A stretch of 64,000 bases of DNA from an uncultured Chloroflexia bacterium (lineage in GTDB: Bacteria > Chloroflexota > Chloroflexia > Thermomicrobiales > Thermomicrobiaceae). Shown piece after piece: positions 1 through 64,000 of the stretch (the first letter of the stretch is position 1; each line of letters starts with the position of its first letter). The notes under the pieces were generated by a model that made no database searches, had not been told where the DNA came from, and saw nothing but the letters and a program-made list of their open reading frames with translations. The translations under genes and the position numbers were made by a program. The DNA lies in assembly GCA_963782955.1 (NCBI GenBank), contig CAWALJ010000007.1, positions 44,357 to 108,356 on the forward strand. Reading direction: 5' to 3'.

Positions 1-1035
1 GGAGGTGACAGTCGCGACGTAATAAGCACCCGGTTCCGCCGGTCGAACCGACCGAAGCAGTTGATGCGCGGCTTCGGGATTGCCGGCGTTGACTTCAACG
101 ACTCCACTGTGAACCAGCAGAGACTCGTTCGATGGCTGCACCGCGATCATCTCGCGCAGCAGGGCTTGAACGCGGGATGTGTCGGTCGCCTTGGATTCAA
201 TTGCGGAGAGCAGCGCCGCCGAGGCGTCCCATTGTTCGTTGCTGGCTCGCGTGCACTCGATTACCAACCGAACGACGAGCGCGCGAGCATCACGGGATTT
301 GACTGGAATCGTATCGAGGACGTGCTCGACCTCCGTCGGCTCACCAACTCGAAGTCCCTCACGGGTCAAACAGAATGCCGACTCCAGATTTTCAGGACGG
401 ATCTCGTGCCACTTTCGTGCGAGTTCCAGTGCGAGTCCTGGGTCATCTTGTAGCGTGGCAGCGTCCACCGCGACCGGAAGGTAGCGATCGATCAACTCGA
501 CTCTGGAGGAGGCAAGGAGTGTATGTGCCAGGTGCAGCACGTTGGTGTCAGTCGGGTGGGCGTGAGTCAGGATGCGTTCCGCTTCGACATCGGTGGACGG
601 CCCCTCGAGGCGGCCAGTGGCAAGGCCGATGGCGTCCACGAGCTGGGATGCCGCGTCGGGACACCCGGTGGCCAACAGGAGTTCCGCTTCTCGCACGTAG
701 AGACCAATGGTCGCGGGCTCGTGACTCAACGCGGCCATAGTCAGGTCCAGCGCGCTCACCAGACGACCTCTTGCGATGTCCCGATCGGCAGCGCTCACCA
801 TCCGTGAGATGGTCGCGGGAACAGGGAAATGGCTCGACAGTGGTTGATCGACGACAAACGCTCCGAGGTTGACCGAGGGCGAGGTCGGCGCAATCTGATC
901 AGGTGCTGAAGCCTGCGTGCTCACGGTTTGTCGCGCAGTACTGGAGATTGATCGTGTTTCAGGACCATCCAACGCCTTGGTGGCTCCGTCCTGGGCACTT
1001 TGATTTCGGATGACGGCGTTCATCTGCTCCGCCAC
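1..1035 (-). CDS. hypothetical helical protein, 3' end cut by the window edge
   Basis: Absent from the ORF track because there is no stop in the window. My own minus-strand translation is open from GTG 1035 to base 1 (..MNAVIRNQSAQDG...HQLLRSVRPAEPGAYYVATVTS). GGGAG lies 6 nt upstream of GTG 1035; ATG 1023 is an alternative start. An in-frame TGA lies just upstream of 1035. No family recognised. Confidence 0.6.
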   Translation of the reverse strand, partial: MAEQMNAVIRNQSAQDGATKALDGPETRSISSTARQTVSTQASAPDQIAPTSPSVNLGAFVVDQPLSSHFPVPATISRMVSAADRDIARGRLVSALDLTMAALSHEPATIGLYVREAELLLATGCPDAASQLVDAIGLATGRLEGPSTDVEAERILTHAHPTDTNVLHLAHTLLASSRVELIDRYLPVAVDAATLQDDPGLALELARKWHEIRPENLESAFCLTREGLRVGEPTEVEHVLDTIPVKSRDARALVVRLVIECTRASNEQWDASAALLSAIESKATDTSRVQALLREMIAVQPSNESLLVHSGVVEVNAGNPEAAHQLLRSVRPAEPGAYYVATVTS

Positions 1036-1305
1036 GATCCACTCCCATGTTCAAGTTGACGCCGATCAGGACGCAAGATCGAGCCAGAACAAGCGCTCGA
1101 TCATCGCTGAGGGTATGCGTCGACTGAAAATCGTTCCCTGACGTACGTTGTCGAATGCTTGCCGTTGGTCGGCGACGGTCGTTCCGCCATGACCATGGTG
1201 CGAGCGTCCGTGCTCAGTATACGGACCAGCGTTAGGGATCGTGATAGTACCAAAGTGCGGAAGTTCTGGCCTATTGGCCGCATCCGGGGTTCAAGGCTAC
1301 AGGTG

Positions 1306-2088
1306 TTAGCGCGATCTGAGACGTCCGCGACGCTCGCGGTAATCTTTCGCCTCAACGTAGATGTGCGTGCAGATGGCGGTGTCCTTAATTCGGGAGGCAA
1401 TGCGCGGGTCCATTCGGTCAAGGTCACGGTTGGTCGTAATAATCGTCGGACGCCGCTGGTTGTAGCGATAGTTGATGATCTGAAAGAGTTTCTCCGTCGC
1501 CCATGGAGTCGAGTTTTCAGTGCCGAGGTCGTCGAGGACAAGCAAGCTCGCGTTTCGCACCTCGTTGAATCGACTGTCGTAGGTCGATCCCTGATCGGGG
1601 GCGAATGCCGCACGGAGGTAGTCGAGCAGATCGGGGACGACCGTGAAAAGGGGAAACATGACCTGGCCATGCGCGACATAATTCGCGATCGCTGCTGCGA
1701 GATGCGTCTTGCCGCAGCCAAATGATCCGGTTATCAACAGCCAACCGTCGGGATTCTGGGCATAGGCGAGGCAGAGTTCAAATGCCCGTTGCACACCTGG
1801 TACATTCGGATCGAAATTCTCGAACGTCCAGTCTTCAAGAACGCCAAGCCCGCTTATATCGCCGTAGTCCTGGCTGCGCCGAGCATCGAGCTCACGCTGG
1901 CGACACTGGCAAACGACTGGCTTGCCAAACAGCGGGTGTCCAATCGGCACGTCGACCCGGTAAAAGCCGGCGCCGCCACAGATGGGACAGCTACCGTCCT
2001 CGTTTGAAGAGGGAGGAGTACTTTCCGCGGAGGTACTTCTCCGGTTCGACGAATCCGGAAGCACTCTGATTTCGCCGATACGTCTCAT
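1306..2088 (-). CDS. DnaC/DnaI-like AAA+ helicase-loader ATPase with N-terminal Cys-rich zinc-ribbon-like segment
   Basis: Walker A GSFGCGKTHLAAA and Walker B LLVLDDLGTE. N-terminus has CPICGGAGFY...CQC. Sits directly downstream of the DnaD-like gene and dnaB. Confidence 0.8.
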   Translation of the reverse strand: MRRIGEIRVLPDSSNRRSTSAESTPPSSNEDGSCPICGGAGFYRVDVPIGHPLFGKPVVCQCRQRELDARRSQDYGDISGLGVLEDWTFENFDPNVPGVQRAFELCLAYAQNPDGWLLITGSFGCGKTHLAAAIANYVAHGQVMFPLFTVVPDLLDYLRAAFAPDQGSTYDSRFNEVRNASLLVLDDLGTENSTPWATEKLFQIINYRYNQRRPTIITTNRDLDRMDPRIASRIKDTAICTHIYVEAKDYRERRGRLRSR

Positions 2089-2722
2089 CTCCGCGCCCTT
2101 CGGTCGCCCATCTTTGCAGAATTCGTTGAATATAGCGCCAGTTGCGACGGTTCAAGCTTACCGCTTCGTTGATCGCATCTTCAATCCAGCCGTCAGGATA
2201 GAGCTCAATAGCTTCAACAAGCTGGTCGGCAATCAGCGGCGTCAGCACGCCGATGTTCTGTTCATACAGCCGAAATACGTTCGGACGTTCAACCGCGATG
2301 CGCGTTGGCGCTGAGGATTTGGAATTCCGATAGGGGAAGACGCGTTCGCCGCGAACGAAGGAGTTGAGGACTCGTTGGTTTTCCGGCTCCTTTGGCATGA
2401 GCCAGAATGACTCCTCTTCGCCCTCCTCAACGCAGAGGCGCACAATGGCGTCATGTGCCACCAGAACTTCCACCGCGTGTCGCAGCTCGTCCACCAGATC
2501 TCGGCTGGACCCGGCAAGCCGCACCCCCTCGAGCAGCGGCTGGTCGGCGAATATCTCATCTTCACTGACAAACGGCGCCGACTTGTCAAGTTGGTCGACC
2601 TTCTCATAGATCGTGAGCAGCACTTTGAGGGCCGCAATATCGCGGACCCGCGCCAGGTGACGCTCAAAGAACGACCGCGGAACCGGCACACTCCGGTCCT
2701 GGTCAGATTGCCTGGGATCCAT
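1991..2722 (-). CDS. DnaD-domain replication initiation / helicase-loading protein
   Basis: C-terminal RLYEQNIGVLTPLIADQLVEAIELYPDGWIEDAINEAVSLNRRNWRYIQRILQRWATEG matches the DnaD/DnaB_2 repeat pattern. Sits between dnaB and the DnaI-like gene. Confidence 0.7.
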   Translation of the reverse strand: MDPRQSDQDRSVPVPRSFFERHLARVRDIAALKVLLTIYEKVDQLDKSAPFVSEDEIFADQPLLEGVRLAGSSRDLVDELRHAVEVLVAHDAIVRLCVEEGEEESFWLMPKEPENQRVLNSFVRGERVFPYRNSKSSAPTRIAVERPNVFRLYEQNIGVLTPLIADQLVEAIELYPDGWIEDAINEAVSLNRRNWRYIQRILQRWATEGRGDETYRRNQSASGFVEPEKYLRGKYSSLFKRGR

Positions 2723-2748
2723 CGTTCCTCAAATCGGATTTGGACGCG

Positions 2749-4089
2749 CTATCCCGGTGGTTCGAGATACAGCTCGAGATCGGCGAAGCGTGCCGTTCGC
2801 TCAAAGAAGCGGAGGTTTACGGTGTCGGTCGGGCCGTTACGGTGCTTGGCAACGATGACCTCAGCGATGCCCTTTTTCTCGGTCTCGCGATCGTAAATCT
2901 CTTCTCGATAGATGAACATCACGATGTCGGCGTCCTGCTCGATACTTCCACTCTCGCGCAGGTCGGAGAGCATTGGGCGGTGATCGGTACGGCTCTCGAC
3001 GGCACGTGACAGCTGCGAGAGGGCCAGCACCGGAATGTTGAGCTCACGAGCGAGCCCCTTGAGGCTGCGAGATATTTCGGAGATCTCCTGCACGCGGTTC
3101 TCGCTGCGTCGCCCTTGAAGGAGTTGCAAGTAATCGACGATGACCAGGTCGAGTCCTCGCTCGGCAAGCAGACGGCGCGACTTACTGCGCAACTCCATTG
3201 ACGAGATGCCCGGCGTGTCGTCGATGAAGATATTTGCTTCCGCCAGCCGTCCAAAGGCACGGGAGATTTGGTCCCACTCGCTGTCGTCGATGAAGCCCAG
3301 GCGGAGCCGATGCGAGTCGACGCCAGTTTCCATGGCCAGCAAACGCTGCACCAACTGCTCGGCCGACATTTCGAGACTGAAGATACCGACCGTCTTTCCG
3401 TGGCGCACTGCCGCGTTGTGGGCGATTCCAAGCTGGAGCGAAGACTTTCCGACAGACGGACGCGCCGCCAAGATGACAAGATCGGAGCGTTGTAATCCAC
3501 CGGTGAGCTTGTCGAGATCGGAAAACCCGGTCGGCACGCCGACCACGTCGCCACGATGCTGCTGAATCGTGTCCAGCTTGTCGAAGAAGGTCTCAAGTAC
3601 CTCACCGATTCCGACGAAGTCGCGAGCGGTTCGGTGCTGCGAAACATCGAAAATGGCCCGCTCGGAACGATCGAGGGCCTCTTCAACTTCGATGGAGTCG
3701 TCGTAGCCGATGGCGACGATGTTCGCACCGGCATCGATCAAGCGTCGTAGCGTTGCGGTGCGCTCGACAATGTGGCCGTAGAACTCGATATGGACTGCGG
3801 TCGGCACGGCATTGATGAGTTCGGTCAGATAGCCAACGCCGCCGACGTCCTGAAGTCGCTCTCGACGAGTCAGTTCATCGATGATAGTGACGAAATCCGG
3901 AGGCACGCGACGGTTGTACAGGTCAAGAATGGCCTCATAGATGAGGCCATTGCCAGAGCTGTAGAAGTCTTCGGGCTTGAGGAAGGACGCGATGCGGATA
4001 ACGGCGTCGCGATCGATCAGCAGGCTTCCGAGAACTGATTGCTCAGCCTCCATGTTGTGGGGCGGAAGCTTGTCGACCGTCTCGACCAT
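2749..4089 (-). CDS. dnaB: replicative DNA helicase DnaB
   Basis: N-terminal PPHNMEAEQSVLGSLL, Walker A AARPSVGKSS, and IVDYLQLL plus SQLSR motifs. 446 aa, no intein. Confidence 0.95.
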   Translation of the reverse strand: MVETVDKLPPHNMEAEQSVLGSLLIDRDAVIRIASFLKPEDFYSSGNGLIYEAILDLYNRRVPPDFVTIIDELTRRERLQDVGGVGYLTELINAVPTAVHIEFYGHIVERTATLRRLIDAGANIVAIGYDDSIEVEEALDRSERAIFDVSQHRTARDFVGIGEVLETFFDKLDTIQQHRGDVVGVPTGFSDLDKLTGGLQRSDLVILAARPSVGKSSLQLGIAHNAAVRHGKTVGIFSLEMSAEQLVQRLLAMETGVDSHRLRLGFIDDSEWDQISRAFGRLAEANIFIDDTPGISSMELRSKSRRLLAERGLDLVIVDYLQLLQGRRSENRVQEISEISRSLKGLARELNIPVLALSQLSRAVESRTDHRPMLSDLRESGSIEQDADIVMFIYREEIYDRETEKKGIAEVIVAKHRNGPTDTVNLRFFERTARFADLELYLEPPG

Positions 4090-4117
4090 GATGTTCGTGT
4101 CCCCCGGGGAGTGCGAA

Positions 4118-4708
4118 TTACTCGTCTTCGTTCAGCGGATCCAGATCGGCCACTCCGCGCATCTCGTCTTCAACCTCAGCCGCTGGGCCGGACTGCGCGC
4201 TTGAAGCCACGCCTTCTTCCGCGGGCGTGGTCTCAACATCGCCGAACGCTCCACCGACGCCTTCTTCCGGTGTGACGACGACGGTGATGGTTGGCCGCAG
4301 TTTACCGACCAGGTGGACTGCCACTTGATGTTCGCCGATCGTACGGATCGGTTCACTCAGCAGAACCTTGCGACGGTCGATCTCTTCGCCAAGCTCGGCC
4401 GACACCTTCGTGGCCACGTCGGCGGCCGTGATCGAGCCATACAGCCGGCCCTGCTCGCCGACGCGAGCGACCACCTGAATGCGCATGCCGTCGATCTTCT
4501 CTGAGAGAGATTGCTGCGCTTCTTCCTCACGCTCGACCTTGCGCTGCATCGAACGGAGACGTTGCTCGGCGTTCTTGATGCGGCCCGCGGTGGCCTCCGA
4601 GGCCAGTCCCTTCGGGATCAGATAATTGCGTGCGAAACCGTCTTTGACGGACTGAATGCTGCCGGCGTCCCCGACCTTGGGCACATCCTGCAAAAGGACG
4701 ACCTTCAT
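4118..4708 (-). CDS. rplI: 50S ribosomal protein L9 with an acidic C-terminal extension
   Basis: MKVVLLQDVPKVGDAGSIQSVKDGFARNYLIPKGLA is a typical L9 N-terminus. Start moved to ATG 4708 from ORF-track 4786. Classic rplI-dnaB adjacency. Confidence 0.9.
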   Translation of the reverse strand: MKVVLLQDVPKVGDAGSIQSVKDGFARNYLIPKGLASEATAGRIKNAEQRLRSMQRKVEREEEAQQSLSEKIDGMRIQVVARVGEQGRLYGSITAADVATKVSAELGEEIDRRKVLLSEPIRTIGEHQVAVHLVGKLRPTITVVVTPEEGVGGAFGDVETTPAEEGVASSAQSGPAAEVEDEMRGVADLDPLNEDE

Positions 4709-4876
4709 GCTGTGATTGCCTTTCTTCCAAATATTCCGCCGGCCTTCACAGGGAGATTCTACCGGCGCCAAAATTGGCGTTCGCATCTGCGAACGCCCAT
4801 TCCACCAGCACTACTATACCGAGATGGCGCAGTGAATTCAATTTGGGGATATCCTCGCGCTAACCGATGGACGATA

Positions 4877-5635
4877 TCAAGGCTCATTTTCGAGCCGGCG
4901 TCGATAGAGCTCGTAGAGCGCGATAGAACCGGCGACTGCCGCGTTGAGCGAGGCGACTTCGCCAATCATCGGTATGCGGGCCACCAGGTCGGCGTGAGCG
5001 AGCAACGCGGGGCCGATGCCCTTGCCTTCCGAACCGATCAACAAGCCTGTCGGTTCGGGAATGCTCTCCGAGAAAATCGTGCGCGCCTCTTCCCGATGTT
5101 CCAACGCGACTATCCAGTATCCCGCCTCTTTACACTCCTCGATTGCCCGGCCGAGATTGGTGACGCGCGCGACCCGCAGGTGCTCAACCGCTCCGGCCGA
5201 TGCATTGACCACCGCGGGAGTCACGCTGGCCGAGCGTCGGTCAGGTATCACGAATCCCGCGACACCGGCCGCGTTGGCAGTCCGAAACAATGTCCCGATG
5301 TTCTGCGGATCTTGCAAGTGATCCAGGAAGACGATCGGGCGTCTATTGGGGTCTTGCAAGATTTCTTTCTGGTCGGTGTACGGATAGGGGCCTGTCTCCA
5401 GCGCGATCCCTTGGTGGTTGACGGCACCGGCAATCCGCTCGATCTCATTCGCATGCAGACGCGACACCGGGAGACCAAGTTGCCCGGCGTGCTCGAGTAA
5501 TTCTGCGACACGCTCTTGCCGGTCTGCCCCATGGACGACGTAGAGCCGGTGATGACGTCGTCGGCCTCGAAGCGCTTCGATGGCCGCATTGCGGCCGTAA
5601 AGGATTTCAGAAGCACGTCCATGCGATCTACTCAT
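4877..5635 (-). CDS. rlmB: TrmH/SpoU-family 23S rRNA 2'-O-methyltransferase (RlmB-like)
   Basis: ILYGRNAAIEAL N-terminal substrate-binding domain and a SpoU C-terminal domain (GSEGKGI...IPM.G...SLNAAVA). Overlaps cysS by 4 nt. Confidence 0.85.
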   Translation of the reverse strand: MSRSHGRASEILYGRNAAIEALRGRRRHHRLYVVHGADRQERVAELLEHAGQLGLPVSRLHANEIERIAGAVNHQGIALETGPYPYTDQKEILQDPNRRPIVFLDHLQDPQNIGTLFRTANAAGVAGFVIPDRRSASVTPAVVNASAGAVEHLRVARVTNLGRAIEECKEAGYWIVALEHREEARTIFSESIPEPTGLLIGSEGKGIGPALLAHADLVARIPMIGEVASLNAAVAGSIALYELYRRRLENEP

Positions 5636-7038
5636 TCGAAATGCCAGCTCGTACCGGCTGGCGTGTCCTCCAGCCGGACACCCAAGTTCTCAAGCCGGGA
5701 ACGAATGGAGTCGGCCAGGTCCCACTGCTTTCGCTCGCGTAGCTGTTGGCGTACGTCGAGTAGCATGGAAACGAACGGTTCGATATCGCCACTGGCATCT
5801 TTGCGCGATGCTGTGAGAGTCAAGCCGAGGACGCCTGCGAGGCGTTTCAGATTCGCCTGGGCGAAGGAGACGGCTCCAGTCGGCGCGCCGGCATCCTCCT
5901 CTCGGTTGATGGCGCGCGCCAGCTCGAACAACGCCGCCAACGCCATGGGCGTGTTGAAGTCGTCGTCCATCGACTGGCAAAACTGCTCTTCAGCCCGTTG
6001 AACCGCCTCGCGAAGTGGATGGTCGGGCTCGGCTTCGGGTACTTGCGTCGAGTCGAAGTCTCGCACTGCCGATGTCATCCGCGCCAAACCACGTCGTGCC
6101 GATTCGAGCGTCTCGTCGTTGAACACGAGCGGATTTCGGTAATGCGAGTTGAGAACCAGGAATCGGAACGCCTGGCCGTCACCGTTTTCTAACAGTTCAT
6201 GAATGCTGACCAGGTTGCCGATCGATTTGCTCATCTTCTCGCCACCGAGTTGTAGCAGCCCGTTGTGGATCCAGAAGTTGGCCATCGGCGCCTCGTGCGT
6301 AAACGCCTCTGACTGTGCGATCTCGTTTTCGTGATGGGGGAAAATGAGATCCGATCCGCCACCGTGGATGTCGATCCGCCCTCCGAGGTGGTGGAAGATC
6401 ATCGCGCTGCACTCGATATGCCATCCTGGTCGGCCAGGTCCCCACGGGCTGTCCCAGGCTGGTTCACCTGGTTTGGCTGCCTTCCAGAGGACGAAGTCCA
6501 TGGCGTCCTCTTTGTTTGGATCGATCTCGATGCGCGCGCCGGGCATCATCTGTTCGATTTCGCGGTGCGAGAGTTTTCCGTACCCCTGAAACGAGTTCAC
6601 CCGATAATAGACGTCCCCATTCGGAGCGGCATATGCATTACCTTCATCGATCAAGCCCTTGACCATATCGATGATCGTGTCGACTTCCTGCGTCGCACGC
6701 GGATAAACCGTCGCTGGCTCGATGTTGAGCTCGGCGGTCTCGGCGTGCCAGGCATCGATAAGTTGCTGCGACAGCGCGTCTGGTGTTGTGCCCATCGTCG
6801 CGGCCCGCTGGATGACTTTGTCATCGATGTCGGTGAAGTTCTGCACGTGATCGACTTGGTAGCCTGAGTACTCTAGGTAGCGCCTGATCACATCGAACAC
6901 GATCGCGGACATGGCGTGCCCGATGTGGGCGTCGGAATAGACCGTCGGTCCGCAGACGTACATGCGCACATGACCTGGTTCGATTGGTTCGAAATCGCGT
7001 TTCTGCCCAGTTAGGGTGTCTGAGATGCGAAGCGGCAT
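5632..7038 (-). CDS. cysS: cysteine--tRNA ligase
   Basis: MYVCGPTVYSDAHIGHA (HIGH motif) and KMSKSIGN (KMSKS motif). Start set at MPLRISDTL (ATG 7038, AAGGAGA SD) rather than ORF-track 7125. Confidence 0.93.
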   Translation of the reverse strand: MPLRISDTLTGQKRDFEPIEPGHVRMYVCGPTVYSDAHIGHAMSAIVFDVIRRYLEYSGYQVDHVQNFTDIDDKVIQRAATMGTTPDALSQQLIDAWHAETAELNIEPATVYPRATQEVDTIIDMVKGLIDEGNAYAAPNGDVYYRVNSFQGYGKLSHREIEQMMPGARIEIDPNKEDAMDFVLWKAAKPGEPAWDSPWGPGRPGWHIECSAMIFHHLGGRIDIHGGGSDLIFPHHENEIAQSEAFTHEAPMANFWIHNGLLQLGGEKMSKSIGNLVSIHELLENGDGQAFRFLVLNSHYRNPLVFNDETLESARRGLARMTSAVRDFDSTQVPEAEPDHPLREAVQRAEEQFCQSMDDDFNTPMALAALFELARAINREEDAGAPTGAVSFAQANLKRLAGVLGLTLTASRKDASGDIEPFVSMLLDVRQQLRERKQWDLADSIRSRLENLGVRLEDTPAGTSWHFE

Positions 7039-7195
7039 TCGGCTCTCCTTATTCACAGTCAATCGCTTCGATTCGTGAATCGTCAAGTGATCAAGTCCGA
7101 CGCGCGAACCGTCGAGCGAGATCAAGCCCGCAGTACAGGAGTTCTGCTCGTGTGCCGAGCGTCATGGGATTCGCAGACGGCAACAAGGCGTACTG

Positions 7196-7215
7196 CGTTC
7201 GCGTATGGGCGAACG
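7196..7215. promoter_or_regulatory. palindrome CGTTCGC-N6-GCGAACG in the cysS upstream gap
   Basis: Read directly: cgttcgc gtatgg gcgaacg. The same 7-nt arms recur at 60908-60928. Confidence 0.4.
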
Positions 7216-7478
7216 AATCGCGAAAGTGTCATTGAGTTAGCGAACCGGAGTGGCGATCGTGAGGGAACGCCGCTAAAGGAGACGCGGCTGTGATTTGGGT
7301 GAGCTGGATTGTGAGACAACATCGGGCGCCAGACTCGCATCGGTACTCCGGTCGGGCTCAATCACGGGAATGACCATCCATGACGCAGCATTCGGAGGGG
7401 ATACCGTGATTACCGGCATCCCCTTCGGACAGGAGCAAGATACTCGAATTTGGCGTGCTCGAAAGCCGTCAAATGCGA

Positions 7479-7772
7479 TCAAGGCGTCTCCGTTGTTGCC
7501 GTGCTGGCAGGTTCTTTGGCGGTGTCAGAACTCGAGCCACTGTCGGTAGTTGATTCGCTGCTCGACTTCGTTGATGGAATAGCCGACGCAGTTCCGTTGC
7601 GGCTGTCGTTGATGTAGAAGCCTGAGCCTTTGAATATGATCCCTGCCGGGTGGAGGACGCGACGCACCGTCTGACCGCATTCCGGGCAAACGCTAATCGG
7701 GTCGTCACTGAACCGCTGCTTCGCCTCAAAATGGTGTCCGCACGATCCACACGCGTACTCGTAGATGGGCAT
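7479..7772 (-). CDS. FmdB-family zinc-ribbon protein (CxxC..CxxC)
   Basis: MPIYEYACGSCGHHFEAKQRFSDDPISVCPECG is the hallmark N-terminus. AAGGAGG lies 9 nt upstream of ATG 7772. Ser-rich tail. Confidence 0.85.
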   Translation of the reverse strand: MPIYEYACGSCGHHFEAKQRFSDDPISVCPECGQTVRRVLHPAGIIFKGSGFYINDSRNGTASAIPSTKSSSESTTDSGSSSDTAKEPASTATTETP

Positions 7773-7867
7773 CCTGCCCAACCTCCTTGACTGGACGACG
7801 AATCCTTATCTCTGGGAATTCTACGCGATGACGCCAAGCTAGACAACTTGGTGTCATCAAGCTTGAG

Positions 7868-10612
7868 TTAGACCGGCTCTAGTTCATCCCAATTCGGGCC
7901 GACCGATTGCTCGACCGCCAGCGGAACTTCCAGTTCGATCACGTTTTCCATGATCTGCTTCGCCAGCGTCGAGATCGCCTCGACTTCGGACCGTGGCAGC
8001 TCGAACAGGAGCTCGTCGTGCACCTGCAGCAAGATTCGTCCGCGCAGATTCTGTTCTTTCAGCGCCTTGTGCACCTGAATCATCGCGATCTTCATGATGT
8101 CCGCGGCCGATCCCTGTAGGGGCATGTTGATGGCCATGCGCTCTGCCGCCAACCGGACGTTGAAGTTGGAAGAGGTTATCTCGGGCAGATAGCGGCGGCG
8201 GCCGAACATACTCTGAACGTAACCCTGACTTGCCGCTTCCTGCTTGGTTCGGTCCAAGAACTCGCGAACGCCCGGCAGTCGCGCCATGTAGCGGTCGATG
8301 AACTGCTGCGCTTCCGATCGGCTCATTCCGGTATCTCGTGAGAGCCCGAAGGCCTGCATCCCGTACATGATGCCGAAGTTCACCGTCTTGGCGACGCGCC
8401 GCATGTCTGACGTCACGTCCTTGATATCCACGCCAAAGACATCGGCGGCGGTGGCGGAGTGGATATCCTGGCCATCACGGAATGCCTTCAGCAGTGTCTC
8501 ATCTTCGCTGAGGTGCGCCATCAGCCGTAACTCGATCTGACTGTAGTCGGCGGAGAGAAAGACGGCGTCTTCGTCCCATGGACGTCGACCCGGTCGATTA
8601 TCGGCGATGAACGCGCGTCGGACGCTACGCCCGATTCCGGTGCGTACCGGAATATTCTGCAGGTTTGGATCGGTGGAACTGAGTCGGCCCGTCGCCGCGA
8701 TCGTTTGGTTGTAGGAGGTATGTACCCGCCCGGTTTTCGGATTCACCTGTGCCGGCAACGCGTCGACGTAGGTCGATTTGAGCTTCAGAAGTTGCCGATA
8801 CTCCAGAATCGCTCCAACCATCGGGTGGGCGTCGCGCAGACCCTCCAGCACATCCTGGCTCACCGAGAAGCCGGTCTTGGTGCGCCTCCCAGTGGGCAGG
8901 TTCAAATCTTCAAACAGGATCTTCCCCAGCTGTTTGGTCGAGTTGATGTTGAACTCTTCCCCGGCATGGTGGTAGATCTCCGTCTCCAGTTCACCGATCT
9001 GGCTCGAAAGCTGGGAGGAGAGTTGCTCGAGGAACTCGACGTCAACGGCAATGCCCGTCTGCTCCATATCGAGCAATACGTCGATCAACGGAAGCTCGAT
9101 GGTCTTGAACAGCTCCATCTGTCCGCGCTCTTCAAGCTCAGGACCGAGCTGGTTGACGAGCAAGTAGGTAGCCTCGACGTCCCCGCATGCGTAATCGGAC
9201 GCTTGTTGCACATCGGTTTGGTCCATCGTGATCTGCGATCGACCTCGGCCGATGAGCTCGGTAATCTCGGTCATCTCGATACCTAGGCGAGTGAACGCAA
9301 GTTGTTTCAACCCGACGGAAGAGTCTCCGAGAAGGTAGGCGGCGATCATCGAATCGAAATCGATGTGCGGTCGGACGAACTTCGCTTGTTCTACGACGAG
9401 CGCATCGTATTTCCCGTTGTGCGCGTAAAACGCGGGTTTGGCATTCGCAAAAATGGGGGCAAACGCCTTGCGAAGATCCTCCTCGTCCAGTTCGCCGTCG
9501 TGATTTACGTGACGAACCGGTATGTAATAGCTGCGCTCGGGCGATGTAGCGAGAGCTATCCCGACCAGATCGGCGCGCATCGGATCGGTGTCGGTAGTCT
9601 CGACGTCAAATGCGACCGCGTCCGATGCCTGCATTTCCTTCACCAGGCTATCGAGCTGTGAACGCTGGGTGACCACGGTTCGGGTTGCCTCGACGATCTC
9701 TGGGGGCGGGGAGGACTCGTCAGCGGCATCAGGTAGCTTAGTTACGAGGGTGCGGAATTCGAGCACACGGAACAGTTCGATGACGTCGTCACGGTTGAAG
9801 TCGGCGAGCAGGCAGGCATCCAGGTCAATGTCTAGGTCGACGTTGCGCACGATCGTGGCCAGCTCGCGACCCGCGAGTGCCTGATCGTAGTTCTCTCCGA
9901 AGGAGTTTCGCGCGCGGGTGGGCGTTATCTCGTCAACATGCTCGTGCATCTCTTCGAGGGATGTAAACCTCTGAATCAGTGCAGTTGCCGTTTTGGCGCC
10001 GATTCCCGGTACTCCGGGGATGTTGTCGGACGTGTCTCCTACCAGAGCCTTGTACTCGGGAATTCGCTCGGGATCGAATTGATAGCGATCGATGACGGCC
10101 GCTCGGTCGTAGACACGGTAATCGCCAAATCGTTGACGGCCAGGGAGGATGATTTGAACGTCACCGTCGACCAGTTGCAGCAGGTCGCTGTCGCCAGTCA
10201 CGATGAGCACTTGCATCTTCTTGCCACCAGCCAGCCTGGCAATCGTGCCGATAACGTCGTCGGCTTCGAAACCTTCCTTGGTGTAGACCGGAATGTTGAG
10301 CGCTTCGAGCACCGCGAAGATCCGATGCATCTGGTCGCGCATGCTGTCCGGCATGGGTGCGCGTTGGGCCTTGTACCCTTCGAAGGCCTCATGACGAAAT
10401 GTCTTGCCGACATCAAAGCTCACCACGACATAATCCGGATGATGTTGACCAATGGCGTCGAGGAGCATGGACGTGAATCCGAAGACCGCGTTGATCTGTT
10501 CGCCTGATGACGTGGTCATGGTCTCAGGCAGGGCATGAAAGGCTCGAAACGCGAGGCCGTATCCGTCGACGAGCATGATCGAGCGACCAGCAGGGTCGGT
10601 GGCTGATTTCAT
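7868..10612 (-). CDS. polA: DNA polymerase I
   Basis: 914 aa. 5'-nuclease N-terminus (LVDGYGLAFRAFHA), a proofreading-exonuclease-like middle domain, pol motif A DYSQIELR and motif C QVHDELLFE. Confidence 0.95.
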   Translation of the reverse strand: MKSATDPAGRSIMLVDGYGLAFRAFHALPETMTTSSGEQINAVFGFTSMLLDAIGQHHPDYVVVSFDVGKTFRHEAFEGYKAQRAPMPDSMRDQMHRIFAVLEALNIPVYTKEGFEADDVIGTIARLAGGKKMQVLIVTGDSDLLQLVDGDVQIILPGRQRFGDYRVYDRAAVIDRYQFDPERIPEYKALVGDTSDNIPGVPGIGAKTATALIQRFTSLEEMHEHVDEITPTRARNSFGENYDQALAGRELATIVRNVDLDIDLDACLLADFNRDDVIELFRVLEFRTLVTKLPDAADESSPPPEIVEATRTVVTQRSQLDSLVKEMQASDAVAFDVETTDTDPMRADLVGIALATSPERSYYIPVRHVNHDGELDEEDLRKAFAPIFANAKPAFYAHNGKYDALVVEQAKFVRPHIDFDSMIAAYLLGDSSVGLKQLAFTRLGIEMTEITELIGRGRSQITMDQTDVQQASDYACGDVEATYLLVNQLGPELEERGQMELFKTIELPLIDVLLDMEQTGIAVDVEFLEQLSSQLSSQIGELETEIYHHAGEEFNINSTKQLGKILFEDLNLPTGRRTKTGFSVSQDVLEGLRDAHPMVGAILEYRQLLKLKSTYVDALPAQVNPKTGRVHTSYNQTIAATGRLSSTDPNLQNIPVRTGIGRSVRRAFIADNRPGRRPWDEDAVFLSADYSQIELRLMAHLSEDETLLKAFRDGQDIHSATAADVFGVDIKDVTSDMRRVAKTVNFGIMYGMQAFGLSRDTGMSRSEAQQFIDRYMARLPGVREFLDRTKQEAASQGYVQSMFGRRRYLPEITSSNFNVRLAAERMAINMPLQGSAADIMKIAMIQVHKALKEQNLRGRILLQVHDELLFELPRSEVEAISTLAKQIMENVIELEVPLAVEQSVGPNWDELEPV

Positions 10613-10860
10613 TATGAGAAGGCTCCTCTCTGCGTCTGTGAATTATAGCCGGGACTCCTCTTGCAGTCGCCCGAATCCTCCAGGATGCGTGATGTACTGA
10701 CCGATGATCGCGTCTGCCGTCTGCGCGATGGCAGTCCGTTCGTGTTGACGCGCCTGGATTGTGGAGGAGAAGCCATCGAACCAACTTTCGATCAACATAC
10801 ATCCAAACCAGAGAAACCCACGTATGGTGGGTAGAGAAACCTATCAAATCCGCGTGAGAT

Positions 10861-10869
10861 TGATATAAT
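10861..10869 (+). promoter_or_regulatory. extended -10 element TGaTATAAT, candidate promoter for the moxR operon
   Basis: tgatataat read directly. About 200 nt upstream of the moxR start; no convincing -35. Confidence 0.35.
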
Positions 10870-11067
10870 CCGGGGAAACGACCTGATCGTACTAATCGAG
10901 GATGCTTGGTGAAGTTCTGTCAGTGGTCTCCGACGCACCTCCACTTCGAATCTGACTATGGCAGGTGAGGGACCAAGCCAGGTGACACCAATCGTGCCGC
11001 AAGCCGCAGTGGACGCTCCGCTCGAGGGGTCGAGTGGATGCACCTTCCACGGCGGGAAGGGAGCATC

Positions 11068-12066
11068 ATGGACTCCGCCGAGGCGTTAGCTGAACGCATT
11101 GTCCGCAACGTCGAGACGGTCATCGTCGGAAAGCGTCAGGAAGTCCAACTCGTGCTCGTCGCGCTGCTGTGCCGAGGACACGTGCTGGTCGAAGATGTTC
11201 CTGGCGTCGGGAAGACGATGCTGGCCAAAGCAATCGCCCGCAGCATTGGCTGCACCTTCAAGCGCATTCAGTTCACACCAGACCTTCTCCCGAGTGACGT
11301 CACCGGCGTAAGTATCTTCAATCAGCAGTCTGGCCAGTTCGAGTATCGTCCGGGCCCGGTCGTTGCGCAGATCGTGTTGGCCGACGAGATCAACCGTGCA
11401 ACTCCGAAGACTCAGTCCTCATTGCTTGAATCGATGGAAGAGGGCCAGGTCACGGTCGACGGGATCACTCACATGCTTCCCAATCCCTTCATCGTGCTCG
11501 CAACTGAAAACCCGATCGAATACGAAGGCACGTTCCCACTCCCGGAAGCGCAACTCGACCGGTTCTTGATTCGAATTTCGCTTGGCTATCCCGGTCACCG
11601 GGGAGAAATCGAAATCCTCAACCGCCAGCACTTTCAGCATCCGATTGAGCGCCTGGAGCAAGCGGTCGACGTCGAGGAACTTGTTGCCGCGCAGCAGGCG
11701 GTGCGCCAGGTGCACGTCGACGACTCGCTCAAGGAGTACATCGTCTCGATCGTCGAGGCGACCCGCGAGCATGACGACGTTTACCTTGGAGCCGGTCCGC
11801 GCGGGTCGCTCGCCCTTTACAACACCGCTCGCGCCTGGGCTGCCATGTCGGGTCGCGACTATGTGATTCCCGACGACATCAAAGCACTCGCCGGTCCGAC
11901 GTTGTCACATCGTGTGATCGTCAGCCCAGGCGCGCGCATGAAGAACGTCGATGGGCGTATGGTCATTCGTGAGATCCTCATGTCCACTGGAGTCCCGGGG
12001 TCGCGCCCAGTCACCCATGAACCGGAACGGTCCCGCGGCTGGCGAGGAATTGGCTCATCGTCGTGA
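11068..12066 (+). CDS. MoxR-family AAA+ ATPase
   Basis: Walker A DVPGVGKT and Walker [20 protein letters not shown]. Start at ATG 11068 with a GGGAG SD. Confidence 0.9.
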
Positions 12067-13340
12067 ATGGTGTAAAGCTCCTCGTTCTGATCATCGTTGT
12101 GCTGCTGCTGGCGCAGCTCAACCAATGGGACGTGCTCGAGAAGATCTTCTTCGTGCTGAGCGCTCTGTTGGTTGCGACGTTCGCCTGGAGCCGGATTAGC
12201 CTTCGCGGGTTGGTCGTCACGCGTGAGACACGTGCAGACAGGGCGCAGGTTGGTCAGACGCTGGTTGAGCGCATCCGTGTCGAGAATCGCAGCCGGTTGG
12301 CGAAGCTGTGGCTCGAGGTGGCGGATCACTCAGATCTGCCGGGCCATCTGATGAGCCGGGTCGTACACCTCGGACCGAACGACGCTCGGCGTTGGAGAGT
12401 CGAAACATGGTGCTCGCGTCGTGGCCGCTTTCACATTGGCCCACTAACGCTGAAAGCCGGGGATCCGTTCGACCTTTTCCCGAAAGAGCGGCTTGTGCCG
12501 CACGTTCAGGAACTTCTCGTCTATCCAGCCACGGTCGATCTGAGCGGATTCAGGCTGCCGGTCGGCGATCTTCCCGGCGGTAACTCCCTGCAGCGTCGAA
12601 CGCCGTTCGTGACGCCGAACGCATCCGGCGTGCGCCAGTACGCTCCGGGGGATAGCTTCAATCGAATTTCATGGTCAGCTACGGCACGAACGGGCCAGTT
12701 GATGGTCAAGGAGTTCGAGCTCGATCCAACGGCGGACGTATGGGTGGTGCTCGATCTCGAGGCGCGACACCACGTTCGCGCCCGTGGCATCAGTCCGGAC
12801 ATCGGCGATAACTACACCAGCATGCGGGATATCCCGCTGTCGTTTTGGCTCGACTCCACCGAAGAGTATGCGGTCACCATTGCCGCGTCGTTGGCCCATC
12901 ACTTCCTCGATCAAAACCGCACCGTCGGTATGATCGTGAACAACAGCCAACCAACTGTCATACCAACCGATCGCGGCGCGCGACAGATGGTGAAGATCTT
13001 GGAACTCTTGACCGTCATTCACGCGGACGGAACTCAACCGATCGAAGAGACCCTCCTGGCGGAGGGAGCGCTCTTCTCGCGTAACAGCACCGTGGTCATA
13101 ATCACACCTTCAACCGACGAACGCTGGTCGGCCGCCGTGATGGAACTGGTAGCGCGCCACGCGCGAGTTGTGTCAGTGGTCGTTGAACCAAGTACTTTCG
13201 GCGGCCGGGATAGTAGCTTGCTCGTGGTCAGCGATCTGGCGGCGATCGGCGTTCCGAGCTATCTCGTCAAATATGGCGACGACATCAGTCGAGCGCTGAC
13301 CACCCAGGGACAATCGACTCCGTTCAAGCGGACGGTCTAG
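12063..13340 (+). CDS. DUF58-family protein (VWA-like partner of MoxR) with N-terminal TM segment
   Basis: [30 protein letters not shown] is the DUF58 signature. GTGA start/stop overlap with moxR. Confidence 0.8.
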
Positions 13341-13434
13341 TTACACCGTGCCAGGCTCGCCGCGAACGGGTTGCAGTTTCCTCGAGACTACCTGAAATCG
13401 CAACGGCACCGGTCACAATCGCCAGGGACGTAAC

Positions 13435-16116
13435 ATGCATCGCTTCGCACTTCGAGAAGGCTGGTCGACATTTCTGCTCATCGCGTTGGTCGTTTTCACG
13501 GCCACCTGGTCGACACAATCGGCCGACTGGACTGACGGGCTCGGGATCCTGACCGCGGTCACTCTCGTTGGCCTGCTCACGGGTTTGCTGCTGTCACAGA
13601 TTGAACGCATTCCGCCATTCGTGGCGCACATGACAGCGCTGGCAATCGGCACGGTCATCGTCATGTATGAGATGACCAACTTCCTCAGCGACAACATCGG
13701 CGGCCGAGGGGCAAAGCTGCATTATCTCTGGTCGCGCTGGGTGCAGTGGTACACCGCTATCTCCCATGGACAGCATGCCGAAGACTTGTACCTCTTCGTA
13801 CTGATGATGGCCGCATTGCTCTTTATCTTGAGTTACACCTCGGTCTGGTTCGTCTTCCGCTCGCGCTGGATCTGGCTGTCGCTTCTCCTACCAGCCGTGG
13901 TGCTCTTCATGAACCTGGGTTATTCGCTCAAGGTTCCGACTGCCCTCGTTATCGTCTACCTGTTCGCCGCGATTCTTCTGATGATGCGTTTCAGCTTCTC
14001 GCGCAAGTTCGACGAATGGCGACGGAATGGGACGCCATTCCCGGATAACCTCGTCTGGCGCGGGCTGTGGACGGCCAGTTATATGTCGCTGGCCGTCATC
14101 GTCGTTGGCTGGGCGATCCCGATCTCGACGCAGAATCAGACTATTCATGACGCTTGGGAGCATGTGAACGGTCCCTGGGTGCACGTGGAAAACACCTTCA
14201 ACAACTGGTTCGGCTCGTTGCGTGGCCCGGGCACCGTTGGCAATGTTGGAGGGTTCGCGAGCTTTGGTGACTCGTTCCAGGTTGGTGGACCACTGCACCT
14301 GAGCAACCAGCCGGTCGTACTGGTGAAAGGAAGCTCCGCGCCGTATCTTGCGGCTCACCGCTACGACTACTTCGACGGCACCGGCTGGAAGTCGGACATC
14401 GCCACCACCTATCAGTCGGGAAGCGGCACAGGCGGAACGTCGCCCTTGCTCTCGTATGAGGCGGGCGCGAACATCCCGATTCCAGTTTCGACGGAATCAG
14501 GAACGACGACCGAAAAATACACGGTTCAGATCTTGAGTCCTCGCGGTGCGATTATCTACTCGCCTGGACAGCTTCAGTCAGTGACTGAGCCGACGCAGAT
14601 TCAGGTTGCCTGGCACACATACTCGCGCCAGCCGCTCGCCGTAAAGACGGCCACCGTGAGCAACACTCCGCCACTTCTCTGGCCGCTCGTCCAGGCGTTG
14701 CAGGCCGCTCAGTTTTCGCCTGCACCTGTCGAGGCGACACCGACCCCAGTGGCATCCGCGACGGCGACAGGTGATGCCACGCCCGCATCGACTCCAACAC
14801 CCGAGCCAACGCCGACCGCAACCGGTACACCGACCGAGACGGTGCAGATTGGCGTCGGCAAGGAGATGATCATCGATCCTGCCGAACTGCAAGCCATCCG
14901 AAGCGCACAGGATTCGCTGGACTCTCATTCGATTCAGACCAGCTATGACGTTGGGTCTGACTACAAAGTGGACACGCTGTACTTCACCGGACCATTACCG
15001 GTTTACTCCGACATCGAAGCCGTCTTTGCCCAGAATGGCGTGGGTAGTGGCGACAGTTACGACATCACAGCAGTGGTCAGCAATGCGACCGCCGAGCAGT
15101 TGCGTGGCGCTGGAACCAACTATCCGGTCGAGATCACCAGCCGCTATCTGGAGCTTCCTCCAACGGTGACCGATCGGACCAAGGCACTCGCCGAGCAGCT
15201 TGCACAGGGAAAGAACACCCCCTACGACGTGGCGGCTTCGATCGAGACGTATCTGCGCACCTATAAGTACAACGAGAACGTCGGGGTGCCGCCGAAGGGG
15301 CAGGATGCCGTCGACTGGTTCCTGTTCGATGAGAAGCAGGGCTATTGCACGTTCTACGCGTCGGCCATGATCGAGATGCTGCGCGTGCTTCACATTCCCA
15401 GCCGAATCGCCGTTGGCTTTTATCCGGCGAAGTTCGACAGCTCGCAGGGTGGCTATCTGTACCGAGATTCCAACGCGCACGCCTGGGTTGAAGTCTATTT
15501 TCCGACCTATGGTTGGGTGCCGTTCGAACCGACTGCTGCCCGCGCTGCCATCAGTCGAGAACCCGCAACGCCGGTCTCGTCGAACTCGAGCGCGTCCGCA
15601 CCGGCAAATACCGGCGGCAACGGACTCGGGGACAGCCAGCGGCTGCTTGACGAGAATCAGTTTGGTGGCGGAGGAACTGGAGTCTTCATCGCGCCAAAAC
15701 CTCAAACCACTCTCTTTGATTGGGTCGTGCGAGTCATGGTCGTGGTACTTCTCGCCATCGTGGGTTTCATGTCCTACCTATGGCTGCGAGGTATGCGAGG
15801 TCTCTCACCGACGACCCAGCTCTTCACGAAGGCACAACGCAGCGCCAGTTGGGGTGGTGTGCCCGTTCAGAGCTCAATGACCCCCTATGAGTACGCCTCG
15901 ATGATCGGGGATCGTGTGCCCGGCTCGCGCCAGCACGTCAAGTATCTGGCAGATCTGTACGTCCGCGAGCGGTACGGCTCTCAGTCGCCGGACGCTCAGG
16001 AGATGGGTCGCGCCCGACACGCCTGGTTGCGATTGCGTGGTCTGATGGTGCGCTATCTCTTGTTTGGCCGATGGCGCCGGTCAATCGCGCCGATGCACGT
16101 TGTCGACGATGAGTAG
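13435..16116 (+). CDS. polytopic membrane transglutaminase-like protein (TgpA-like)
   Basis: About 6 N-terminal TM helices, a PT-rich linker, and a transglutaminase core QGYCTFYASAM...AHAWVEVYF...WVPFEPT. One more TM helix and a C-terminal cytoplasmic tail follow. Confidence 0.85.
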   Translation: MHRFALREGWSTFLLIALVVFTATWSTQSADWTDGLGILTAVTLVGLLTGLLLSQIERIPPFVAHMTALAIGTVIVMYEMTNFLSDNIGGRGAKLHYLWSRWVQWYTAISHGQHAEDLYLFVLMMAALLFILSYTSVWFVFRSRWIWLSLLLPAVVLFMNLGYSLKVPTALVIVYLFAAILLMMRFSFSRKFDEWRRNGTPFPDNLVWRGLWTASYMSLAVIVVGWAIPISTQNQTIHDAWEHVNGPWVHVENTFNNWFGSLRGPGTVGNVGGFASFGDSFQVGGPLHLSNQPVVLVKGSSAPYLAAHRYDYFDGTGWKSDIATTYQSGSGTGGTSPLLSYEAGANIPIPVSTESGTTTEKYTVQILSPRGAIIYSPGQLQSVTEPTQIQVAWHTYSRQPLAVKTATVSNTPPLLWPLVQALQAAQFSPAPVEATPTPVASATATGDATPASTPTPEPTPTATGTPTETVQIGVGKEMIIDPAELQAIRSAQDSLDSHSIQTSYDVGSDYKVDTLYFTGPLPVYSDIEAVFAQNGVGSGDSYDITAVVSNATAEQLRGAGTNYPVEITSRYLELPPTVTDRTKALAEQLAQGKNTPYDVAASIETYLRTYKYNENVGVPPKGQDAVDWFLFDEKQGYCTFYASAMIEMLRVLHIPSRIAVGFYPAKFDSSQGGYLYRDSNAHAWVEVYFPTYGWVPFEPTAARAAISREPATPVSSNSSASAPANTGGNGLGDSQRLLDENQFGGGGTGVFIAPKPQTTLFDWVVRVMVVVLLAIVGFMSYLWLRGMRGLSPTTQLFTKAQRSASWGGVPVQSSMTPYEYASMIGDRVPGSRQHVKYLADLYVRERYGSQSPDAQEMGRARHAWLRLRGLMVRYLLFGRWRRSIAPMHVVDDE

Positions 16117-17032
16117 GATCGCTGTCGTCGGGAGCATCAACACCGATTTCGTGGTTCGCACCGGGCGCTTTCCGCGTCCCGGAGAGACGATTCTTGGGGA
16201 TTCGTTCGCCGTCTATGGCGGCGGCAAAGGTGCGAACCAGGCCATTGCGGCGGCGCGCCTCGGTGCGAACGTCGAGTTCTTCGGCGCCGTCGGTACCGAC
16301 GCGAATAGCGCTGAACGTCTGGCTGCCTTACGTGCAGACGGGGTAGGTACGACGAATGTCGTCGAAATCGACGGATTCGGTGGTGTCGCGGTCATCGAGG
16401 TAGAAGAAGCGAGCGGTCAGAACTCCATCGTGTTGGTGCCAGGTGCTAATGGTCAGGTGACCGTTGATCGTGTCAGAGCGCCGCTTCGAAATTGGGGTTC
16501 AGTGAATGACGTCGTTTGCTTGCAGCTTGAGATCCCGCTGGAGACCGTGGAAATGGCGTTGACCATGGGGCGAGCATGCGGCGCTCTGAATGTGCTGAAC
16601 GCCGCACCTTTAGACCCCCGCATCGCCTCGACGCTCGGCCTTGTCGATGTGCTGATCGTTAACGAGATAGAGGCGGGCCAGCTTCTGGGCCGTGGGCCGG
16701 TGAAAGTCGACGAAGTTGCGGCTGTCGCCTCACGTCTGCGGGAACTTGGGGTCCGCGATGCGGTGATTGTCACGCTCGGCGATCGCGGAGCGTGGCTGAG
16801 CGACGACGATTCGAACGAATTGATTCCCGCGCGAAGGGTACCGGTGGTGGACACGACGGGTGCGGGAGATGCCTTTTGTGGCGCGTTCTGTGCATGGCAA
16901 GCTCGTGGATCGACTCGACTGGATGCCGTCAAGGTTGCGGCCATTGTCGGATCACTCTCGGTGCAGAAACCTGGCGCTCAGCCCTCGTTGCCCACACTGA
17001 ACGAGTTGAAGGAGGCGCTCTCCGGTGCGTAA
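16109..17032 (+). CDS. rbsK: ribokinase / PfkB-family sugar kinase
   Basis: VVGSINTDF, GGKGANQA and DTTGAGDAF motifs. ATG 16109 overlaps the transglutaminase stop by 8 nt. Confidence 0.85.
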   Translation: MSRIAVVGSINTDFVVRTGRFPRPGETILGDSFAVYGGGKGANQAIAAARLGANVEFFGAVGTDANSAERLAALRADGVGTTNVVEIDGFGGVAVIEVEEASGQNSIVLVPGANGQVTVDRVRAPLRNWGSVNDVVCLQLEIPLETVEMALTMGRACGALNVLNAAPLDPRIASTLGLVDVLIVNEIEAGQLLGRGPVKVDEVAAVASRLRELGVRDAVIVTLGDRGAWLSDDDSNELIPARRVPVVDTTGAGDAFCGAFCAWQARGSTRLDAVKVAAIVGSLSVQKPGAQPSLPTLNELKEALSGA

Positions 17033-17164
17033 TCCCTCAACCACATCGCGAATTCAAACTCGTTACGTAGGTGCAAATATTCTGACACCGCTGGACTGAG
17101 TGTCGGTCGGACCAATCGCTCGACAACATTCAGAGAAAACGTCATTGGTCGATCACCGACTGGC

Positions 17165-17199
17165 AAATAAAAAGGGCCGAGGAGATGTCTCCTCGACCC
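17165..17199 (-). terminator. rho-independent terminator of the pyrophosphatase gene
   Basis: Minus strand reads GGGTCGAGGAG-ACAT-CTCCTCGGCCC followed by TTTTTATTT. Confidence 0.75.
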
Positions 17200-17229
17200 T
17201 CGCTGTTTGCATTTCGTCGTAGGCTTCGC

Positions 17230-19308
17230 CTACCACCTCAGGGCGACGACGAGCAGCAGTGCCACAATGTTGACGATCTTGATCATCGGGTTGATGGCAG
17301 GTCCGGCAGTGTCCTTGTACGGATCTCCGACCGTGTCGCCAGTGACCGAAGCCTGATGCGCGAAGCTGCCCTTGCCGCCATATGCGCCCGCTTCGATACT
17401 CTTCTTGGCGTTGTCCCAGGCGGCGCCTCCGGTCGTCATCGAGATGGCGACGAAGAGCCCGGTAACGATCGAACCGATGAGCATTCCGCCGACAGCTGCC
17501 TTACCGAGGGTGACGCCGATAACGATTGGCGTAAGGACCGGCAGTAGTGCCGGAACCATCATCTCACGCAGTGCACGCCGCGTAACGATGTCGACTGCCC
17601 GCCCATACTCGGGTTTGGCTGTTCCCTCGAGAATGCCGGGAATCTCCTTGAACTGCCGTCGTACTTCCTGCACGACCGAACTTCCGGCGCGTCCGACGGC
17701 ATCCATCAAGATGGAGCCAAAGAAGTAGGGAAGCGCAGCACCGATAAACAACCCGATAACCACGTCCGGGTTGCGCAGGTCGAAGGTGATGTTCCCGGAG
17801 ATTTCGAGGAAGTAGGAGGCGAACAGCACCAGAGCGGCCAGACCGGCGGAGCCAATGGCATATGCCTTGGTGATCGCCTTGGTCGTGTTGCCGACTGCGT
17901 CCAGTTCGTCGGTAACGTCACGGATTTCCTCAGGAAGTTCCGCCATCTCGGCGATGCCGCCTGCGTTGTCGGTGATTGGACCGAAGGAATCGATGGCAAC
18001 GATAATTCCGGTCATCGAGAGCATTGACATTGCAGCCAGTGCGATGCCGTAAAGACCTGTCCCTGTGCTGGAAGCGCCCGCCTCAGATGTGAGGTTGAAA
18101 GCGATGTAGATAGCCGACGAGATCAGAATGATCGGCAGCGCCGTTGAGCGCATCGAGACGCCAAGACCGGCAATGATGTTGGTGCCATGCCCGGACTCAG
18201 ACGCAGCGGCGATTTGCTTGACCGGTGAGTACTTCATCGACGTGTAGTATTCGGTGATCAGCACGAAGCCAAGAGTGACGATAATGCCGATGGTCGCCGC
18301 CAGGAACAGTTTCAACGTCGCGGGAAGCGTGAATGTTGCGTCGAACATGGTGATCGAGTTGCCCGTGATCGTGCTGTTGCCGTGCATCACCCAATAGGTG
18401 AGTGGGAAGAAGGCCGCGGCAGCCAGAATAATGGCCGAGATCAGCCCCTTGTAGAGTGCTCGCATGATCGATCCGCTCGCATCCAAACGGACGAAGAAGG
18501 TACCGATGATCGACGTCACGATCGACGCCGCTCCGAGGACGAGCGGGAAAACGACCGCAGTTTCACTGTGGAAAACGAGATGACCGAGCAGCATCGCCGC
18601 GACGGCCGTCACCGCGTAGGTCTCGAACAGGTCGGCCGCCATGCCGGCGCAGTCACCGACGTTGTCCCCGACGTTGTCGGCGATGACGCCCGGATTGCGC
18701 GGGTCATCTTCGGGAATGCCGGCCTCGACCTTACCAACAAGGTCGGTGCCGACGTCGGCCGCTTTGGTATAGATGCCACCGCCGATGCGGGCAAAGACCG
18801 AGATCAGGCTTCCGCCGAAACCCAGGCCGACCAGTGGCGCGGTATCACGAACGATTGCATAGAAGATTGAAACGGAGAGAAGGCCCAGGCCAACGACGAA
18901 TAGGCCCGTGACGCTGCCACCGCGGAAGGCCACGTCGAGCGCGGGTCCAAGACCAGAGCGCGCCGCCTGAGCGGTGCGGATATTCGAGCGAACGGCTACG
19001 CTCATGCCGACAAAGCCTGCCGTCGCCGACGCCGTCGCGCCCACCAGGAATCCGATCGCCGTACTGATATCCAGCGCGAATGCCAGAATGATGGCGACCA
19101 CCACTGCGACGATAGCCACCAACTGATACTGGCGAGCCATATAGGCGCTCGCGCCCTCTTGAATTGCTGAGGCGATCTCTTTCATCCGCTCGTTGCCATC
19201 CGGGCGCGACAGCACCCAACGGACGAGAAACGCCCCATAGATCAGCGCCAGCGCGCCTGCGGCGATGGCCACCGTCAACGCAATGGCTACGGTGTTGGAA
19301 CTGGACAC
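17230..19308 (-). CDS. hppA: membrane-bound proton-translocating pyrophosphatase, probably the K+-independent type
   Basis: [14 protein letters not shown] and DNVGDNVGD motifs. [16 protein letters not shown] carries Lys where K+-dependent enzymes have Ala (recalled rule). Start set at GTG 19308 with a GGAGG SD, rather than 19401. Confidence 0.9.
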
Positions 19309-19576
19309 AGAACCTCCACTCCCCCGAACAACGTTCTTGGCATTCCAAGCTCCCCCGGGATCATTTCGTTCACGCCGCCCATCTGGCGGCATTTCCCACA
19401 CACAAAGATGCGCGGAACACTGTCTACGTTAGCCCGGCGCTCCGCGCGTTGAATATTACCCTTTTCAACCCCAGGAAGCCCGTCGAATTCAACAATTCAC
19501 GACGAAGCACACCCAGACCAGATCAACCCGACGGCGCGAACACGCATGCTCGGTAAGTCGGATTCGAGTCGCGCCT

Positions 19577-19879
19577 CTAGAAGTTGTGATTCAGCGCAAT
19601 CATAACCAACATGATCGACATCGCCACGGCCATTCCGGCTGCGAACATGCCCGTCAACAGTCGCGAATCGAACTTCAGATGCATGTAGTAGCCGACCACG
19701 AGAACGAACTTGACGGCCATCAGCCCGAGCAGGACAAACGTAATCAAGTAGACGTTGGCGTGGACGTAATAGGTCGCAACCTCAATGATGGTGAAGACTG
19801 CCAGGAAAAGAGCCAGTTTGACGTACGTCGACGGCTCTGGGTAAGCGTGAACGACTTCTGAACCTGACTCTGAACTCAT
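19577..19879 (-). CDS. cytochrome c oxidase subunit IV (prokaryotic COX4-type small subunit)
   Basis: 100 aa, 3 TM helices, YVKLALFLAVFTIIEV pattern. Last gene of the oxidase operon. Confidence 0.7.
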   Translation of the reverse strand: MSSESGSEVVHAYPEPSTYVKLALFLAVFTIIEVATYYVHANVYLITFVLLGLMAVKFVLVVGYYMHLKFDSRLLTGMFAAGMAVAMSIMLVMIALNHNF

Positions 19880-19955
19880 ACTCCCCGTTCCTCTCTCTGC
19901 TCGCGAACGTCGGATTTCAAGCCGCGGCGCACGAGGACGCCGCGGCCGACCTGAG

Positions 19956-20570
19956 CTACGGTTTGTACGGGATCAGATAGACCACCGCGAAAATGATGAT
20001 CCAAACGATATCGACGAAGTGCCAGTAGAGCGCAACGATCTCCGGCATTTCGCCACGAGACGGTGGAATCTGTCCTCGCTTCGACATGACCCAGAGCGAA
20101 AGCAGCCAGATGATGCCGATGCCCACGTGCGTTCCGTGGAAGCCTGTCAGCACGAAGAACGTTGATCCGAAGAGGCTGCTGTGAAGGGTCAGACCCTCAT
20201 GGTAGAAGGTCGTGAACTCATAGAACTGGCCGCCCAGAAAGAGGAGACCAAGTCCTGCCGTCGCGAGTAGCCAATTGCGGAACGCTCGCTCATTGCCACG
20301 ATGCAGATACGTGAGCGCGAGCACGATCGCGAGACTGCTCAGAAGCAGTTCAGCGGCGCTCACCGACGTATATGGGATGTCCCACAAACTCTCCGGCTTC
20401 GGTCCGCCGGTTGCGTGACCGCGATAGACCATGTACGTCATGATCAGCGATCCGAAGAACATGCAGTCCGATGCGAGGAATGCCCACATCATCAGCTTAT
20501 TGTGGGAGATACCCGTCGAAGTCGTGTGCGCCTCGGCGGGATGCTCCTCGACGTGCGCTACCTGGACCAA
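19956..20570 (-). CDS. ctaE: cytochrome c oxidase subunit III
   Basis: 204 aa polytopic protein with FFGSLI, FVLTGFHGTHV and YWHFVD motifs. Confidence 0.9.
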   Translation of the reverse strand: MVQVAHVEEHPAEAHTTSTGISHNKLMMWAFLASDCMFFGSLIMTYMVYRGHATGGPKPESLWDIPYTSVSAAELLLSSLAIVLALTYLHRGNERAFRNWLLATAGLGLLFLGGQFYEFTTFYHEGLTLHSSLFGSTFFVLTGFHGTHVGIGIIWLLSLWVMSKRGQIPPSRGEMPEIVALYWHFVDIVWIIIFAVVYLIPYKP

Positions 20571-20601
20571 GGGCTCAATCCTTCCTTGCTACACGACTTC
20601 A

Positions 20602-22461
20602 TCAGTGGTTCGGCTCGAACGACCAACCGAAGAGGCTGACCGTCAGCACGATGACGCCGCCACCCACGACGAACCAGGACGCCATCAATCCGTCACCATG
20701 CATCACCATGCCAGCTGCCATAGCGGCAAGTCCCGCAGCCGCAGTAAGCGGGAAGTAGGATGACGGTGGCAGGTGAATGGCCCGCGTGCGAACCGGATCA
20801 GGATAGAGATTTGCCTGGCTTTCGCTCTCGGCCTCGGGGCCATTTGCGCCGTATTTCTGTTCCCAGAATGCGTCGCGTGAGTGAACCGTCGGCACCACCG
20901 CGAAGTTATAAACCGGCGGTGGCGAAGGAATCGACCACTCGAGCGTACGGCCGTCCCACGGGTCGGCGGGCGCTTTCACTCCGGAGCGCATCGACGTGAT
21001 GATGTTGTAGGCGAAGAGCAGGACGCTCACCCCAAGGATGTACGCACCGATCGTCTCGAACATGTTCCAGAAATTCCAGCCCATGCCGTTTGGATAGGTG
21101 TAGATGCGACGCGGCATGCCGTCGATGCCCAGGAAGTGCATCGGGAAGAAGGTCATGTTGAACGCGATCAACGTGATCCAGAAGTGAACTTGGCCGATCT
21201 TGTCATTGAGCATGCGACCAAAGATCTTCGGGAACCAGTAGTACATCGCGCCGAAGATCGCCATGATTGCGCCGCCGAACAGAACGTAGTGGAAGTGAGC
21301 GACGACGAAGTAGCTGTCGGTCTGCCAGTAGTCGATCGGTACTGAAGCGTGCATGACGCCGGATATACCGCCGATGGTGAACATGCCGACGAAACCCGCG
21401 GCGTAGAGTAACGGAGTCTTGATTGCGATCGACCCGCCCCACAGCGTTCCAAGCCAGTTGAAGATCTTCACACCGGTCGGGATAGCGATGAGCATTGTGG
21501 TCGTGGCGAAGACCGAGTTCGGAACCGGGCCAAGTCCAACGGCAAACATGTGGTGTGCCCACACGCCGAAGGAGAGGAAGCCGATTGCGACACCGGAGTA
21601 GACCACGAACGGATAACCGAACAGCGGCTTGCGGGCGAACGTCGGCAAGATTTCGGAGACCATGCCCATAGGCGGCAGGATCAGAATATAGACTTCGGGA
21701 TGTCCGAAGATCCAGAAAAGGTGCTGCCACAGGACGACCGATGCACCAGCGGTCGGCTCGAAGAAGAGCGTCCCGAAGTATCGATCGAACATCAGCTCAA
21801 TCAAGCCGACCGTCAGGGACGGGAAGGCGAGCAACAGCAGCACAGATGTGACTAGCGTCATCCAGGTAAAGACGGGCATGCGCATCATGCGCATCCCGGG
21901 AGCGCGCATGTTGATGATGGTCACGAAGAAGTTCAATGCGGATGCCAGCGAGGCTATGCCGAGAGTCTGCAGGCCGAATATCCAGAAGTCGACGTTGAGG
22001 CCAGGCGAGTAAGTCAGCGTCGTCAGGTTTGCATAGCCGAACCAGCCTGCGTCTGGGGCTGCACCGAACAAGAAACTGCTCAGCATCAAGAGCGAACCAA
22101 ACAAGAACGCCCAGTAGCTGAAGGCATTCAGTCTCGGAAATGCAACGTCACGCGCCCCGATTTGAAGGGGGATCATGAAGTTGAAGAACGCCGCGTTCAG
22201 TGGCATGACCACGAGGAAGATCATGATCGTGCCGTGCATGGTAAAGACTTCGTTGTAGGTAGTCGGTCCGAGGACCGTGTTGTTCGGCACCGCGAGTTGG
22301 GTGCGAATCAACAGCGCAAGACTTCCGCCGATCAAGAAGAAGATCAGCGACGTCATCATGTAGAGGATGCCGATCCGCTTGTGATCGACGGTCGTCATCC
22401 ACTCCCAGATGACCGAGCCTTCGCGCTCGACTTCACGTTGAGTTATCGCAATCTGCGCCAT
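20602..22461 (-). CDS. ctaD: cytochrome c oxidase subunit I
   Basis: TVDHKRIGILYM, WAHHMFAVG and HFHYVL motifs. Start set at MAQIAIT (ATG 22461, GGGGGA SD); ORF-track start 22488 remains possible. Confidence 0.93.
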   Translation of the reverse strand: MAQIAITQREVEREGSVIWEWMTTVDHKRIGILYMMTSLIFFLIGGSLALLIRTQLAVPNNTVLGPTTYNEVFTMHGTIMIFLVVMPLNAAFFNFMIPLQIGARDVAFPRLNAFSYWAFLFGSLLMLSSFLFGAAPDAGWFGYANLTTLTYSPGLNVDFWIFGLQTLGIASLASALNFFVTIINMRAPGMRMMRMPVFTWMTLVTSVLLLLAFPSLTVGLIELMFDRYFGTLFFEPTAGASVVLWQHLFWIFGHPEVYILILPPMGMVSEILPTFARKPLFGYPFVVYSGVAIGFLSFGVWAHHMFAVGLGPVPNSVFATTTMLIAIPTGVKIFNWLGTLWGGSIAIKTPLLYAAGFVGMFTIGGISGVMHASVPIDYWQTDSYFVVAHFHYVLFGGAIMAIFGAMYYWFPKIFGRMLNDKIGQVHFWITLIAFNMTFFPMHFLGIDGMPRRIYTYPNGMGWNFWNMFETIGAYILGVSVLLFAYNIITSMRSGVKAPADPWDGRTLEWSIPSPPPVYNFAVVPTVHSRDAFWEQKYGANGPEAESESQANLYPDPVRTRAIHLPPSSYFPLTAAAGLAAMAAGMVMHGDGLMASWFVVGGGVIVLTVSLFGWSFEPNH

Positions 22462-22528
22462 TACCGATCCCCCATCCCGCGGCACCAAATCCCGACGTTC
22501 GTCGATCGATCATCACGATTTGAAGTCG

Positions 22529-23587
22529 TCATTTAAGAGTCTCCAGGTAATGAGCCACGGCGTTTGCCTGATCCTGGGTTAGCCCAAGGGTCGGCATCTT
22601 CGTGCCTGGCTTCACTGCCTGTGGATCGTGGACCCATTTCGCGATGTTGGCTTCGGTCTGCGTCAGCACGTCGCCAGCGATGATCCCGCGGCTTCCAACG
22701 TGGGTCAGATTCGGACCGAAGGTTCCAAGTGCCTGAGTCGTCTGTCCGTTGACTTGAGCACTCGCGCCATTGATCGTGTGACAACCGGTGCAGCCGGCGG
22801 TGAAGAAGACCTGCTTGCCCTGCTGGGCGAGCTGATCGTTGGTGACATCGGCAGCGGGTTGCTGCATCTGTTTGATCCAGGCGTCGAAGTCCGGCTTCGA
22901 TTGAACGACCACGTCAAACGCCATGTGTGCGTGCTGCGTGCCGCAGAACTCGGCGCATTGTCCGCGGAAGGTGCCGAGTTCGTTCGCGGTGAATGAGAGG
23001 TGATTGTGCTGGTTCGGAACAACGTCCTGCTTGCCGGCCAGCTTCGGGATCCAGAAGCTGTGAATCACGTCAGCACTGCTGAGGTCGACTTCGATCTTCG
23101 TGCCGATGGGAATGTGCATCTCATCGGCCACGACGACGTTCCCGTTATTCGGGTAGTCGAACTCCCACCACCACTGATGACCGACCACGTGAACTGTCAC
23201 CGAGCCGGGCCCCGGCTTTTTGGCGAAGTTCGCGATCGTGGTCAGTGTTGGGACGGCGATAACCGCCAGCACCAGGGCCGGCATAATCGTCCATGCGATT
23301 TCGAGCTTGGTATTACCGTGCGTTGGATGTGGAGCGGGTTGATTTGGTCGACGACGGAAACGAACAACGGCGTAGATCAATACGCCCTGAACAATGACAA
23401 ACACCACCACGGATGCCCAGAAGATCGGAACAAACAAGTTCCAGATCGTCTGCATGTTGTCGCCCGCAGGTTGGTTCACCGATTGCGGCCCACCGCCGAA
23501 CGCGGTGCAGCCACCAAGGATGACCACGAGCAATGCGAAAAACGCTACCGCGATGGCGCGTTTGACTCGGCCAGACCCTCTCGCCAT
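22529..23587 (-). CDS. ctaC: cytochrome c oxidase subunit II fused to a C-terminal cytochrome c domain (caa3 type)
   Basis: CuA site CAEFCGTQHAHM, heme c site CTGCHT, and a lipoprotein-like signal ending LGGC. Confidence 0.9.
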   Translation of the reverse strand: MARGSGRVKRAIAVAFFALLVVILGGCTAFGGGPQSVNQPAGDNMQTIWNLFVPIFWASVVVFVIVQGVLIYAVVRFRRRPNQPAPHPTHGNTKLEIAWTIMPALVLAVIAVPTLTTIANFAKKPGPGSVTVHVVGHQWWWEFDYPNNGNVVVADEMHIPIGTKIEVDLSSADVIHSFWIPKLAGKQDVVPNQHNHLSFTANELGTFRGQCAEFCGTQHAHMAFDVVVQSKPDFDAWIKQMQQPAADVTNDQLAQQGKQVFFTAGCTGCHTINGASAQVNGQTTQALGTFGPNLTHVGSRGIIAGDVLTQTEANIAKWVHDPQAVKPGTKMPTLGLTQDQANAVAHYLETLK

Positions 23588-23974
23588 GATCCTCCCTGCT
23601 CACCTCGCAGCGCGAATGAGGCTCCCCCTGTGCCCCATTTCAGGCCACCAAAAATCACCGGCGATTATGCTACTACCTTATTGCCGGGGCTGTCACGCTT
23701 TCGTTATACCATCAACATCTTCTTTGACAATCCTGTGACGGGGGGTTTCCTGTCGGGAGTTTTCCGGCATTCTTCAAACGTGCGAACGATCTTATGCGGA
23801 ATGTACGTTCCCTGGGAATCCCGTCGCGGGGTTTTGCGGATCGCAAAGGTCGATTACTATTGGAAGAATCAACTCGGAGCGGACAGCACGGGCGCCGCGT
23901 ACTACCGTGCGCTTCCCTGATACCAGGGAGAGACTGTCCTTCCGAAAATCCGACATTTTAGGAGGGAGCTTGCT

Positions 23975-25951
<1,977 letters not shown>

Positions 25952-25984
25952 CCGACGGCGGTTCGAACCACTGGTCAAGACTTT

Positions 25985-26023
25985 GACCATGAGCCCCGCG
26001 GTGACACCGCGGGGCTCATGGTC
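25985..26023. terminator. 17-bp perfect hairpin downstream of acs
   Basis: gaccatgagccccgcgg-tgaca-ccgcggggctcatggtc read directly. No clear U-tract. Confidence 0.55.
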
Positions 26024-26298
26024 TGTCCCGCTCGTGCAGGCAGTTCTCAGGAGGAAACGGACTGCCCGGGCATTGCGGCTCAACGTACGTCAAAGAGTTC
26101 AATGTCTTCGCATCCGGACAAGCATGGAGTCCCGATCGCCAGCGGTTTGAGTCCCGACGATCGCACTCAGGGAGTTGCTCGCGCCAAAGTGACGTCCCAT
26201 ACATAGACTTCGCCGCGACAACGATGGACGGAGGCGCTCAGGACAGCAAGTCACGCTGGTAGCTCATCGTTGTCGGCCGGATATAGTCAGGCGGTCAG

Positions 26299-26658
26299 TT
26301 ACTCCGGTGCGTCGAACCAAGTGGGTGAGCCAACCGTCGTAATGCTGGCGTGAACCATCGAGTGTCCTGGCGCGGCGCCGTGCCAGTGACGTTCGCCTGG
26401 GGCGGCGTAGACCACGTCGCCAGGTTCGATCTCAAACGATTCGGTTTCCGTGCCGACTCGGCCCCGACCTTCCAGCACTATCAGAATTTGCTCACCTGGA
26501 TGCTCATGCCAGTGAGTTAGCGCTCCGTCGTCAAAGTGAACGATCGACACGCTCATTCCACCGTCACGTTGCTTCGCAATGGCGCGTTCGAGTGTGACAT
26601 GACCAGTGAACGTCTCTCCTCGTTCGCTCTGCGATTGTCCTTTTCGAATCACTTGCAT
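26299..26658 (-). CDS. cupin-domain protein
   Basis: HWHEHPGEQILIVLEG...GDVVYAAPGERHWHGA two-motif cupin pattern. Start set at ATG 26658 (AAGGAG SD). The long R-rich N-terminal extension of the ORF-track call was discarded. Confidence 0.8.
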   Translation of the reverse strand: MQVIRKGQSQSERGETFTGHVTLERAIAKQRDGGMSVSIVHFDDGALTHWHEHPGEQILIVLEGRGRVGTETESFEIEPGDVVYAAPGERHWHGAAPGHSMVHASITTVGSPTWFDAPE

Positions 26659-26743
26659 CGACTGCTCCTTTCGATGGCCATGATCATTCACGACAGAGTT
26701 CCTTGTCGAGACGCGCAGATTCCTGACCAGCCTGAACAGAGCG

Positions 26744-27493
26744 TTAGAGCATGACGTCTCCGCCGTTGGGTCCGAGCGTCTGTCCCACGTAATACGACCC
26801 GCCTTCTGACGCCAGGAAGACGGCCGTCGGTGCGACCTCGTGCGGCATGCCTTCCCGATGAATCGGCAGAAGGTCGACGTAGTTCTTGCTCGGCGCTCCC
26901 GGCGTCTTCGGCACGATGCCCGTTTCGATTGGTCCCGGCGCGATGCAATTGACCAGCACGCCGCGGTCCGCCACCTCTCGTGACAGCGCCTTGGTGAATC
27001 CGATGATCCCGGCTTTCGCGGCGGTGTAGTGAGCGAACCACTCGCGGCCGATCTGCCCAAGCTGTGACGAGATATTGATGATGCGTCCATCGCGGCGCTC
27101 TAGCATTCCCGGCAACACCATGCGAGTTACCAGAAACGTTCCGCGCAGATGGGTGGCGATCATCTCGTCCCAGGTCGAGACGTCCATCTGCTCAACTGGT
27201 GCCAACGTCACGAACCCCGCGTTGTTCACCAGAATGTCGATTCGTCCGAACTCGTCATTGACGCGATCGACCATCGAACGGACTGCTTGTTCTTGGGACA
27301 CGTCCGCTTGCACGGCAAAACTTCTGCGGTTGAGGTCAAGAATACGGGTAACGACATCCTCCGCCTCTTTGTCATGACTGCGGTAGTTAACCGCCACGTC
27401 CGCACCCTCATCGGCGAATGCGAGCGCGATGGATCGGCCGATACCTCTGCTAGCGCCGGTCACCAACGCTATACGCCCTTCTAGCAAACCCAT
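26744..27493 (-). CDS. short-chain dehydrogenase/reductase (FabG-like)
   Basis: TGASRGIGRS, NNAG and YTAAK motifs. Start set at ATG 27493 (GGAAGGA SD). Confidence 0.85.
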   Translation of the reverse strand: MGLLEGRIALVTGASRGIGRSIALAFADEGADVAVNYRSHDKEAEDVVTRILDLNRRSFAVQADVSQEQAVRSMVDRVNDEFGRIDILVNNAGFVTLAPVEQMDVSTWDEMIATHLRGTFLVTRMVLPGMLERRDGRIINISSQLGQIGREWFAHYTAAKAGIIGFTKALSREVADRGVLVNCIAPGPIETGIVPKTPGAPSKNYVDLLPIHREGMPHEVAPTAVFLASEGGSYYVGQTLGPNGGDVML

Positions 27494-27873
27494 CGTGATT
27501 CCTTCCTGGCTGATCTGTTGTTCACGTGCGTTGTCCTTGTCCTCGCGCAGATCTGAGTCTTTCTGCGTGGTCAGTGTATCGGAGATTGTTGGCGTTGGCG
27601 TCGGTTCGCCAGCGCTCACACGATAGAACCGTTCTCGCGTCAACGACAGAAACGCATGGACCCGACCCATCCCGTAAGTGCCGACAGGCGCGACGATGTA
27701 CCAGTGCCGCAACGGTGACCTATTCAATTGGCCGATTTGTTCATGCACTCACAACTGTTAGTCTCAACTCATTGGCTTGAGCTCGACGATGAAATATGGC
27801 ACCGGGATTTGCGGTGTTGCGAACACGCATGTCATTTTTGGCTGCAATTGGGAATCACTCGGCGCAGGCGTTG

Positions 27874-27902
27874 TTGACATCGTCAGAGCCTGAACATACC
27901 AT
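27874..27902 (+). promoter_or_regulatory. sigma70-like promoter TTGACA-17-TACCAT inside the 830-bp gap
   Basis: ttgaca tcgtcagagcctgaaca taccat read directly. About 420 nt upstream of the binding-protein gene. Confidence 0.35.
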
Positions 27903-28325
27903 GAGCCAAGAATTCGTCTGAACACACAAAGTATTTGTCATAGCGCGACGTCATCCGTACGCTGCCCGCTCAAGAATTTGCTGGGCCTCGCGCTGGATAA
28001 GCGGACCGTCCAATGGCAGATGCCGAACATCGGACCATCGGAAGTGACCAGGAACTCATTGCGCGATGACGTGGAGCGATAGCTTATCGCGAACGTCAAG
28101 GGTTCAGGTACAGACGATGGATGACAGATGGTTCGAGATTGAGAGGAGGCGGCTCGACTATCCGGAAGTCGGCCGAATGTCTGGTCCAAACAGTCGTAGG
28201 GCCAACCATTAACGGCCGACGTGTTTCCCACTCGGGGGCTTATTGAGTGGCTCGTGGATCGGATTCAGTGGGGATTCGAACCGATCGCGCTGACGACTCA
28301 CCGTACGAATTGAGGGGGAGAAACG

Positions 28326-30155
28326 ATGACGCACGACTACGACCGGGAAGATGCCGCATTTCGGCTAAACCCTATGCGCCAGCTGGTACCGTTCAGTTCA
28401 CGACTTACTCGACGTTCACTTATCAGAAGAGGCGCGGCCCTCGGTATCGGTACTTCAGCGGTGGCAACGTTATTGGCCGCATGCGGTTCCAGCAAGAGCA
28501 CGCCCGCGGCAACCACGGCCGCCACATCCGCGGCGAACACAGCGACGAGCGCCACAAGTGGAGGCTCGAGTAGCTCGACCACGACAACGTCATCATCGTC
28601 CACACAGTCGTCGAGTAGTAGCACCGCCTCGTATCAATTGGCTTCCGACCAAACACTGCGACTGCCGAGTGCCGAACCAGCGACGATGGACCCCGAGGTT
28701 ACGTCGGGCGACGGCATCGACATCATGTTCAACGTGTTCGATGGTCTGGTCGGAATCAATCAGGACACGGGCAAGGTCGAGCCGCACATGGCGGACAAGT
28801 ACGAGGCAAACGCTGACGCTTCCGAATACACGTTCACCCTCAAGAGCGGGCTGAAATGGTCAGACGGGACACCGCTCAATACCGCCGACTTCGTCTACAG
28901 CTGGAAGCGTGTGCTTCAGCCTGAAACCAAGTCCGCATACATTCCGGCGCTTTATCCGATCAAGGGAGTGCTCGACGCGGTCAAGAACGGTGCCTCGATC
29001 GACAGTATTGGTGTGAATGCGGTTGACGAGACTACGCTCAAGGTCACGCTCACTGATCCGACGCCGTATTTCCCATTGCTGGCAACAACCTGGACCTATT
29101 TCCCTGTTCCCAAACACGTGATCGACAAACAGGGCGAAAAATGGACCGAAGCAGCAAACATCGTCTCCACCGGCCCCTTTATCATGAAGGACTGGACGCA
29201 CAACGACAGCATCACGCTTGTGACGAATCCGAACTACTGGGGGCCGAAGCCAACTATCACCAAGGTTGTCTACTCGCTCTACCAGGATGAACTGTCTCAG
29301 TCGATCGTCGCCTATGAAAACAATGAGATCGACTACGCTCAGGTGCCATCATCCGATTTCGATCGTGTCAAGAATGATGCGACCGAGAGCAAGGAAATGG
29401 TAAACCTGACAGCCTCCTACACTCGTTTCGTAATTTGCGACTGCACGAACAAACCGACGAGTGACGTCAAATTCCGTCAGGCGCTCTCGATGTCAGTGGA
29501 TCGCAAAACGCTGGCTGACCAGGTGCGTCACGGACAAGTTGTTCCCGCCCCGACGCTGTTGCCGCCGGACATCCCGGGATACAACGAAAACGCGACGATC
29601 GGCGAGGACCTGGCGAAGGCAAAGCAGCTTCTCTCGGATGCCGGGATCACCGATCCAAGCTCTGTGAAGCTCACCATGGTCTATATCAGTACCGATGACT
29701 ACAAGCTTGACGCCGAGTATCTCCAGCAAACGTGGAAGAAGAACCTGGGAATCAACATTACGCTCGAGCCGATCGAACGCACCTCGTATAACGACTGGCG
29801 CGCTTCCAAGAAGAACGCTCCATACAACATTTACATTGGCAACTGGGGGTCTGACTTCGAGGATCCGTCGAACTGGTACAACCAGAACTTCACCCACGCG
29901 AGCGATCACTACAGCAGTCACTGGAACAATCCACAGTTCGACGCGGCCGTCGAGAAGGCTCGAACCGATACGAATGAAGCGAATCGAATCAAGGAATATC
30001 AAGACGCGAGCATGATCATCGCGCAGGATTCGCCGGTTATCCCGCTGTATCACGACGTGAACTACTACCTGGTCAAGCCTTACGTCAAGAAGCTGCACCT
30101 GCAGCCGCTCCTAACGTCTGTACACGCCAACCAGGTGGAGATCGCCAAGCACTAG
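28326..30155 (+). CDS. ABC transporter substrate-binding lipoprotein, family 5 (peptide/nickel, Dpp/Opp-like)
   Basis: Tat-like RRSLIRRGAALG followed by lipobox LAAC and a Ser/Thr-rich linker. The family-5 body includes WSDGTPL and YNIYIGNWGSDF. Confidence 0.88.
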   Translation: MTHDYDREDAAFRLNPMRQLVPFSSRLTRRSLIRRGAALGIGTSAVATLLAACGSSKSTPAATTAATSAANTATSATSGGSSSSTTTTSSSSTQSSSSSTASYQLASDQTLRLPSAEPATMDPEVTSGDGIDIMFNVFDGLVGINQDTGKVEPHMADKYEANADASEYTFTLKSGLKWSDGTPLNTADFVYSWKRVLQPETKSAYIPALYPIKGVLDAVKNGASIDSIGVNAVDETTLKVTLTDPTPYFPLLATTWTYFPVPKHVIDKQGEKWTEAANIVSTGPFIMKDWTHNDSITLVTNPNYWGPKPTITKVVYSLYQDELSQSIVAYENNEIDYAQVPSSDFDRVKNDATESKEMVNLTASYTRFVICDCTNKPTSDVKFRQALSMSVDRKTLADQVRHGQVVPAPTLLPPDIPGYNENATIGEDLAKAKQLLSDAGITDPSSVKLTMVYISTDDYKLDAEYLQQTWKKNLGINITLEPIERTSYNDWRASKKNAPYNIYIGNWGSDFEDPSNWYNQNFTHASDHYSSHWNNPQFDAAVEKARTDTNEANRIKEYQDASMIIAQDSPVIPLYHDVNYYLVKPYVKKLHLQPLLTSVHANQVEIAKH

Positions 30156-30271
30156 ATACGTCGATAGGTTACGCGAATGGAGCCGTGTGGCTCCAGGCTC
30201 GAGGTGCGGCCGATTCGAGGGAACTCGTTTCGGCGCGCCTCGGGAAACTGACTGGATAGGGCAGAGAACTC

Positions 30272-31207
30272 ATGAATCGACGAGCGGTAATCCTGCGGCG
30301 CGTACTGATGCTGGTTCCCACGATTCTGGCGATATACACGATCACCTTCGTGCTGATGCATGCCACACCAGGTGGACCATGGTCCGACCAGGGGGACAAA
30401 CCAATCCCACCGATCGTGCTCCAGCGGCTGAATAAGGCTTATGGATTGGACAAGCCGCTTTGGCAGCAGTATGTGTCGTATCTCAACAATGTGCTCCATG
30501 GTGACTTCGGTCCGTCGTATTCCCAGCGTTCCCTAACTGTGTCTGACATCATCAAAGCGGCCTTTCCGGTCTCTCTCAAGCTCGGACTCGTCGCCATGTC
30601 AATCGCTATCGTGGTGGGAGTAACGCTTGGCGTCGTAGGCGCAGTGAAACACAATTCTTTCCTGGATTACCTCACCAGCTTCACCGCGATCATCGGCATC
30701 TCGACTCCGCCATACGTGGTGGTGTCGGTCCTTGTGCTGATCTTAGCCAGCGATCTTCACTTGCTCGCGACCGGTGGATGGGGGGGTGTCTTCAGTTCGA
30801 AGATCATCATCCCGGCCATCGCGCTGTCGCTTTATCCAGCGGCGGTTATCGCTCGCTACACGCGGTCGAGCATGCTCGACGTGTTGAAGATGGACTACAT
30901 CCGGACCGCTCGGGCCAAGGGACTGAGGGAAACGCGCGTCATCATTCGGCATAGCATCCAAAATGCGCTGCTGCCCGTCATCACGGTGACCGGATTGATC
31001 CTGGCCGAGGTAGTGACTGGCTCATTCTTCATCGAGTCCATTTACTCGGTCCCGGGCCTTGGACGCTACTTCGTGCTAAGCATCTCGAATCGCGACTATC
31101 CAGTGATTCTTGGGACGGTCCTGCTTTTCGGGGCCTTGATCTCAATCATGAACCTCGTCGTGGACATCCTGTACCAGTTCCTGGATCCACGCATCGAGCT
31201 TTCTTAG
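30272..31207 (+). CDS. ABC transporter permease (DppB/OppB-like)
   Basis: N-terminus RRVLMLVPTILAIYTITFVLM and EAA-type loop DYIRTARAKGL. Confidence 0.9.
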   Translation: MNRRAVILRRVLMLVPTILAIYTITFVLMHATPGGPWSDQGDKPIPPIVLQRLNKAYGLDKPLWQQYVSYLNNVLHGDFGPSYSQRSLTVSDIIKAAFPVSLKLGLVAMSIAIVVGVTLGVVGAVKHNSFLDYLTSFTAIIGISTPPYVVVSVLVLILASDLHLLATGGWGGVFSSKIIIPAIALSLYPAAVIARYTRSSMLDVLKMDYIRTARAKGLRETRVIIRHSIQNALLPVITVTGLILAEVVTGSFFIESIYSVPGLGRYFVLSISNRDYPVILGTVLLFGALISIMNLVVDILYQFLDPRIELS

Positions 31208-31229
31208 TGGGGAATCGGGAGTACTGATC

Positions 31230-32198
31230 ATGGACCAAGCGACGACTGTCAAAGCCGAAGCGGCTGGACAGAACTGGGAACGAGCAACTCACAAGAGCAA
31301 CCTGTGGCTTGACGCATTCCGGCGGTTCAGAAGAAATCGTCTGGCGGCTGCGTCCGCCGTATTCATTATCGTACTGGCGCTGTTCGCGATCTTTGCCCCA
31401 ATGCTCATGCCCTACAGCTACTGGTTTCAGAATTACAGCGCCATTAACGTTTCGCCCAGTTTGTCGCATCCGCTCGGGACCGACCAACTCGGTCGTGACA
31501 TGTTCAGCCGCCTCGTCTTCGGCGCACGCATCTCGCTTTCGGTCGGCATCGTGGTGCAGATCGTGATCGTGCTGATTGGCGTGCCGGTCGGGTTGGCCGC
31601 GGGGTTTTACGGTGGAGTGATAGACACTGTTCTCATGCGCGTGGTGGACGTCATGTACGCCATGCCGAGCTTGCTCTTTGTAATCATTATCATGACCTTC
31701 TTGCGCGGTGTGCTTGGTCAACCCGGTGGCGGTTTCATGAAGTCGGTCGCAGATCTCAACTCTCAGCTTGGCGGTCTGCTCGGCGTCTTCATCGGCCTCG
31801 GAATGATCAGTTGGCTGACCGTCTCGCGTATCGTTCGCGCGCAGGCGCTCTCCCTTAAACAGAAGGAGTTCGTCGAAGCAGCGCGAGGCTCAGGCGCGTC
31901 AAACCGGCGTATCATGTTCCGTCACGTACTGCCGAACTCACTTGCGCCAATCATTGTTGCCGTCACGCTCGGTATCCCGCGCGCGATTCTGTACGAAGCC
32001 GGTATCAGCTTTCTCGGCCTCGGTGTCACCCCTCCGACGCCAAGTTGGGGGCTCATGATCAGCGAGGCAATTCGCTATCTGCGTTCCTATCCATACATGC
32101 TGCTCTTTCCAGCAATTGCTCTGTCAGCTACGGTGCTGGCATTCAACTTCTTGGGCGACGGCCTGCGCGACGCGTTGGACCCCTGGTCCACTCGCTAG
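31230..32198 (+). CDS. ABC transporter permease (DppC/OppC-like)
   Basis: HPLGTDQLGRD motif and EFVEAARGSGAS loop. Confidence 0.9.
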   Translation: MDQATTVKAEAAGQNWERATHKSNLWLDAFRRFRRNRLAAASAVFIIVLALFAIFAPMLMPYSYWFQNYSAINVSPSLSHPLGTDQLGRDMFSRLVFGARISLSVGIVVQIVIVLIGVPVGLAAGFYGGVIDTVLMRVVDVMYAMPSLLFVIIIMTFLRGVLGQPGGGFMKSVADLNSQLGGLLGVFIGLGMISWLTVSRIVRAQALSLKQKEFVEAARGSGASNRRIMFRHVLPNSLAPIIVAVTLGIPRAILYEAGISFLGLGVTPPTPSWGLMISEAIRYLRSYPYMLLFPAIALSATVLAFNFLGDGLRDALDPWSTR

Positions 32199-32275
32199 TC
32201 TTTGGCGCGATTTCGAACAAGGCTCGTCGCGACGAAGCCGTCTTGGAATTTCGTAGCTCGTACACGGACGAGAGA

Positions 32276-32611
32276 TTAGTCCTCAGCGCCCGGCTGAGTG
32301 CCTGCCTTGCGTTCCGTCGGCAGGTGGTGCTCTCCGGGAAGCGCTGCTCGCCCCGTCTGAGCATCGTGCGCTAACAGACGGCGGAATCCGCGGACGGCTT
32401 CCTCACAGTTTCGATGATCGATCGTGAGGCGAACCTGACGCTGATCGTCTGGTCGAGCCTGAAGTTCGACGAAACCGTCGCGACTCTCGAAGCGCTGATG
32501 CGTCGGTGCATCGAGCGTCTGCTCCATCCCAAGACCGAATTCACCAAAATACTCCCGCGCTTGTCGCCTGATCTCTTCGGGGGTCAGCCGGACTGGATGA
32601 GTCTCTGCCAT
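32276..32611 (-). CDS. hypothetical 111-aa protein
   Basis: ATG 32611 with an AGGAGA SD. The N-terminal extension of ORF-track call 32276..32857 looks non-coding. No family recognised. Confidence 0.45.
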   Translation of the reverse strand: MAETHPVRLTPEEIRRQAREYFGEFGLGMEQTLDAPTHQRFESRDGFVELQARPDDQRQVRLTIDHRNCEEAVRGFRRLLAHDAQTGRAALPGEHHLPTERKAGTQPGAED

Positions 32612-32958
32612 CGTCTTCTCCTGTCGATTGACTGAACGGTGACAACGAAAGTCAGGTTTCGTCATCAACGCGCAACACCTGATGTATCGCCACATCGGGT
32701 TGCCTAACTCAGTCTGAGATGTCTTCCGTGAAAATTCCGTGAAGAGAGCGGGGATGATGCTACAGTTTGGCCTCAATTCGGCGTGTCGTGCTGCTAAACT
32801 GTGCGGCAATTGGCGCGATCGTTCGCGGTTCGATTGCCTCTGTATACAAGTTGTCATGATGACGGTACTCGGTTGATCTATTTGATACGAGATTGTGGCA
32901 CTCGATCAGGTAGGCTGAAGATTGATGATCGGGAAGTTCCAGGGGAGATGAGTGATAG

Positions 32959-34053
32959 ATGGTTCCAATCGCTCGGAAAAACCTCCTGGACGATAAGATC
33001 AGGCTAATCGTCTCAATTGGCGGTGTCACGTTCGCGGTGATCTTGATTCTGGTGGTTCGAAGCCTGTATGAGGGCTACTACCGCGAGCTTGGCGTCTTCG
33101 TAGACGGGCTGCCGGTTGATCTTTGGGTGACTCAGACCGATTCCGGCGGACTCGTCTACAACTCCACCGTCCAGGAAGATCTCGGCGCGAAGATCGCGCA
33201 AACTCCAGGCGTATCTCGAGTCATTCCGATGGATCGACAGCGTGTTCGGCTGAATTACCATGGGCGAGCCGCCGATGTCATCGCTATGGCGTTCAACATG
33301 CCTCAGTCATCTGGGCCGAGCATAGGCTTGAATTTGCCATCTCCTGGAGACATCACCATCGACGCCACGACCGCGAAGAAGTGTGGCATTAAGGTCGGAG
33401 ATCTTCTCAGTCTTCGCGGCCATGACTACCGAGTTTCAGCGTTGACCGCCGCCGCGAATCTGGGTCTGTCTGGACTTGCCGTCGTCTCTTGGGATGACTC
33501 AGAAGCTTTGCTTGGAACGCCTGGCTACGTCAGTTCGTGGCTGGTAAACGTGGCGCCCGATGCGAACGCATCGGAAGTCATGTCGACGATCGACGCGAAC
33601 GCCCCTGGGACCCAGGCGTTCACTCGGCAGCAGTTCGCACATGCCAATAGAGTCCAGGTAAGTGGCACCTTCCTGCCAATCATGTCGGTGTTGATTATCG
33701 TTTCCTTCCTGGTGGGCACGGCCGTGGTCGGTTTGACGATTTACACCTCGGTCGCCGAGCGAATTCGCGAATTCGGCGTGTTGAAGGCAATTGGGGCGCC
33801 ACATCGCACGCTCTATCGCGTCGTACTTCAGCAGAGCGTGATCGTGTGCTCAGCAGGATTTGTCATCGCATTGCCACTCACTTACGCGATCAACCGGATC
33901 GCGGTGCATTTCGTTTCCGAGTTCATCACGTTGTTGCGGTGGCAGGATTGTCTGCTAGCTTTCGCGGCAGTGCTTGCGATGGCTTTGCTCGCTTCAGTCG
34001 TACCTATTCGTCGCATAGCCGGGATCGACCCGGCCGAGGTATTTCGAGCGTGA
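32959..34053 (+). CDS. FtsX-family ABC permease (MacB/LolE-like, 4 TM with periplasmic domain)
   Basis: N-terminus ARKNLLDDKIRLIVSIGGVTFAV and C-terminal FtsX domain REFGVLKAIGA. Confidence 0.85.
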   Translation: MVPIARKNLLDDKIRLIVSIGGVTFAVILILVVRSLYEGYYRELGVFVDGLPVDLWVTQTDSGGLVYNSTVQEDLGAKIAQTPGVSRVIPMDRQRVRLNYHGRAADVIAMAFNMPQSSGPSIGLNLPSPGDITIDATTAKKCGIKVGDLLSLRGHDYRVSALTAAANLGLSGLAVVSWDDSEALLGTPGYVSSWLVNVAPDANASEVMSTIDANAPGTQAFTRQQFAHANRVQVSGTFLPIMSVLIIVSFLVGTAVVGLTIYTSVAERIREFGVLKAIGAPHRTLYRVVLQQSVIVCSAGFVIALPLTYAINRIAVHFVSEFITLLRWQDCLLAFAAVLAMALLASVVPIRRIAGIDPAEVFRA

Positions 34054-34076
34054 GAGATAGGGAACCAGCGCTGACC

Positions 34077-34841
34077 ATGACTGACGTCGCTCAACCGAAC
34101 GCCGACTTGTTGCTTGAGTTGCGTGGCGCCTCTCGCTCCTTCGGTTCTGGCGCGACGCTGGTGTCCGCGGTTGCGGGCGTCGACCTCACCGTCAGGCGTG
34201 GCGAAGTTCTCCTCGTGATGGGCCCTTCTGGCTCAGGTAAGACGACGCTGCTAAGTCTGATTGGTGGCCTGCTGCGACCAACTTCCGGCACCATTCGTCT
34301 AGCCGAATTCGAGTTGTCCACGATGAGTGAATCCGATCGAATTCGGGTTCGGCGCGAGAATATCGGGTTTGTCTTTCAGGACTTTAACCTGCTCAGCTCG
34401 CTGACGGCACAAGAAAACGTCGAGGTCGCGCTTAATTTGTGTGGTGTGCGAGGCGTAATGGCGCATGAGAGATCGGCCAAATTGCTCACCCAGCTCGGTA
34501 TGGGGGCTCGACTCGATTTCCCACCCTCGAAGCTCTCGGGAGGGGAGAAGCAGCGCGTCGCCATCGCGAGAGCGCTTGCCAATGATCCACTCTTGATTCT
34601 GGCCGACGAACCGACGGCCAATCTCGATTCGGTGCATGGTATGGCGGTGGTGCAGCTCTTGACCGGAATTGCGCAGCGCGAGGGCCGCACGGTCATCATC
34701 GTGTCGCACGACGATCGCCTACGTGACATCGCCACGCGCATCGTGTGGATGGAAGACGGTCGGATAAACGAACGATCCAATGACGCCGCGGGGAGCCCAA
34801 GTGAACTCGAGCAATTCAACGTTGCTGAAACCCGCGTTTGA
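34077..34841 (+). CDS. ABC transporter ATP-binding protein (MacB/LolD-like)
   Basis: Walker A GPSGSGKTT, signature LSGGEKQRVAIARAL and Walker B LILADEPT. Start set at ATG 34077. Confidence 0.9.
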   Translation: MTDVAQPNADLLLELRGASRSFGSGATLVSAVAGVDLTVRRGEVLLVMGPSGSGKTTLLSLIGGLLRPTSGTIRLAEFELSTMSESDRIRVRRENIGFVFQDFNLLSSLTAQENVEVALNLCGVRGVMAHERSAKLLTQLGMGARLDFPPSKLSGGEKQRVAIARALANDPLLILADEPTANLDSVHGMAVVQLLTGIAQREGRTVIIVSHDDRLRDIATRIVWMEDGRINERSNDAAGSPSELEQFNVAETRV

Positions 34842-35054
34842 AGCACGCGCCACGTTGAAGTCAAGTGATCGGTTGAAGACATCGAGTTTCAAGCACGTCC
34901 CTTCCTCGATGATAGTGGTCAAATCCAAATCCGAGTGACAGGATTGCGTCAGCGTTGACAGTTCGCGCGGCGTGTCCAGATCATTGATGACTATCGTGTA
35001 GGTGAGAATTCATCGTATGGAGCCATCCGTGCCCGATTCACCGGAGACAACTTG

Positions 35055-35711
35055 ATGCGGAATCTCTTGCTCGTGTTTGTCGCCGTGCTTCTTTTCACCG
35101 CCTGTGGGAAACCAGGATCGAGCGCGGCTGAAAACGCGAAAGGAACATCATCTTCAAATGCCGACACTACAATCATCGCTCAGAGTGCATCTCCGTCTTC
35201 GGTCGATTTGAAGTCCGTGCTGCTGTCGTCGTCCGACTTGCCACAAGGATGGTCGGTATCCGAGCAATCTGGAAGCATCCTGACGTTCACCTTCTGCGGC
35301 ATGTCGCTCGAACAGCGGCAGCTGTCCGATGCTTCCCGGCAGTTTCAGCAGGCGGCGACCGGATCCTACCTTCTCGAAACCATTTCTCTCTACCGCCCCG
35401 GTGAAGCACGTTCGTGGATGAACGCGACCCAGGGTACGCTCGAATGCAAACAATGGGACCAGAGCCTGAATGACGGGACGTCTCAGAAATACGAGATTGC
35501 CGCCTTGACCTTTCCCCAGCTTGGCGATCAATCGATGGCCTACAAAGTCTCAGGCAATTCGGGCGACGCGACGTTCGAATTCGACGTCGCGTTCATTCGC
35601 CGCGGTGACTACGTGCTTGAAGTCGGCCACATCGGCCAGAGCCCACTCGATATGAGTCTGCTCGCAAACGTCAGCAAGACTGCTCTGCAGAAGCTGAACC
35701 ACAAAGGCTAG
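35055..35711 (+). CDS. secreted lipoprotein of unknown function
   Basis: Signal peptide with lipobox LFTAC, a Ser-rich linker, then a roughly 170-aa domain (SSDLPQGWSV...). GGAGA SD upstream of ATG 35055. Confidence 0.7.
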   Translation: MRNLLLVFVAVLLFTACGKPGSSAAENAKGTSSSNADTTIIAQSASPSSVDLKSVLLSSSDLPQGWSVSEQSGSILTFTFCGMSLEQRQLSDASRQFQQAATGSYLLETISLYRPGEARSWMNATQGTLECKQWDQSLNDGTSQKYEIAALTFPQLGDQSMAYKVSGNSGDATFEFDVAFIRRGDYVLEVGHIGQSPLDMSLLANVSKTALQKLNHKG

Positions 35712-35776
35712 CGCCTTGCCCTGCGCTCAGCGCCGGTCAATCCGAGCCTGCGACGCCACGCTCTATCCACAAGAAG

Positions 35777-35800
35777 AAGCCCGCTCTGCTGAGCGGGCTT
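35777..35800. terminator. bidirectional hairpin between the lipoprotein gene and the tRNA cluster
   Basis: aagcccgctc-tgct-gagcgggctt, with A/T runs on both sides. Confidence 0.65.
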
Positions 35801-35833
35801 TCACGTTCAACGATGCTGTGCTTGTTCGTCGGG

Positions 35834-35906
35834 TGCCGAGGGCCGGAATCGAACCGGCGACACCGTGATTTTCAGTCACGTGCTCTACCGACTGAGCTAC
35901 CTCGGC
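35834..35906 (-). tRNA. tRNA-Phe (GAA)
   Basis: Folded by hand: acceptor GCCGAGG/CCTCGGC, anticodon loop CTGAAAA, T-loop TTCGATT. No encoded CCA. Confidence 0.9.
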
Positions 35907-35933
35907 AGATCGCTCGCGGGCGACCCACGTTCG

Positions 35934-36006
35934 TGGGCGATAGAGGACTCGAACCTCTGACATCCACGGTGTAAACGTGGCGCTCTTCCAGCTGAGCTAA
36001 TCGCCC
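35934..36006 (-). tRNA. tRNA-Val (TAC)
   Basis: Folded by hand: acceptor GGGCGAT/ATCGCCC, anticodon loop TTTACAC, T-loop TTCGAGT. No encoded CCA. Confidence 0.9.
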
Positions 36007-36018
36007 ATACTGAGCTTC

Positions 36019-36106
36019 TGGTGCCGAGGAAGGGACTTGAACCCCCACGCCCTAAACGGGCACTAGCCCCTCAAGCTAGCGCGTCTGCCTATTCCGCCAC
36101 CTCGGC
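36019..36106 (-). tRNA. tRNA-Leu (GAG), long variable arm, CCA encoded
   Basis: Folded by hand: acceptor GCCGAGG/CCTCGGC, anticodon stem CTAGC/GCTAG with loop TTGAGGG. 88 nt including the 3' CCA. Confidence 0.88.
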
Positions 36107-36291
36107 ATGGCCCCCGGCGTTCGCCAAGCGCATGGCATTATAGTCGCAGTTTCGAACCGGTGTCAAGAAATTCAGCACGGAGCGAACGCCCGGTTTGGCC
36201 GTTTCACGGGCAATTTCTGGCCGTCATTGGCCGCAATTCGTATGCTACTGTCTGACGGTTCGATCATTGGAGAGCCCCTGCGAGGAGTGGT

Positions 36292-36927
36292 GTGAGTCAG
36301 CGACCCGGTAGGCATCATCCCCAACGCTCCAAATCTAGATGGAGACTGCTCCTCCCTCTGTTCAGCGCGGTTGCGATCGGCGGTCTGCTGCTCAGCTTCA
36401 TTGCGATCTTGATTCCATCAATAATCGGTGGCAGCGGAAACAATGGCGGATCAAGCAGCGCTGGTAACACGATTCAGGTGACACCTGGTGCCGAAGAGGC
36501 AACCATGCGTGCTCGATTGCAGAAGAATCCCAACGACGCCGACGCCATGATCATCCTGGCCAACCTCCTGGCGAATACTGGTCAAGGAACCGAGGCCATC
36601 CAGTGGTACGAGAAGGCGGTGAAACTGCGCCCCAACGATCTGTCCTTGCGAGTGGCCTTCGGCACGGTGCTGATGCAGTACAACGACTATCTCGATTCCG
36701 AGCTTCAATTCAAGAAGGCGCACGATCTCAATCCGAACGACCCTCAGCCCCTCTACCTACTTGGACAGCTCTACGAGCATGAAGCGACACCGCAACCTGA
36801 ATTGGCCAAACAGATGTACCAGGCGGCAGCCACAGCGCAGCCGGACTCGGTCTACGCGAACTTGGCACAGGATCGGATTGCGGCATTGAGCGGTACGCCA
36901 GTGGCCACTCCCGGAGCTACTCCGTGA
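36292..36927 (+). CDS. membrane-anchored TPR-repeat protein
   Basis: GTG start with a GAGGAG SD, one N-terminal TM helix, and TPR-like repeats (AIQWYEKAVKLRPND..., FKKAHDLNPND...). Confidence 0.75.
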   Translation: MSQRPGRHHPQRSKSRWRLLLPLFSAVAIGGLLLSFIAILIPSIIGGSGNNGGSSSAGNTIQVTPGAEEATMRARLQKNPNDADAMIILANLLANTGQGTEAIQWYEKAVKLRPNDLSLRVAFGTVLMQYNDYLDSELQFKKAHDLNPNDPQPLYLLGQLYEHEATPQPELAKQMYQAAATAQPDSVYANLAQDRIAALSGTPVATPGATP

Positions 36928-38219
36928 CCGTGACAGGTCCATCGTATTTGCACGTGATTCAGCGCTACTACCCGTTTCGTGGGGGGTCGGAACGCTATTT
37001 CCAGGCGTTCTCTGAGCGATTCGTCCGCACTGGAGCACGAGTGCAGGTAGTCACCACCAATGCATGGGACCTGGAGTACTTCTGGGATCCGAGCCGCAAA
37101 CACATTGCCGAGCCGTGCCTGACACACGAGGGAGTCGAGATTCTTCGCGTGCCGGTTAACCACCTTCCGTTCGCATCATTGACTCACCGCGCCATTCGTC
37201 GATTGATGGCGGAGTCGAGTCGCATGCCGTTTCCAGGACGACAGCTACTGTTGCGCGCGGGATCGCGGTTCGGTCCATGGATTCCGAGCCTGGATTCAAC
37301 TCTCGAGACTGTCGATCGTCCCGATCTGGTCAACACAGCCAACGTCGCATTCGAATCGATGATCGCGGCGTCCGAGCGCTTTGCACGCAGGCATGCCATC
37401 CCGCACATCATTACGCCGTTCTTGCACTTTGGCGAACCGGCTGATTCCAGGGTGAGGCGTTACTACACCATGCCCCATCAATTGGATTTGGTTCGACGGG
37501 CCGACGCGGTGATGGTGCTCACTGAGTTCGAGTCGACGTACCTTCAATCGGTGGGAATTCTGGGAGACCGGATTCGAGTGGTTGGCGCCGGCATCGACGT
37601 CGAATCGGTGACCGGCGGAGATCCGATTGCCGCGCGCAAACGCCTCGGGATCAACGGACCGATCGTCTTGACGCTCGGCGCGGCGGCATACGACAAAGGG
37701 ACCGTTCACCTTATCGATGCGGTCACGCGCTTGAACGCCACACACCCAGACGTCCACCTGGTCGTTGCCGGTCCGTTGCTGGCGGAGGTCGAACACATTG
37801 CACTGGCTCTCAGCGACCGGGAACGCCGCCAAATTCACGTGCTTGGGTTCATCTCCGATGACGAGCGGCGCGATCTGCTGGCCGCGGCGGACATTCTGGC
37901 TCTGCCATCCCGAACGGAGTCCTTCGGGCTCGTCTTCATGGAAGCCTGGGCCAATGGAAAGCCGGTGATTGGAGCGCGCGCTGGTGCAATCCCCTACGTA
38001 GTCACTGACGGCGACGACGGCATTCTGGTGGAATTTGGCGATGTTGCCGCCTTGGAGGACGCGATTAGCCAGTTGATCACATCAACTGAGGATGCAGCAA
38101 GGATGGGTCAGCGGGGACGTGAGAGAGTCGTCAGCGAGGAGCAATGGTTCGCTCGTGTCCGAGACGTGTACGCGAGCGTTCTCGGAACGACCGCGACGGC
38201 AGTAGCTGTGGGGAGTTAG
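36924..38219 (+). CDS. glycosyltransferase, GT4/group-1 family
   Basis: C-terminal PSRTESFGLVFMEAWANGKPVI plus E-x7-E-like motif. GTGA overlap with the TPR gene. Confidence 0.85.
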   Translation: MTVTGPSYLHVIQRYYPFRGGSERYFQAFSERFVRTGARVQVVTTNAWDLEYFWDPSRKHIAEPCLTHEGVEILRVPVNHLPFASLTHRAIRRLMAESSRMPFPGRQLLLRAGSRFGPWIPSLDSTLETVDRPDLVNTANVAFESMIAASERFARRHAIPHIITPFLHFGEPADSRVRRYYTMPHQLDLVRRADAVMVLTEFESTYLQSVGILGDRIRVVGAGIDVESVTGGDPIAARKRLGINGPIVLTLGAAAYDKGTVHLIDAVTRLNATHPDVHLVVAGPLLAEVEHIALALSDRERRQIHVLGFISDDERRDLLAAADILALPSRTESFGLVFMEAWANGKPVIGARAGAIPYVVTDGDDGILVEFGDVAALEDAISQLITSTEDAARMGQRGRERVVSEEQWFARVRDVYASVLGTTATAVAVGS

Positions 38220-38220
38220 C

Positions 38221-38367
38221 GTGGCAGATTCGAGATCAGCCTTGCGCAGAGAGGCGCGTGACGTGGCCGCGGCACTCGAGTCTATTCGTGCGGCGGTACG
38301 CCGTAACGCTGGATACGCCTCGGCGCACGACGGTGCCAGCGGCCGACCTACTCGTCGACGACCATGA
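38221..38367 (+). CDS. 48-aa ORF, possibly the 5' half of a split gene
   Basis: GTG lies 1 nt after the GT stop. Translates to VADSRSALRREARDVAAALESIRAAVRR... and ends in an ATGA overlap with the next ORF. Below the ORF-track size cutoff. Confidence 0.3.
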   Translation: MADSRSALRREARDVAAALESIRAAVRRNAGYASAHDGASGRPTRRRP

Positions 38368-38609
38368 CCGAGTTGGCGGATCTGGCGGTCGTTTCGGCTC
38401 ACCTTCCGATCACCTGGAACACGCCTGTTGTTGGACGTGCGATCTCACTGGCAAAGCGCGGCACGCGCCTGATGCTTCGCTGGTACATCAATCCAATCGT
38501 CGAGCAGCAGAACGCGTTCAACGAGGCTTTGGTCCAGGCACTTGCCAGTTTGGAAGAACGCCAACGTCAACTGGAACGGCGCCTCGCTTCTGACGACCAA
38601 GCCGAATGA
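38364..38609 (+). CDS. 81-aa coiled-coil protein of unknown function
   Basis: RLMLRWYINPIVEQQNAFNEALVQALASLEERQRQLE. ATGA overlaps at both ends tie it into the GT operon. Confidence 0.5.
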   Translation: MTELADLAVVSAHLPITWNTPVVGRAISLAKRGTRLMLRWYINPIVEQQNAFNEALVQALASLEERQRQLERRLASDDQAE

Positions 38610-39643
38610 ACATCATCATTTGCGCCACCCAGGTGCCGTTCGTTCGTGGTGGCGCCGAGAATCACGTTGAAGGACTACGGGCGGCTCTGTGCAGTCACGA
38701 CCATCGCGTAGATGTCGTCTCGCTTCCATTCAAGTGGTATCCCAAAGAAGAAATCCTGAAGTCGGCACTTGCCTGGAGATTGCTCGATCTCTCCGAATCA
38801 AACGGTATTCCAGTGGACCTGGTTATCTGCACCAAGTTCCCCACCTGGGCAGTCAAACATCGTCGCAAGATCGCCTGGGTCATCCACCAGCACCGCCAAG
38901 CCTACGACTGGTTTGGCACTCCGTTAAGCGATTTCAGCAATTCTCCAGAAGATACGTCCGTGCGCAGACGAATCGCCGAGATCGACAGGCGAGGCTTGGG
39001 TGAATGCGTTGCGCTCTATGCCAATTCGGCCAATGTCGCCGGTCGACTGAAGCGATCGGTCGACCTCGATGCCGAGCCGCTCCACGTCCCGATTACCCTT
39101 ACCGGTTTGCAGCCCGATTCATACGACGACTATGTTCTCAGCGTTTCCCGGCTCGATCGGGCCAAGCGCGTCGATTTGCTGCTGCAGTCGATGGCGCTGG
39201 TGGCTGGTAGCTGGCGAGCCGTCATCGCGGGGGATGGTCCGGAGCAAGCGCCATTGCGAGAACTTGCCAGCCGTCTGAGGATTGGCGATCGAGTCGATTT
39301 CGTCGGGCGAGTTTCGGACTCCGAGTTGGCTCGACTCTATAATCATGCTCGCGCGGTTTACTACAGTCCGGTCGATGAGGACTTTGGGATGGTGACGGTG
39401 GAAGCCTTTGCCGCTGGAAAGCCTGTCGTTACGGCCGCAGACTCCGGGGGCGTGCTCGAACTGGTGACCGATGGAGAGAACGGCATAGTGGTCGACCACG
39501 CCGAGCCACATCGGCTTGCTATGGCCCTGCAACAACTGATGAGCCATGAGGACACGGCTCGCGCACTTGGCGAGCGGGGTCGAGAGCGGGTGGCCGGTAT
39601 CCGCTGGGACCGCGTAGTCGAGAAGCTGACTTCACATGGCTGA
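38606..39643 (+). CDS. glycosyltransferase, GT4/group-1 family
   Basis: DEDFGMVTVEAFAAGKPVV..GG..E motif region. 345 aa. Confidence 0.85.
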   Translation: MNIIICATQVPFVRGGAENHVEGLRAALCSHDHRVDVVSLPFKWYPKEEILKSALAWRLLDLSESNGIPVDLVICTKFPTWAVKHRRKIAWVIHQHRQAYDWFGTPLSDFSNSPEDTSVRRRIAEIDRRGLGECVALYANSANVAGRLKRSVDLDAEPLHVPITLTGLQPDSYDDYVLSVSRLDRAKRVDLLLQSMALVAGSWRAVIAGDGPEQAPLRELASRLRIGDRVDFVGRVSDSELARLYNHARAVYYSPVDEDFGMVTVEAFAAGKPVVTAADSGGVLELVTDGENGIVVDHAEPHRLAMALQQLMSHEDTARALGERGRERVAGIRWDRVVEKLTSHG

Positions 39644-41024
39644 CATCGACTCGCGACGGATCGCCTGGTTCACGCCGCTCAGACCGGTCGAGTCGGGAAT
39701 CTCGCTATATAGCGAAGAACTACTTCGAGCGGTCGGTTCGGATTGGCCGATCGACGTTTTCGTTGATGGTTACGTGCCGCAACCCTTCACCGCGTTCCGC
39801 AAGCTGCGAGTCTTCAATGCGCGAGAGTTCGAACGCCGCGACCGTCGCGAGCGCTATGTCGAAGTTGTCTATCAGTTCGGCAACAGTCCAGCTCATGCTT
39901 ATATGTACGAGATCGCGCTGAGCCGGCCGGGGCTGGTAGTAATGCACGACACCGTCCTGCACCACCTGAAGCTCTCGATGGTGACGCGCCGTGGTGGGGC
40001 CGCGCACTATCGCGACGCGATGCGGCGCGAGTATGGTGAAGAGGGGGCGCGAGCCGCCGAGCGCGTGCTTCAAGGAAGACTCCCGGCCACATTGTTCGAC
40101 TTCCCACTGTCGGAAGACGTCATCCGTGGCGCCCGACATGTTGCCGTCCACAGCGAGTTCAGTCGAGCGCAAGTTCGCGGGTGGGTCCCGGAGGCGGATG
40201 TCAGTGTGATTCCCATGGGCATCCGCCTGCCGCCGCTGATCGACAAACGGGTCGCCAGGCGACTGCTGAACCTTGCCGACGACGTCTTCATTGTCGCGTC
40301 GATCACCATGGTCAATCCGTACAAGCGACTCGACGTGGTGTTACAAGCGTTGAGTCGGCTCAAGCGCAGGACTCCCGTCTATTTCTCGATTGCCGGAAAT
40401 GTCTCCCCACACGTTCCGCTCGATCGTTGGGTCAGCCTGTATGGGCTTCAGGGCGAGGTGGAGCGATTCGGGTTCGTCGACGATCGGACCGCACGGTTGC
40501 TGGCAGCCGCTGCAGATGCTCTAGTCAACTTGCGCTTTCCGACTGCTGGTGAGACGTCGGCCAGCCTGTTACGTATCATGGCGGCGGGACGCCCGGTGCT
40601 CATGAGTGATGCCGGTTCGTTTCGTGAATTGCCGGATGATGCGGTGGCCAAAGTGCCAGTAGACGCGCTGGAAGTAGAGACGTTGGAAGCGCTGCTGGAA
40701 GCGCTCTGGTCAGATCCTGAGTTGAGCCGTCAACTGGGCGCGAATGCGCGTGCCTTCATTGAAGAGCGCCATTCGCTGGGCGCGATGGTGGCGGCCTATC
40801 ATGACGTGCTGCATTACCGGCTCGGTCTCGAGCTTCCGGTGCCAACTTCGATCGATTCGCGGGAGATGCTGGTAATTCCTGACGGTGTCGATGCGTCCCA
40901 CGATCCGCTGATGGACGCTGCCGGCCGATCCATTGCAGAAATGGGTCTGGCCGGAGATGACCGGTTGCAGCATGGAGTAGCCGAAGCACTCGCGGATCTC
41001 GGGTTGTTGCCTGATAAGATGTGA
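39636..41024 (+). CDS. glycosyltransferase, group-1-like
   Basis: C-terminal Rossmann half FPTAGETSASLLRIMAAGRPVLMSDAGSFRELP. 8-nt overlap with the previous GT. Confidence 0.75.
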   Translation: MADIDSRRIAWFTPLRPVESGISLYSEELLRAVGSDWPIDVFVDGYVPQPFTAFRKLRVFNAREFERRDRRERYVEVVYQFGNSPAHAYMYEIALSRPGLVVMHDTVLHHLKLSMVTRRGGAAHYRDAMRREYGEEGARAAERVLQGRLPATLFDFPLSEDVIRGARHVAVHSEFSRAQVRGWVPEADVSVIPMGIRLPPLIDKRVARRLLNLADDVFIVASITMVNPYKRLDVVLQALSRLKRRTPVYFSIAGNVSPHVPLDRWVSLYGLQGEVERFGFVDDRTARLLAAAADALVNLRFPTAGETSASLLRIMAAGRPVLMSDAGSFRELPDDAVAKVPVDALEVETLEALLEALWSDPELSRQLGANARAFIEERHSLGAMVAAYHDVLHYRLGLELPVPTSIDSREMLVIPDGVDASHDPLMDAAGRSIAEMGLAGDDRLQHGVAEALADLGLLPDKM

Positions 41025-41065
41025 CGGTTGGGAATCGTCCCGAATTCACCTTCAAGGAGTGCAAA

Positions 41066-41254
41066 ATGAGTGACCAGGAGACCAAACCGATCAGTGATGA
41101 ACTGCTCGAGATTCTCGCATGCCCAGTTTGCAAGACTCCGGTGCATCTCGAGGAGAACAAACTCGTCTGCGAGAAGTGCGGTCGGCGATATCGAATCGAG
41201 GACGGTATTCCGATCATGCTGATCGACGAAGCTGAGATGCCCGAGCAACAGTAG
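41066..41254 (+). CDS. Trm112/UPF0434-family zinc-ribbon protein
   Basis: LLEILACPVCKTPVHLEENKLVCEKCGRRYRIEDGIPIMLIDEA. AAGGAG SD upstream of ATG 41066. Confidence 0.85.
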   Translation: MSDQETKPISDELLEILACPVCKTPVHLEENKLVCEKCGRRYRIEDGIPIMLIDEAEMPEQQ

Positions 41255-41262
41255 AACGAAAA

Positions 41263-41276
41263 CGAACGAATGTTCG
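41263..41276. promoter_or_regulatory. perfect Cheo-type SOS box CGAAC-GAAT-GTTCG upstream of ruvB
   Basis: Read directly. Lies 53 nt upstream of the ruvB ATG and just upstream of the extended -10 TGgTATACT (41285-41293). Confidence 0.6.
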
Positions 41277-41284
41277 TATCGAAT

Positions 41285-41293
41285 TGGTATACT
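41285..41293 (+). promoter_or_regulatory. extended -10 element TGgTATACT of ruvB
   Basis: Read directly. 36 nt upstream of the ruvB ATG. Confidence 0.5.
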
Positions 41294-41328
41294 CGAGGTA
41301 TTGCAGTTCGATGTGATCCGGTCGAGGG

Positions 41329-42375
41329 ATGATGAGCACGCGCGTGGTTTCTGGCCGAATGCGAGACGAAGATAGCCCGGTTGAAGGCAACCTGCGTCCA
41401 AGGCGGCTTGCCGAATACATTGGGCAGGAGAAAGTCAAAGAGGGGCTGAGCATTGGTATCCAGGCCGCCCAGGCCCGGGGCGAGACGCTCGACCACGTGC
41501 TCCTCTACGGACCACCTGGCCTGGGCAAGACGACGTTGGCGACCATCATCGCTGCCGAGATGGGCGTCAATCTTCGCGTCACGGCAGGCCCGGCCATCGA
41601 ACGTGCAGGAGACGTCGTCTCGATTCTGACCAATCTCAAAGCTGGTGACGTCCTCTTCATTGACGAGATTCACCGTCTTAACCGAGTTGTCGAGGAGGTT
41701 CTCTATCCGGCTATGGAGGACTACGCCGTCGACATAATCCTGGGCAAGGGGCCAGCTGCGCGTACCATGCGACTGAACCTTCCACGATTCACGCTCGTCG
41801 GTGCGACGACTCGTCTGGCTCTGATGACTTCTCCGTTGCGCGATCGCTTCGGTTCGATTCACCGGCTTGACTTCTACGACCAGACCGCGATGGAGCATAT
41901 CGTCACGCGTTCGGCGAGCATTCTGGATGTCGCCATTGATCGAGAAGCGGCGAGCGAAATCGCGTTGCGCTCGCGCGGGACGCCCCGCGTTGCGAACCGT
42001 TTGCTCAAACGGGTACGTGATTATGCCCAGGTGAGAGCGGAGGGCGACATAACCGTGAAAGTCGCCCGACAGGCGCTGGATCTGCTCGAGATCGATGATC
42101 TGGGGCTCGACGACGTCGACCGGCGGATTCTACTGACCATTGTCGACAAGTTCGATGGTGGGCCGGTCGGGGTAGACACGCTCTCGGCGGCGACCAGCGA
42201 AGAGACTGACACGATCATGGATGTCTACGAGCCGTACCTGATACAGCTTGGATTCTTGCAGCGAACACCCCGCGGCCGGATCGCGACCCGACGTGCTTAC
42301 GCGCATCTCTCGATCCCGTTTCACGAGCGGCCGGACGATGCGCAGACGAGCTTCTTCGACCTGCCAGAGCGCTAG
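41329..42375 (+). CDS. ruvB: Holliday junction branch-migration helicase RuvB
   Basis: [13 protein letters not shown], Walker [10 protein letters not shown], Walker [10 protein letters not shown], and [15 protein letters not shown]. Confidence 0.95.
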
Positions 42376-42378
42376 CCG

Positions 42379-43437
42379 ATGTTCGACTCGTCTCCAACTG
42401 GACAGATCCTGATCAGCGACTACGACTACGAACTTCCAGAAAATCTGATCGCCCAGACGCCGATCGAGCCGCGAGACAGCTCACGCCTGTTAGTGCTGGA
42501 TCGCAATTCCGGTCATATGGAGCATCGGGTGTTTCGTGACATCATCGACTACCTCTCCGCCGGAGATCTGCTCGTCGTCAATGACTCTCGCGTGCTGCCC
42601 GCTCGTTTGCACGGTTGGAGACCAACGGGGGGAAGGGTCGAGATTCTCTTGCTGCGGCGCGTGGGCGATCAACGTTGGCAGGCGATGGTTCGTCCGGGTC
42701 GCCGTCTCCAAACTGGCAGCGAGATTCTGCTGGCTGAATCGACTGGCGCGCGGACTGAGCAAGTCGCCCGAATCGTCGAGCGAACGGAAGACGGACAGGC
42801 GATTGTTGAACTGCCTGAGGTTGTGGAATCCCGACTGCACGAGTTCGGCGAAATGCCACTTCCGCCATACATTCACCAGCGACTGCAAGACCCCGAACGC
42901 TATCAGACCGTGTACGCGGATGTACCAGGGTCGGCCGCCGCGCCGACCGCGGGCCTTCACTTCACCCCCGAACTACTTCAACGAGTGCGCGAAAAGGGCG
43001 TCGGTGTCGCGGGCGTGACGCTTCACGTGGGAGTTGGCACGTTCTTGCCGGTGAAGGTAGAAGACGTTCGTGAGCACCATATGCATTCGGAGTGGTTCCA
43101 CGTTCCACCCCAGACGATCGACGCCATCCGTGAAACGCGGGCGCGTGGCCACAGGATCATCGCCGTTGGGACCACGAGCTGCCGAACACTGGAGTCCATT
43201 AGCCTGGAAGCCGATCAACCGGGCGGAGCCTCGAACTGGACAGAGTTATTCATCACGCCCGGTTTCGAGTTTCGTACCGTGGACGCACTCATCACGAATT
43301 TCCATCTGCCGAAGTCGACGCTCATGCTGCTCGTGAGCGCTCTGGCCGGGCGCGAGCCCATCCTTGCGGCGTACCGGGAAGCCATTCGACTCGGGTACCG
43401 ATTCTTCAGTTTTGGCGATGCAATGCTCATTCGCTAG
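42379..43437 (+). CDS. queA: S-adenosylmethionine:tRNA ribosyltransferase-isomerase
   Basis: YDYELPENLIAQTPIEPRDSSRLLV, LPPYI and FFSFGDAMLI motifs. Confidence 0.93.
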   Translation: MFDSSPTGQILISDYDYELPENLIAQTPIEPRDSSRLLVLDRNSGHMEHRVFRDIIDYLSAGDLLVVNDSRVLPARLHGWRPTGGRVEILLLRRVGDQRWQAMVRPGRRLQTGSEILLAESTGARTEQVARIVERTEDGQAIVELPEVVESRLHEFGEMPLPPYIHQRLQDPERYQTVYADVPGSAAAPTAGLHFTPELLQRVREKGVGVAGVTLHVGVGTFLPVKVEDVREHHMHSEWFHVPPQTIDAIRETRARGHRIIAVGTTSCRTLESISLEADQPGGASNWTELFITPGFEFRTVDALITNFHLPKSTLMLLVSALAGREPILAAYREAIRLGYRFFSFGDAMLIR

Positions 43438-43752
43438 CTCACGGACATCTGAACTTCTATTCCGGATTGTCTGACGATTCCTGCTATAGTGAAGGTAATG
43501 GACGATTCCCTGGCCAGCGCTTTGCGCTTGAAACCAGCGCCTGGAAGGGCTCAGTCCAGACCAGTACGTTGCCGTGGCGCCGTTCCCGTTGTAGCATCGA
43601 AAAATGCTACCTATGCGGACACGCGCCGATGGCCTGTGTGCTGCGGATGTATGAGTAGCCGTTGGCGATAGGAATCTCGACTATAAGGCAGACACTGGGC
43701 GGGTACCGATGCATGCGATACGGGGTCGCATGCGGTTGATATTGGAGGGCAT

Positions 43753-45360
43753 ATGAATACTACGGATGTTGCCAGGTCCACCGCCGAAGAACGTTTGGCG
43801 AAGCTTGGCATTCACGACTCGGGCACCATCTATTGGAACGCACCGACTTCGATTCTCTACGAGCACGCTGTTCGACGCGGTGAAGGTCAAATTGCCCACC
43901 TCGGTCCGCTCGTTGTTTCCACCGGTCGTTTCACCGGTCGCACACCGAAAGACAAATTCATCGTTAGCGAATCGCCCTCCGACGAGAAGATCTGGTGGGA
44001 TGGCAATAAGAAGTTCTCTGCCGAGAAGTTCGATGCGCTGCACGCTCGTCTGACCGAATACCTCAAGGGGCGCGAGATCTACGTGCAAGATTGCTATGCC
44101 GGCGCTGACGAGCAGCATCGACTCCCGGTGCGCGTAGTGACCGAATATGCCTGGCACAGCCTGTTCGTTCGCAACCTCTTCATTCAGATGCGTGCAGGCG
44201 GTCATTTTGACGGCGATCCTGGTTTCACGGTCATCTCGGCGCCCGGATTCCACTCGGATCCTGAAAGAGACGGCACCCGCAGTGACGCATTCATTGTGCT
44301 GAACCTGGAGAAGCGACTCATCCTGATCGGCGGAACCGAGTATGCCGGCGAGATCAAGAAGTCGATCTTCACGGTGATGCACTACCTCCTCCCGCTGAAC
44401 GGCGTTCTTTCCATGCATTGCTCGGCGAACATGGGTCCGCAGGGCGACACGGCACTCTTCTTCGGTTTGTCCGGGACTGGTAAGACCACTCTCTCGACCG
44501 ATCCCGATCGTCAGTTGATCGGCGACGACGAGCATGGCTGGACCGATCACGGGATCTTCAACTTCGAGGGTGGCTGCTACGCCAAGGTGATTCGACTCTC
44601 GCCCGATTCCGAGCCAGAGATCTATCGCACGACGCGCGAGTTCGGCACTATCCTCGAGAACGTCATTATGGATCCGGTTTCCCGCAGAGTGGACCTGAAT
44701 GATGATTCTCGTACGGAGAATACGCGCGCGGCGTATCCACTGACGCACATCCCGAATCACACCATCAGCGGCACCGGTGGCCATCCTGGCAATGTGATCT
44801 TCCTGACCGCCGACGCGTTCGGCGTTCTCCCGCCGATCTCCAAGTTGACTCCGGAGCAGGCCAAGTATCACTTCGTCTCCGGTTACACTGCCAAGGTTGC
44901 GGGGACCGAGGTTGGCCTTACCGAGCCGGAAGCAACATTCAGCACGTGTTTCGGCGCACCGTTCCTGGCGCTGCCGCCGCACTTCTATGCTGACCTGCTG
45001 GGTAAGAAGGTGGTGGAGCACAACACAAACGTCTGGCTAGTCAACACTGGCTGGATCGGTGGCAGCGCTTCCACCTCGGATCGCGTGCCAATTGCGTTCA
45101 CACGTGCAATGATTCACGCGGCGCTGAGTGGCGCCCTGCTCGACGTCTCGTTCGAGCGTCATCCGGTCTTTGGCGTCATGGTGCCGGAACGTTGCCCGGG
45201 TGTGCCGCAGAACGTGTTGAATCCGCGGAACGTCTGGTCCGATCCGAAGGCCTACGACGCCCAGGCGCGAAAACTGGCTGGCATGTTTGAGAAGAACTTT
45301 ACACAGTTCGCTCCCACGTTGCCTCCAGAGGTTCGCGCGGCAGGACCGCGAGCAGAGTAA
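43753..45360 (+). CDS. pckA: phosphoenolpyruvate carboxykinase (ATP)
   Basis: GRFTGRTPKDKF, FFGLSGTGKTTLS, IGDDEHGW and NTGW motifs. Confidence 0.95.
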   Translation: MNTTDVARSTAEERLAKLGIHDSGTIYWNAPTSILYEHAVRRGEGQIAHLGPLVVSTGRFTGRTPKDKFIVSESPSDEKIWWDGNKKFSAEKFDALHARLTEYLKGREIYVQDCYAGADEQHRLPVRVVTEYAWHSLFVRNLFIQMRAGGHFDGDPGFTVISAPGFHSDPERDGTRSDAFIVLNLEKRLILIGGTEYAGEIKKSIFTVMHYLLPLNGVLSMHCSANMGPQGDTALFFGLSGTGKTTLSTDPDRQLIGDDEHGWTDHGIFNFEGGCYAKVIRLSPDSEPEIYRTTREFGTILENVIMDPVSRRVDLNDDSRTENTRAAYPLTHIPNHTISGTGGHPGNVIFLTADAFGVLPPISKLTPEQAKYHFVSGYTAKVAGTEVGLTEPEATFSTCFGAPFLALPPHFYADLLGKKVVEHNTNVWLVNTGWIGGSASTSDRVPIAFTRAMIHAALSGALLDVSFERHPVFGVMVPERCPGVPQNVLNPRNVWSDPKAYDAQARKLAGMFEKNFTQFAPTLPPEVRAAGPRAE

Positions 45361-45392
45361 CCGCAGCCGGTCGTTATTCGATCTCGAGGACC

Positions 45393-46139
45393 GTGCATGC
45401 ATTGCAGGAGGAGCAGTCAGGAACCTTGCGCACTCATCTTCGCGGGTGGATTCAGAGCCCAATCGGCGTCGTCGCGCGTCTGCTGGCACTGGGAACGCTC
45501 GTCTCAATTCTTGTTGCTTGCGGCAACACTGGATCGGCATCGACGGCCCAGACCGGTAGCGCGTCGACATCTACGGCGAACGGGAAGGATACGCCTGTGA
45601 CTTCAGCCAAACAGCCACAGCAGTGGTCATCTCCTCCAGCAATGGAGATCGACAAGAACAAGACATACACCGCGACGTTGCACACGACTGATGGCGACAT
45701 CGTGATCAATCTGCTCGCAAAAGAGGATCCGATTACCGTCAACAACTTCGTCTTCCTGGCGCAGCACAACTTCTACAACAACGTGCCCTTTCACCGGATC
45801 ATCAAGGGCTTCATGATCCAGACCGGCGACCCGACCGGCACCGGTGCTGGTGGTCCGGGATACAAGTTCCAGGACGAGCCGGTCACTCGTGATTACACGC
45901 GTGGTACGGTGGCGATGGCGAACTCTGGCCCAAACACCAACGGTAGCCAGTTCTTCATCGTGCAGGCTGACATGACTGGTCGCCTGCCGAAGAACTACAC
46001 GATCTTTGGCGAGGTAACTCAGGGCATGGACGTGGTCGACAAGATTGCCAACACGCCGGTTACCATGAATCAGTTTGGCGAGCAGTCTCAGCCGACGCAG
46101 AAGGTTCAGATCAACAGCGTCGACATCACGGTGAAATAG
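45393..46139 (+). CDS. cyclophilin-type peptidyl-prolyl isomerase, lipoprotein
   Basis: Lipobox LVAC. FHRIIKGFMIQTGDPTGTGAGGPGY and NGSQFFI motifs. Exact start uncertain. Confidence 0.88.
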   Translation: MHALQEEQSGTLRTHLRGWIQSPIGVVARLLALGTLVSILVACGNTGSASTAQTGSASTSTANGKDTPVTSAKQPQQWSSPPAMEIDKNKTYTATLHTTDGDIVINLLAKEDPITVNNFVFLAQHNFYNNVPFHRIIKGFMIQTGDPTGTGAGGPGYKFQDEPVTRDYTRGTVAMANSGPNTNGSQFFIVQADMTGRLPKNYTIFGEVTQGMDVVDKIANTPVTMNQFGEQSQPTQKVQINSVDITVK

Positions 46140-46164
46140 TCGCAAACGTCGTTCGAACTGCTGA

Positions 46165-46200
46165 CAGGGCCGATCTCTCAATCGTTGAGGATCGGCCCTG
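46165..46200. terminator. long hairpin between convergent PPIase and aminotransferase genes
   Basis: cagggccgatc...gatcggccctg with an inner ctcaa/ttgag extension. Confidence 0.6.
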
Positions 46201-46299
46201 AACGTTCAACCCCATCATGAATCTCACAGGGTGCGGAGGCAACGACAAGGGGATCGGCCCTTACCCCCGGGGATCACGAGACTTCTGGACGAGTCGCGG

Positions 46300-47517
46300 T
46301 CAGCCGCGGCGCAAAGCCCGCAATCCGTCGAACAGCTTGTCGAGGTCTTCCTCGTTGTTGAAGTAGGCGCACGAGATGCGAACCCCAGTCGGGACCTGCA
46401 CACGTCGCTGAATGACCTGGAAGTCGTTCCACAGCCGCTGAGCGAGTTCCACTCCGTCCCAGCCCTCGAAGCCGAACGTCACCAGGCCGGAACTGTCACC
46501 CCACGCTATCGGAGAGTAGAGACTTACCCCGGGCTCGGCAGTCAGCCGTCGCTTCAGTTCGTCGCTCAGAGCCGAGCAGTGAGCTTCAATGCTGGACCAG
46601 CCCAGTTGAGCGAGATAATCGATCGAGCTTGGAAGAGCTGCGTACGTATGCCAGTTTCTCGTGCCAAACTCAAATTTTGACGCCGTCTCGGCGAACGTCC
46701 AATCTGCCTCACCTGGGTGTGCGCCCAACAATTGGCGATCGAAGCGCGGAGACACAGAGCCGTCGCCAACGTGAATGGGATCGACTGACGGGAGCGCCTC
46801 GGGAGAGAGGTAGAGAAATCCTGTTCCTTTTGGCCCGGCGAGCCACTTGTGGCCATTACCGGTCATGAAGTCGCACCCGATATCGCCAACATCAAGGCGG
46901 AATTGGCCGAGCGACTGCGCTCCGTCGACCATGCTTCGGATGCCACGCTCGCGACAAATGGCGCAGATTTCCTTTACTGGCAGACGCTGTCCGGTTTCGC
47001 AGGAGACGTGGCTGATAATAACGATACTGGTATTCGGCTTCAGCGCCGCTTTGAACGCTTCGAGCGTCTCTTCCGGTGTCGAGCCAATGGGGAACATCTC
47101 GAGTTTGGCGCCACCACGACGCTCAGCAGCTGCCCACGGCAGGATAACCGCCGGGTGCTCCTGGTCGGTCGTCAGCGCAACCGTTGATGGATCCAGCCTC
47201 AGTCCAGCGGCCACGAGATTCACGCCGTCGGTCGCGTTTCGCGTCAAGGCTACACTCTCGGGACTGGCGCCGATGAGAGCCGCCAGCGCTGCTCGTGCTT
47301 TCTCATAGCCCTCCTGCGCCTCAGGTTGGGCCACGTGACCACCGATCTCGTAGCGAGAGATCGCCGCCAGATGCACGTCCAGCACCGGTCGCGGCATGAT
47401 GCCGACTGTGCCGGTGTTCAGGTACGTCACCTCACGCAATATTTCCAGGTTCTGTCGCAGATATTCGATATCCAACGGACTGGTGGACTCCATCGGTCGC
47501 TCCCCTCGGGACGGCAA
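46300..47517 (-). CDS. class V aminotransferase-fold PLP enzyme (cysteine desulfurase / epimerase-like)
   Basis: 405 aa. NGHKWLAGPKGTGFLY carries the PLP lysine; ISHVSCETG is also present. Confidence 0.8.
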   Translation of the reverse strand: MPSRGERPMESTSPLDIEYLRQNLEILREVTYLNTGTVGIMPRPVLDVHLAAISRYEIGGHVAQPEAQEGYEKARAALAALIGASPESVALTRNATDGVNLVAAGLRLDPSTVALTTDQEHPAVILPWAAAERRGGAKLEMFPIGSTPEETLEAFKAALKPNTSIVIISHVSCETGQRLPVKEICAICRERGIRSMVDGAQSLGQFRLDVGDIGCDFMTGNGHKWLAGPKGTGFLYLSPEALPSVDPIHVGDGSVSPRFDRQLLGAHPGEADWTFAETASKFEFGTRNWHTYAALPSSIDYLAQLGWSSIEAHCSALSDELKRRLTAEPGVSLYSPIAWGDSSGLVTFGFEGWDGVELAQRLWNDFQVIQRRVQVPTGVRISCAYFNNEEDLDKLFDGLRALRRG

Positions 47518-47646
47518 ATTCTGCCGTCATCGACAATAGAGCGACAGTGTACGACGGAAGGCTGGTTACATGTCAAAAGAGGACGACGGGTGATCAATTC
47601 GGAGGACGGAAAGCACGTGACCGGGTGTCGATCACGTGCTCTGCGT

Positions 47647-47874
47647 TCAATCCTCGTAGACGGAAAGCAGGTCACAAACCTGTTCGTAGTCGCGCAGCAA
47701 GCGACGCCAGACCTCTTCCCAGTTGGCGACATCTTTGCCGTCATCGAGGGCTCGTTCGATCTGAGCGTAACCATCCTCGAGTCGAAGGTAGAGGTTGCTG
47801 GCCCTTCGCTCCAGTCGTGCTCGATCTCGGACGGACCGAATCGGCTGATTGATGGTTCTCATAGTAGCGGCCAT
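47647..47874 (-). CDS. 75-aa helical acidic protein of unknown function
   Basis: Lies 35 nt downstream of the Rad52-like gene on the same strand. Plausible composition (NLYLRLEDGYAQIERALDDGKDVANWEEVWRRLLRDYE). No clear SD. Confidence 0.45.
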   Translation of the reverse strand: MAATMRTINQPIRSVRDRARLERRASNLYLRLEDGYAQIERALDDGKDVANWEEVWRRLLRDYEQVCDLLSVYED

Positions 47875-47909
47875 GATGTTTACACCAATCCGATCAATTC
47901 ATGCCACTG

Positions 47910-48509
47910 TTATGATGCGGCGTGCGCGGCTTCCCGTCGCTGCTGCAGGCGCTCAATCAGCGCTGAAGCGTCGCGACGGCGGAGTTTATCGACCGAAGTG
48001 CCGAACATCTCCTGCGATTCTCCGTTCAGTTCCTCTTCGGAAAGCCCGACTTCTCGAGCCATAGAAAAGAGGAACTTGATCTGACGGTCGGTCGCCGCGG
48101 ACTGGTCCGGATTTGCTCGGTTGCGACGCGACCGTGTTCGATTCAGGTCGATTGGCGAATCGACGACGCGATTGTCGGTTGCTCCGAACTCGAAGTCCGG
48201 GCAGAATTGCGTTCCATAACCCAACGCCGCCAACGCTCTGCCAAGCGACTTGGTCTCAGCCTTTTCGATGTAGTCACCGAAGTCAGCTGCCTCTTCGCTG
48301 CCCCAGCCGGTGGCGCTTCCACCGTCGGGGATCTCGACACGCGCCTTAAAGACAGCGGTGTTTCCGTCATGCGCTACGAGCTCGGTCTGAATGCTTCCAT
48401 CTGGATGTTCATTGCGAAACCAAACGAGCCGCCACTTGACCTCGAGATAGTCGGCGCCACTGATGCGGGTCAAATAGTTCTTGGGCTCGAACGCGGTCAT
48501 CTCAGTCAT
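47910..48509 (-). CDS. candidate Rad52/Sak/DdrA-like single-strand annealing protein with a C-terminal helical module
   Basis: DYLEVKWRLVWFRNEHP...AVFKARVEIPDGG..GWGSEE...YIEKAETKSLGRALAALGYG resembles the Rad52-family core, from memory of its consensus. AGGAGA SD. Confidence 0.5.
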   Translation of the reverse strand: MTEMTAFEPKNYLTRISGADYLEVKWRLVWFRNEHPDGSIQTELVAHDGNTAVFKARVEIPDGGSATGWGSEEAADFGDYIEKAETKSLGRALAALGYGTQFCPDFEFGATDNRVVDSPIDLNRTRSRRNRANPDQSAATDRQIKFLFSMAREVGLSEEELNGESQEMFGTSVDKLRRRDASALIERLQQRREAAHAAS

Positions 48510-48545
48510 CCCAACGTCTCCTGTCTTCCAAACGCAGACCGCAAG

Positions 48546-48561
48546 TAGAACATCAGTTCTA
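48546..48561. promoter_or_regulatory. LexA-type palindrome TAGAAC-ATCA-GTTCTA at the predicted +1 of the Rad52-like gene promoter
   Basis: Read directly. GAAC-N4-GTTC core with 6-nt perfect arms. Confidence 0.55.
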
Positions 48562-48566
48562 GAATT

Positions 48567-48595
48567 ATTCTATTGATTTGCTGATGGAATGTCAA
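48567..48595 (-). promoter_or_regulatory. near-consensus sigma70 promoter TTGACA-17-TAGAAT
   Basis: Minus strand reads ttgaca ttccatcagcaaatcaa tagaat. Confidence 0.6.
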
Positions 48596-48695
48596 CTAGC
48601 GGAGGACGTACCGCGGTACTGATCGTGGCAGAATATTGTCAGACTCTCGGGCTGGATGTCCGCGCTCCGCGTTCACCGGCCAATCGGGCTCCATA

Positions 48696-48704
48696 TGCTA
48701 TAAT
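48696..48704 (+). promoter_or_regulatory. extended -10 element TGcTATAAT upstream of dnaN
   Basis: Read directly. About 45 nt upstream of GTG 48747. Confidence 0.5.
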
Positions 48705-48746
48705 GCGCAGACGATTACGTGTACGAACACAGAAGGGGTAGCACTG

Positions 48747-49889
48747 GTGCGGCTCTCCTGCCAGCAAGATGAACTACAAAGAGCCCTGGGCCACGTCTCG
48801 CGTGCAGTGGCGAAGAAATCGACGCTTCCGGTGTTGGGCAACGTCCTGTTCACGACCGATCAGGGGCGGCTGCGACTGTCGGCGACCAATCTCGAGATTG
48901 CCGTGACGGCGTGGATTGATGCCGAGGTGGCTGACGAGGGAACGATTACGCTTCGCTCCGACCTGTTAACGGACTTCATTGCCAGCCTGCCCAACGAGAC
49001 AATCACCATAGATTTGGATCCGAAGACTCTCAGCGTCGCGCTCACCTGCGCGCGTTCCAAGGCGCACATCAAGGGCATTCCGTCCGAAGATTTCCCAACG
49101 CTGCCGAGCATCGAGGAGATGGTCCCGACCGGTCGCATCGATCCTGGAACATTGCGCGACATGATTGGGCAGGTTGCGTTTGCTGCCGCTACCGATGACA
49201 GTCGACCGGTTTTGGCGGGAGTGCAGGCCGAGTTTTCTGGGCCGAACCTGACGCTCGCGGCCGCTGACGGTTTTCGCCTGTCAGTGCGACAGGCGGAGCT
49301 GAGCGAGCCGGCTCATGAAGAAGTATCGGTAATCGTCCCTGCTCGCGCTCTGCAAGAGCTTTCGCGCATCATCTCTGATCAGTCCGATCCGATCGATCTG
49401 CTCGTGACTCCGAATCACAGCCAGCTGCTTGTCCGCTCCGGTCAGATCGAGTTCCTCAGCCGCCTGATTGACGGACATTTCCCGGATTACCATCAAATCG
49501 TTCCGCGTCAATATGGGACGCGCCTGGTGGTCGACCGGGATCAATTCCTCTCCGCGGCTCGGCGTGCCAAGCTCTTTGCGCAGTCGAGCAACGACGTCGT
49601 TCGATTGCAGCTCAAGCCCGGTTCGGACGAACTCGATCCTGGCTGCGTCAATATCTCGGCACAGGCAGCCGAGACTGGCGACAACGAGGATGTGATCGAC
49701 GGGCGCGTAGAGGGCCCTGAGTCGCAGATCGCGTTCAACGGGCGATACCTGACCGACGTTCTTTCGGTCATGCGCTCCGGCGATGTGGCCGTTGAGATGA
49801 CTGGCCCGAATGCCGCGGGAGTGCTGCGCTCGGCGGGTAATGAAGAATTCACCCACGTCATCATGCCGATGGTCATTGGCAATAGCTAG
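48747..49889 (+). CDS. dnaN: DNA polymerase III beta sliding clamp
   Basis: VRLSCQQDELQRALGHVSRAV is a typical N-terminus. Three-domain length, with LVPNHSQL-type and MPM motifs near the C-terminus. Start set at GTG 48747. Confidence 0.92.
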   Translation: MRLSCQQDELQRALGHVSRAVAKKSTLPVLGNVLFTTDQGRLRLSATNLEIAVTAWIDAEVADEGTITLRSDLLTDFIASLPNETITIDLDPKTLSVALTCARSKAHIKGIPSEDFPTLPSIEEMVPTGRIDPGTLRDMIGQVAFAAATDDSRPVLAGVQAEFSGPNLTLAAADGFRLSVRQAELSEPAHEEVSVIVPARALQELSRIISDQSDPIDLLVTPNHSQLLVRSGQIEFLSRLIDGHFPDYHQIVPRQYGTRLVVDRDQFLSAARRAKLFAQSSNDVVRLQLKPGSDELDPGCVNISAQAAETGDNEDVIDGRVEGPESQIAFNGRYLTDVLSVMRSGDVAVEMTGPNAAGVLRSAGNEEFTHVIMPMVIGNS

Positions 49890-50025
49890 CTGCCTTGAAC
49901 TTCTCTCACGCGCGAATCGACGCCGGATTGGCTGGGGTCAATGGGCGTGGAAGCCGGAACTCAAGACGGCAACCACGCTCACGTTGTAGCCAGCGATTCG
50001 CGCTTGCTCGGGCGTCAACACCCTC

Positions 50026-51228
50026 ATGAGACTTCAGCGCCTCGATCTGGAAGAATTTCGCGTCTATCACCGGGCAGAGATTGAAGTGCCCGCGGAAGGC
50101 TTGCGTCTGTCTGGCCCCAACGCGAGCGGCAAAACGAGCCTGCTGGAATCGATCTATCTGCTGGCAACCACGCGCTCTCCGCGCGCCTCGCTAGAACGTG
50201 AGCTCATCAATTGGGAGAGTAATCAAGAGTATGGGCTGGCGCCTTTCTCACGTGTGACGGCCCGCATTGATCAGGGTGACGGATTCGAGCAATCCATCGA
50301 ACTGGTGCTCACGACCGAGAACGCGCGGCCGAACTCGATCCGCAAGCGAGCGAAAATCGACGGACGGCCTTGTCGCATTAGCGATTTGGTCGGTACGCTC
50401 AAAGTGGTGCTCTTCTCACCGGAAGACCTGAATCTTGTGCTCGGCTCACCCTCGGTGCGGCGTCGTTATCTTGACATCAGCATCAGCCAGCTTGATCGAA
50501 CCTATCTTCGGTCGCTCAGTCGCTATGGCAAGCTCGTTGAACGACGTAACAGTTTGCTCAAGGATCTGTCGGCGAGTGGTTCCGGACGCTCGGCTGATGA
50601 AGAACTCGCCTACTGGGACGAGGAATTCACCACGTATGCTGCCTATCTCCTTGCGGCCCGCTACCGGTATCTCGCGGGTCTGAGCGAGGATGTGTCTGTC
50701 GCTTTCAGTCAACTGAACGGTCACAACCTGCAATTGCAGGTGAACTACCTCGGAACGGTGGATTTACCCGCGTCCCAGCTTCAACGGGTCGAAGATGAGA
50801 CGATGGCGGAAGCTCAGCCACTGCTCGCTCGCGCGATTGGTAGTCAGCTCCGTGAGCGCCGTGGCGAGGAACTGCGTCGCGGTTCGACGGTTCTCGGTCC
50901 GCATCGGGACGACTTCACTTACAGCATTGATCGACGCGATCTGTCTGCTTTCGGCTCTCGCGGCCAGCAGCGACTCGCAGTGGTGGCGACGAAACTGGCC
51001 GAGCTCGCGCAGGTGGTCGCGATTACGGGTGAAGCGCCACTCCTCTTGCTCGACGACGTGCTTTCCGAGCTCGATCCGGCGCACCAGGACGGATTGCTGT
51101 CGGTTCTCGGTGACACCGGCTGCCAGATCATCGTAACCGCGACCTCGCCTGACTTGCTTGAACACCCCGCTCTGGGTCGACTGGCAGCGGCCGAAGTCCG
51201 AAACGGCAACGTAATTCTCAATTCCTGA
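50026..51228 (+). CDS. recF: DNA replication and repair protein RecF
   Basis: FRVYHRAEIEV, Walker A GPNASGKTSLLE, signature SRGQQRL and Walker B LLLDDVLSELD. Confidence 0.93.
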   Translation: MRLQRLDLEEFRVYHRAEIEVPAEGLRLSGPNASGKTSLLESIYLLATTRSPRASLERELINWESNQEYGLAPFSRVTARIDQGDGFEQSIELVLTTENARPNSIRKRAKIDGRPCRISDLVGTLKVVLFSPEDLNLVLGSPSVRRRYLDISISQLDRTYLRSLSRYGKLVERRNSLLKDLSASGSGRSADEELAYWDEEFTTYAAYLLAARYRYLAGLSEDVSVAFSQLNGHNLQLQVNYLGTVDLPASQLQRVEDETMAEAQPLLARAIGSQLRERRGEELRRGSTVLGPHRDDFTYSIDRRDLSAFGSRGQQRLAVVATKLAELAQVVAITGEAPLLLLDDVLSELDPAHQDGLLSVLGDTGCQIIVTATSPDLLEHPALGRLAAAEVRNGNVILNS

Positions 51229-51316
51229 TTGCCCTGGTGATCGGCCGTACCGTTTGATCCAGCATCAGCCAGTCTGCTATAATCGGCGTCGCTGGGCGCA
51301 ACGCCGAGCACTTCTT

Positions 51317-51387
51317 TGGGGAGTCGTCTAACGGTAGGACAGCTGACTCTGGATCAGCCGGTTGGGGTTCGAATCCCTGCTCCCCAG
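51317..51387 (+). tRNA. tRNA-Gln (CTG)
   Basis: Folded by hand: acceptor TGGGGAG/CTCCCCA, anticodon stem GCTGA/TCAGC with loop CTCTGGA, T-loop TTCGAAT. No encoded CCA. Confidence 0.85.
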
Positions 51388-51418
51388 CCCCAAAGATATT
51401 GCATTGTATTGTGGAGAG

Positions 51419-51440
51419 ACCGGCTCAGTCGCGAGCCGGT
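51419..51440 (+). terminator. hairpin after tRNA-Gln
   Basis: accggctc-agtcgc-gagccggt followed by attgtattcatt. Confidence 0.5.
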
Positions 51441-51737
51441 ATTGTATTCATTGTCCCCAATTTAGCCCCGCAGAACTATCTGGCCTCCGGCCGCCATCGG
51501 ACACGTTCCATGCTTCAACTCTGACACGTAGTCATGCTCCCATAATCATGGACACTTGCAAGCCCTGATCAGCGCGTTATCATGTTCATAAAGCGGCAAC
51601 TGAACAGATTGGCTCGTAGAGGCGAGTGTCGCCGTATACGAGTCGACCCGGTGACCATCACTCACTTTGCGAGTTCGCTTGTCACGAATTTCACCGCTAG
51701 CGTGCGAGCGTGGTGATTGGCACTGAAGGAGCGCATC

Positions 51738-52646
51738 GTGTCGACAGATGTCACGCAACCGCGACAGAGAGACGCGCTGTACCAGACAGTGAGAGAAGTC
51801 TCGTGCGAACTTTACAAACGATCGCTGACGGACCTTCCTCCTGACGTTCGTAGCGCATTGGGTCGCGCTGTGGAGGGGGAGGACGGACGTCACGCCTCGA
51901 TGATGTTGAAGATCATGCAGCGTGCCGTGGAGACATCCGATCGAACAGGCATCATCGTCTGTCAGGATACTGGTATTCCGGTCTACTTCGTCGGCATCGG
52001 GACAGAAGTCGACATAAATGGCGCCAGGTTGCTCGACTCGCTGCGGCTCGGGATCGAACAGGCGACCAAGAAATACTCGCTGCGCTCCAGCATCGTGCAC
52101 CCAATTACCCGCGAGAATCGGCAAACGAGCACCGGTCGCGAGATTCCCGTGATGCACGTGGAGTTTCTCGACGGCGCTGACTACCTCGAATTCGAGCTAA
52201 TCCCAAAGGGATCAGGCTCCGAGAACATGTCGTTTGTCAAGATGCTGACCCCGGCCGACGGGCTGTCGGGCGTCAAGCGTTTCGTGCTCGACTGTGTGGT
52301 GGAGGCGGGCGCCAACCCTTGTCCGCCAACGATCGTCGGAGTAGGACTCGGTGGCAGTTTCGACAAATGCGCAGAATTGGCCAAGCGGGCGATTAAGCGA
52401 CCGGTTGGCGAGCCCCACCCCGAGACGGACATCGCCGAGCTCGAACGGGAGTTGCTCGAAGCCATCAATCTGACTGGAATTGGTCCGCAGGGTCTGGGCG
52501 GAAAGACGACGTCACTTGCGGTGCACATCGAATACGCATGGACACATATCACCATGAATCCGGTGGCGGTCAACATCCAGTGTTGGCGCGGGGAGCGTGC
52601 GAAGGCACGCGTTTATGCCAATGGGGAGGTCGAATATGGCTTCTGA
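51738..52646 (+). CDS. Fe-S hydro-lyase alpha subunit (class I fumarate hydratase / tartrate dehydratase family)
   Basis: IIVCQDTGIPVYFV motif, and GSENMS and GVGLGG regions. Start set at GTG 51738 (GAAGGAG SD). Confidence 0.85.
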   Translation: MSTDVTQPRQRDALYQTVREVSCELYKRSLTDLPPDVRSALGRAVEGEDGRHASMMLKIMQRAVETSDRTGIIVCQDTGIPVYFVGIGTEVDINGARLLDSLRLGIEQATKKYSLRSSIVHPITRENRQTSTGREIPVMHVEFLDGADYLEFELIPKGSGSENMSFVKMLTPADGLSGVKRFVLDCVVEAGANPCPPTIVGVGLGGSFDKCAELAKRAIKRPVGEPHPETDIAELERELLEAINLTGIGPQGLGGKTTSLAVHIEYAWTHITMNPVAVNIQCWRGERAKARVYANGEVEYGF

Positions 52647-53262
52647 ACAGATCCTCAACGACCTGCCCGAAGACGTGATTCGTCTGACGACGCCGTTGAG
52701 TGAGGAGGTCGTACGTTCGCTTCACGTCGGGGACGTGGTCGTGATTGACGGCATCATCTGGGGTATTCGAGATGCAACGCTGATCCACATTTTCGATCGA
52801 GACCATGAGCCAGCGGCTGACCTTCGCGGAAGCATCTTGTTGCATGTCGCGCCGAGCGTGCGCAAGCGACCTGACGGCGGTTACGACCCAATCTCGGTCG
52901 GTACAACGACGTCGACCCGCATGGACCGGTTCACTCGTGGCTGTATCGACGAGCTTGGAGCGCGAGCGATTGTCGGCAAGGGTGGGCTTAGCGATGATTC
53001 GTCGGCCTGTTTTCAAGAAACTGGAGGCGTCTATTTGACGATCGCTGGCGGAGCGGCAAGCGTCGAGACACTGCAGGTCGAGGAGATCGAGGAAGTATTG
53101 TTCGAGGAGTTGATCCCCGAGTGCCTCTGGAAGTTTCGCGTTAAGGACTTTGGCCCGCTGGTCGTCACCATGGACGCTCATGGTGGATCGATCTATCGTG
53201 ACGTACGCGCTCAAGCGCAGCGAAACGTCAAGGACGCTTATGCGCGACTGGGATTGAACTGA
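52636..53262 (+). CDS. Fe-S hydro-lyase beta subunit (class I fumarate hydratase C-terminal domain)
   Basis: GDVVVIDGIIWGIRDA and IVGKGGLS motifs. ATG 52636 (GGGGAGG SD) overlaps the alpha subunit by 11 nt. Confidence 0.85.
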   Translation: MASEQILNDLPEDVIRLTTPLSEEVVRSLHVGDVVVIDGIIWGIRDATLIHIFDRDHEPAADLRGSILLHVAPSVRKRPDGGYDPISVGTTTSTRMDRFTRGCIDELGARAIVGKGGLSDDSSACFQETGGVYLTIAGGAASVETLQVEEIEEVLFEELIPECLWKFRVKDFGPLVVTMDAHGGSIYRDVRAQAQRNVKDAYARLGLN

Positions 53263-53263
53263 A

Positions 53264-53986
53264 GTGCGCTCAGCGGGTCGTCCAAACGACACGATCCGGG
53301 TTCGCGTTTCCCGGAGCGATTCGTCAATGCCGCACCAGTTCGAGGTTCGTCGCACTGAGCCGATGATGGTGCTCGACCTGCTTCTCTCGATCCAGCGTGA
53401 GCAGGACCCGTCCATTGGATTTCGCTATTCGTGTCGCGTCGGCATGTGCGGCACGTGCACGCTCCGATTGGACGGACGCGCGGTCTTGGCGTGCCAGACA
53501 CCAGTCGAACCCGATCGCACCGAAGCCCGACTGGATCCACTCTCCGGTCTGCCGGTCTTACGCGATCTCATCGTCGATACCACTCCATTCTTCGAGGAAT
53601 GGGCGCGGGTGAAGCCCTATCTGGTTCCGTCCGAAGGTTTGGACGAACCGGCCGTGGTGCGACCGGACTCCCCGGAACGCCAGCTCATCGATCCACGTCT
53701 TGACTGCGTCAACTGCGCGGCCTGCTTCTCCGGATGCAGTATCGCCGACTCTCGGCGTGACTTCATTGGACCTGCAGCGCTGAACCGAGCGATGGTGTTG
53801 ATCGCCGACAGTCGAGACGGGGCGCGACGCGAGCGTTTGCGAGCCGTTACCGGAGACGACGGTGCCTGGCGCTGCCGCTATATTCATGCCTGCACCGCCA
53901 TGTGTCCCAAAGGGCTCGATCCCGCGGGAGCGATCCGTCAGTTGCGTCGCTGGGCGTTAGAGGGGTTGAACGATGGTCCGGAGTAA
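53264..53986 (+). CDS. sdhB: succinate dehydrogenase/fumarate reductase iron-sulfur subunit
   Basis: 2Fe-2S motif CRVGMCGTCTLRLDGRAVLAC, 4Fe-4S motif CVNCAACFSGC and 3Fe-4S motif CRYIHACTAMCP. Confidence 0.88.
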   Translation: MRSAGRPNDTIRVRVSRSDSSMPHQFEVRRTEPMMVLDLLLSIQREQDPSIGFRYSCRVGMCGTCTLRLDGRAVLACQTPVEPDRTEARLDPLSGLPVLRDLIVDTTPFFEEWARVKPYLVPSEGLDEPAVVRPDSPERQLIDPRLDCVNCAACFSGCSIADSRRDFIGPAALNRAMVLIADSRDGARRERLRAVTGDDGAWRCRYIHACTAMCPKGLDPAGAIRQLRRWALEGLNDGPE

Positions 53987-55706
53987 CGACATCGAGACCA
54001 TCGAGACGGACGTCGCGATCATTGGGAGTGGTGGCGCCGGACTCATGTGCGCGCTGCATGTTGCCGACCGCGAACCAGATCTGCGGATCGCGATCATCAG
54101 CAAGGGCGCGATCGGCCGCTCCGGTTGCACGCGTATGGTGCAAGGTGGCTATAACGCGGTGCTCGACGCGAACGACTCGGTCGACCTGCATTTCTTCGAC
54201 ACGCTCAAAGGCGGCGCGTTTCTCAATGATCAAGACCTGGCTTGGACCCTGGTTAGTGACGCGCCGCGCGTCATTCACGAGCTCGAGACGCGCGTTGGGT
54301 GCTTCTTCGATCGTCGTCCCGACGGCCACATCCACCAGAAGGCATTCGCCGGTCAATCCTTCGATCGCACGGTTCATCGCGGAGATTTGACTGGAATCGA
54401 GATCATGGGTCGTCTGCGGGACCAAATGTTTCGCATTCGGCCGAGCGAGTTCGAAGACGTGCGAGCGCTCGATCTGGTGCGCGATGCCAACGGTGAGCTT
54501 GCCGGACTGACCATGCTCGATATTCGCACCGGAGCGGTGGCCGTCTTGCTGGCGCGCGTGGTGGTGATGGCCACCGGCGGTTCCGCGACCATGTACCGAA
54601 TCGCGGCTCCGGCGCGCGAAAAGACTGGCGACGGCGTTGCCATGTGCCTAAGAGCCGGACTGCCGGTACGTGACATGGAAATGCTGCAGTTCCATCCGAC
54701 TGGATTGCTAGCCGGAGAATCGCGACTCACTGGCTCGGTCCTGGAAGAGGGGCTCCGCGGTGCCGGCGCCTACCTGCTCAACGGGCTCGGCGAACGCTAC
54801 ATGGAGCGCTATGACCCAGTCAATCTGGAGCGAGCGACGCGCGACGTCGTCTCCCGTTCCGGGTATCTGGAGATCATGGAAGGTCGTGGTACGGCAGCCG
54901 GTGGCGTGATGATCGACATCTCGCACCTCGGTGCCGAGCAGGTTGAGCGACGATTCCCAGGGATGGTAGCTCGTACTCGTCTCATCGGTCGTGACCTAGC
55001 ACGGGGGCCCGTCGAGGTCTCGCCGACGGCGCACTTTCACATGGGCGGTGTGATCATCGACGTGGACTGCCGAACCGAGATGCCCGGATTGTTGGTGGCG
55101 GGTGAGGACGCGGGAGGGGTCCACGGCGCGAACCGCCTCGGCGGCAACGGTGTGGCCGAATCGACGGTATTTGGTGCCCGCGCAGGGAACACGGCGGCAT
55201 TTCTGGCGGCCGAACGCCCAATTCGTTCGCCAGAACTGGGCGACGTGCTGCATTCCCTCGAGCATGTCTACCGTCCGCTGGGAAAGTCGACGGGCGAATC
55301 ACCATTTGCGATCACGCGCGAGCTCAAGGATCTGATGTGGGAAGACTGTGGCGTCGTTCGCACCCGAGATGGACTGCTTCGCGCCCGATCTCGACTGACG
55401 GAGCTAACGGCAAGGTCAGAACAGATAGCCGTGCCAGGGCCGGCCTCGGTCAACTACGCCTGGCAGGAAGCACTGGACATTGCCAACCAGCTTGAAGTAG
55501 CGCGAACTGTGGTCGAATCCGCTTTGCTCCGTGAGGAGTCGCGAGGCGCACATTATCGCGCCGACTTCCCTGAGCCAGATGACGACCATTGGTTGCAGTC
55601 CATCGAGCTGCGCCGCAGCAGTGGTCGAGAGTTCGGGGTGTCCTTGCGGCCAGTTGCCCTTACTCGGCTGACGCCGGAGCGCGCGAATCCGGGAGGCGCG
55701 AGATGA
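53973..55706 (+). CDS. sdhA: succinate dehydrogenase/fumarate reductase flavoprotein subunit
   Basis: IIGSGGAGL, FHPTG, EGLRGAGAYLLN, HFHMGGV, RLGGNG and ESRGAHYRADFP motifs. RSGCTRMVQGG replaces the usual RSHTV.AQGG. Confidence 0.9.
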   Translation: MVRSNDIETIETDVAIIGSGGAGLMCALHVADREPDLRIAIISKGAIGRSGCTRMVQGGYNAVLDANDSVDLHFFDTLKGGAFLNDQDLAWTLVSDAPRVIHELETRVGCFFDRRPDGHIHQKAFAGQSFDRTVHRGDLTGIEIMGRLRDQMFRIRPSEFEDVRALDLVRDANGELAGLTMLDIRTGAVAVLLARVVVMATGGSATMYRIAAPAREKTGDGVAMCLRAGLPVRDMEMLQFHPTGLLAGESRLTGSVLEEGLRGAGAYLLNGLGERYMERYDPVNLERATRDVVSRSGYLEIMEGRGTAAGGVMIDISHLGAEQVERRFPGMVARTRLIGRDLARGPVEVSPTAHFHMGGVIIDVDCRTEMPGLLVAGEDAGGVHGANRLGGNGVAESTVFGARAGNTAAFLAAERPIRSPELGDVLHSLEHVYRPLGKSTGESPFAITRELKDLMWEDCGVVRTRDGLLRARSRLTELTARSEQIAVPGPASVNYAWQEALDIANQLEVARTVVESALLREESRGAHYRADFPEPDDDHWLQSIELRRSSGREFGVSLRPVALTRLTPERANPGGAR

Positions 55707-56206
55707 CGCTGATCCAATTTGCCTTCCTGGCAGGACTGACCCTGGTGATGGTAGCGGTGGCTGGATTTGGCGCGGTCGTGATCGTCGGCGCGTCTCGCAG
55801 CGGTGAAGGCGCGTATGTCAACGGTGAACTGCTGCGCCGGATGATGCTGGGACGCAGCGACCGCGCCGAGACCGATCGATGGGCGTTTTACGCGCACCGT
55901 GTGAGCGGATTCGCCATCTTTGCCTTCCTCTGCCTGCACGTACTCGATGTCAGCCTGTATGCGGCGTCTGCTCGGTTGTACAGTCAGGAGCACCAACTCT
56001 ATGGCAATGGAGTCATGCGGGTCTTTGAGTGCGGCCTGCTCATCGCCATCCTGTTCCATACCTTCAACGGGCTGCGCGTACTTGTTCTCGACTTCGCTGG
56101 CTTGAAAACTGAGACCTCGCGCCGAATTCTCGCGCTGTGCGTCGCGGGGACGGTGGCACTTGGTCTGGCAGGTAGCGTCATCATCATGAAACCGGTTTTC
56201 GCGTGA
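55703..56206 (+). CDS. sdhC: succinate dehydrogenase/fumarate reductase membrane anchor (cytochrome b-like) subunit C
   Basis: ATGA overlap with sdhA. 3-4 TM helices with His residues (YAHRVSGF, LHVLD, FHTFNG). Confidence 0.7.
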   Translation: MTLIQFAFLAGLTLVMVAVAGFGAVVIVGASRSGEGAYVNGELLRRMMLGRSDRAETDRWAFYAHRVSGFAIFAFLCLHVLDVSLYAASARLYSQEHQLYGNGVMRVFECGLLIAILFHTFNGLRVLVLDFAGLKTETSRRILALCVAGTVALGLAGSVIIMKPVFA

Positions 56207-56619
56207 CGGCTCCAACACTGCCAGAGGGAGGATTTCGACCCGGCACCATCTTCGACGTGGAGCCGCGCGCGGGTCACGCACGTGGCCGAATCGTCGCTTG
56301 GGTTATGGTGCGAGTCACCGGGGTGATTCTGTCGGTACTGGTGTTGGGTCATTTCGGCATGACGCACATTCTCACCGACGTGTCCGACACAGGTGCCAAC
56401 TTCATTGCTCAGCGCTGGGCATCGGCGGTTTGGCTGATATGGGACTGGTTACTGCTCTTGTGTGCGCTGCTCCACGGCGCCAGCGGTATTTGGGTGGCGA
56501 TCGCGGACTACGCGGGGTCGCCGAGCCGACGCGCTGGACTTCAGCGGGCTCTGGTGGGTCTCTCTGCTGTTATCTTCCTCATCGGTTCTGCGGCAATCGT
56601 GACGGTTGGCCGCCGCTAG
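56203..56619 (+). CDS. sdhD: succinate dehydrogenase/fumarate reductase membrane anchor subunit D
   Basis: GTGA overlap with sdhC. 3 TM helices, RVTGVILSVLVLGHF and LLHGASG. Confidence 0.65.
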   Translation: MTAPTLPEGGFRPGTIFDVEPRAGHARGRIVAWVMVRVTGVILSVLVLGHFGMTHILTDVSDTGANFIAQRWASAVWLIWDWLLLLCALLHGASGIWVAIADYAGSPSRRAGLQRALVGLSAVIFLIGSAAIVTVGRR

Positions 56620-56959
56620 CGCAGTTTGCCTGAGTCTTGCCGCGAGTCTGCAGGAGCAGACCCCCGTCTTCCGTGCCACAGCCCAGCCAAGTCAATCTTC
56701 CCGCTACCTGCCATAGCGCGAGAGGCCATTTCATAACCGGGACGCGGACGGCGCCTCTACCCGTCCATGAGTTCTCGTGGACGCGACCGCAAAGGCAAAG
56801 TCTAGCCTCTCGAATGCATATCGAGTGCAAGGTGAAAACCGACTCTTTCAGAACGGTCAATAGCACTCCAGATCGATCACCTGAACTGAACTACGCGTAC
56901 GTACGCTATGAGGTGAAAGAGATCGCCAGGTGGCTCTTATAGATTCTCCTCACACAAAC

Positions 56960-56986
56960 AGTGTCCGTACATATTGTACGGACACT
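56960..56986. terminator. 12-bp perfect hairpin, terminator of the fhs operon
   Basis: agtgtccgtaca-tat-tgtacggacact. The minus strand follows with GTTTGTGTG. Confidence 0.65.
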
Positions 56987-56991
56987 CTTGA

Positions 56992-57285
56992 TCACTGTTT
57001 CCGATAGCGTTGTGGCGGGCCTTTGGAGCGACGTCGGTAGTAGAGCAAGCTGAGCGTGGCCATGATGTAGCTGCCGATGAAGAGCGGATTCGCTGAGGTA
57101 ATGTGTACGAAGTGAGCAGTCATTAATGCCAGCATGGTGGGATAGATCAGCAGTGCCAGAGCGGCGAAGAGGGACGCCTCAATGAAGGCAGTTCGCCACT
57201 GAGCGCCAGTGAGCTTGCTGATCAAGAAAGGCAGCAAGGTACCCGCTGGCAGCCAGATAACGAACGCCGCGGTCGAATCAGACAT
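56992..57285 (-). CDS. 97-aa membrane protein of unknown function (3 TM)
   Basis: Hydrophobic segments and a basic tail RRRSKGPPQRYRKQ. Last gene of the fchA-folD-fhs transcription unit. Confidence 0.55.
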   Translation of the reverse strand: MSDSTAAFVIWLPAGTLLPFLISKLTGAQWRTAFIEASLFAALALLIYPTMLALMTAHFVHITSANPLFIGSYIMATLSLLYYRRRSKGPPQRYRKQ

Positions 57286-57383
57286 CCGCGACGCTCACGT
57301 TTTCAGTGTCGCACGCGCCATCGAGGATCTGGGATCCGGAGAGCAGACTCGCTCTCCGGATCATCGTGACTACTTTCGGACCT

Positions 57384-59075
57384 CTAGAACAGGCCATAGA
57401 TGTTGCCGTCATCATCGATGTCGACCTTCAGTCCACCTGGCTTGCTGCCAAGACCAGGCATGGTGCGCATCTCACCCAGCAGCGGGTAAATGAACCCGGC
57501 TCCGGCCGAAAGCCGGACTTCTCGAACCGTCACGTCGAAACCCTGAGGTCGAGCGTTCAGTGACGGATCGGCGCTCAGCGACAGGTGAGTCTTGGCCATG
57601 CAGATCGGTAGGTTGTCGTAACCGAGCCGAGTATAGGAGCGAATGGCGCGTTCCGCGGCAGGAAGGTAGATGACATTTCCTGCGCCATAGATGCGTCTCG
57701 CAATCGTTTCGATCTTCTGTTTGATTGGCACGTCGAGCTCATACAGCGGCTGGAAGTTCGATCCTTGCTCCGTGGCCTTGACGACCGCGCGGGCGAGGTC
57801 TTCGCCTCCTTTGCCGCCCTCCGCGAAGATGTTGGTTGGCACTGCGTCCATCGCGCCCGCCCGCAGTGCCGCCCGCCGCACCGCCTCGATCTCGGCTGGC
57901 GTGTCGGTCGGGAAGAGGTTGATTGAGACCACAACGGGAACACCGAACTGCTTCACGTTCTCGATCTGCTTCTCCATGTTCGGGATGCCCTGCTCGAGCG
58001 CCTCGAGGTTCTCTTCGGTGAGTCCCGGATCGAGCGGACGGCCCGGTACGATCTTGTAGCGACCGCTGTGCGCCTTGAGCCCACGGATCGTCGCCACCAG
58101 CACGGCGGCGTCTGGCTTGAGACCGCTGACGCGACACTTGATGTCGAAGAACTTCTCAGCGCCGAGGTCGGCCCCGAACCCAGACTCAGTCACAAGAATG
58201 TCGGCAAGCTTCAGACCGATGCGGTCCGCCAAGATCGAGCTGTTGCCGTGAGCGATATTGCCAAAGGGACCAGCGTGGACCAGTGCCGGAGAGTGTTCCA
58301 GCGTCTGAAGCAAGTTCGGCTTGAGCGCGTCCACCAGCAGCGCAGCCATCGCTCCGGCAGCCCCAATGTCTTCAGCGGTGACCGGCTTCTTGTCGCGATT
58401 TTGAGCCACGACAATGCGGCCGAGCCGGCTGCGGAGATCGTGATACGAGGTCGCCAGCGCCAAAATTGCCATTACCTCGGACGCGGCCGTGATATCGAAG
58501 CGCGTCTCGCGTGGAATGCCATTGCCTGCGCCGAGCCCAATGACAATGTCTCGCAGCGAGCGATCGTTCATGTCGAGCACTCGGCCCCATTCGACCGTCT
58601 TCATATCGATGTCGAGCGGATTGCCGTGAAAAATGGAGTTGTCCAAGAAGGCGGCGAGGAGGTTGTGCGCCGCGGTGACGGCGTGCATGTCGCCGGTGAG
58701 GTGCAAATTCAAATCGGACATCGGGATGATTTGGGAATAGCCGCCACCTGCGGCGCCACCCTTGATGCCGAATACCGGACCGAGCGATGGTTGTCGCACC
58801 GCGACGAGTGAGCGACGACCGATCTTCGCCAGAGCCTGCCCGAGGCCGACGGTGACGGTCGTCTTGCCTTCACCGAGCGGAGTCGGCGTGATGGCGGTGA
58901 CGTCGACGTACTTACCGTTCGGCTTGTCCTGCAACCGCTGCAGAACGCTCAGGTTAATCTTTGCCTTGTATGGACCGTAGAACTCGACCTCACTCGGGGC
59001 CAGCCCGAGTTCCGCCGCGATCTCGGCTATTGGCTTCGGCTCTACGCTGGCCGCGATCTCACTATCGCTTGGCAC
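57384..59075 (-). CDS. fhs: formate--tetrahydrofolate ligase
   Basis: TPTPLGEGKTTVTVGL and other typical motifs. 563 aa. Confidence 0.95.
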   Translation of the reverse strand: MPSDSEIAASVEPKPIAEIAAELGLAPSEVEFYGPYKAKINLSVLQRLQDKPNGKYVDVTAITPTPLGEGKTTVTVGLGQALAKIGRRSLVAVRQPSLGPVFGIKGGAAGGGYSQIIPMSDLNLHLTGDMHAVTAAHNLLAAFLDNSIFHGNPLDIDMKTVEWGRVLDMNDRSLRDIVIGLGAGNGIPRETRFDITAASEVMAILALATSYHDLRSRLGRIVVAQNRDKKPVTAEDIGAAGAMAALLVDALKPNLLQTLEHSPALVHAGPFGNIAHGNSSILADRIGLKLADILVTESGFGADLGAEKFFDIKCRVSGLKPDAAVLVATIRGLKAHSGRYKIVPGRPLDPGLTEENLEALEQGIPNMEKQIENVKQFGVPVVVSINLFPTDTPAEIEAVRRAALRAGAMDAVPTNIFAEGGKGGEDLARAVVKATEQGSNFQPLYELDVPIKQKIETIARRIYGAGNVIYLPAAERAIRSYTRLGYDNLPICMAKTHLSLSADPSLNARPQGFDVTVREVRLSAGAGFIYPLLGEMRTMPGLGSKPGGLKVDIDDDGNIYGLF

Positions 59076-59140
59076 TGTACAGTGCTCCTCTCAACGACTG
59101 ATTCTCTGGACTTTCAAAAACCTTCAACCGGTCTAGTACC

Positions 59141-59998
59141 TCAGACTGACTGCTTCGTCAGCGCGTTTCGCATCGCTGCGACGGTGTTTCGCATTAGCAC
59201 CGCATTGGTCACCACTCCCGTCCCTCCGGGGACTGGAGTGAATGCCCCAGCCACCTCCGCCACGGCAGGATCGGCGTCGCCAACCATCTGACCGTCCTGA
59301 ACGTTCACCCCGAAATCGATGACCGTCGTTCCGGGACGAATCATTTCCCGTGTCAGCAATCCAGCGCGCCCTGCCGCCAGCGCCACGATGTCGGCACTGC
59401 AGGTATACGTTCGAAGGTCCGGCGTCAGACTGTGGCAAATGGTCACGGTTGCGTCCTCCGCGAGCAGCATCGCGGCCAGCGGTTTGCCGACGACCAGACT
59501 GCGACCGACGATCACCACGTGGCGACCGGCGATCGGGATTCCGTAGTGATGCAGGATCTCGACGCCTCCACGAGGTGTGCTCGGTTCTAGCGAAGACTCG
59601 CCCGCCTGCAGCCGACCGGCATTGAGCAGCGTCATCCCGTCGACGTCCTTGTCGGGACTCACGATCTCGGAAGGACGGTTCTTCGGCAGGTGTCGCGGCA
59701 GAGGCTGGAGGATCATCATTCCCGCTACCGCCGGGTCTTCATTCAGTTGGCAAACCGCGCGATCGAACTCGTCAAGCGATGTGGTCTCCGCCAAGTTGAC
59801 GAGTTCAAACGGAAGTTCGATCGACTTCGCCGTACGGCGGATGGCTCGGGCGTAGGCTGCTGCTCCCGGGTCCTCGCCGACCATTATCACAGTCAATCGG
59901 GGGAGTTCTGGATGTTGCGTGGCGAGTTGCGCGATTTCGTCACGCAGGCCACTGAGTATGTCACGCGATACTGGCCGGCCTTCCAGCAACTGGGCCAC
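59141..59998 (-). CDS. folD: bifunctional methylene-THF dehydrogenase / methenyl-THF cyclohydrolase
   Basis: VGEDPGAAAY, GRSLVVGKPLAAML and PVPGGTG motifs. Confidence 0.95.
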   Translation of the reverse strand: MAQLLEGRPVSRDILSGLRDEIAQLATQHPELPRLTVIMVGEDPGAAAYARAIRRTAKSIELPFELVNLAETTSLDEFDRAVCQLNEDPAVAGMMILQPLPRHLPKNRPSEIVSPDKDVDGMTLLNAGRLQAGESSLEPSTPRGGVEILHHYGIPIAGRHVVIVGRSLVVGKPLAAMLLAEDATVTICHSLTPDLRTYTCSADIVALAAGRAGLLTREMIRPGTTVIDFGVNVQDGQMVGDADPAVAEVAGAFTPVPGGTGVVTNAVLMRNTVAAMRNALTKQSV

Positions 59999-60001
59999 TA
60001 C

Positions 60002-60682
60002 CTAGCTTCCTTTCGTTTCGCCGGTGATTGTCTTCGTGGCCCGTTCCAGCACGCGTTCGGCAATCTCCGCCGCGGATCTCCTGATGTTCGCTACCTCCTG
60101 TCTCAGTGAGGCAGCCTGTTCATCTTCGACGTAGGCGAGGTTGGCGTCAACGGTGAGCAGCGCGGCTTCGATCGCGCCACGCGCAAGTGCCGCCGCGGCA
60201 CCCAGATCACTGATGGTGAATCGGGAGGCGAACTCCAGGCCGCTTTCAATGCATTGCATAAAAGTCAACGCCTCGCGACTAAGCTCCAGCGGGGCTTCTG
60301 CCGCGCGTACGTACGACCGTTGCAGCATCGACTGCGCCTGCTCCGGATCGTTCGGTTTCACTGCTTTCGCCTCGCGCTGCGTGGCGACCAGTTCGGAGAA
60401 AGCCGCCACGTCTCGGTCGGCCGCCCCTTCAAAGGAATGGCGGTGCCGCTCGACATTGTCGAGAAGCGTCGCGATTTCCTGGCGATGATCGGCCAACGAC
60501 TTACGCCTCACCGCCAGGCGCAGTACCAGCTCGGCCGACGCGGCAGCGCCAGCCAACGTGGTACCAGCGATCACACCACCCCCCGAGTTGTAGTCGGTGC
60601 TGGCCACCTGGGCCACAACATCTCGTACCGGTAGATCGATCAGGTCCGGCAGGGCCGCCTTGTCTGGCGTGTTTTCGGTCAC
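60002..60682 (-). CDS. cyclodeaminase/cyclohydrolase-family protein (FTCD C-terminal domain, FchA-like)
   Basis: SGGGVIAGTTLAGAAASAELVLRLA matches the family pattern. Start set at GTG 60682 (GGAG SD), because an extended -10 (60740-60748, minus strand) lies inside the longer ORF-track call. Confidence 0.75.
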   Translation of the reverse strand: MTENTPDKAALPDLIDLPVRDVVAQVASTDYNSGGGVIAGTTLAGAAASAELVLRLAVRRKSLADHRQEIATLLDNVERHRHSFEGAADRDVAAFSELVATQREAKAVKPNDPEQAQSMLQRSYVRAAEAPLELSREALTFMQCIESGLEFASRFTISDLGAAAALARGAIEAALLTVDANLAYVEDEQAASLRQEVANIRRSAAEIAERVLERATKTITGETKGS

Positions 60683-60739
60683 CGTTCTGGGCTCCACTTC
60701 AGCCAAATCGCGCGCGAATGCGCAGAAACACAACTCATC

Positions 60740-60748
60740 GAGTATAGC
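60740..60748 (-). promoter_or_regulatory. extended -10 element TGcTATACT for the fchA-folD-fhs operon
   Basis: Reverse complement of agtatagca. About 58 nt upstream of GTG 60682. Confidence 0.45.
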
Positions 60749-60835
60749 ACCGCTCTGACATTTCTCAGTCCACCCGGACACTCCTGTCTCGATGTTGTAT
60801 TGAAGATGTCGCGAACATGCCATGTTGACAGCTGA

Positions 60836-60853
60836 TTGTGGATAACGTGGATA
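60836..60853. promoter_or_regulatory. two contiguous DnaA-box-like 9-mers TGTGGATAA CGTGGATAA
   Basis: The first is a perfect complement of TTATCCACA; the second has one terminal mismatch. Also readable as a perfect tandem GTGGATAAC x2. Confidence 0.5.
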
Positions 60854-60856
60854 ACA

Positions 60857-60885
60857 CTTGACAGTCTGGCACGCTGTACGTATAC
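60857..60885 (+). promoter_or_regulatory. near-consensus sigma70 promoter TTGACA-17-TATACT of the XRE regulator
   Basis: ttgaca gtctggcacgctgtacg tatact read directly. Confidence 0.65.
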
Positions 60886-60907
60886 TGTTGGCAATGAGGA
60901 AATGTGT

Positions 60908-60928
60908 TCGTTCGCTGTTGGCGAACGA
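60908..60928. promoter_or_regulatory. palindrome TCGTTCGC-N5-GCGAACGA in the XRE regulator 5' UTR
   Basis: 8-nt perfect arms between the -10 and the AGGAGG SD. Same core as 7196-7215. Confidence 0.5.
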
Positions 60929-60948
60929 GGCAGTCAGGAGGTTGTCCG

Positions 60949-61389
60949 GTGGACATCAGAGACGGATTCGTTGACCTGGGGTTCGCTCAACTGCTCAAGC
61001 AATACCGGGAGGGATCGCGCATTTCTCAGAGTCGACTTGCCGAGTCGTCGGGTTTTGACCACAGTTACGTGAGTCGACTTGAGAGTGGTCACCGCATGCC
61101 AACTCGCGACGCAGTGGTGAAGTTCGCGGATGCGCTTGGGTTGGTTCCTGCCGAGCGAGATAATCTGCTTGCGGCCGCTGGCTTTATGCCGCAGCGGGTT
61201 GAGAGCTTGCTTGCCGAGGAGCCGATTCTGACCGAGGTCTTCCGGTTGCTGCAAAGCCGGGATGTTCCGGAAGGTGTTCGGGAGGATGTCCGTCAGATGC
61301 TGCAGCTGGTGGTGCGGCAGGCGCGACTGGCGGCACAGGGTTGGCCGACAGGGCCTGGCACGACGCCAGACACCATCGCGGCCGATTAG
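60949..61389 (+). CDS. XRE-family helix-turn-helix transcriptional regulator
   Basis: ISQSRLAESSGFDHSYVSRLESGHRMPTRDAVVKFADALGL. GTG 60949 lies 7 nt after AGGAGG. Confidence 0.8.
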   Translation: MDIRDGFVDLGFAQLLKQYREGSRISQSRLAESSGFDHSYVSRLESGHRMPTRDAVVKFADALGLVPAERDNLLAAAGFMPQRVESLLAEEPILTEVFRLLQSRDVPEGVREDVRQMLQLVVRQARLAAQGWPTGPGTTPDTIAAD

Positions 61390-61579
61390 TCTTCACGTCG
61401 GCTGTCCATCAGCGCGAAAGCGGGCCGCAACGCGGCTGCGTGTGGGGCGCGTTGACTGTGGCCAACGAAAGATCGACGTGCGACTGAGTTCGGGCGTTCC
61501 CGAGTCTGTTCGTACAAGGCATACTTACCGGCAGAAACGTTGACGCTCGTTTTGGGGTTCATGGAGGGAGTGACGCGCC

Positions 61580-64000
61580 GTGCGTCAGTTCGCGCACTTG
61601 CACCTGCACACCGAATTCTCGCTGCTCGACGGAATGGGGCGTATCAATGACTACATGACGCGAGCGCGAGAATACGGCATGCAGCATCTGGCGATCACGG
61701 ATCACGGCGTCATGTATGGGGTCGTCGACTGGTACAAGGCGGCCAAGGCGAACGATCTCCATCCGATTCTTGGCATTGAGGCGTACCTTGCGCCGAACGC
61801 GATCTCGAGCCGTGACAAGAGCTCGTATCACCTGCTGCTTCTGGCCGAAAATGCGCGAGGCTACAACAATCTGCTGAAGCTGGCCAGCCGGGCCAGCCTC
61901 GATGGCTTCTACTACAAGCCGCGCGTCGACCTGGATATGCTCAACGAACTGCGTGATGGCGTCATTTGCACGTCTGCTTGCCTCGGCGGTCCCGTCGCCA
62001 ACAACTTCCTCAATGGCAAAGATGAGGAAGCCGTTCGCATGGCGAAGACGTTGCGGGACATGTTCGGTCCCAAACACTTCTACGTTGAAATTCAGGATCA
62101 CGGGATCGATGGCCAACGTCAGACAAACCCCCAGCTAATCGAGTTGGCGCGCAAGCTCGAATTACCGCTGGTGGCGACCAATGACGTGCACTACGTCAAT
62201 CGAGAGGACGCCGCTGCGCAAGAGCTACTTGTTTGCGTGCAGACCAACACGACACTCGACGACCCGAAACGCCTGCGCATGGAATCGGATCAGCTCTACT
62301 TCAAGAGTCCGGACGAAATGTGGCGGATCTTCGGCGACATCCCGGAAGCTCTCGAAAACACCATCGCGATCGCCGAGCGCTGTAACGTCGACATGGAGTT
62401 CGGCCGGCTGCATTTACCTGACCCGGGCATACCCGACGGCGTGACCGCGCACGAGCATCTCGTCAACCTTTGCTGGACCGGTGTCAAAGAGCGCTACGCT
62501 GAGTTGACCGACGAGGTTCGACAGCGGCTCGAATATGAGCTCGACGTCATTCAGACCACGGGCTTTTCCAGTTACATGCTCATCGTCCGCGACTTCGCCC
62601 AGTTCGCACGCAACAATCGAATTCCGTTCGGAGTCCGCGGTAGTGCCGCGGCCAGTATTGTTCTCTACTGCCTGGGTATCACCGACATCGACCCGCTGGC
62701 GAACCGGCTCGTTTTCGAGCGGTTCCTTAATATTGAGCGCCGAGAGATGCCGGATATCGACATGGACTTCGCCGACAACCGACGTGGCGAGGTGATCGAT
62801 TATGTGGCCAAGAAATACGGTCACGATCGCGTTGCGCAGATCATCACCTTCGGGACGATGGGCGCCAAAGCCTCGTTGCGAGATGTCGGTCGAGCCATGG
62901 GTTGGGCGTATGGGGACGTCGATCGCATTGCGCGGCTGATTCCGCAGACGCTGAATATGACCATTGACAAGGCCCTGGCCGAAAGTGGCGAGCTCCATCA
63001 ACTCTACGATCAGGACACGCGATCTCGCGAGCTGATCGACCGAGCGAAGCAGCTCGAAGGTATCTCGCGTCATGCCGGAACGCACGCCGCCGGGGTGGTT
63101 ATTTCGGCGGATCCGCTGGTCGATCACTTGCCGCTACAGCGCCCGGCGCGCCAGGAAGAGGGCGCGCTACCGACCACGCAGTTCACCATGGAGACCGTCG
63201 CCGAGATCGGCCTGCTGAAGATGGACTTCCTGGGCCTGGCCAACTTGACCATTCTGGGTGAAGCGGTCGAGATCATCCGCGAGCGGCATGGCATCGAGAT
63301 CGATCCGAAGCACTTGCCGGAAGACGATGCCAAGACCTTCGAAATTCTGGCCAATGGCGAGACTTTCGGTGTGTTCCAGTTGGAGAGCGCCGGAATGCGG
63401 CGCTACATTCGCGAGCTTCGTCCGGGTTCCGTGGCCGAGCTCGCGGCCATGGTGGCGCTCTATCGGCCAGGTCCAATGCAGCACATTCCAACTTACTGCC
63501 GGGCCAAGCATGGCGAGGAGCCGATCCACTATCCACATCAGGACCTGGCGTCGATTCTCGACGAAACCTATGGAGTGATCGTTTACCAGGACCAGGTGCT
63601 CCTCATCGCTCAGAAGTTCGCGGGCTACACACTTGGCGAAGCGGACATCATGCGCAAGGCAATGGGCAAGAAGATCCCGGAGAAGATGGCAGCCGAGCGA
63701 GTGCGGTTCATCGAGGGTGCGGGCGCCAAGGGATACAGCAAAGAAGACGCCGAAACGATCTTCAACTTGATCGAACCGTTTGCTGGTTATGCCTTCAATA
63801 AGGCGCATGCAACTTGCTACGGTTCGATCTCGTATCAGACTGCCTACCTCAAAGCGAACTACGCGCCGGAGTACATGACGGCTGTCTTTCGGCTTGCATC
63901 GAGCCACCCCTCCGGAACCGCCAGTCGCGTGGCGGCAGCGGCGGCCGAATGTGCCAAGTTGGGTATTCGCGTCTTGCCGCCGGATATCAACCGCAGCCAG
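61580..64000 (+). CDS. dnaE: DNA polymerase III alpha subunit, 5' part (runs off the window)
   Basis: Not in the ORF track (no stop in window). My translation from GTG 61580 (GGAGGGAG SD) gives VRQFAHLHLHTEFSLLDGMGRI (PHP domain) ...GVRGSAAASIVLYCLGIT...DIDMDF...HAAGVVIS...LLKMDFLGL...VFQLES...YRPGP. Confidence 0.92.
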   Translation, partial: MRQFAHLHLHTEFSLLDGMGRINDYMTRAREYGMQHLAITDHGVMYGVVDWYKAAKANDLHPILGIEAYLAPNAISSRDKSSYHLLLLAENARGYNNLLKLASRASLDGFYYKPRVDLDMLNELRDGVICTSACLGGPVANNFLNGKDEEAVRMAKTLRDMFGPKHFYVEIQDHGIDGQRQTNPQLIELARKLELPLVATNDVHYVNREDAAAQELLVCVQTNTTLDDPKRLRMESDQLYFKSPDEMWRIFGDIPEALENTIAIAERCNVDMEFGRLHLPDPGIPDGVTAHEHLVNLCWTGVKERYAELTDEVRQRLEYELDVIQTTGFSSYMLIVRDFAQFARNNRIPFGVRGSAAASIVLYCLGITDIDPLANRLVFERFLNIERREMPDIDMDFADNRRGEVIDYVAKKYGHDRVAQIITFGTMGAKASLRDVGRAMGWAYGDVDRIARLIPQTLNMTIDKALAESGELHQLYDQDTRSRELIDRAKQLEGISRHAGTHAAGVVISADPLVDHLPLQRPARQEEGALPTTQFTMETVAEIGLLKMDFLGLANLTILGEAVEIIRERHGIEIDPKHLPEDDAKTFEILANGETFGVFQLESAGMRRYIRELRPGSVAELAAMVALYRPGPMQHIPTYCRAKHGEEPIHYPHQDLASILDETYGVIVYQDQVLLIAQKFAGYTLGEADIMRKAMGKKIPEKMAAERVRFIEGAGAKGYSKEDAETIFNLIEPFAGYAFNKAHATCYGSISYQTAYLKANYAPEYMTAVFRLASSHPSGTASRVAAAAAECAKLGIRVLPPDINRSQ

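Follow-up and report, generated by a model that had tools for sequence, protein, structure and literature searches.

The 199-aa gene that lies divergently beside dnaN in the 64,000-nucleotide stretch analysed here (the window) raises the question of whether a recombination protein of the phage type has become a damage-inducible gene of its bacterial host. Bacterial SOS regulons are described as networks of RecA, excision-repair and translesion-polymerase functions, and annealases of the Rad52 type are seen as belonging to phages or eukaryotes, DdrA of Deinococcus being the odd cellular exception. A preliminary description of the sequence had proposed that a LexA-type operator drives a Rad52-like annealing-protein candidate and a 75-aa partner at this place. 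The reading that we favour, to which we give a somewhat better than even chance, is that of a two-gene DNA-damage-inducible operon in the core genome of the Thermomicrobiales host, under LexA-type control and with a Rad52-fold product of phage descent. The comparison on which it is built includes the orthologs from 80 other Thermomicrobiales species, which makes 81 loci with that of the window.

The 199-aa protein and its predicted fold

The 199-aa protein, a candidate Rad52-fold ssDNA-binding or annealing protein, is encoded by an ORF on the minus strand (47910-48509). It belongs to the uncharacterised Pfam family PF27148 (Slr1353_N, named after a protein of Synechocystis), an assignment that comes from the precomputed match on an identical protein. 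The searches returned 5659 homologs, and all of the matches listed (at least 120) carry the PF27148 tag; the family has 4395 representatives at 50% clustering. Neither this protein nor the 75-aa protein gave any match in the Pfam, NCBIfam and PADLOC searches, and no functional information on PF27148 or Slr1353 was found in the literature.

The Rad52-like assignment had been made from motifs in the translation. These motifs are present, and the assignment holds for the structure (see below) but not for the sequence families. The Pfam models Rad52_Rad22, Erf, RecT and Mgm101-Sak3 did not match the window protein or 65 family members at E≤1, and no solved SSAP in the PDB was found by sequence or profile search, so that the profile searches for SSAP families ended without a match at the sequence level. 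The hhalign profile comparison with human RAD52 was non-significant (probability 0.2%), and only in this alignment does the proposed residue line-up appear: EKAE--TKSLGRALAALG is aligned to RAD52 with the invariant R91 placed on RAD52 R153, whereas RAD52 K152 and R156 have no conserved counterparts. In RAD52 the core helix is followed by the conserved segment GNxLGNC...DK. In the same non-significant alignment the invariant TQFCPDFEF appears to match the position of that segment, and its reading as a clamp-binding motif was set aside for this reason.

The alignment behind the AF2 model of the protein is shallow, its 65 sequences all being ≥58% identical, and the model has a pTM of 0.52. Three parts can be distinguished on the minus strand. 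The predicted N-terminal Rad52-like domain (48204-48509), with block-mean pLDDT values of 84-93 over residues 21-100, contains the elements E14-16, E19-21, H24-34, E39-48, E51-60, E64-73 and H80-95; as modelled, this is the topology stated to be the common core of the Rad52/Redbeta/RecT annealases (PMC11611040). It is followed by a linker (48099-48203, residues 103-137), mostly predicted to be disordered (pLDDT <50 at 103-120 and 124-133) and basic in its second half. Beyond the linker, the separate C-terminal helical module that had been suspected from the sequence is present in the model as three helices (141-153, 158-169 and 178-198) with pLDDT ~90 (47910-48098, residues 138-199 plus the stop codon).

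When the model was compared with the PDB by Foldseek, ranks 1-15 were all occupied by Sak (8qe9/8pq8), RAD52 (8rjw/5xs0/1kn0) or Mgm101 (9yi9), among them phage 80alpha Sak, human RAD52 and yeast Mgm101, with E-values of 1e-4 to 1e-2 and probabilities of 0.93-1.0; the TM-scores were modest (0.30-0.47), with an rmsd of 4.5-5 Å over ~100-116 columns. Among viral models, 72 gave matches (E<1e-3); their annotations include Sak3, Erf and Rad52/59/22, and one of the models is fused to a PDDEXK exonuclease. The N-terminal domain is thus predicted to have the fold of the Rad52-superfamily annealing proteins, and at this level the expected similarity to Rad52 and Sak was recovered. RAD52 and Mgm101 resemble the modelled protein in the fold of the domain that binds and anneals ssDNA, whereas identity is 10-22%, the 199-aa protein is far shorter and its C-terminus is unrelated. 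The C-terminal module showed weak similarities to phrog_987, to DUF3072 (in 9 of 65 members), to a MarR wHTH (E 0.17) and, as a weak fold match, to the Redbeta CTD 6m9k (E 0.25, TMt 0.69). The MarR-like match was all that the PDB searches by sequence and profile returned.

True homologs of the protein occupy replication/recombination modules of phages. PHROG matches were obtained at 2e-20, identity to proteins of the Thermus phages P23-45, P74-26, G20c and TSP4 is ~40%, and another homolog lies in a phage-like island among the related loci (L083). In one phage record the relative is annotated as 'ssDNA binding protein' and stands beside a helicase, a Holliday-junction resolvase and a primase. 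The protein resembles the annealases Sak (lactococcal and staphylococcal phages, 8pq8 and 8qe9), Sak3 and Erf in its predicted fold, and its homologs occur in phage modules; in contrast to them, the 199-aa gene is vertically inherited, lies beside dnaN with an SOS-type operator of its own and has no detectable similarity to Sak, Erf or Sak3 sequence profiles. The likeness to Red-beta and RecT extends to the superfamily and to the division into two domains, of which the helical C-terminal one serves Red-beta in binding its exonuclease as well as SSB (PMC11611040). Unlike those genes, the one studied here is chromosomal and operator-controlled, not phage-encoded, and it does not form an exonuclease-annealase module of the Red/RecET kind: no 5'-3' exonuclease gene is adjacent, and there is no phage context.

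From the predicted fold we infer that the N-terminal domain would oligomerise, bind ssDNA in a groove and anneal complementary strands, in RecA-independent single-strand annealing or in fork or gap repair, or that, alternatively, it would keep hold of ssDNA ends and shield them; the C-terminal module may bring in a partner, as happens with phage annealases. The second course is that of the foremost alternative, in which the operon and its regulation are the same and the protein has a DdrA-like role, binding ssDNA 3' ends and protecting them from exonucleases, or serving as an auxiliary ssDNA-binding protein, with no strand annealing. Among characterised cellular proteins the nearest analogue is DdrA (DR0423) of D. 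radiodurans, a damage-induced Rad52 homolog encoded on the chromosome; it binds and protects 3' ssDNA ends, and its reported activities comprise end protection and not strand annealing (PMC515370). Both are small chromosomal proteins with a Rad52-type N-terminal domain, outside any prophage, with no partner exonuclease encoded nearby and with damage induction, which for the 199-aa protein is proposed from its operator; the 'ssDNA binding protein' annotation of the phage relative also agrees with such a role. The best structural matches, on the other hand, are the active annealases Sak, RAD52 and Mgm101, and the phage relatives occupy the usual recombinase position, while the sequence has no feature that separates protection from annealing. 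We regard this alternative as unlikely, though it retains real weight. The resemblance to DdrA also has its bounds: DdrA is a Rad52 homolog at the sequence level and the 199-aa protein is a PF27148 member that matches no Rad52 model, found in another phylum, with its own C-terminal module and a co-transcribed 75-aa ORF. Compared with DdrA and the Deinococcus radiation-desiccation response, there is neither a Rad52_Rad22 match nor an RDRM operator, the box being a GAAC-N4-GTTC palindrome.

A conserved promoter and operator upstream of the 199-aa gene

The promoter on the minus strand was read directly as a -35 hexamer TTGACA (48590-48595) and, after a 17-nt spacer, a -10 hexamer TAGAAT (48567-48572); with 11/12 positions matching, it is the sole sigma-70-like site in the 1.6 kb from 47300 to 48900. 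Over the predicted transcription start lies the palindrome TAGAAC-N4-GTTCTA of the Cheo/SOS-box type (48546-48561, both strands), the spacer of which is TGAT on the minus strand and ATCA on the plus strand and the GAAC core of which begins 7 nt past the -10 hexamer. The Shine-Dalgarno sequence AGGAGA (48517-48522, minus strand), also read directly, precedes the ATG at 48509 by 7 nt. All of these coordinates agreed with those of the preliminary description.

The GAAC-N4-GTTC 12-mer core is not enriched in the window alone (2 copies found against 1.4 expected), and neither are its one-mismatch copies (41 against 32). The count in a single window being uninformative, significance was taken instead from cross-species footprinting. 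TTGACA or a one-off variant was kept in 81/81 orthologous promoters, and TAnnnT at a spacing of 16-17 nt was conserved across all orthologous loci. The box was found upstream of the ortholog in every one of the 80 other species (73 perfect, 7 with one mismatch), its core starting +2 to +10 nt after the -10 hexamer in 80/81 promoters, with a mode of +7; in ~12 species a second box lies within the -35/-10 spacer. The combination of a near-consensus promoter with an operator over the predicted start of transcription, claimed beforehand for the window, is therefore a property of all 81 loci.

A position matrix was built from 91 unique sites. GAAC and GTTC are invariant among them, the 4-nt spacer varies with a preference for A-n-A-T, and the flanks are A in 84/91 and T in 69/91. 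The census of perfect GAAC-N4-GTTC copies over 1.25 Mb of related loci (1.246 Mb) gave 136 boxes: 87 upstream of the 199-aa gene, 34 upstream of ruvB and 15 elsewhere, of which only one resembles an intergenic operator, the rest being mostly within coding sequence. Box density upstream of the 199-aa gene is ~380-fold higher than across the rest of the 1.25 Mb. These comparative data define the putative SOS operator of the Thermomicrobiales as TAGAAC-AnAT-GTTCTA, with three candidate regulon members. Having a consensus promoter and one or two boxes per species, the 199-aa gene is probably among the most tightly repressed of them.

Other genes with the box and the candidate repressor

A second operator in the window, CGAACGAATGTTCG (CGAAC-GAAT-GTTCG; 41263-41276, both strands), is located 53 nt upstream of ruvB (41329-42375, plus strand). 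It had been put forward as support for an SOS function of the palindrome, and this support was confirmed: the box is there, the identity of ruvB is backed by a Pfam match, and among the 53 species of the ruvB census 33 have a perfect copy, while most of the remainder have a copy with one mismatch at the corresponding position. An intergenic box also precedes a gene for a Y-family polymerase (impB/mucB/samB family) at another of the related loci (L043). As judged from the shared operator, the boxed 199-aa gene, ruvB and the Y-family polymerase gene make up a coherent putative DNA-damage regulon.

For B. subtilis and M. tuberculosis, GAAC-N4-GTTC has been documented as the motif of LexA (PMC3323433). 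Because the palindrome has the form that the LexA box takes in Firmicutes and Actinobacteria, LexA is the most probable repressor. The likeness to a Gram-positive-type LexA (Cheo/SOS) regulon includes the identical core, the A/T-rich spacer and the overlap of operator and promoter, and ruvB and a Y-family polymerase are boxed here too. The core SOS regulon has been described as lexA, recA, the uvr genes and TLS polymerases (PMC3323433), whereas in the present loci the box is most consistent and strongest at the gene with the annealing-protein fold, which that description does not include. With LexA as the repressor, the sigma-70-type promoter would be held off by a dimer sitting on TAGAAC-N4-GTTCTA over the transcription start, and DNA damage would free it through RecA-stimulated self-cleavage of LexA.

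A different repressor would leave the palindrome in place and could change the signal to which the operon responds; it might be a lineage-specific damage regulator or one of the phage type. LexA-independent control of damage genes is found in Deinococcus, where DdrA is controlled by DdrO/PprI through the RDRM, a 17-bp operator. Acinetobacter is a further example, UmuDAb controlling damage genes without LexA (PMC11332147). With approximate LexA queries from B. subtilis and E. coli, tblastn did not find lexA in the window or in the 1.25 Mb of related loci, which is in line with such a repressor. The literature search found nothing on LexA in Thermomicrobia or Chloroflexi, and no earlier analysis of a Thermomicrobiales SOS operator or regulon turned up. 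On the opposite side, the LexA of Dehalococcoides, a member of the same phylum, reportedly binds a GAAC-N4-GTTC box, and the boxed partners ruvB and Y-family polymerase are classical SOS genes. The motif, its flanks and its spacer preference also equal those of the Gram-positive LexA box (PMC3323433), and a repressor other than LexA is accordingly rated as improbable.

Genomic setting and probable domestication

The divergent neighbour dnaN (48636-49889, plus strand), encoding the beta clamp, was named by its conserved position upstream of recF (50026-51228) and by a typical DnaN N-terminal sequence pattern; its true start is probably near 48745, and alignments with its orthologs begin at residue 15-38. 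The 199-aa gene is divergent from and adjoins dnaN-recF in ~69 of the 80 species, its other neighbours being the 75-aa ORF and an aminotransferase-like gene. Across species the 199-aa protein is 53-84% identical; this identity runs parallel to that of dnaN and is higher than for recF. Third-codon-position bias (28/12/102 in the comparison with locus L002) indicates strong purifying selection, and the GC content is host-like. The absence of exonuclease, integrase and phage genes, noted earlier, was borne out over ±10 kb on either side. Only 2 weak matches to the gene were found among 72,556 plasmids, and a plasmid-borne or mobile gene was rejected on this ground; in the PADLOC search the protein was not a component of a defence system. 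These observations support the 199-aa gene as a host core gene of the Thermomicrobiales that is not part of a prophage, and the claim of a domesticated gene stands.

The position next to dnaN could also be explained by a replication protein tied to the clamp gene and foreign to recombination, such as a clamp or origin factor in the usual place of dnaA, with a merely superficial fold match. The conserved divergent adjacency to dnaN-recF, the lack of dnaA upstream of dnaN, the lack of a sequence-level link to SSAP families and the derivation of the family name from a Synechocystis protein are all compatible with it. This explanation is very improbable, given that the gene and its box lie away from dnaN in ~10 species, that the operator links the gene to ruvB and a TLS polymerase and that the fold matches point consistently to SSAPs. 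Neither a GC-skew turn nor a DnaA-box cluster was detected at the locus, so that the explanation also lacks an origin signature; an origin of replication at this locus was rejected for the same reason. As for a remnant of a prophage recombination module whose box would be a lysogeny-control operator, an idea in keeping with the homologs in phages and in the phage-like island and with SOS boxes in phages such as GIL01 (PMC4551915), it is effectively refuted by the synteny across species, the gene being held in the same chromosomal spot between dnaN-recF and housekeeping genes, with host-like composition, under purifying selection and with no phage gene within ±10 kb.

The favoured reading is then that of a gene that would descend from a protein of a phage recombination/replication module and would have become fixed beside dnaN-recF. 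A more specific form of it, that PF27148 is a new branch of Rad52 annealases, acquired from phages and established in the Thermomicrobiales as a core SOS gene controlled by LexA, is advanced tentatively, as a proposal that falls a little short of an even chance. In this order of soil bacteria and thermophiles, a phage-type recombination protein appears to have been turned into a core host repair gene. If this is true, an order-wide Rad52-fold protein stands beside dnaN-recF under what is apparently the tightest SOS operator, and a RecA-independent arm of annealing or end protection would join the classical SOS response. Such an inducible function in bacteria exposed to heat and desiccation would parallel that of DdrA/DdrB while being wired to SOS, and the domestication of a phage recombination protein would be documented. 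It would also provide the first functional handle on PF27148, a large family with ~4,400 clusters at 50% identity, the members of which, including the thermophilic phage versions, would become a source of thermostable annealases for recombineering.

The 75-aa ORF and the probable end of the operon

The second gene of the putative operon (47647-47874, minus strand) begins 35 nt downstream of the 199-aa gene and encodes a 75-aa acidic protein (pI 5.1), for which AF2 predicted a helical hairpin (helices 16-44 and 50-74; pLDDT 83). Fold searches with this protein yielded only generic coiled-coil matches, and its 25 homologs came without a Pfam domain. The ORF is found downstream of the 199-aa gene in 67/80 loci and is missing from the Thermomicrobium/Thermalbibacter clade. 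Its portrayal in the preliminary description as an acidic, helical partner at a distance of 35 nt was correct as to the properties of the protein and the gap, but the partner is not universal, being absent from one clade. We infer that the 75-aa hairpin is a lineage-restricted accessory factor that is co-transcribed with the 199-aa gene.

Directly after the stop codon of this ORF, a strong RNA hairpin (47606-47646, minus strand; MFE -25.5 kcal/mol, z = -5.6) probably marks the end of the operon; it lacks a long U-tract and was not flagged by the consensus terminator scan. The conserved core of the 75-aa protein reads DRxRLExRAxxLYLRLEDGYxxIE...W..W..LL..YE, and in the database the protein is called as 71 aa, starting at the ATG at 47862.

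Operator and promoter of the annealase-like gene

Reading of the minus strand showed that the 199-aa ORF (47910-48509, with its ATG at 48509) is preceded by a -35 hexamer TTGACA (48590-48595), a 17-nt spacer, a -10 hexamer TAGAAT (48567-48572) and, five bases past the latter, the perfect palindrome TAGAAC-TGAT-GTTCTA (48546-48561), followed by the Shine-Dalgarno sequence AGGAGA (48517-48522). The 75-aa ORF (47647-47874, same strand) lies 35 nt past the 199-aa ORF. The promoter matches the consensus at 11 of 12 positions and is the sole sigma-70-like site across 1.6 kb. A second perfect box, CGAAC-GAAT-GTTCG, was located at 41263-41276, 53 nt upstream of a gene confirmed as ruvB by Pfam. All of these elements had been reported in the preliminary description and were present where it placed them. 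Inside the window alone the core GAAC-N4-GTTC is not enriched (2 found vs 1.4 expected; 41 vs 32 for one-mismatch boxes), and therefore the window by itself cannot prove the palindrome functional.

A single scan of a collection with one genome per species yielded 80 loci from different Thermomicrobiales species, the orthologs showing 53-84% protein identity. A GAAC-N4-GTTC box was found at most 220 nt upstream of the ortholog in 80 of 80 loci; it was perfect in 73 and had one mismatch, at the same place, in the other seven, all of them Thermomicrobium-type loci. None of the eight core bases changes among 91 non-identical sites. The 4-nt spacer does vary, A-n-A-T being preferred, and the flanks are A in 84 and T in 69; the Thermomicrobiales consensus is TAGAAC-AnAT-GTTCTA. 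A TTGACA-16/17-TAnnnT promoter was present at every locus, with 10-12 of 12 positions matched in nearly all, and in 80 of 81 promoters the box core starts 2-10 nt past the -10 hexamer (mode 7 nt), so that the box covers the predicted transcription start. The 1.246 Mb of loci contain 136 perfect boxes, 87 upstream of the 199-aa gene, 34 upstream of ruvB and 15 elsewhere, and the density upstream of the 199-aa gene (~4.7/kb) is ~380-fold that in the rest (~0.012/kb). Fourteen of the 15 remaining boxes appear to be background, as they either fall wholly or largely within long ORFs or have no operator-like flanks. Box and promoter are thus kept in every orthologous locus, which bears out the earlier proposal of an operator on a near-consensus promoter. 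Judged from its sequence conservation and placement, the palindrome is a conserved operator positioned so that it would block RNA polymerase, and the combination of a near-perfect promoter and one or two perfect boxes suggests that the gene is tightly repressed and strongly inducible.

A second perfect box at the ortholog lies within the -35/-10 spacer in about a dozen species (at -18 from the end of the -10 in, for example, L065, L066, L067, L068, L073, L075 and L079) and upstream of the -35 in a few (at -50 in, for example, L028, L030 and L045), a position from which it might influence the divergent dnaN promoter as well. In the Thermomicrobium-type loci L023, L024, L025, L029, L032, L035 and L037 the left half-site is degenerate, reading GCAC or GTAC instead of GAAC, and the 75-aa ORF is also lacking where the contig permits checking; in this clade repression may have been relaxed and the accessory protein lost together.

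Other genes preceded by the box and the candidate repressor

A perfect box was detected at ruvB in 33 of 53 species, and most other ruvB promoters, those of the closest relatives of the window included, have a box with one mismatch in the equivalent position, beside a TGnTATACT extended -10. In the window (41180-41328) and the orthologous regions this element (TGGTATACT) comes directly after the box. There is no ruvA adjacent to ruvB; queA comes next, and the product of the upstream gene ends in a conserved ...IEDGIPIMLIDEAE peptide.

The last of the 15 boxes found elsewhere, AGAAC-ATTT-GTTCT in L043 (958-969), a locus from another genome, lies ~57 nt upstream of the gene for a polymerase of the impB/mucB/samB family (Y-family; 1015-2205, plus strand). 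The divergent 234-aa ORF on the other side of this box has no Pfam match and could be an imuA-like partner. The polA gene (7868-10612, minus strand), which encodes a full-length Pol I with both exonuclease domains (5'-3' and 3'-5'), has no perfect box; the sole upstream site is a one-mismatch box at 10778-10789, ~166 nt away. In these organisms the regulon of the box includes ruvB, a translesion polymerase and, most consistently, the 199-aa gene.

The LexA box of Bacillus subtilis has the consensus CGAACATATGTTCG, which the Thermomicrobiales spacer preference resembles, and LexA of Dehalococcoides, a member of the same phylum, reportedly binds the same GAAC-N4-GTTC box. LexA is the parsimonious candidate repressor, because the motif matches GAAC-N4-GTTC, the sequence to which LexA binds in B. 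subtilis and Mycobacterium tuberculosis (PMC3323433). No lexA was found by tblastn with approximate B. subtilis and E. coli LexA queries in the window or in 1.25 Mb of related loci, and no publication on LexA in Thermomicrobia was found in the literature. Published descriptions of the core SOS regulon list lexA and recA together with excision repair and TLS polymerases (PMC3323433); the searchable literature yielded no account of a host gene with a Rad52 fold under the control of a LexA box.

Sequence family and predicted fold of the 199-aa protein

Homologs of the 199-aa protein numbered 5,659 at E<=1e-3, with PF27148 assigned to all among the matches listed; the closest relatives listed are proteins of Nitrolancea, Sphaerobacter, Thermomicrobium and Thermomicrobiales, which places the window in a genome of the Thermomicrobiales (Chloroflexota). 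PF27148 is named Slr1353_N in a locus annotation, and no study of its function was found in the literature. The N-terminal 120 residues alone matched representatives of 4,395 clusters at 50% identity (2,510 below 1e-10), which are between 134 and 423 aa long, and therefore a conserved N-domain is joined to variable C-termini. The protein had no match to NCBIfam, PADLOC or Pfam models (local copy, without PF27148), and matched the uncharacterised phage families phrog_27776 (2e-20), phrog_11717 and phrog_23738.

A Rad52-like assignment had been proposed from the sequence alone. At the level of sequence families it fails: Rad52_Rad22, Erf, RecT and Mgm101 models matched none of 65 family members, even weakly, PDB sequence and profile searches returned no annealase, and the protein falls, by these searches, in no named SSAP (single-strand annealing protein) family. 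The profile alignment with human RAD52 does set EKAE--TKSLGRALAALG against the very helix invoked in the preliminary description, but with a probability of 0.2%, below significance. At the fold level the assignment is supported. The AlphaFold2 model, obtained from a 65-sequence alignment (mean pLDDT 78.8, pTM 0.52), comprises a confident N-domain, beta(14-16), beta(19-21), alpha(24-34), beta(39-48), beta(51-60), beta(64-73) and alpha(80-95), a mostly disordered linker (103-137) and a confident three-helix C-module (141-198), in agreement with the separate helical C-terminus noticed before. Annealases exclusively occupied ranks 1-15 of the PDB fold search (probabilities 0.93-1.0), with Sak from phage 80alpha at E 1e-4, RAD52 from humans at E 3.5e-3 to 1.2e-2 and Mgm101 from yeast at E 7e-3; the domain-level rmsd is 4.5-5 A over ~100-116 columns, and the TM-scores are modest (0.30-0.47). 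Predicted viral structures gave 72 matches below 1e-3, with Sak3, Erf and Rad52/59/22 annotations among them, as well as one protein that is a fusion with a PDDEXK exonuclease. Membership of the Rad52 structural superfamily is thus supported by the predicted fold, with phage Sak and eukaryotic RAD52 and Mgm101 as the nearest structural relatives.

The C-module showed weak similarities to phrog_987, to DUF3072 (9 of 65 members), to a MarR winged helix (E 0.17) and to the Red-beta C-terminal domain (E 0.25, TMt 0.69). C-terminal domains of phage annealases are thought to bind exonuclease and SSB (PMC11611040), and by analogy the C-module may recruit a partner.

Phage relatives and domestication

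Homologs with ~40% identity across the N-domain are carried by the Thermus phages P23-45, P74-26, G20c and TSP4; others occur in Lactobacillus delbrueckii phages and in a Bacillus phage, where the match runs through the C-module too. One P23-45-type record labels the homolog 'ssDNA binding protein' and places it next to helicase, Holliday-junction resolvase and primase genes. Another relative, 423 aa long and with its Slr1353_N domain spanning residues 75-189, is encoded at 6001-7272 of L083 (a contig of Logan SRR28401816). It belongs to a phage-like island that also contains genes for an SNF2 helicase with an intein, a LexA_DNA_bind-type repressor, a Macro-domain protein and an N6/N4 methyltransferase.

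A prophage remnant was rejected: the 199-aa gene is divergent from dnaN-recF in ~69 of 80 species, its GC is that of the host, and no integrase, exonuclease or phage genes were found in its flanks. Moreover, the identity of the orthologs to the window protein (53-84%) tracks dnaN and lies above recF, the differences concentrate at third codon positions (28/12/102), the PF27148 family is nearly absent from plasmids, and orthologs away from dnaN retain promoter and box among unrelated neighbours. The 199-aa gene is a domesticated core gene, as had been suspected.

The 75-aa ORF and the proposed role of the operon

A relative of the 75-aa ORF was found downstream of the annealase-like gene in 67 of 80 loci. 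It is conserved in frame (core motif DRxRLExRAxxLYLRLEDGYxxIE...W..W..LL..YE) with third-position bias, a pattern of substitution that marks it as a real gene. The product has no Pfam domain and 25 detectable homologs; it is predicted as an antiparallel two-helix hairpin (pLDDT 83), with fold matches to generic coiled coils only. The ORF is missing from the Thermomicrobium/Thermalbibacter clade, in which the gap before the next gene is no longer than ~110 nt, and the protein is therefore accessory, not obligatory.

In the mechanism that we propose, LexA would repress the promoter and DNA damage would lift repression; the N-domain would oligomerise on ssDNA and then anneal complementary strands in RecA-independent single-strand annealing, gap or fork repair, while the C-module and the 75-aa protein would modulate it or recruit partners. 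Alternatively, the N-domain might protect ends, as does DdrA (PMC515370). Deinococcus DdrA, a damage-induced chromosomal Rad52 homolog, is the nearest cellular analogue, although it belongs to another sequence family and another regulatory system. The regulatory and evolutionary evidence for the 199-aa gene is strong, whereas its biochemical function and the identity of the repressor as LexA are predicted.

Probable operon end and local neighbourhood

A strong hairpin directly 3' of the 75-aa stop codon (-25.5 kcal/mol, z = -5.6) is probably the operon end. A TTGACA hexamer in 47540-47600 (minus strand), upstream of a 405-aa aminotransferase-like gene (46300-47517, minus strand), suggests that the latter is transcribed from a separate promoter downstream of the hairpin and lies outside the operon. 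This gene is syntenic in some lineages only, the closest relatives included, and was undetected in most loci.

The position upstream of dnaN-recF (dnaN region 48510-49889) is taken by the annealase-like gene, not by dnaA. Neither a GC-skew turn nor a DnaA-box cluster was found at the dnaN locus, and the replication origin is thus probably elsewhere. Two abutting DnaA-box-like 9-mers, a perfect TTATCCACA and TTATCCACG (60837-60854, minus strand), fall between the ORFs 60002-60823 (minus) and 60904-61389 (plus), and may represent a promoter under DnaA control or belong to an origin.
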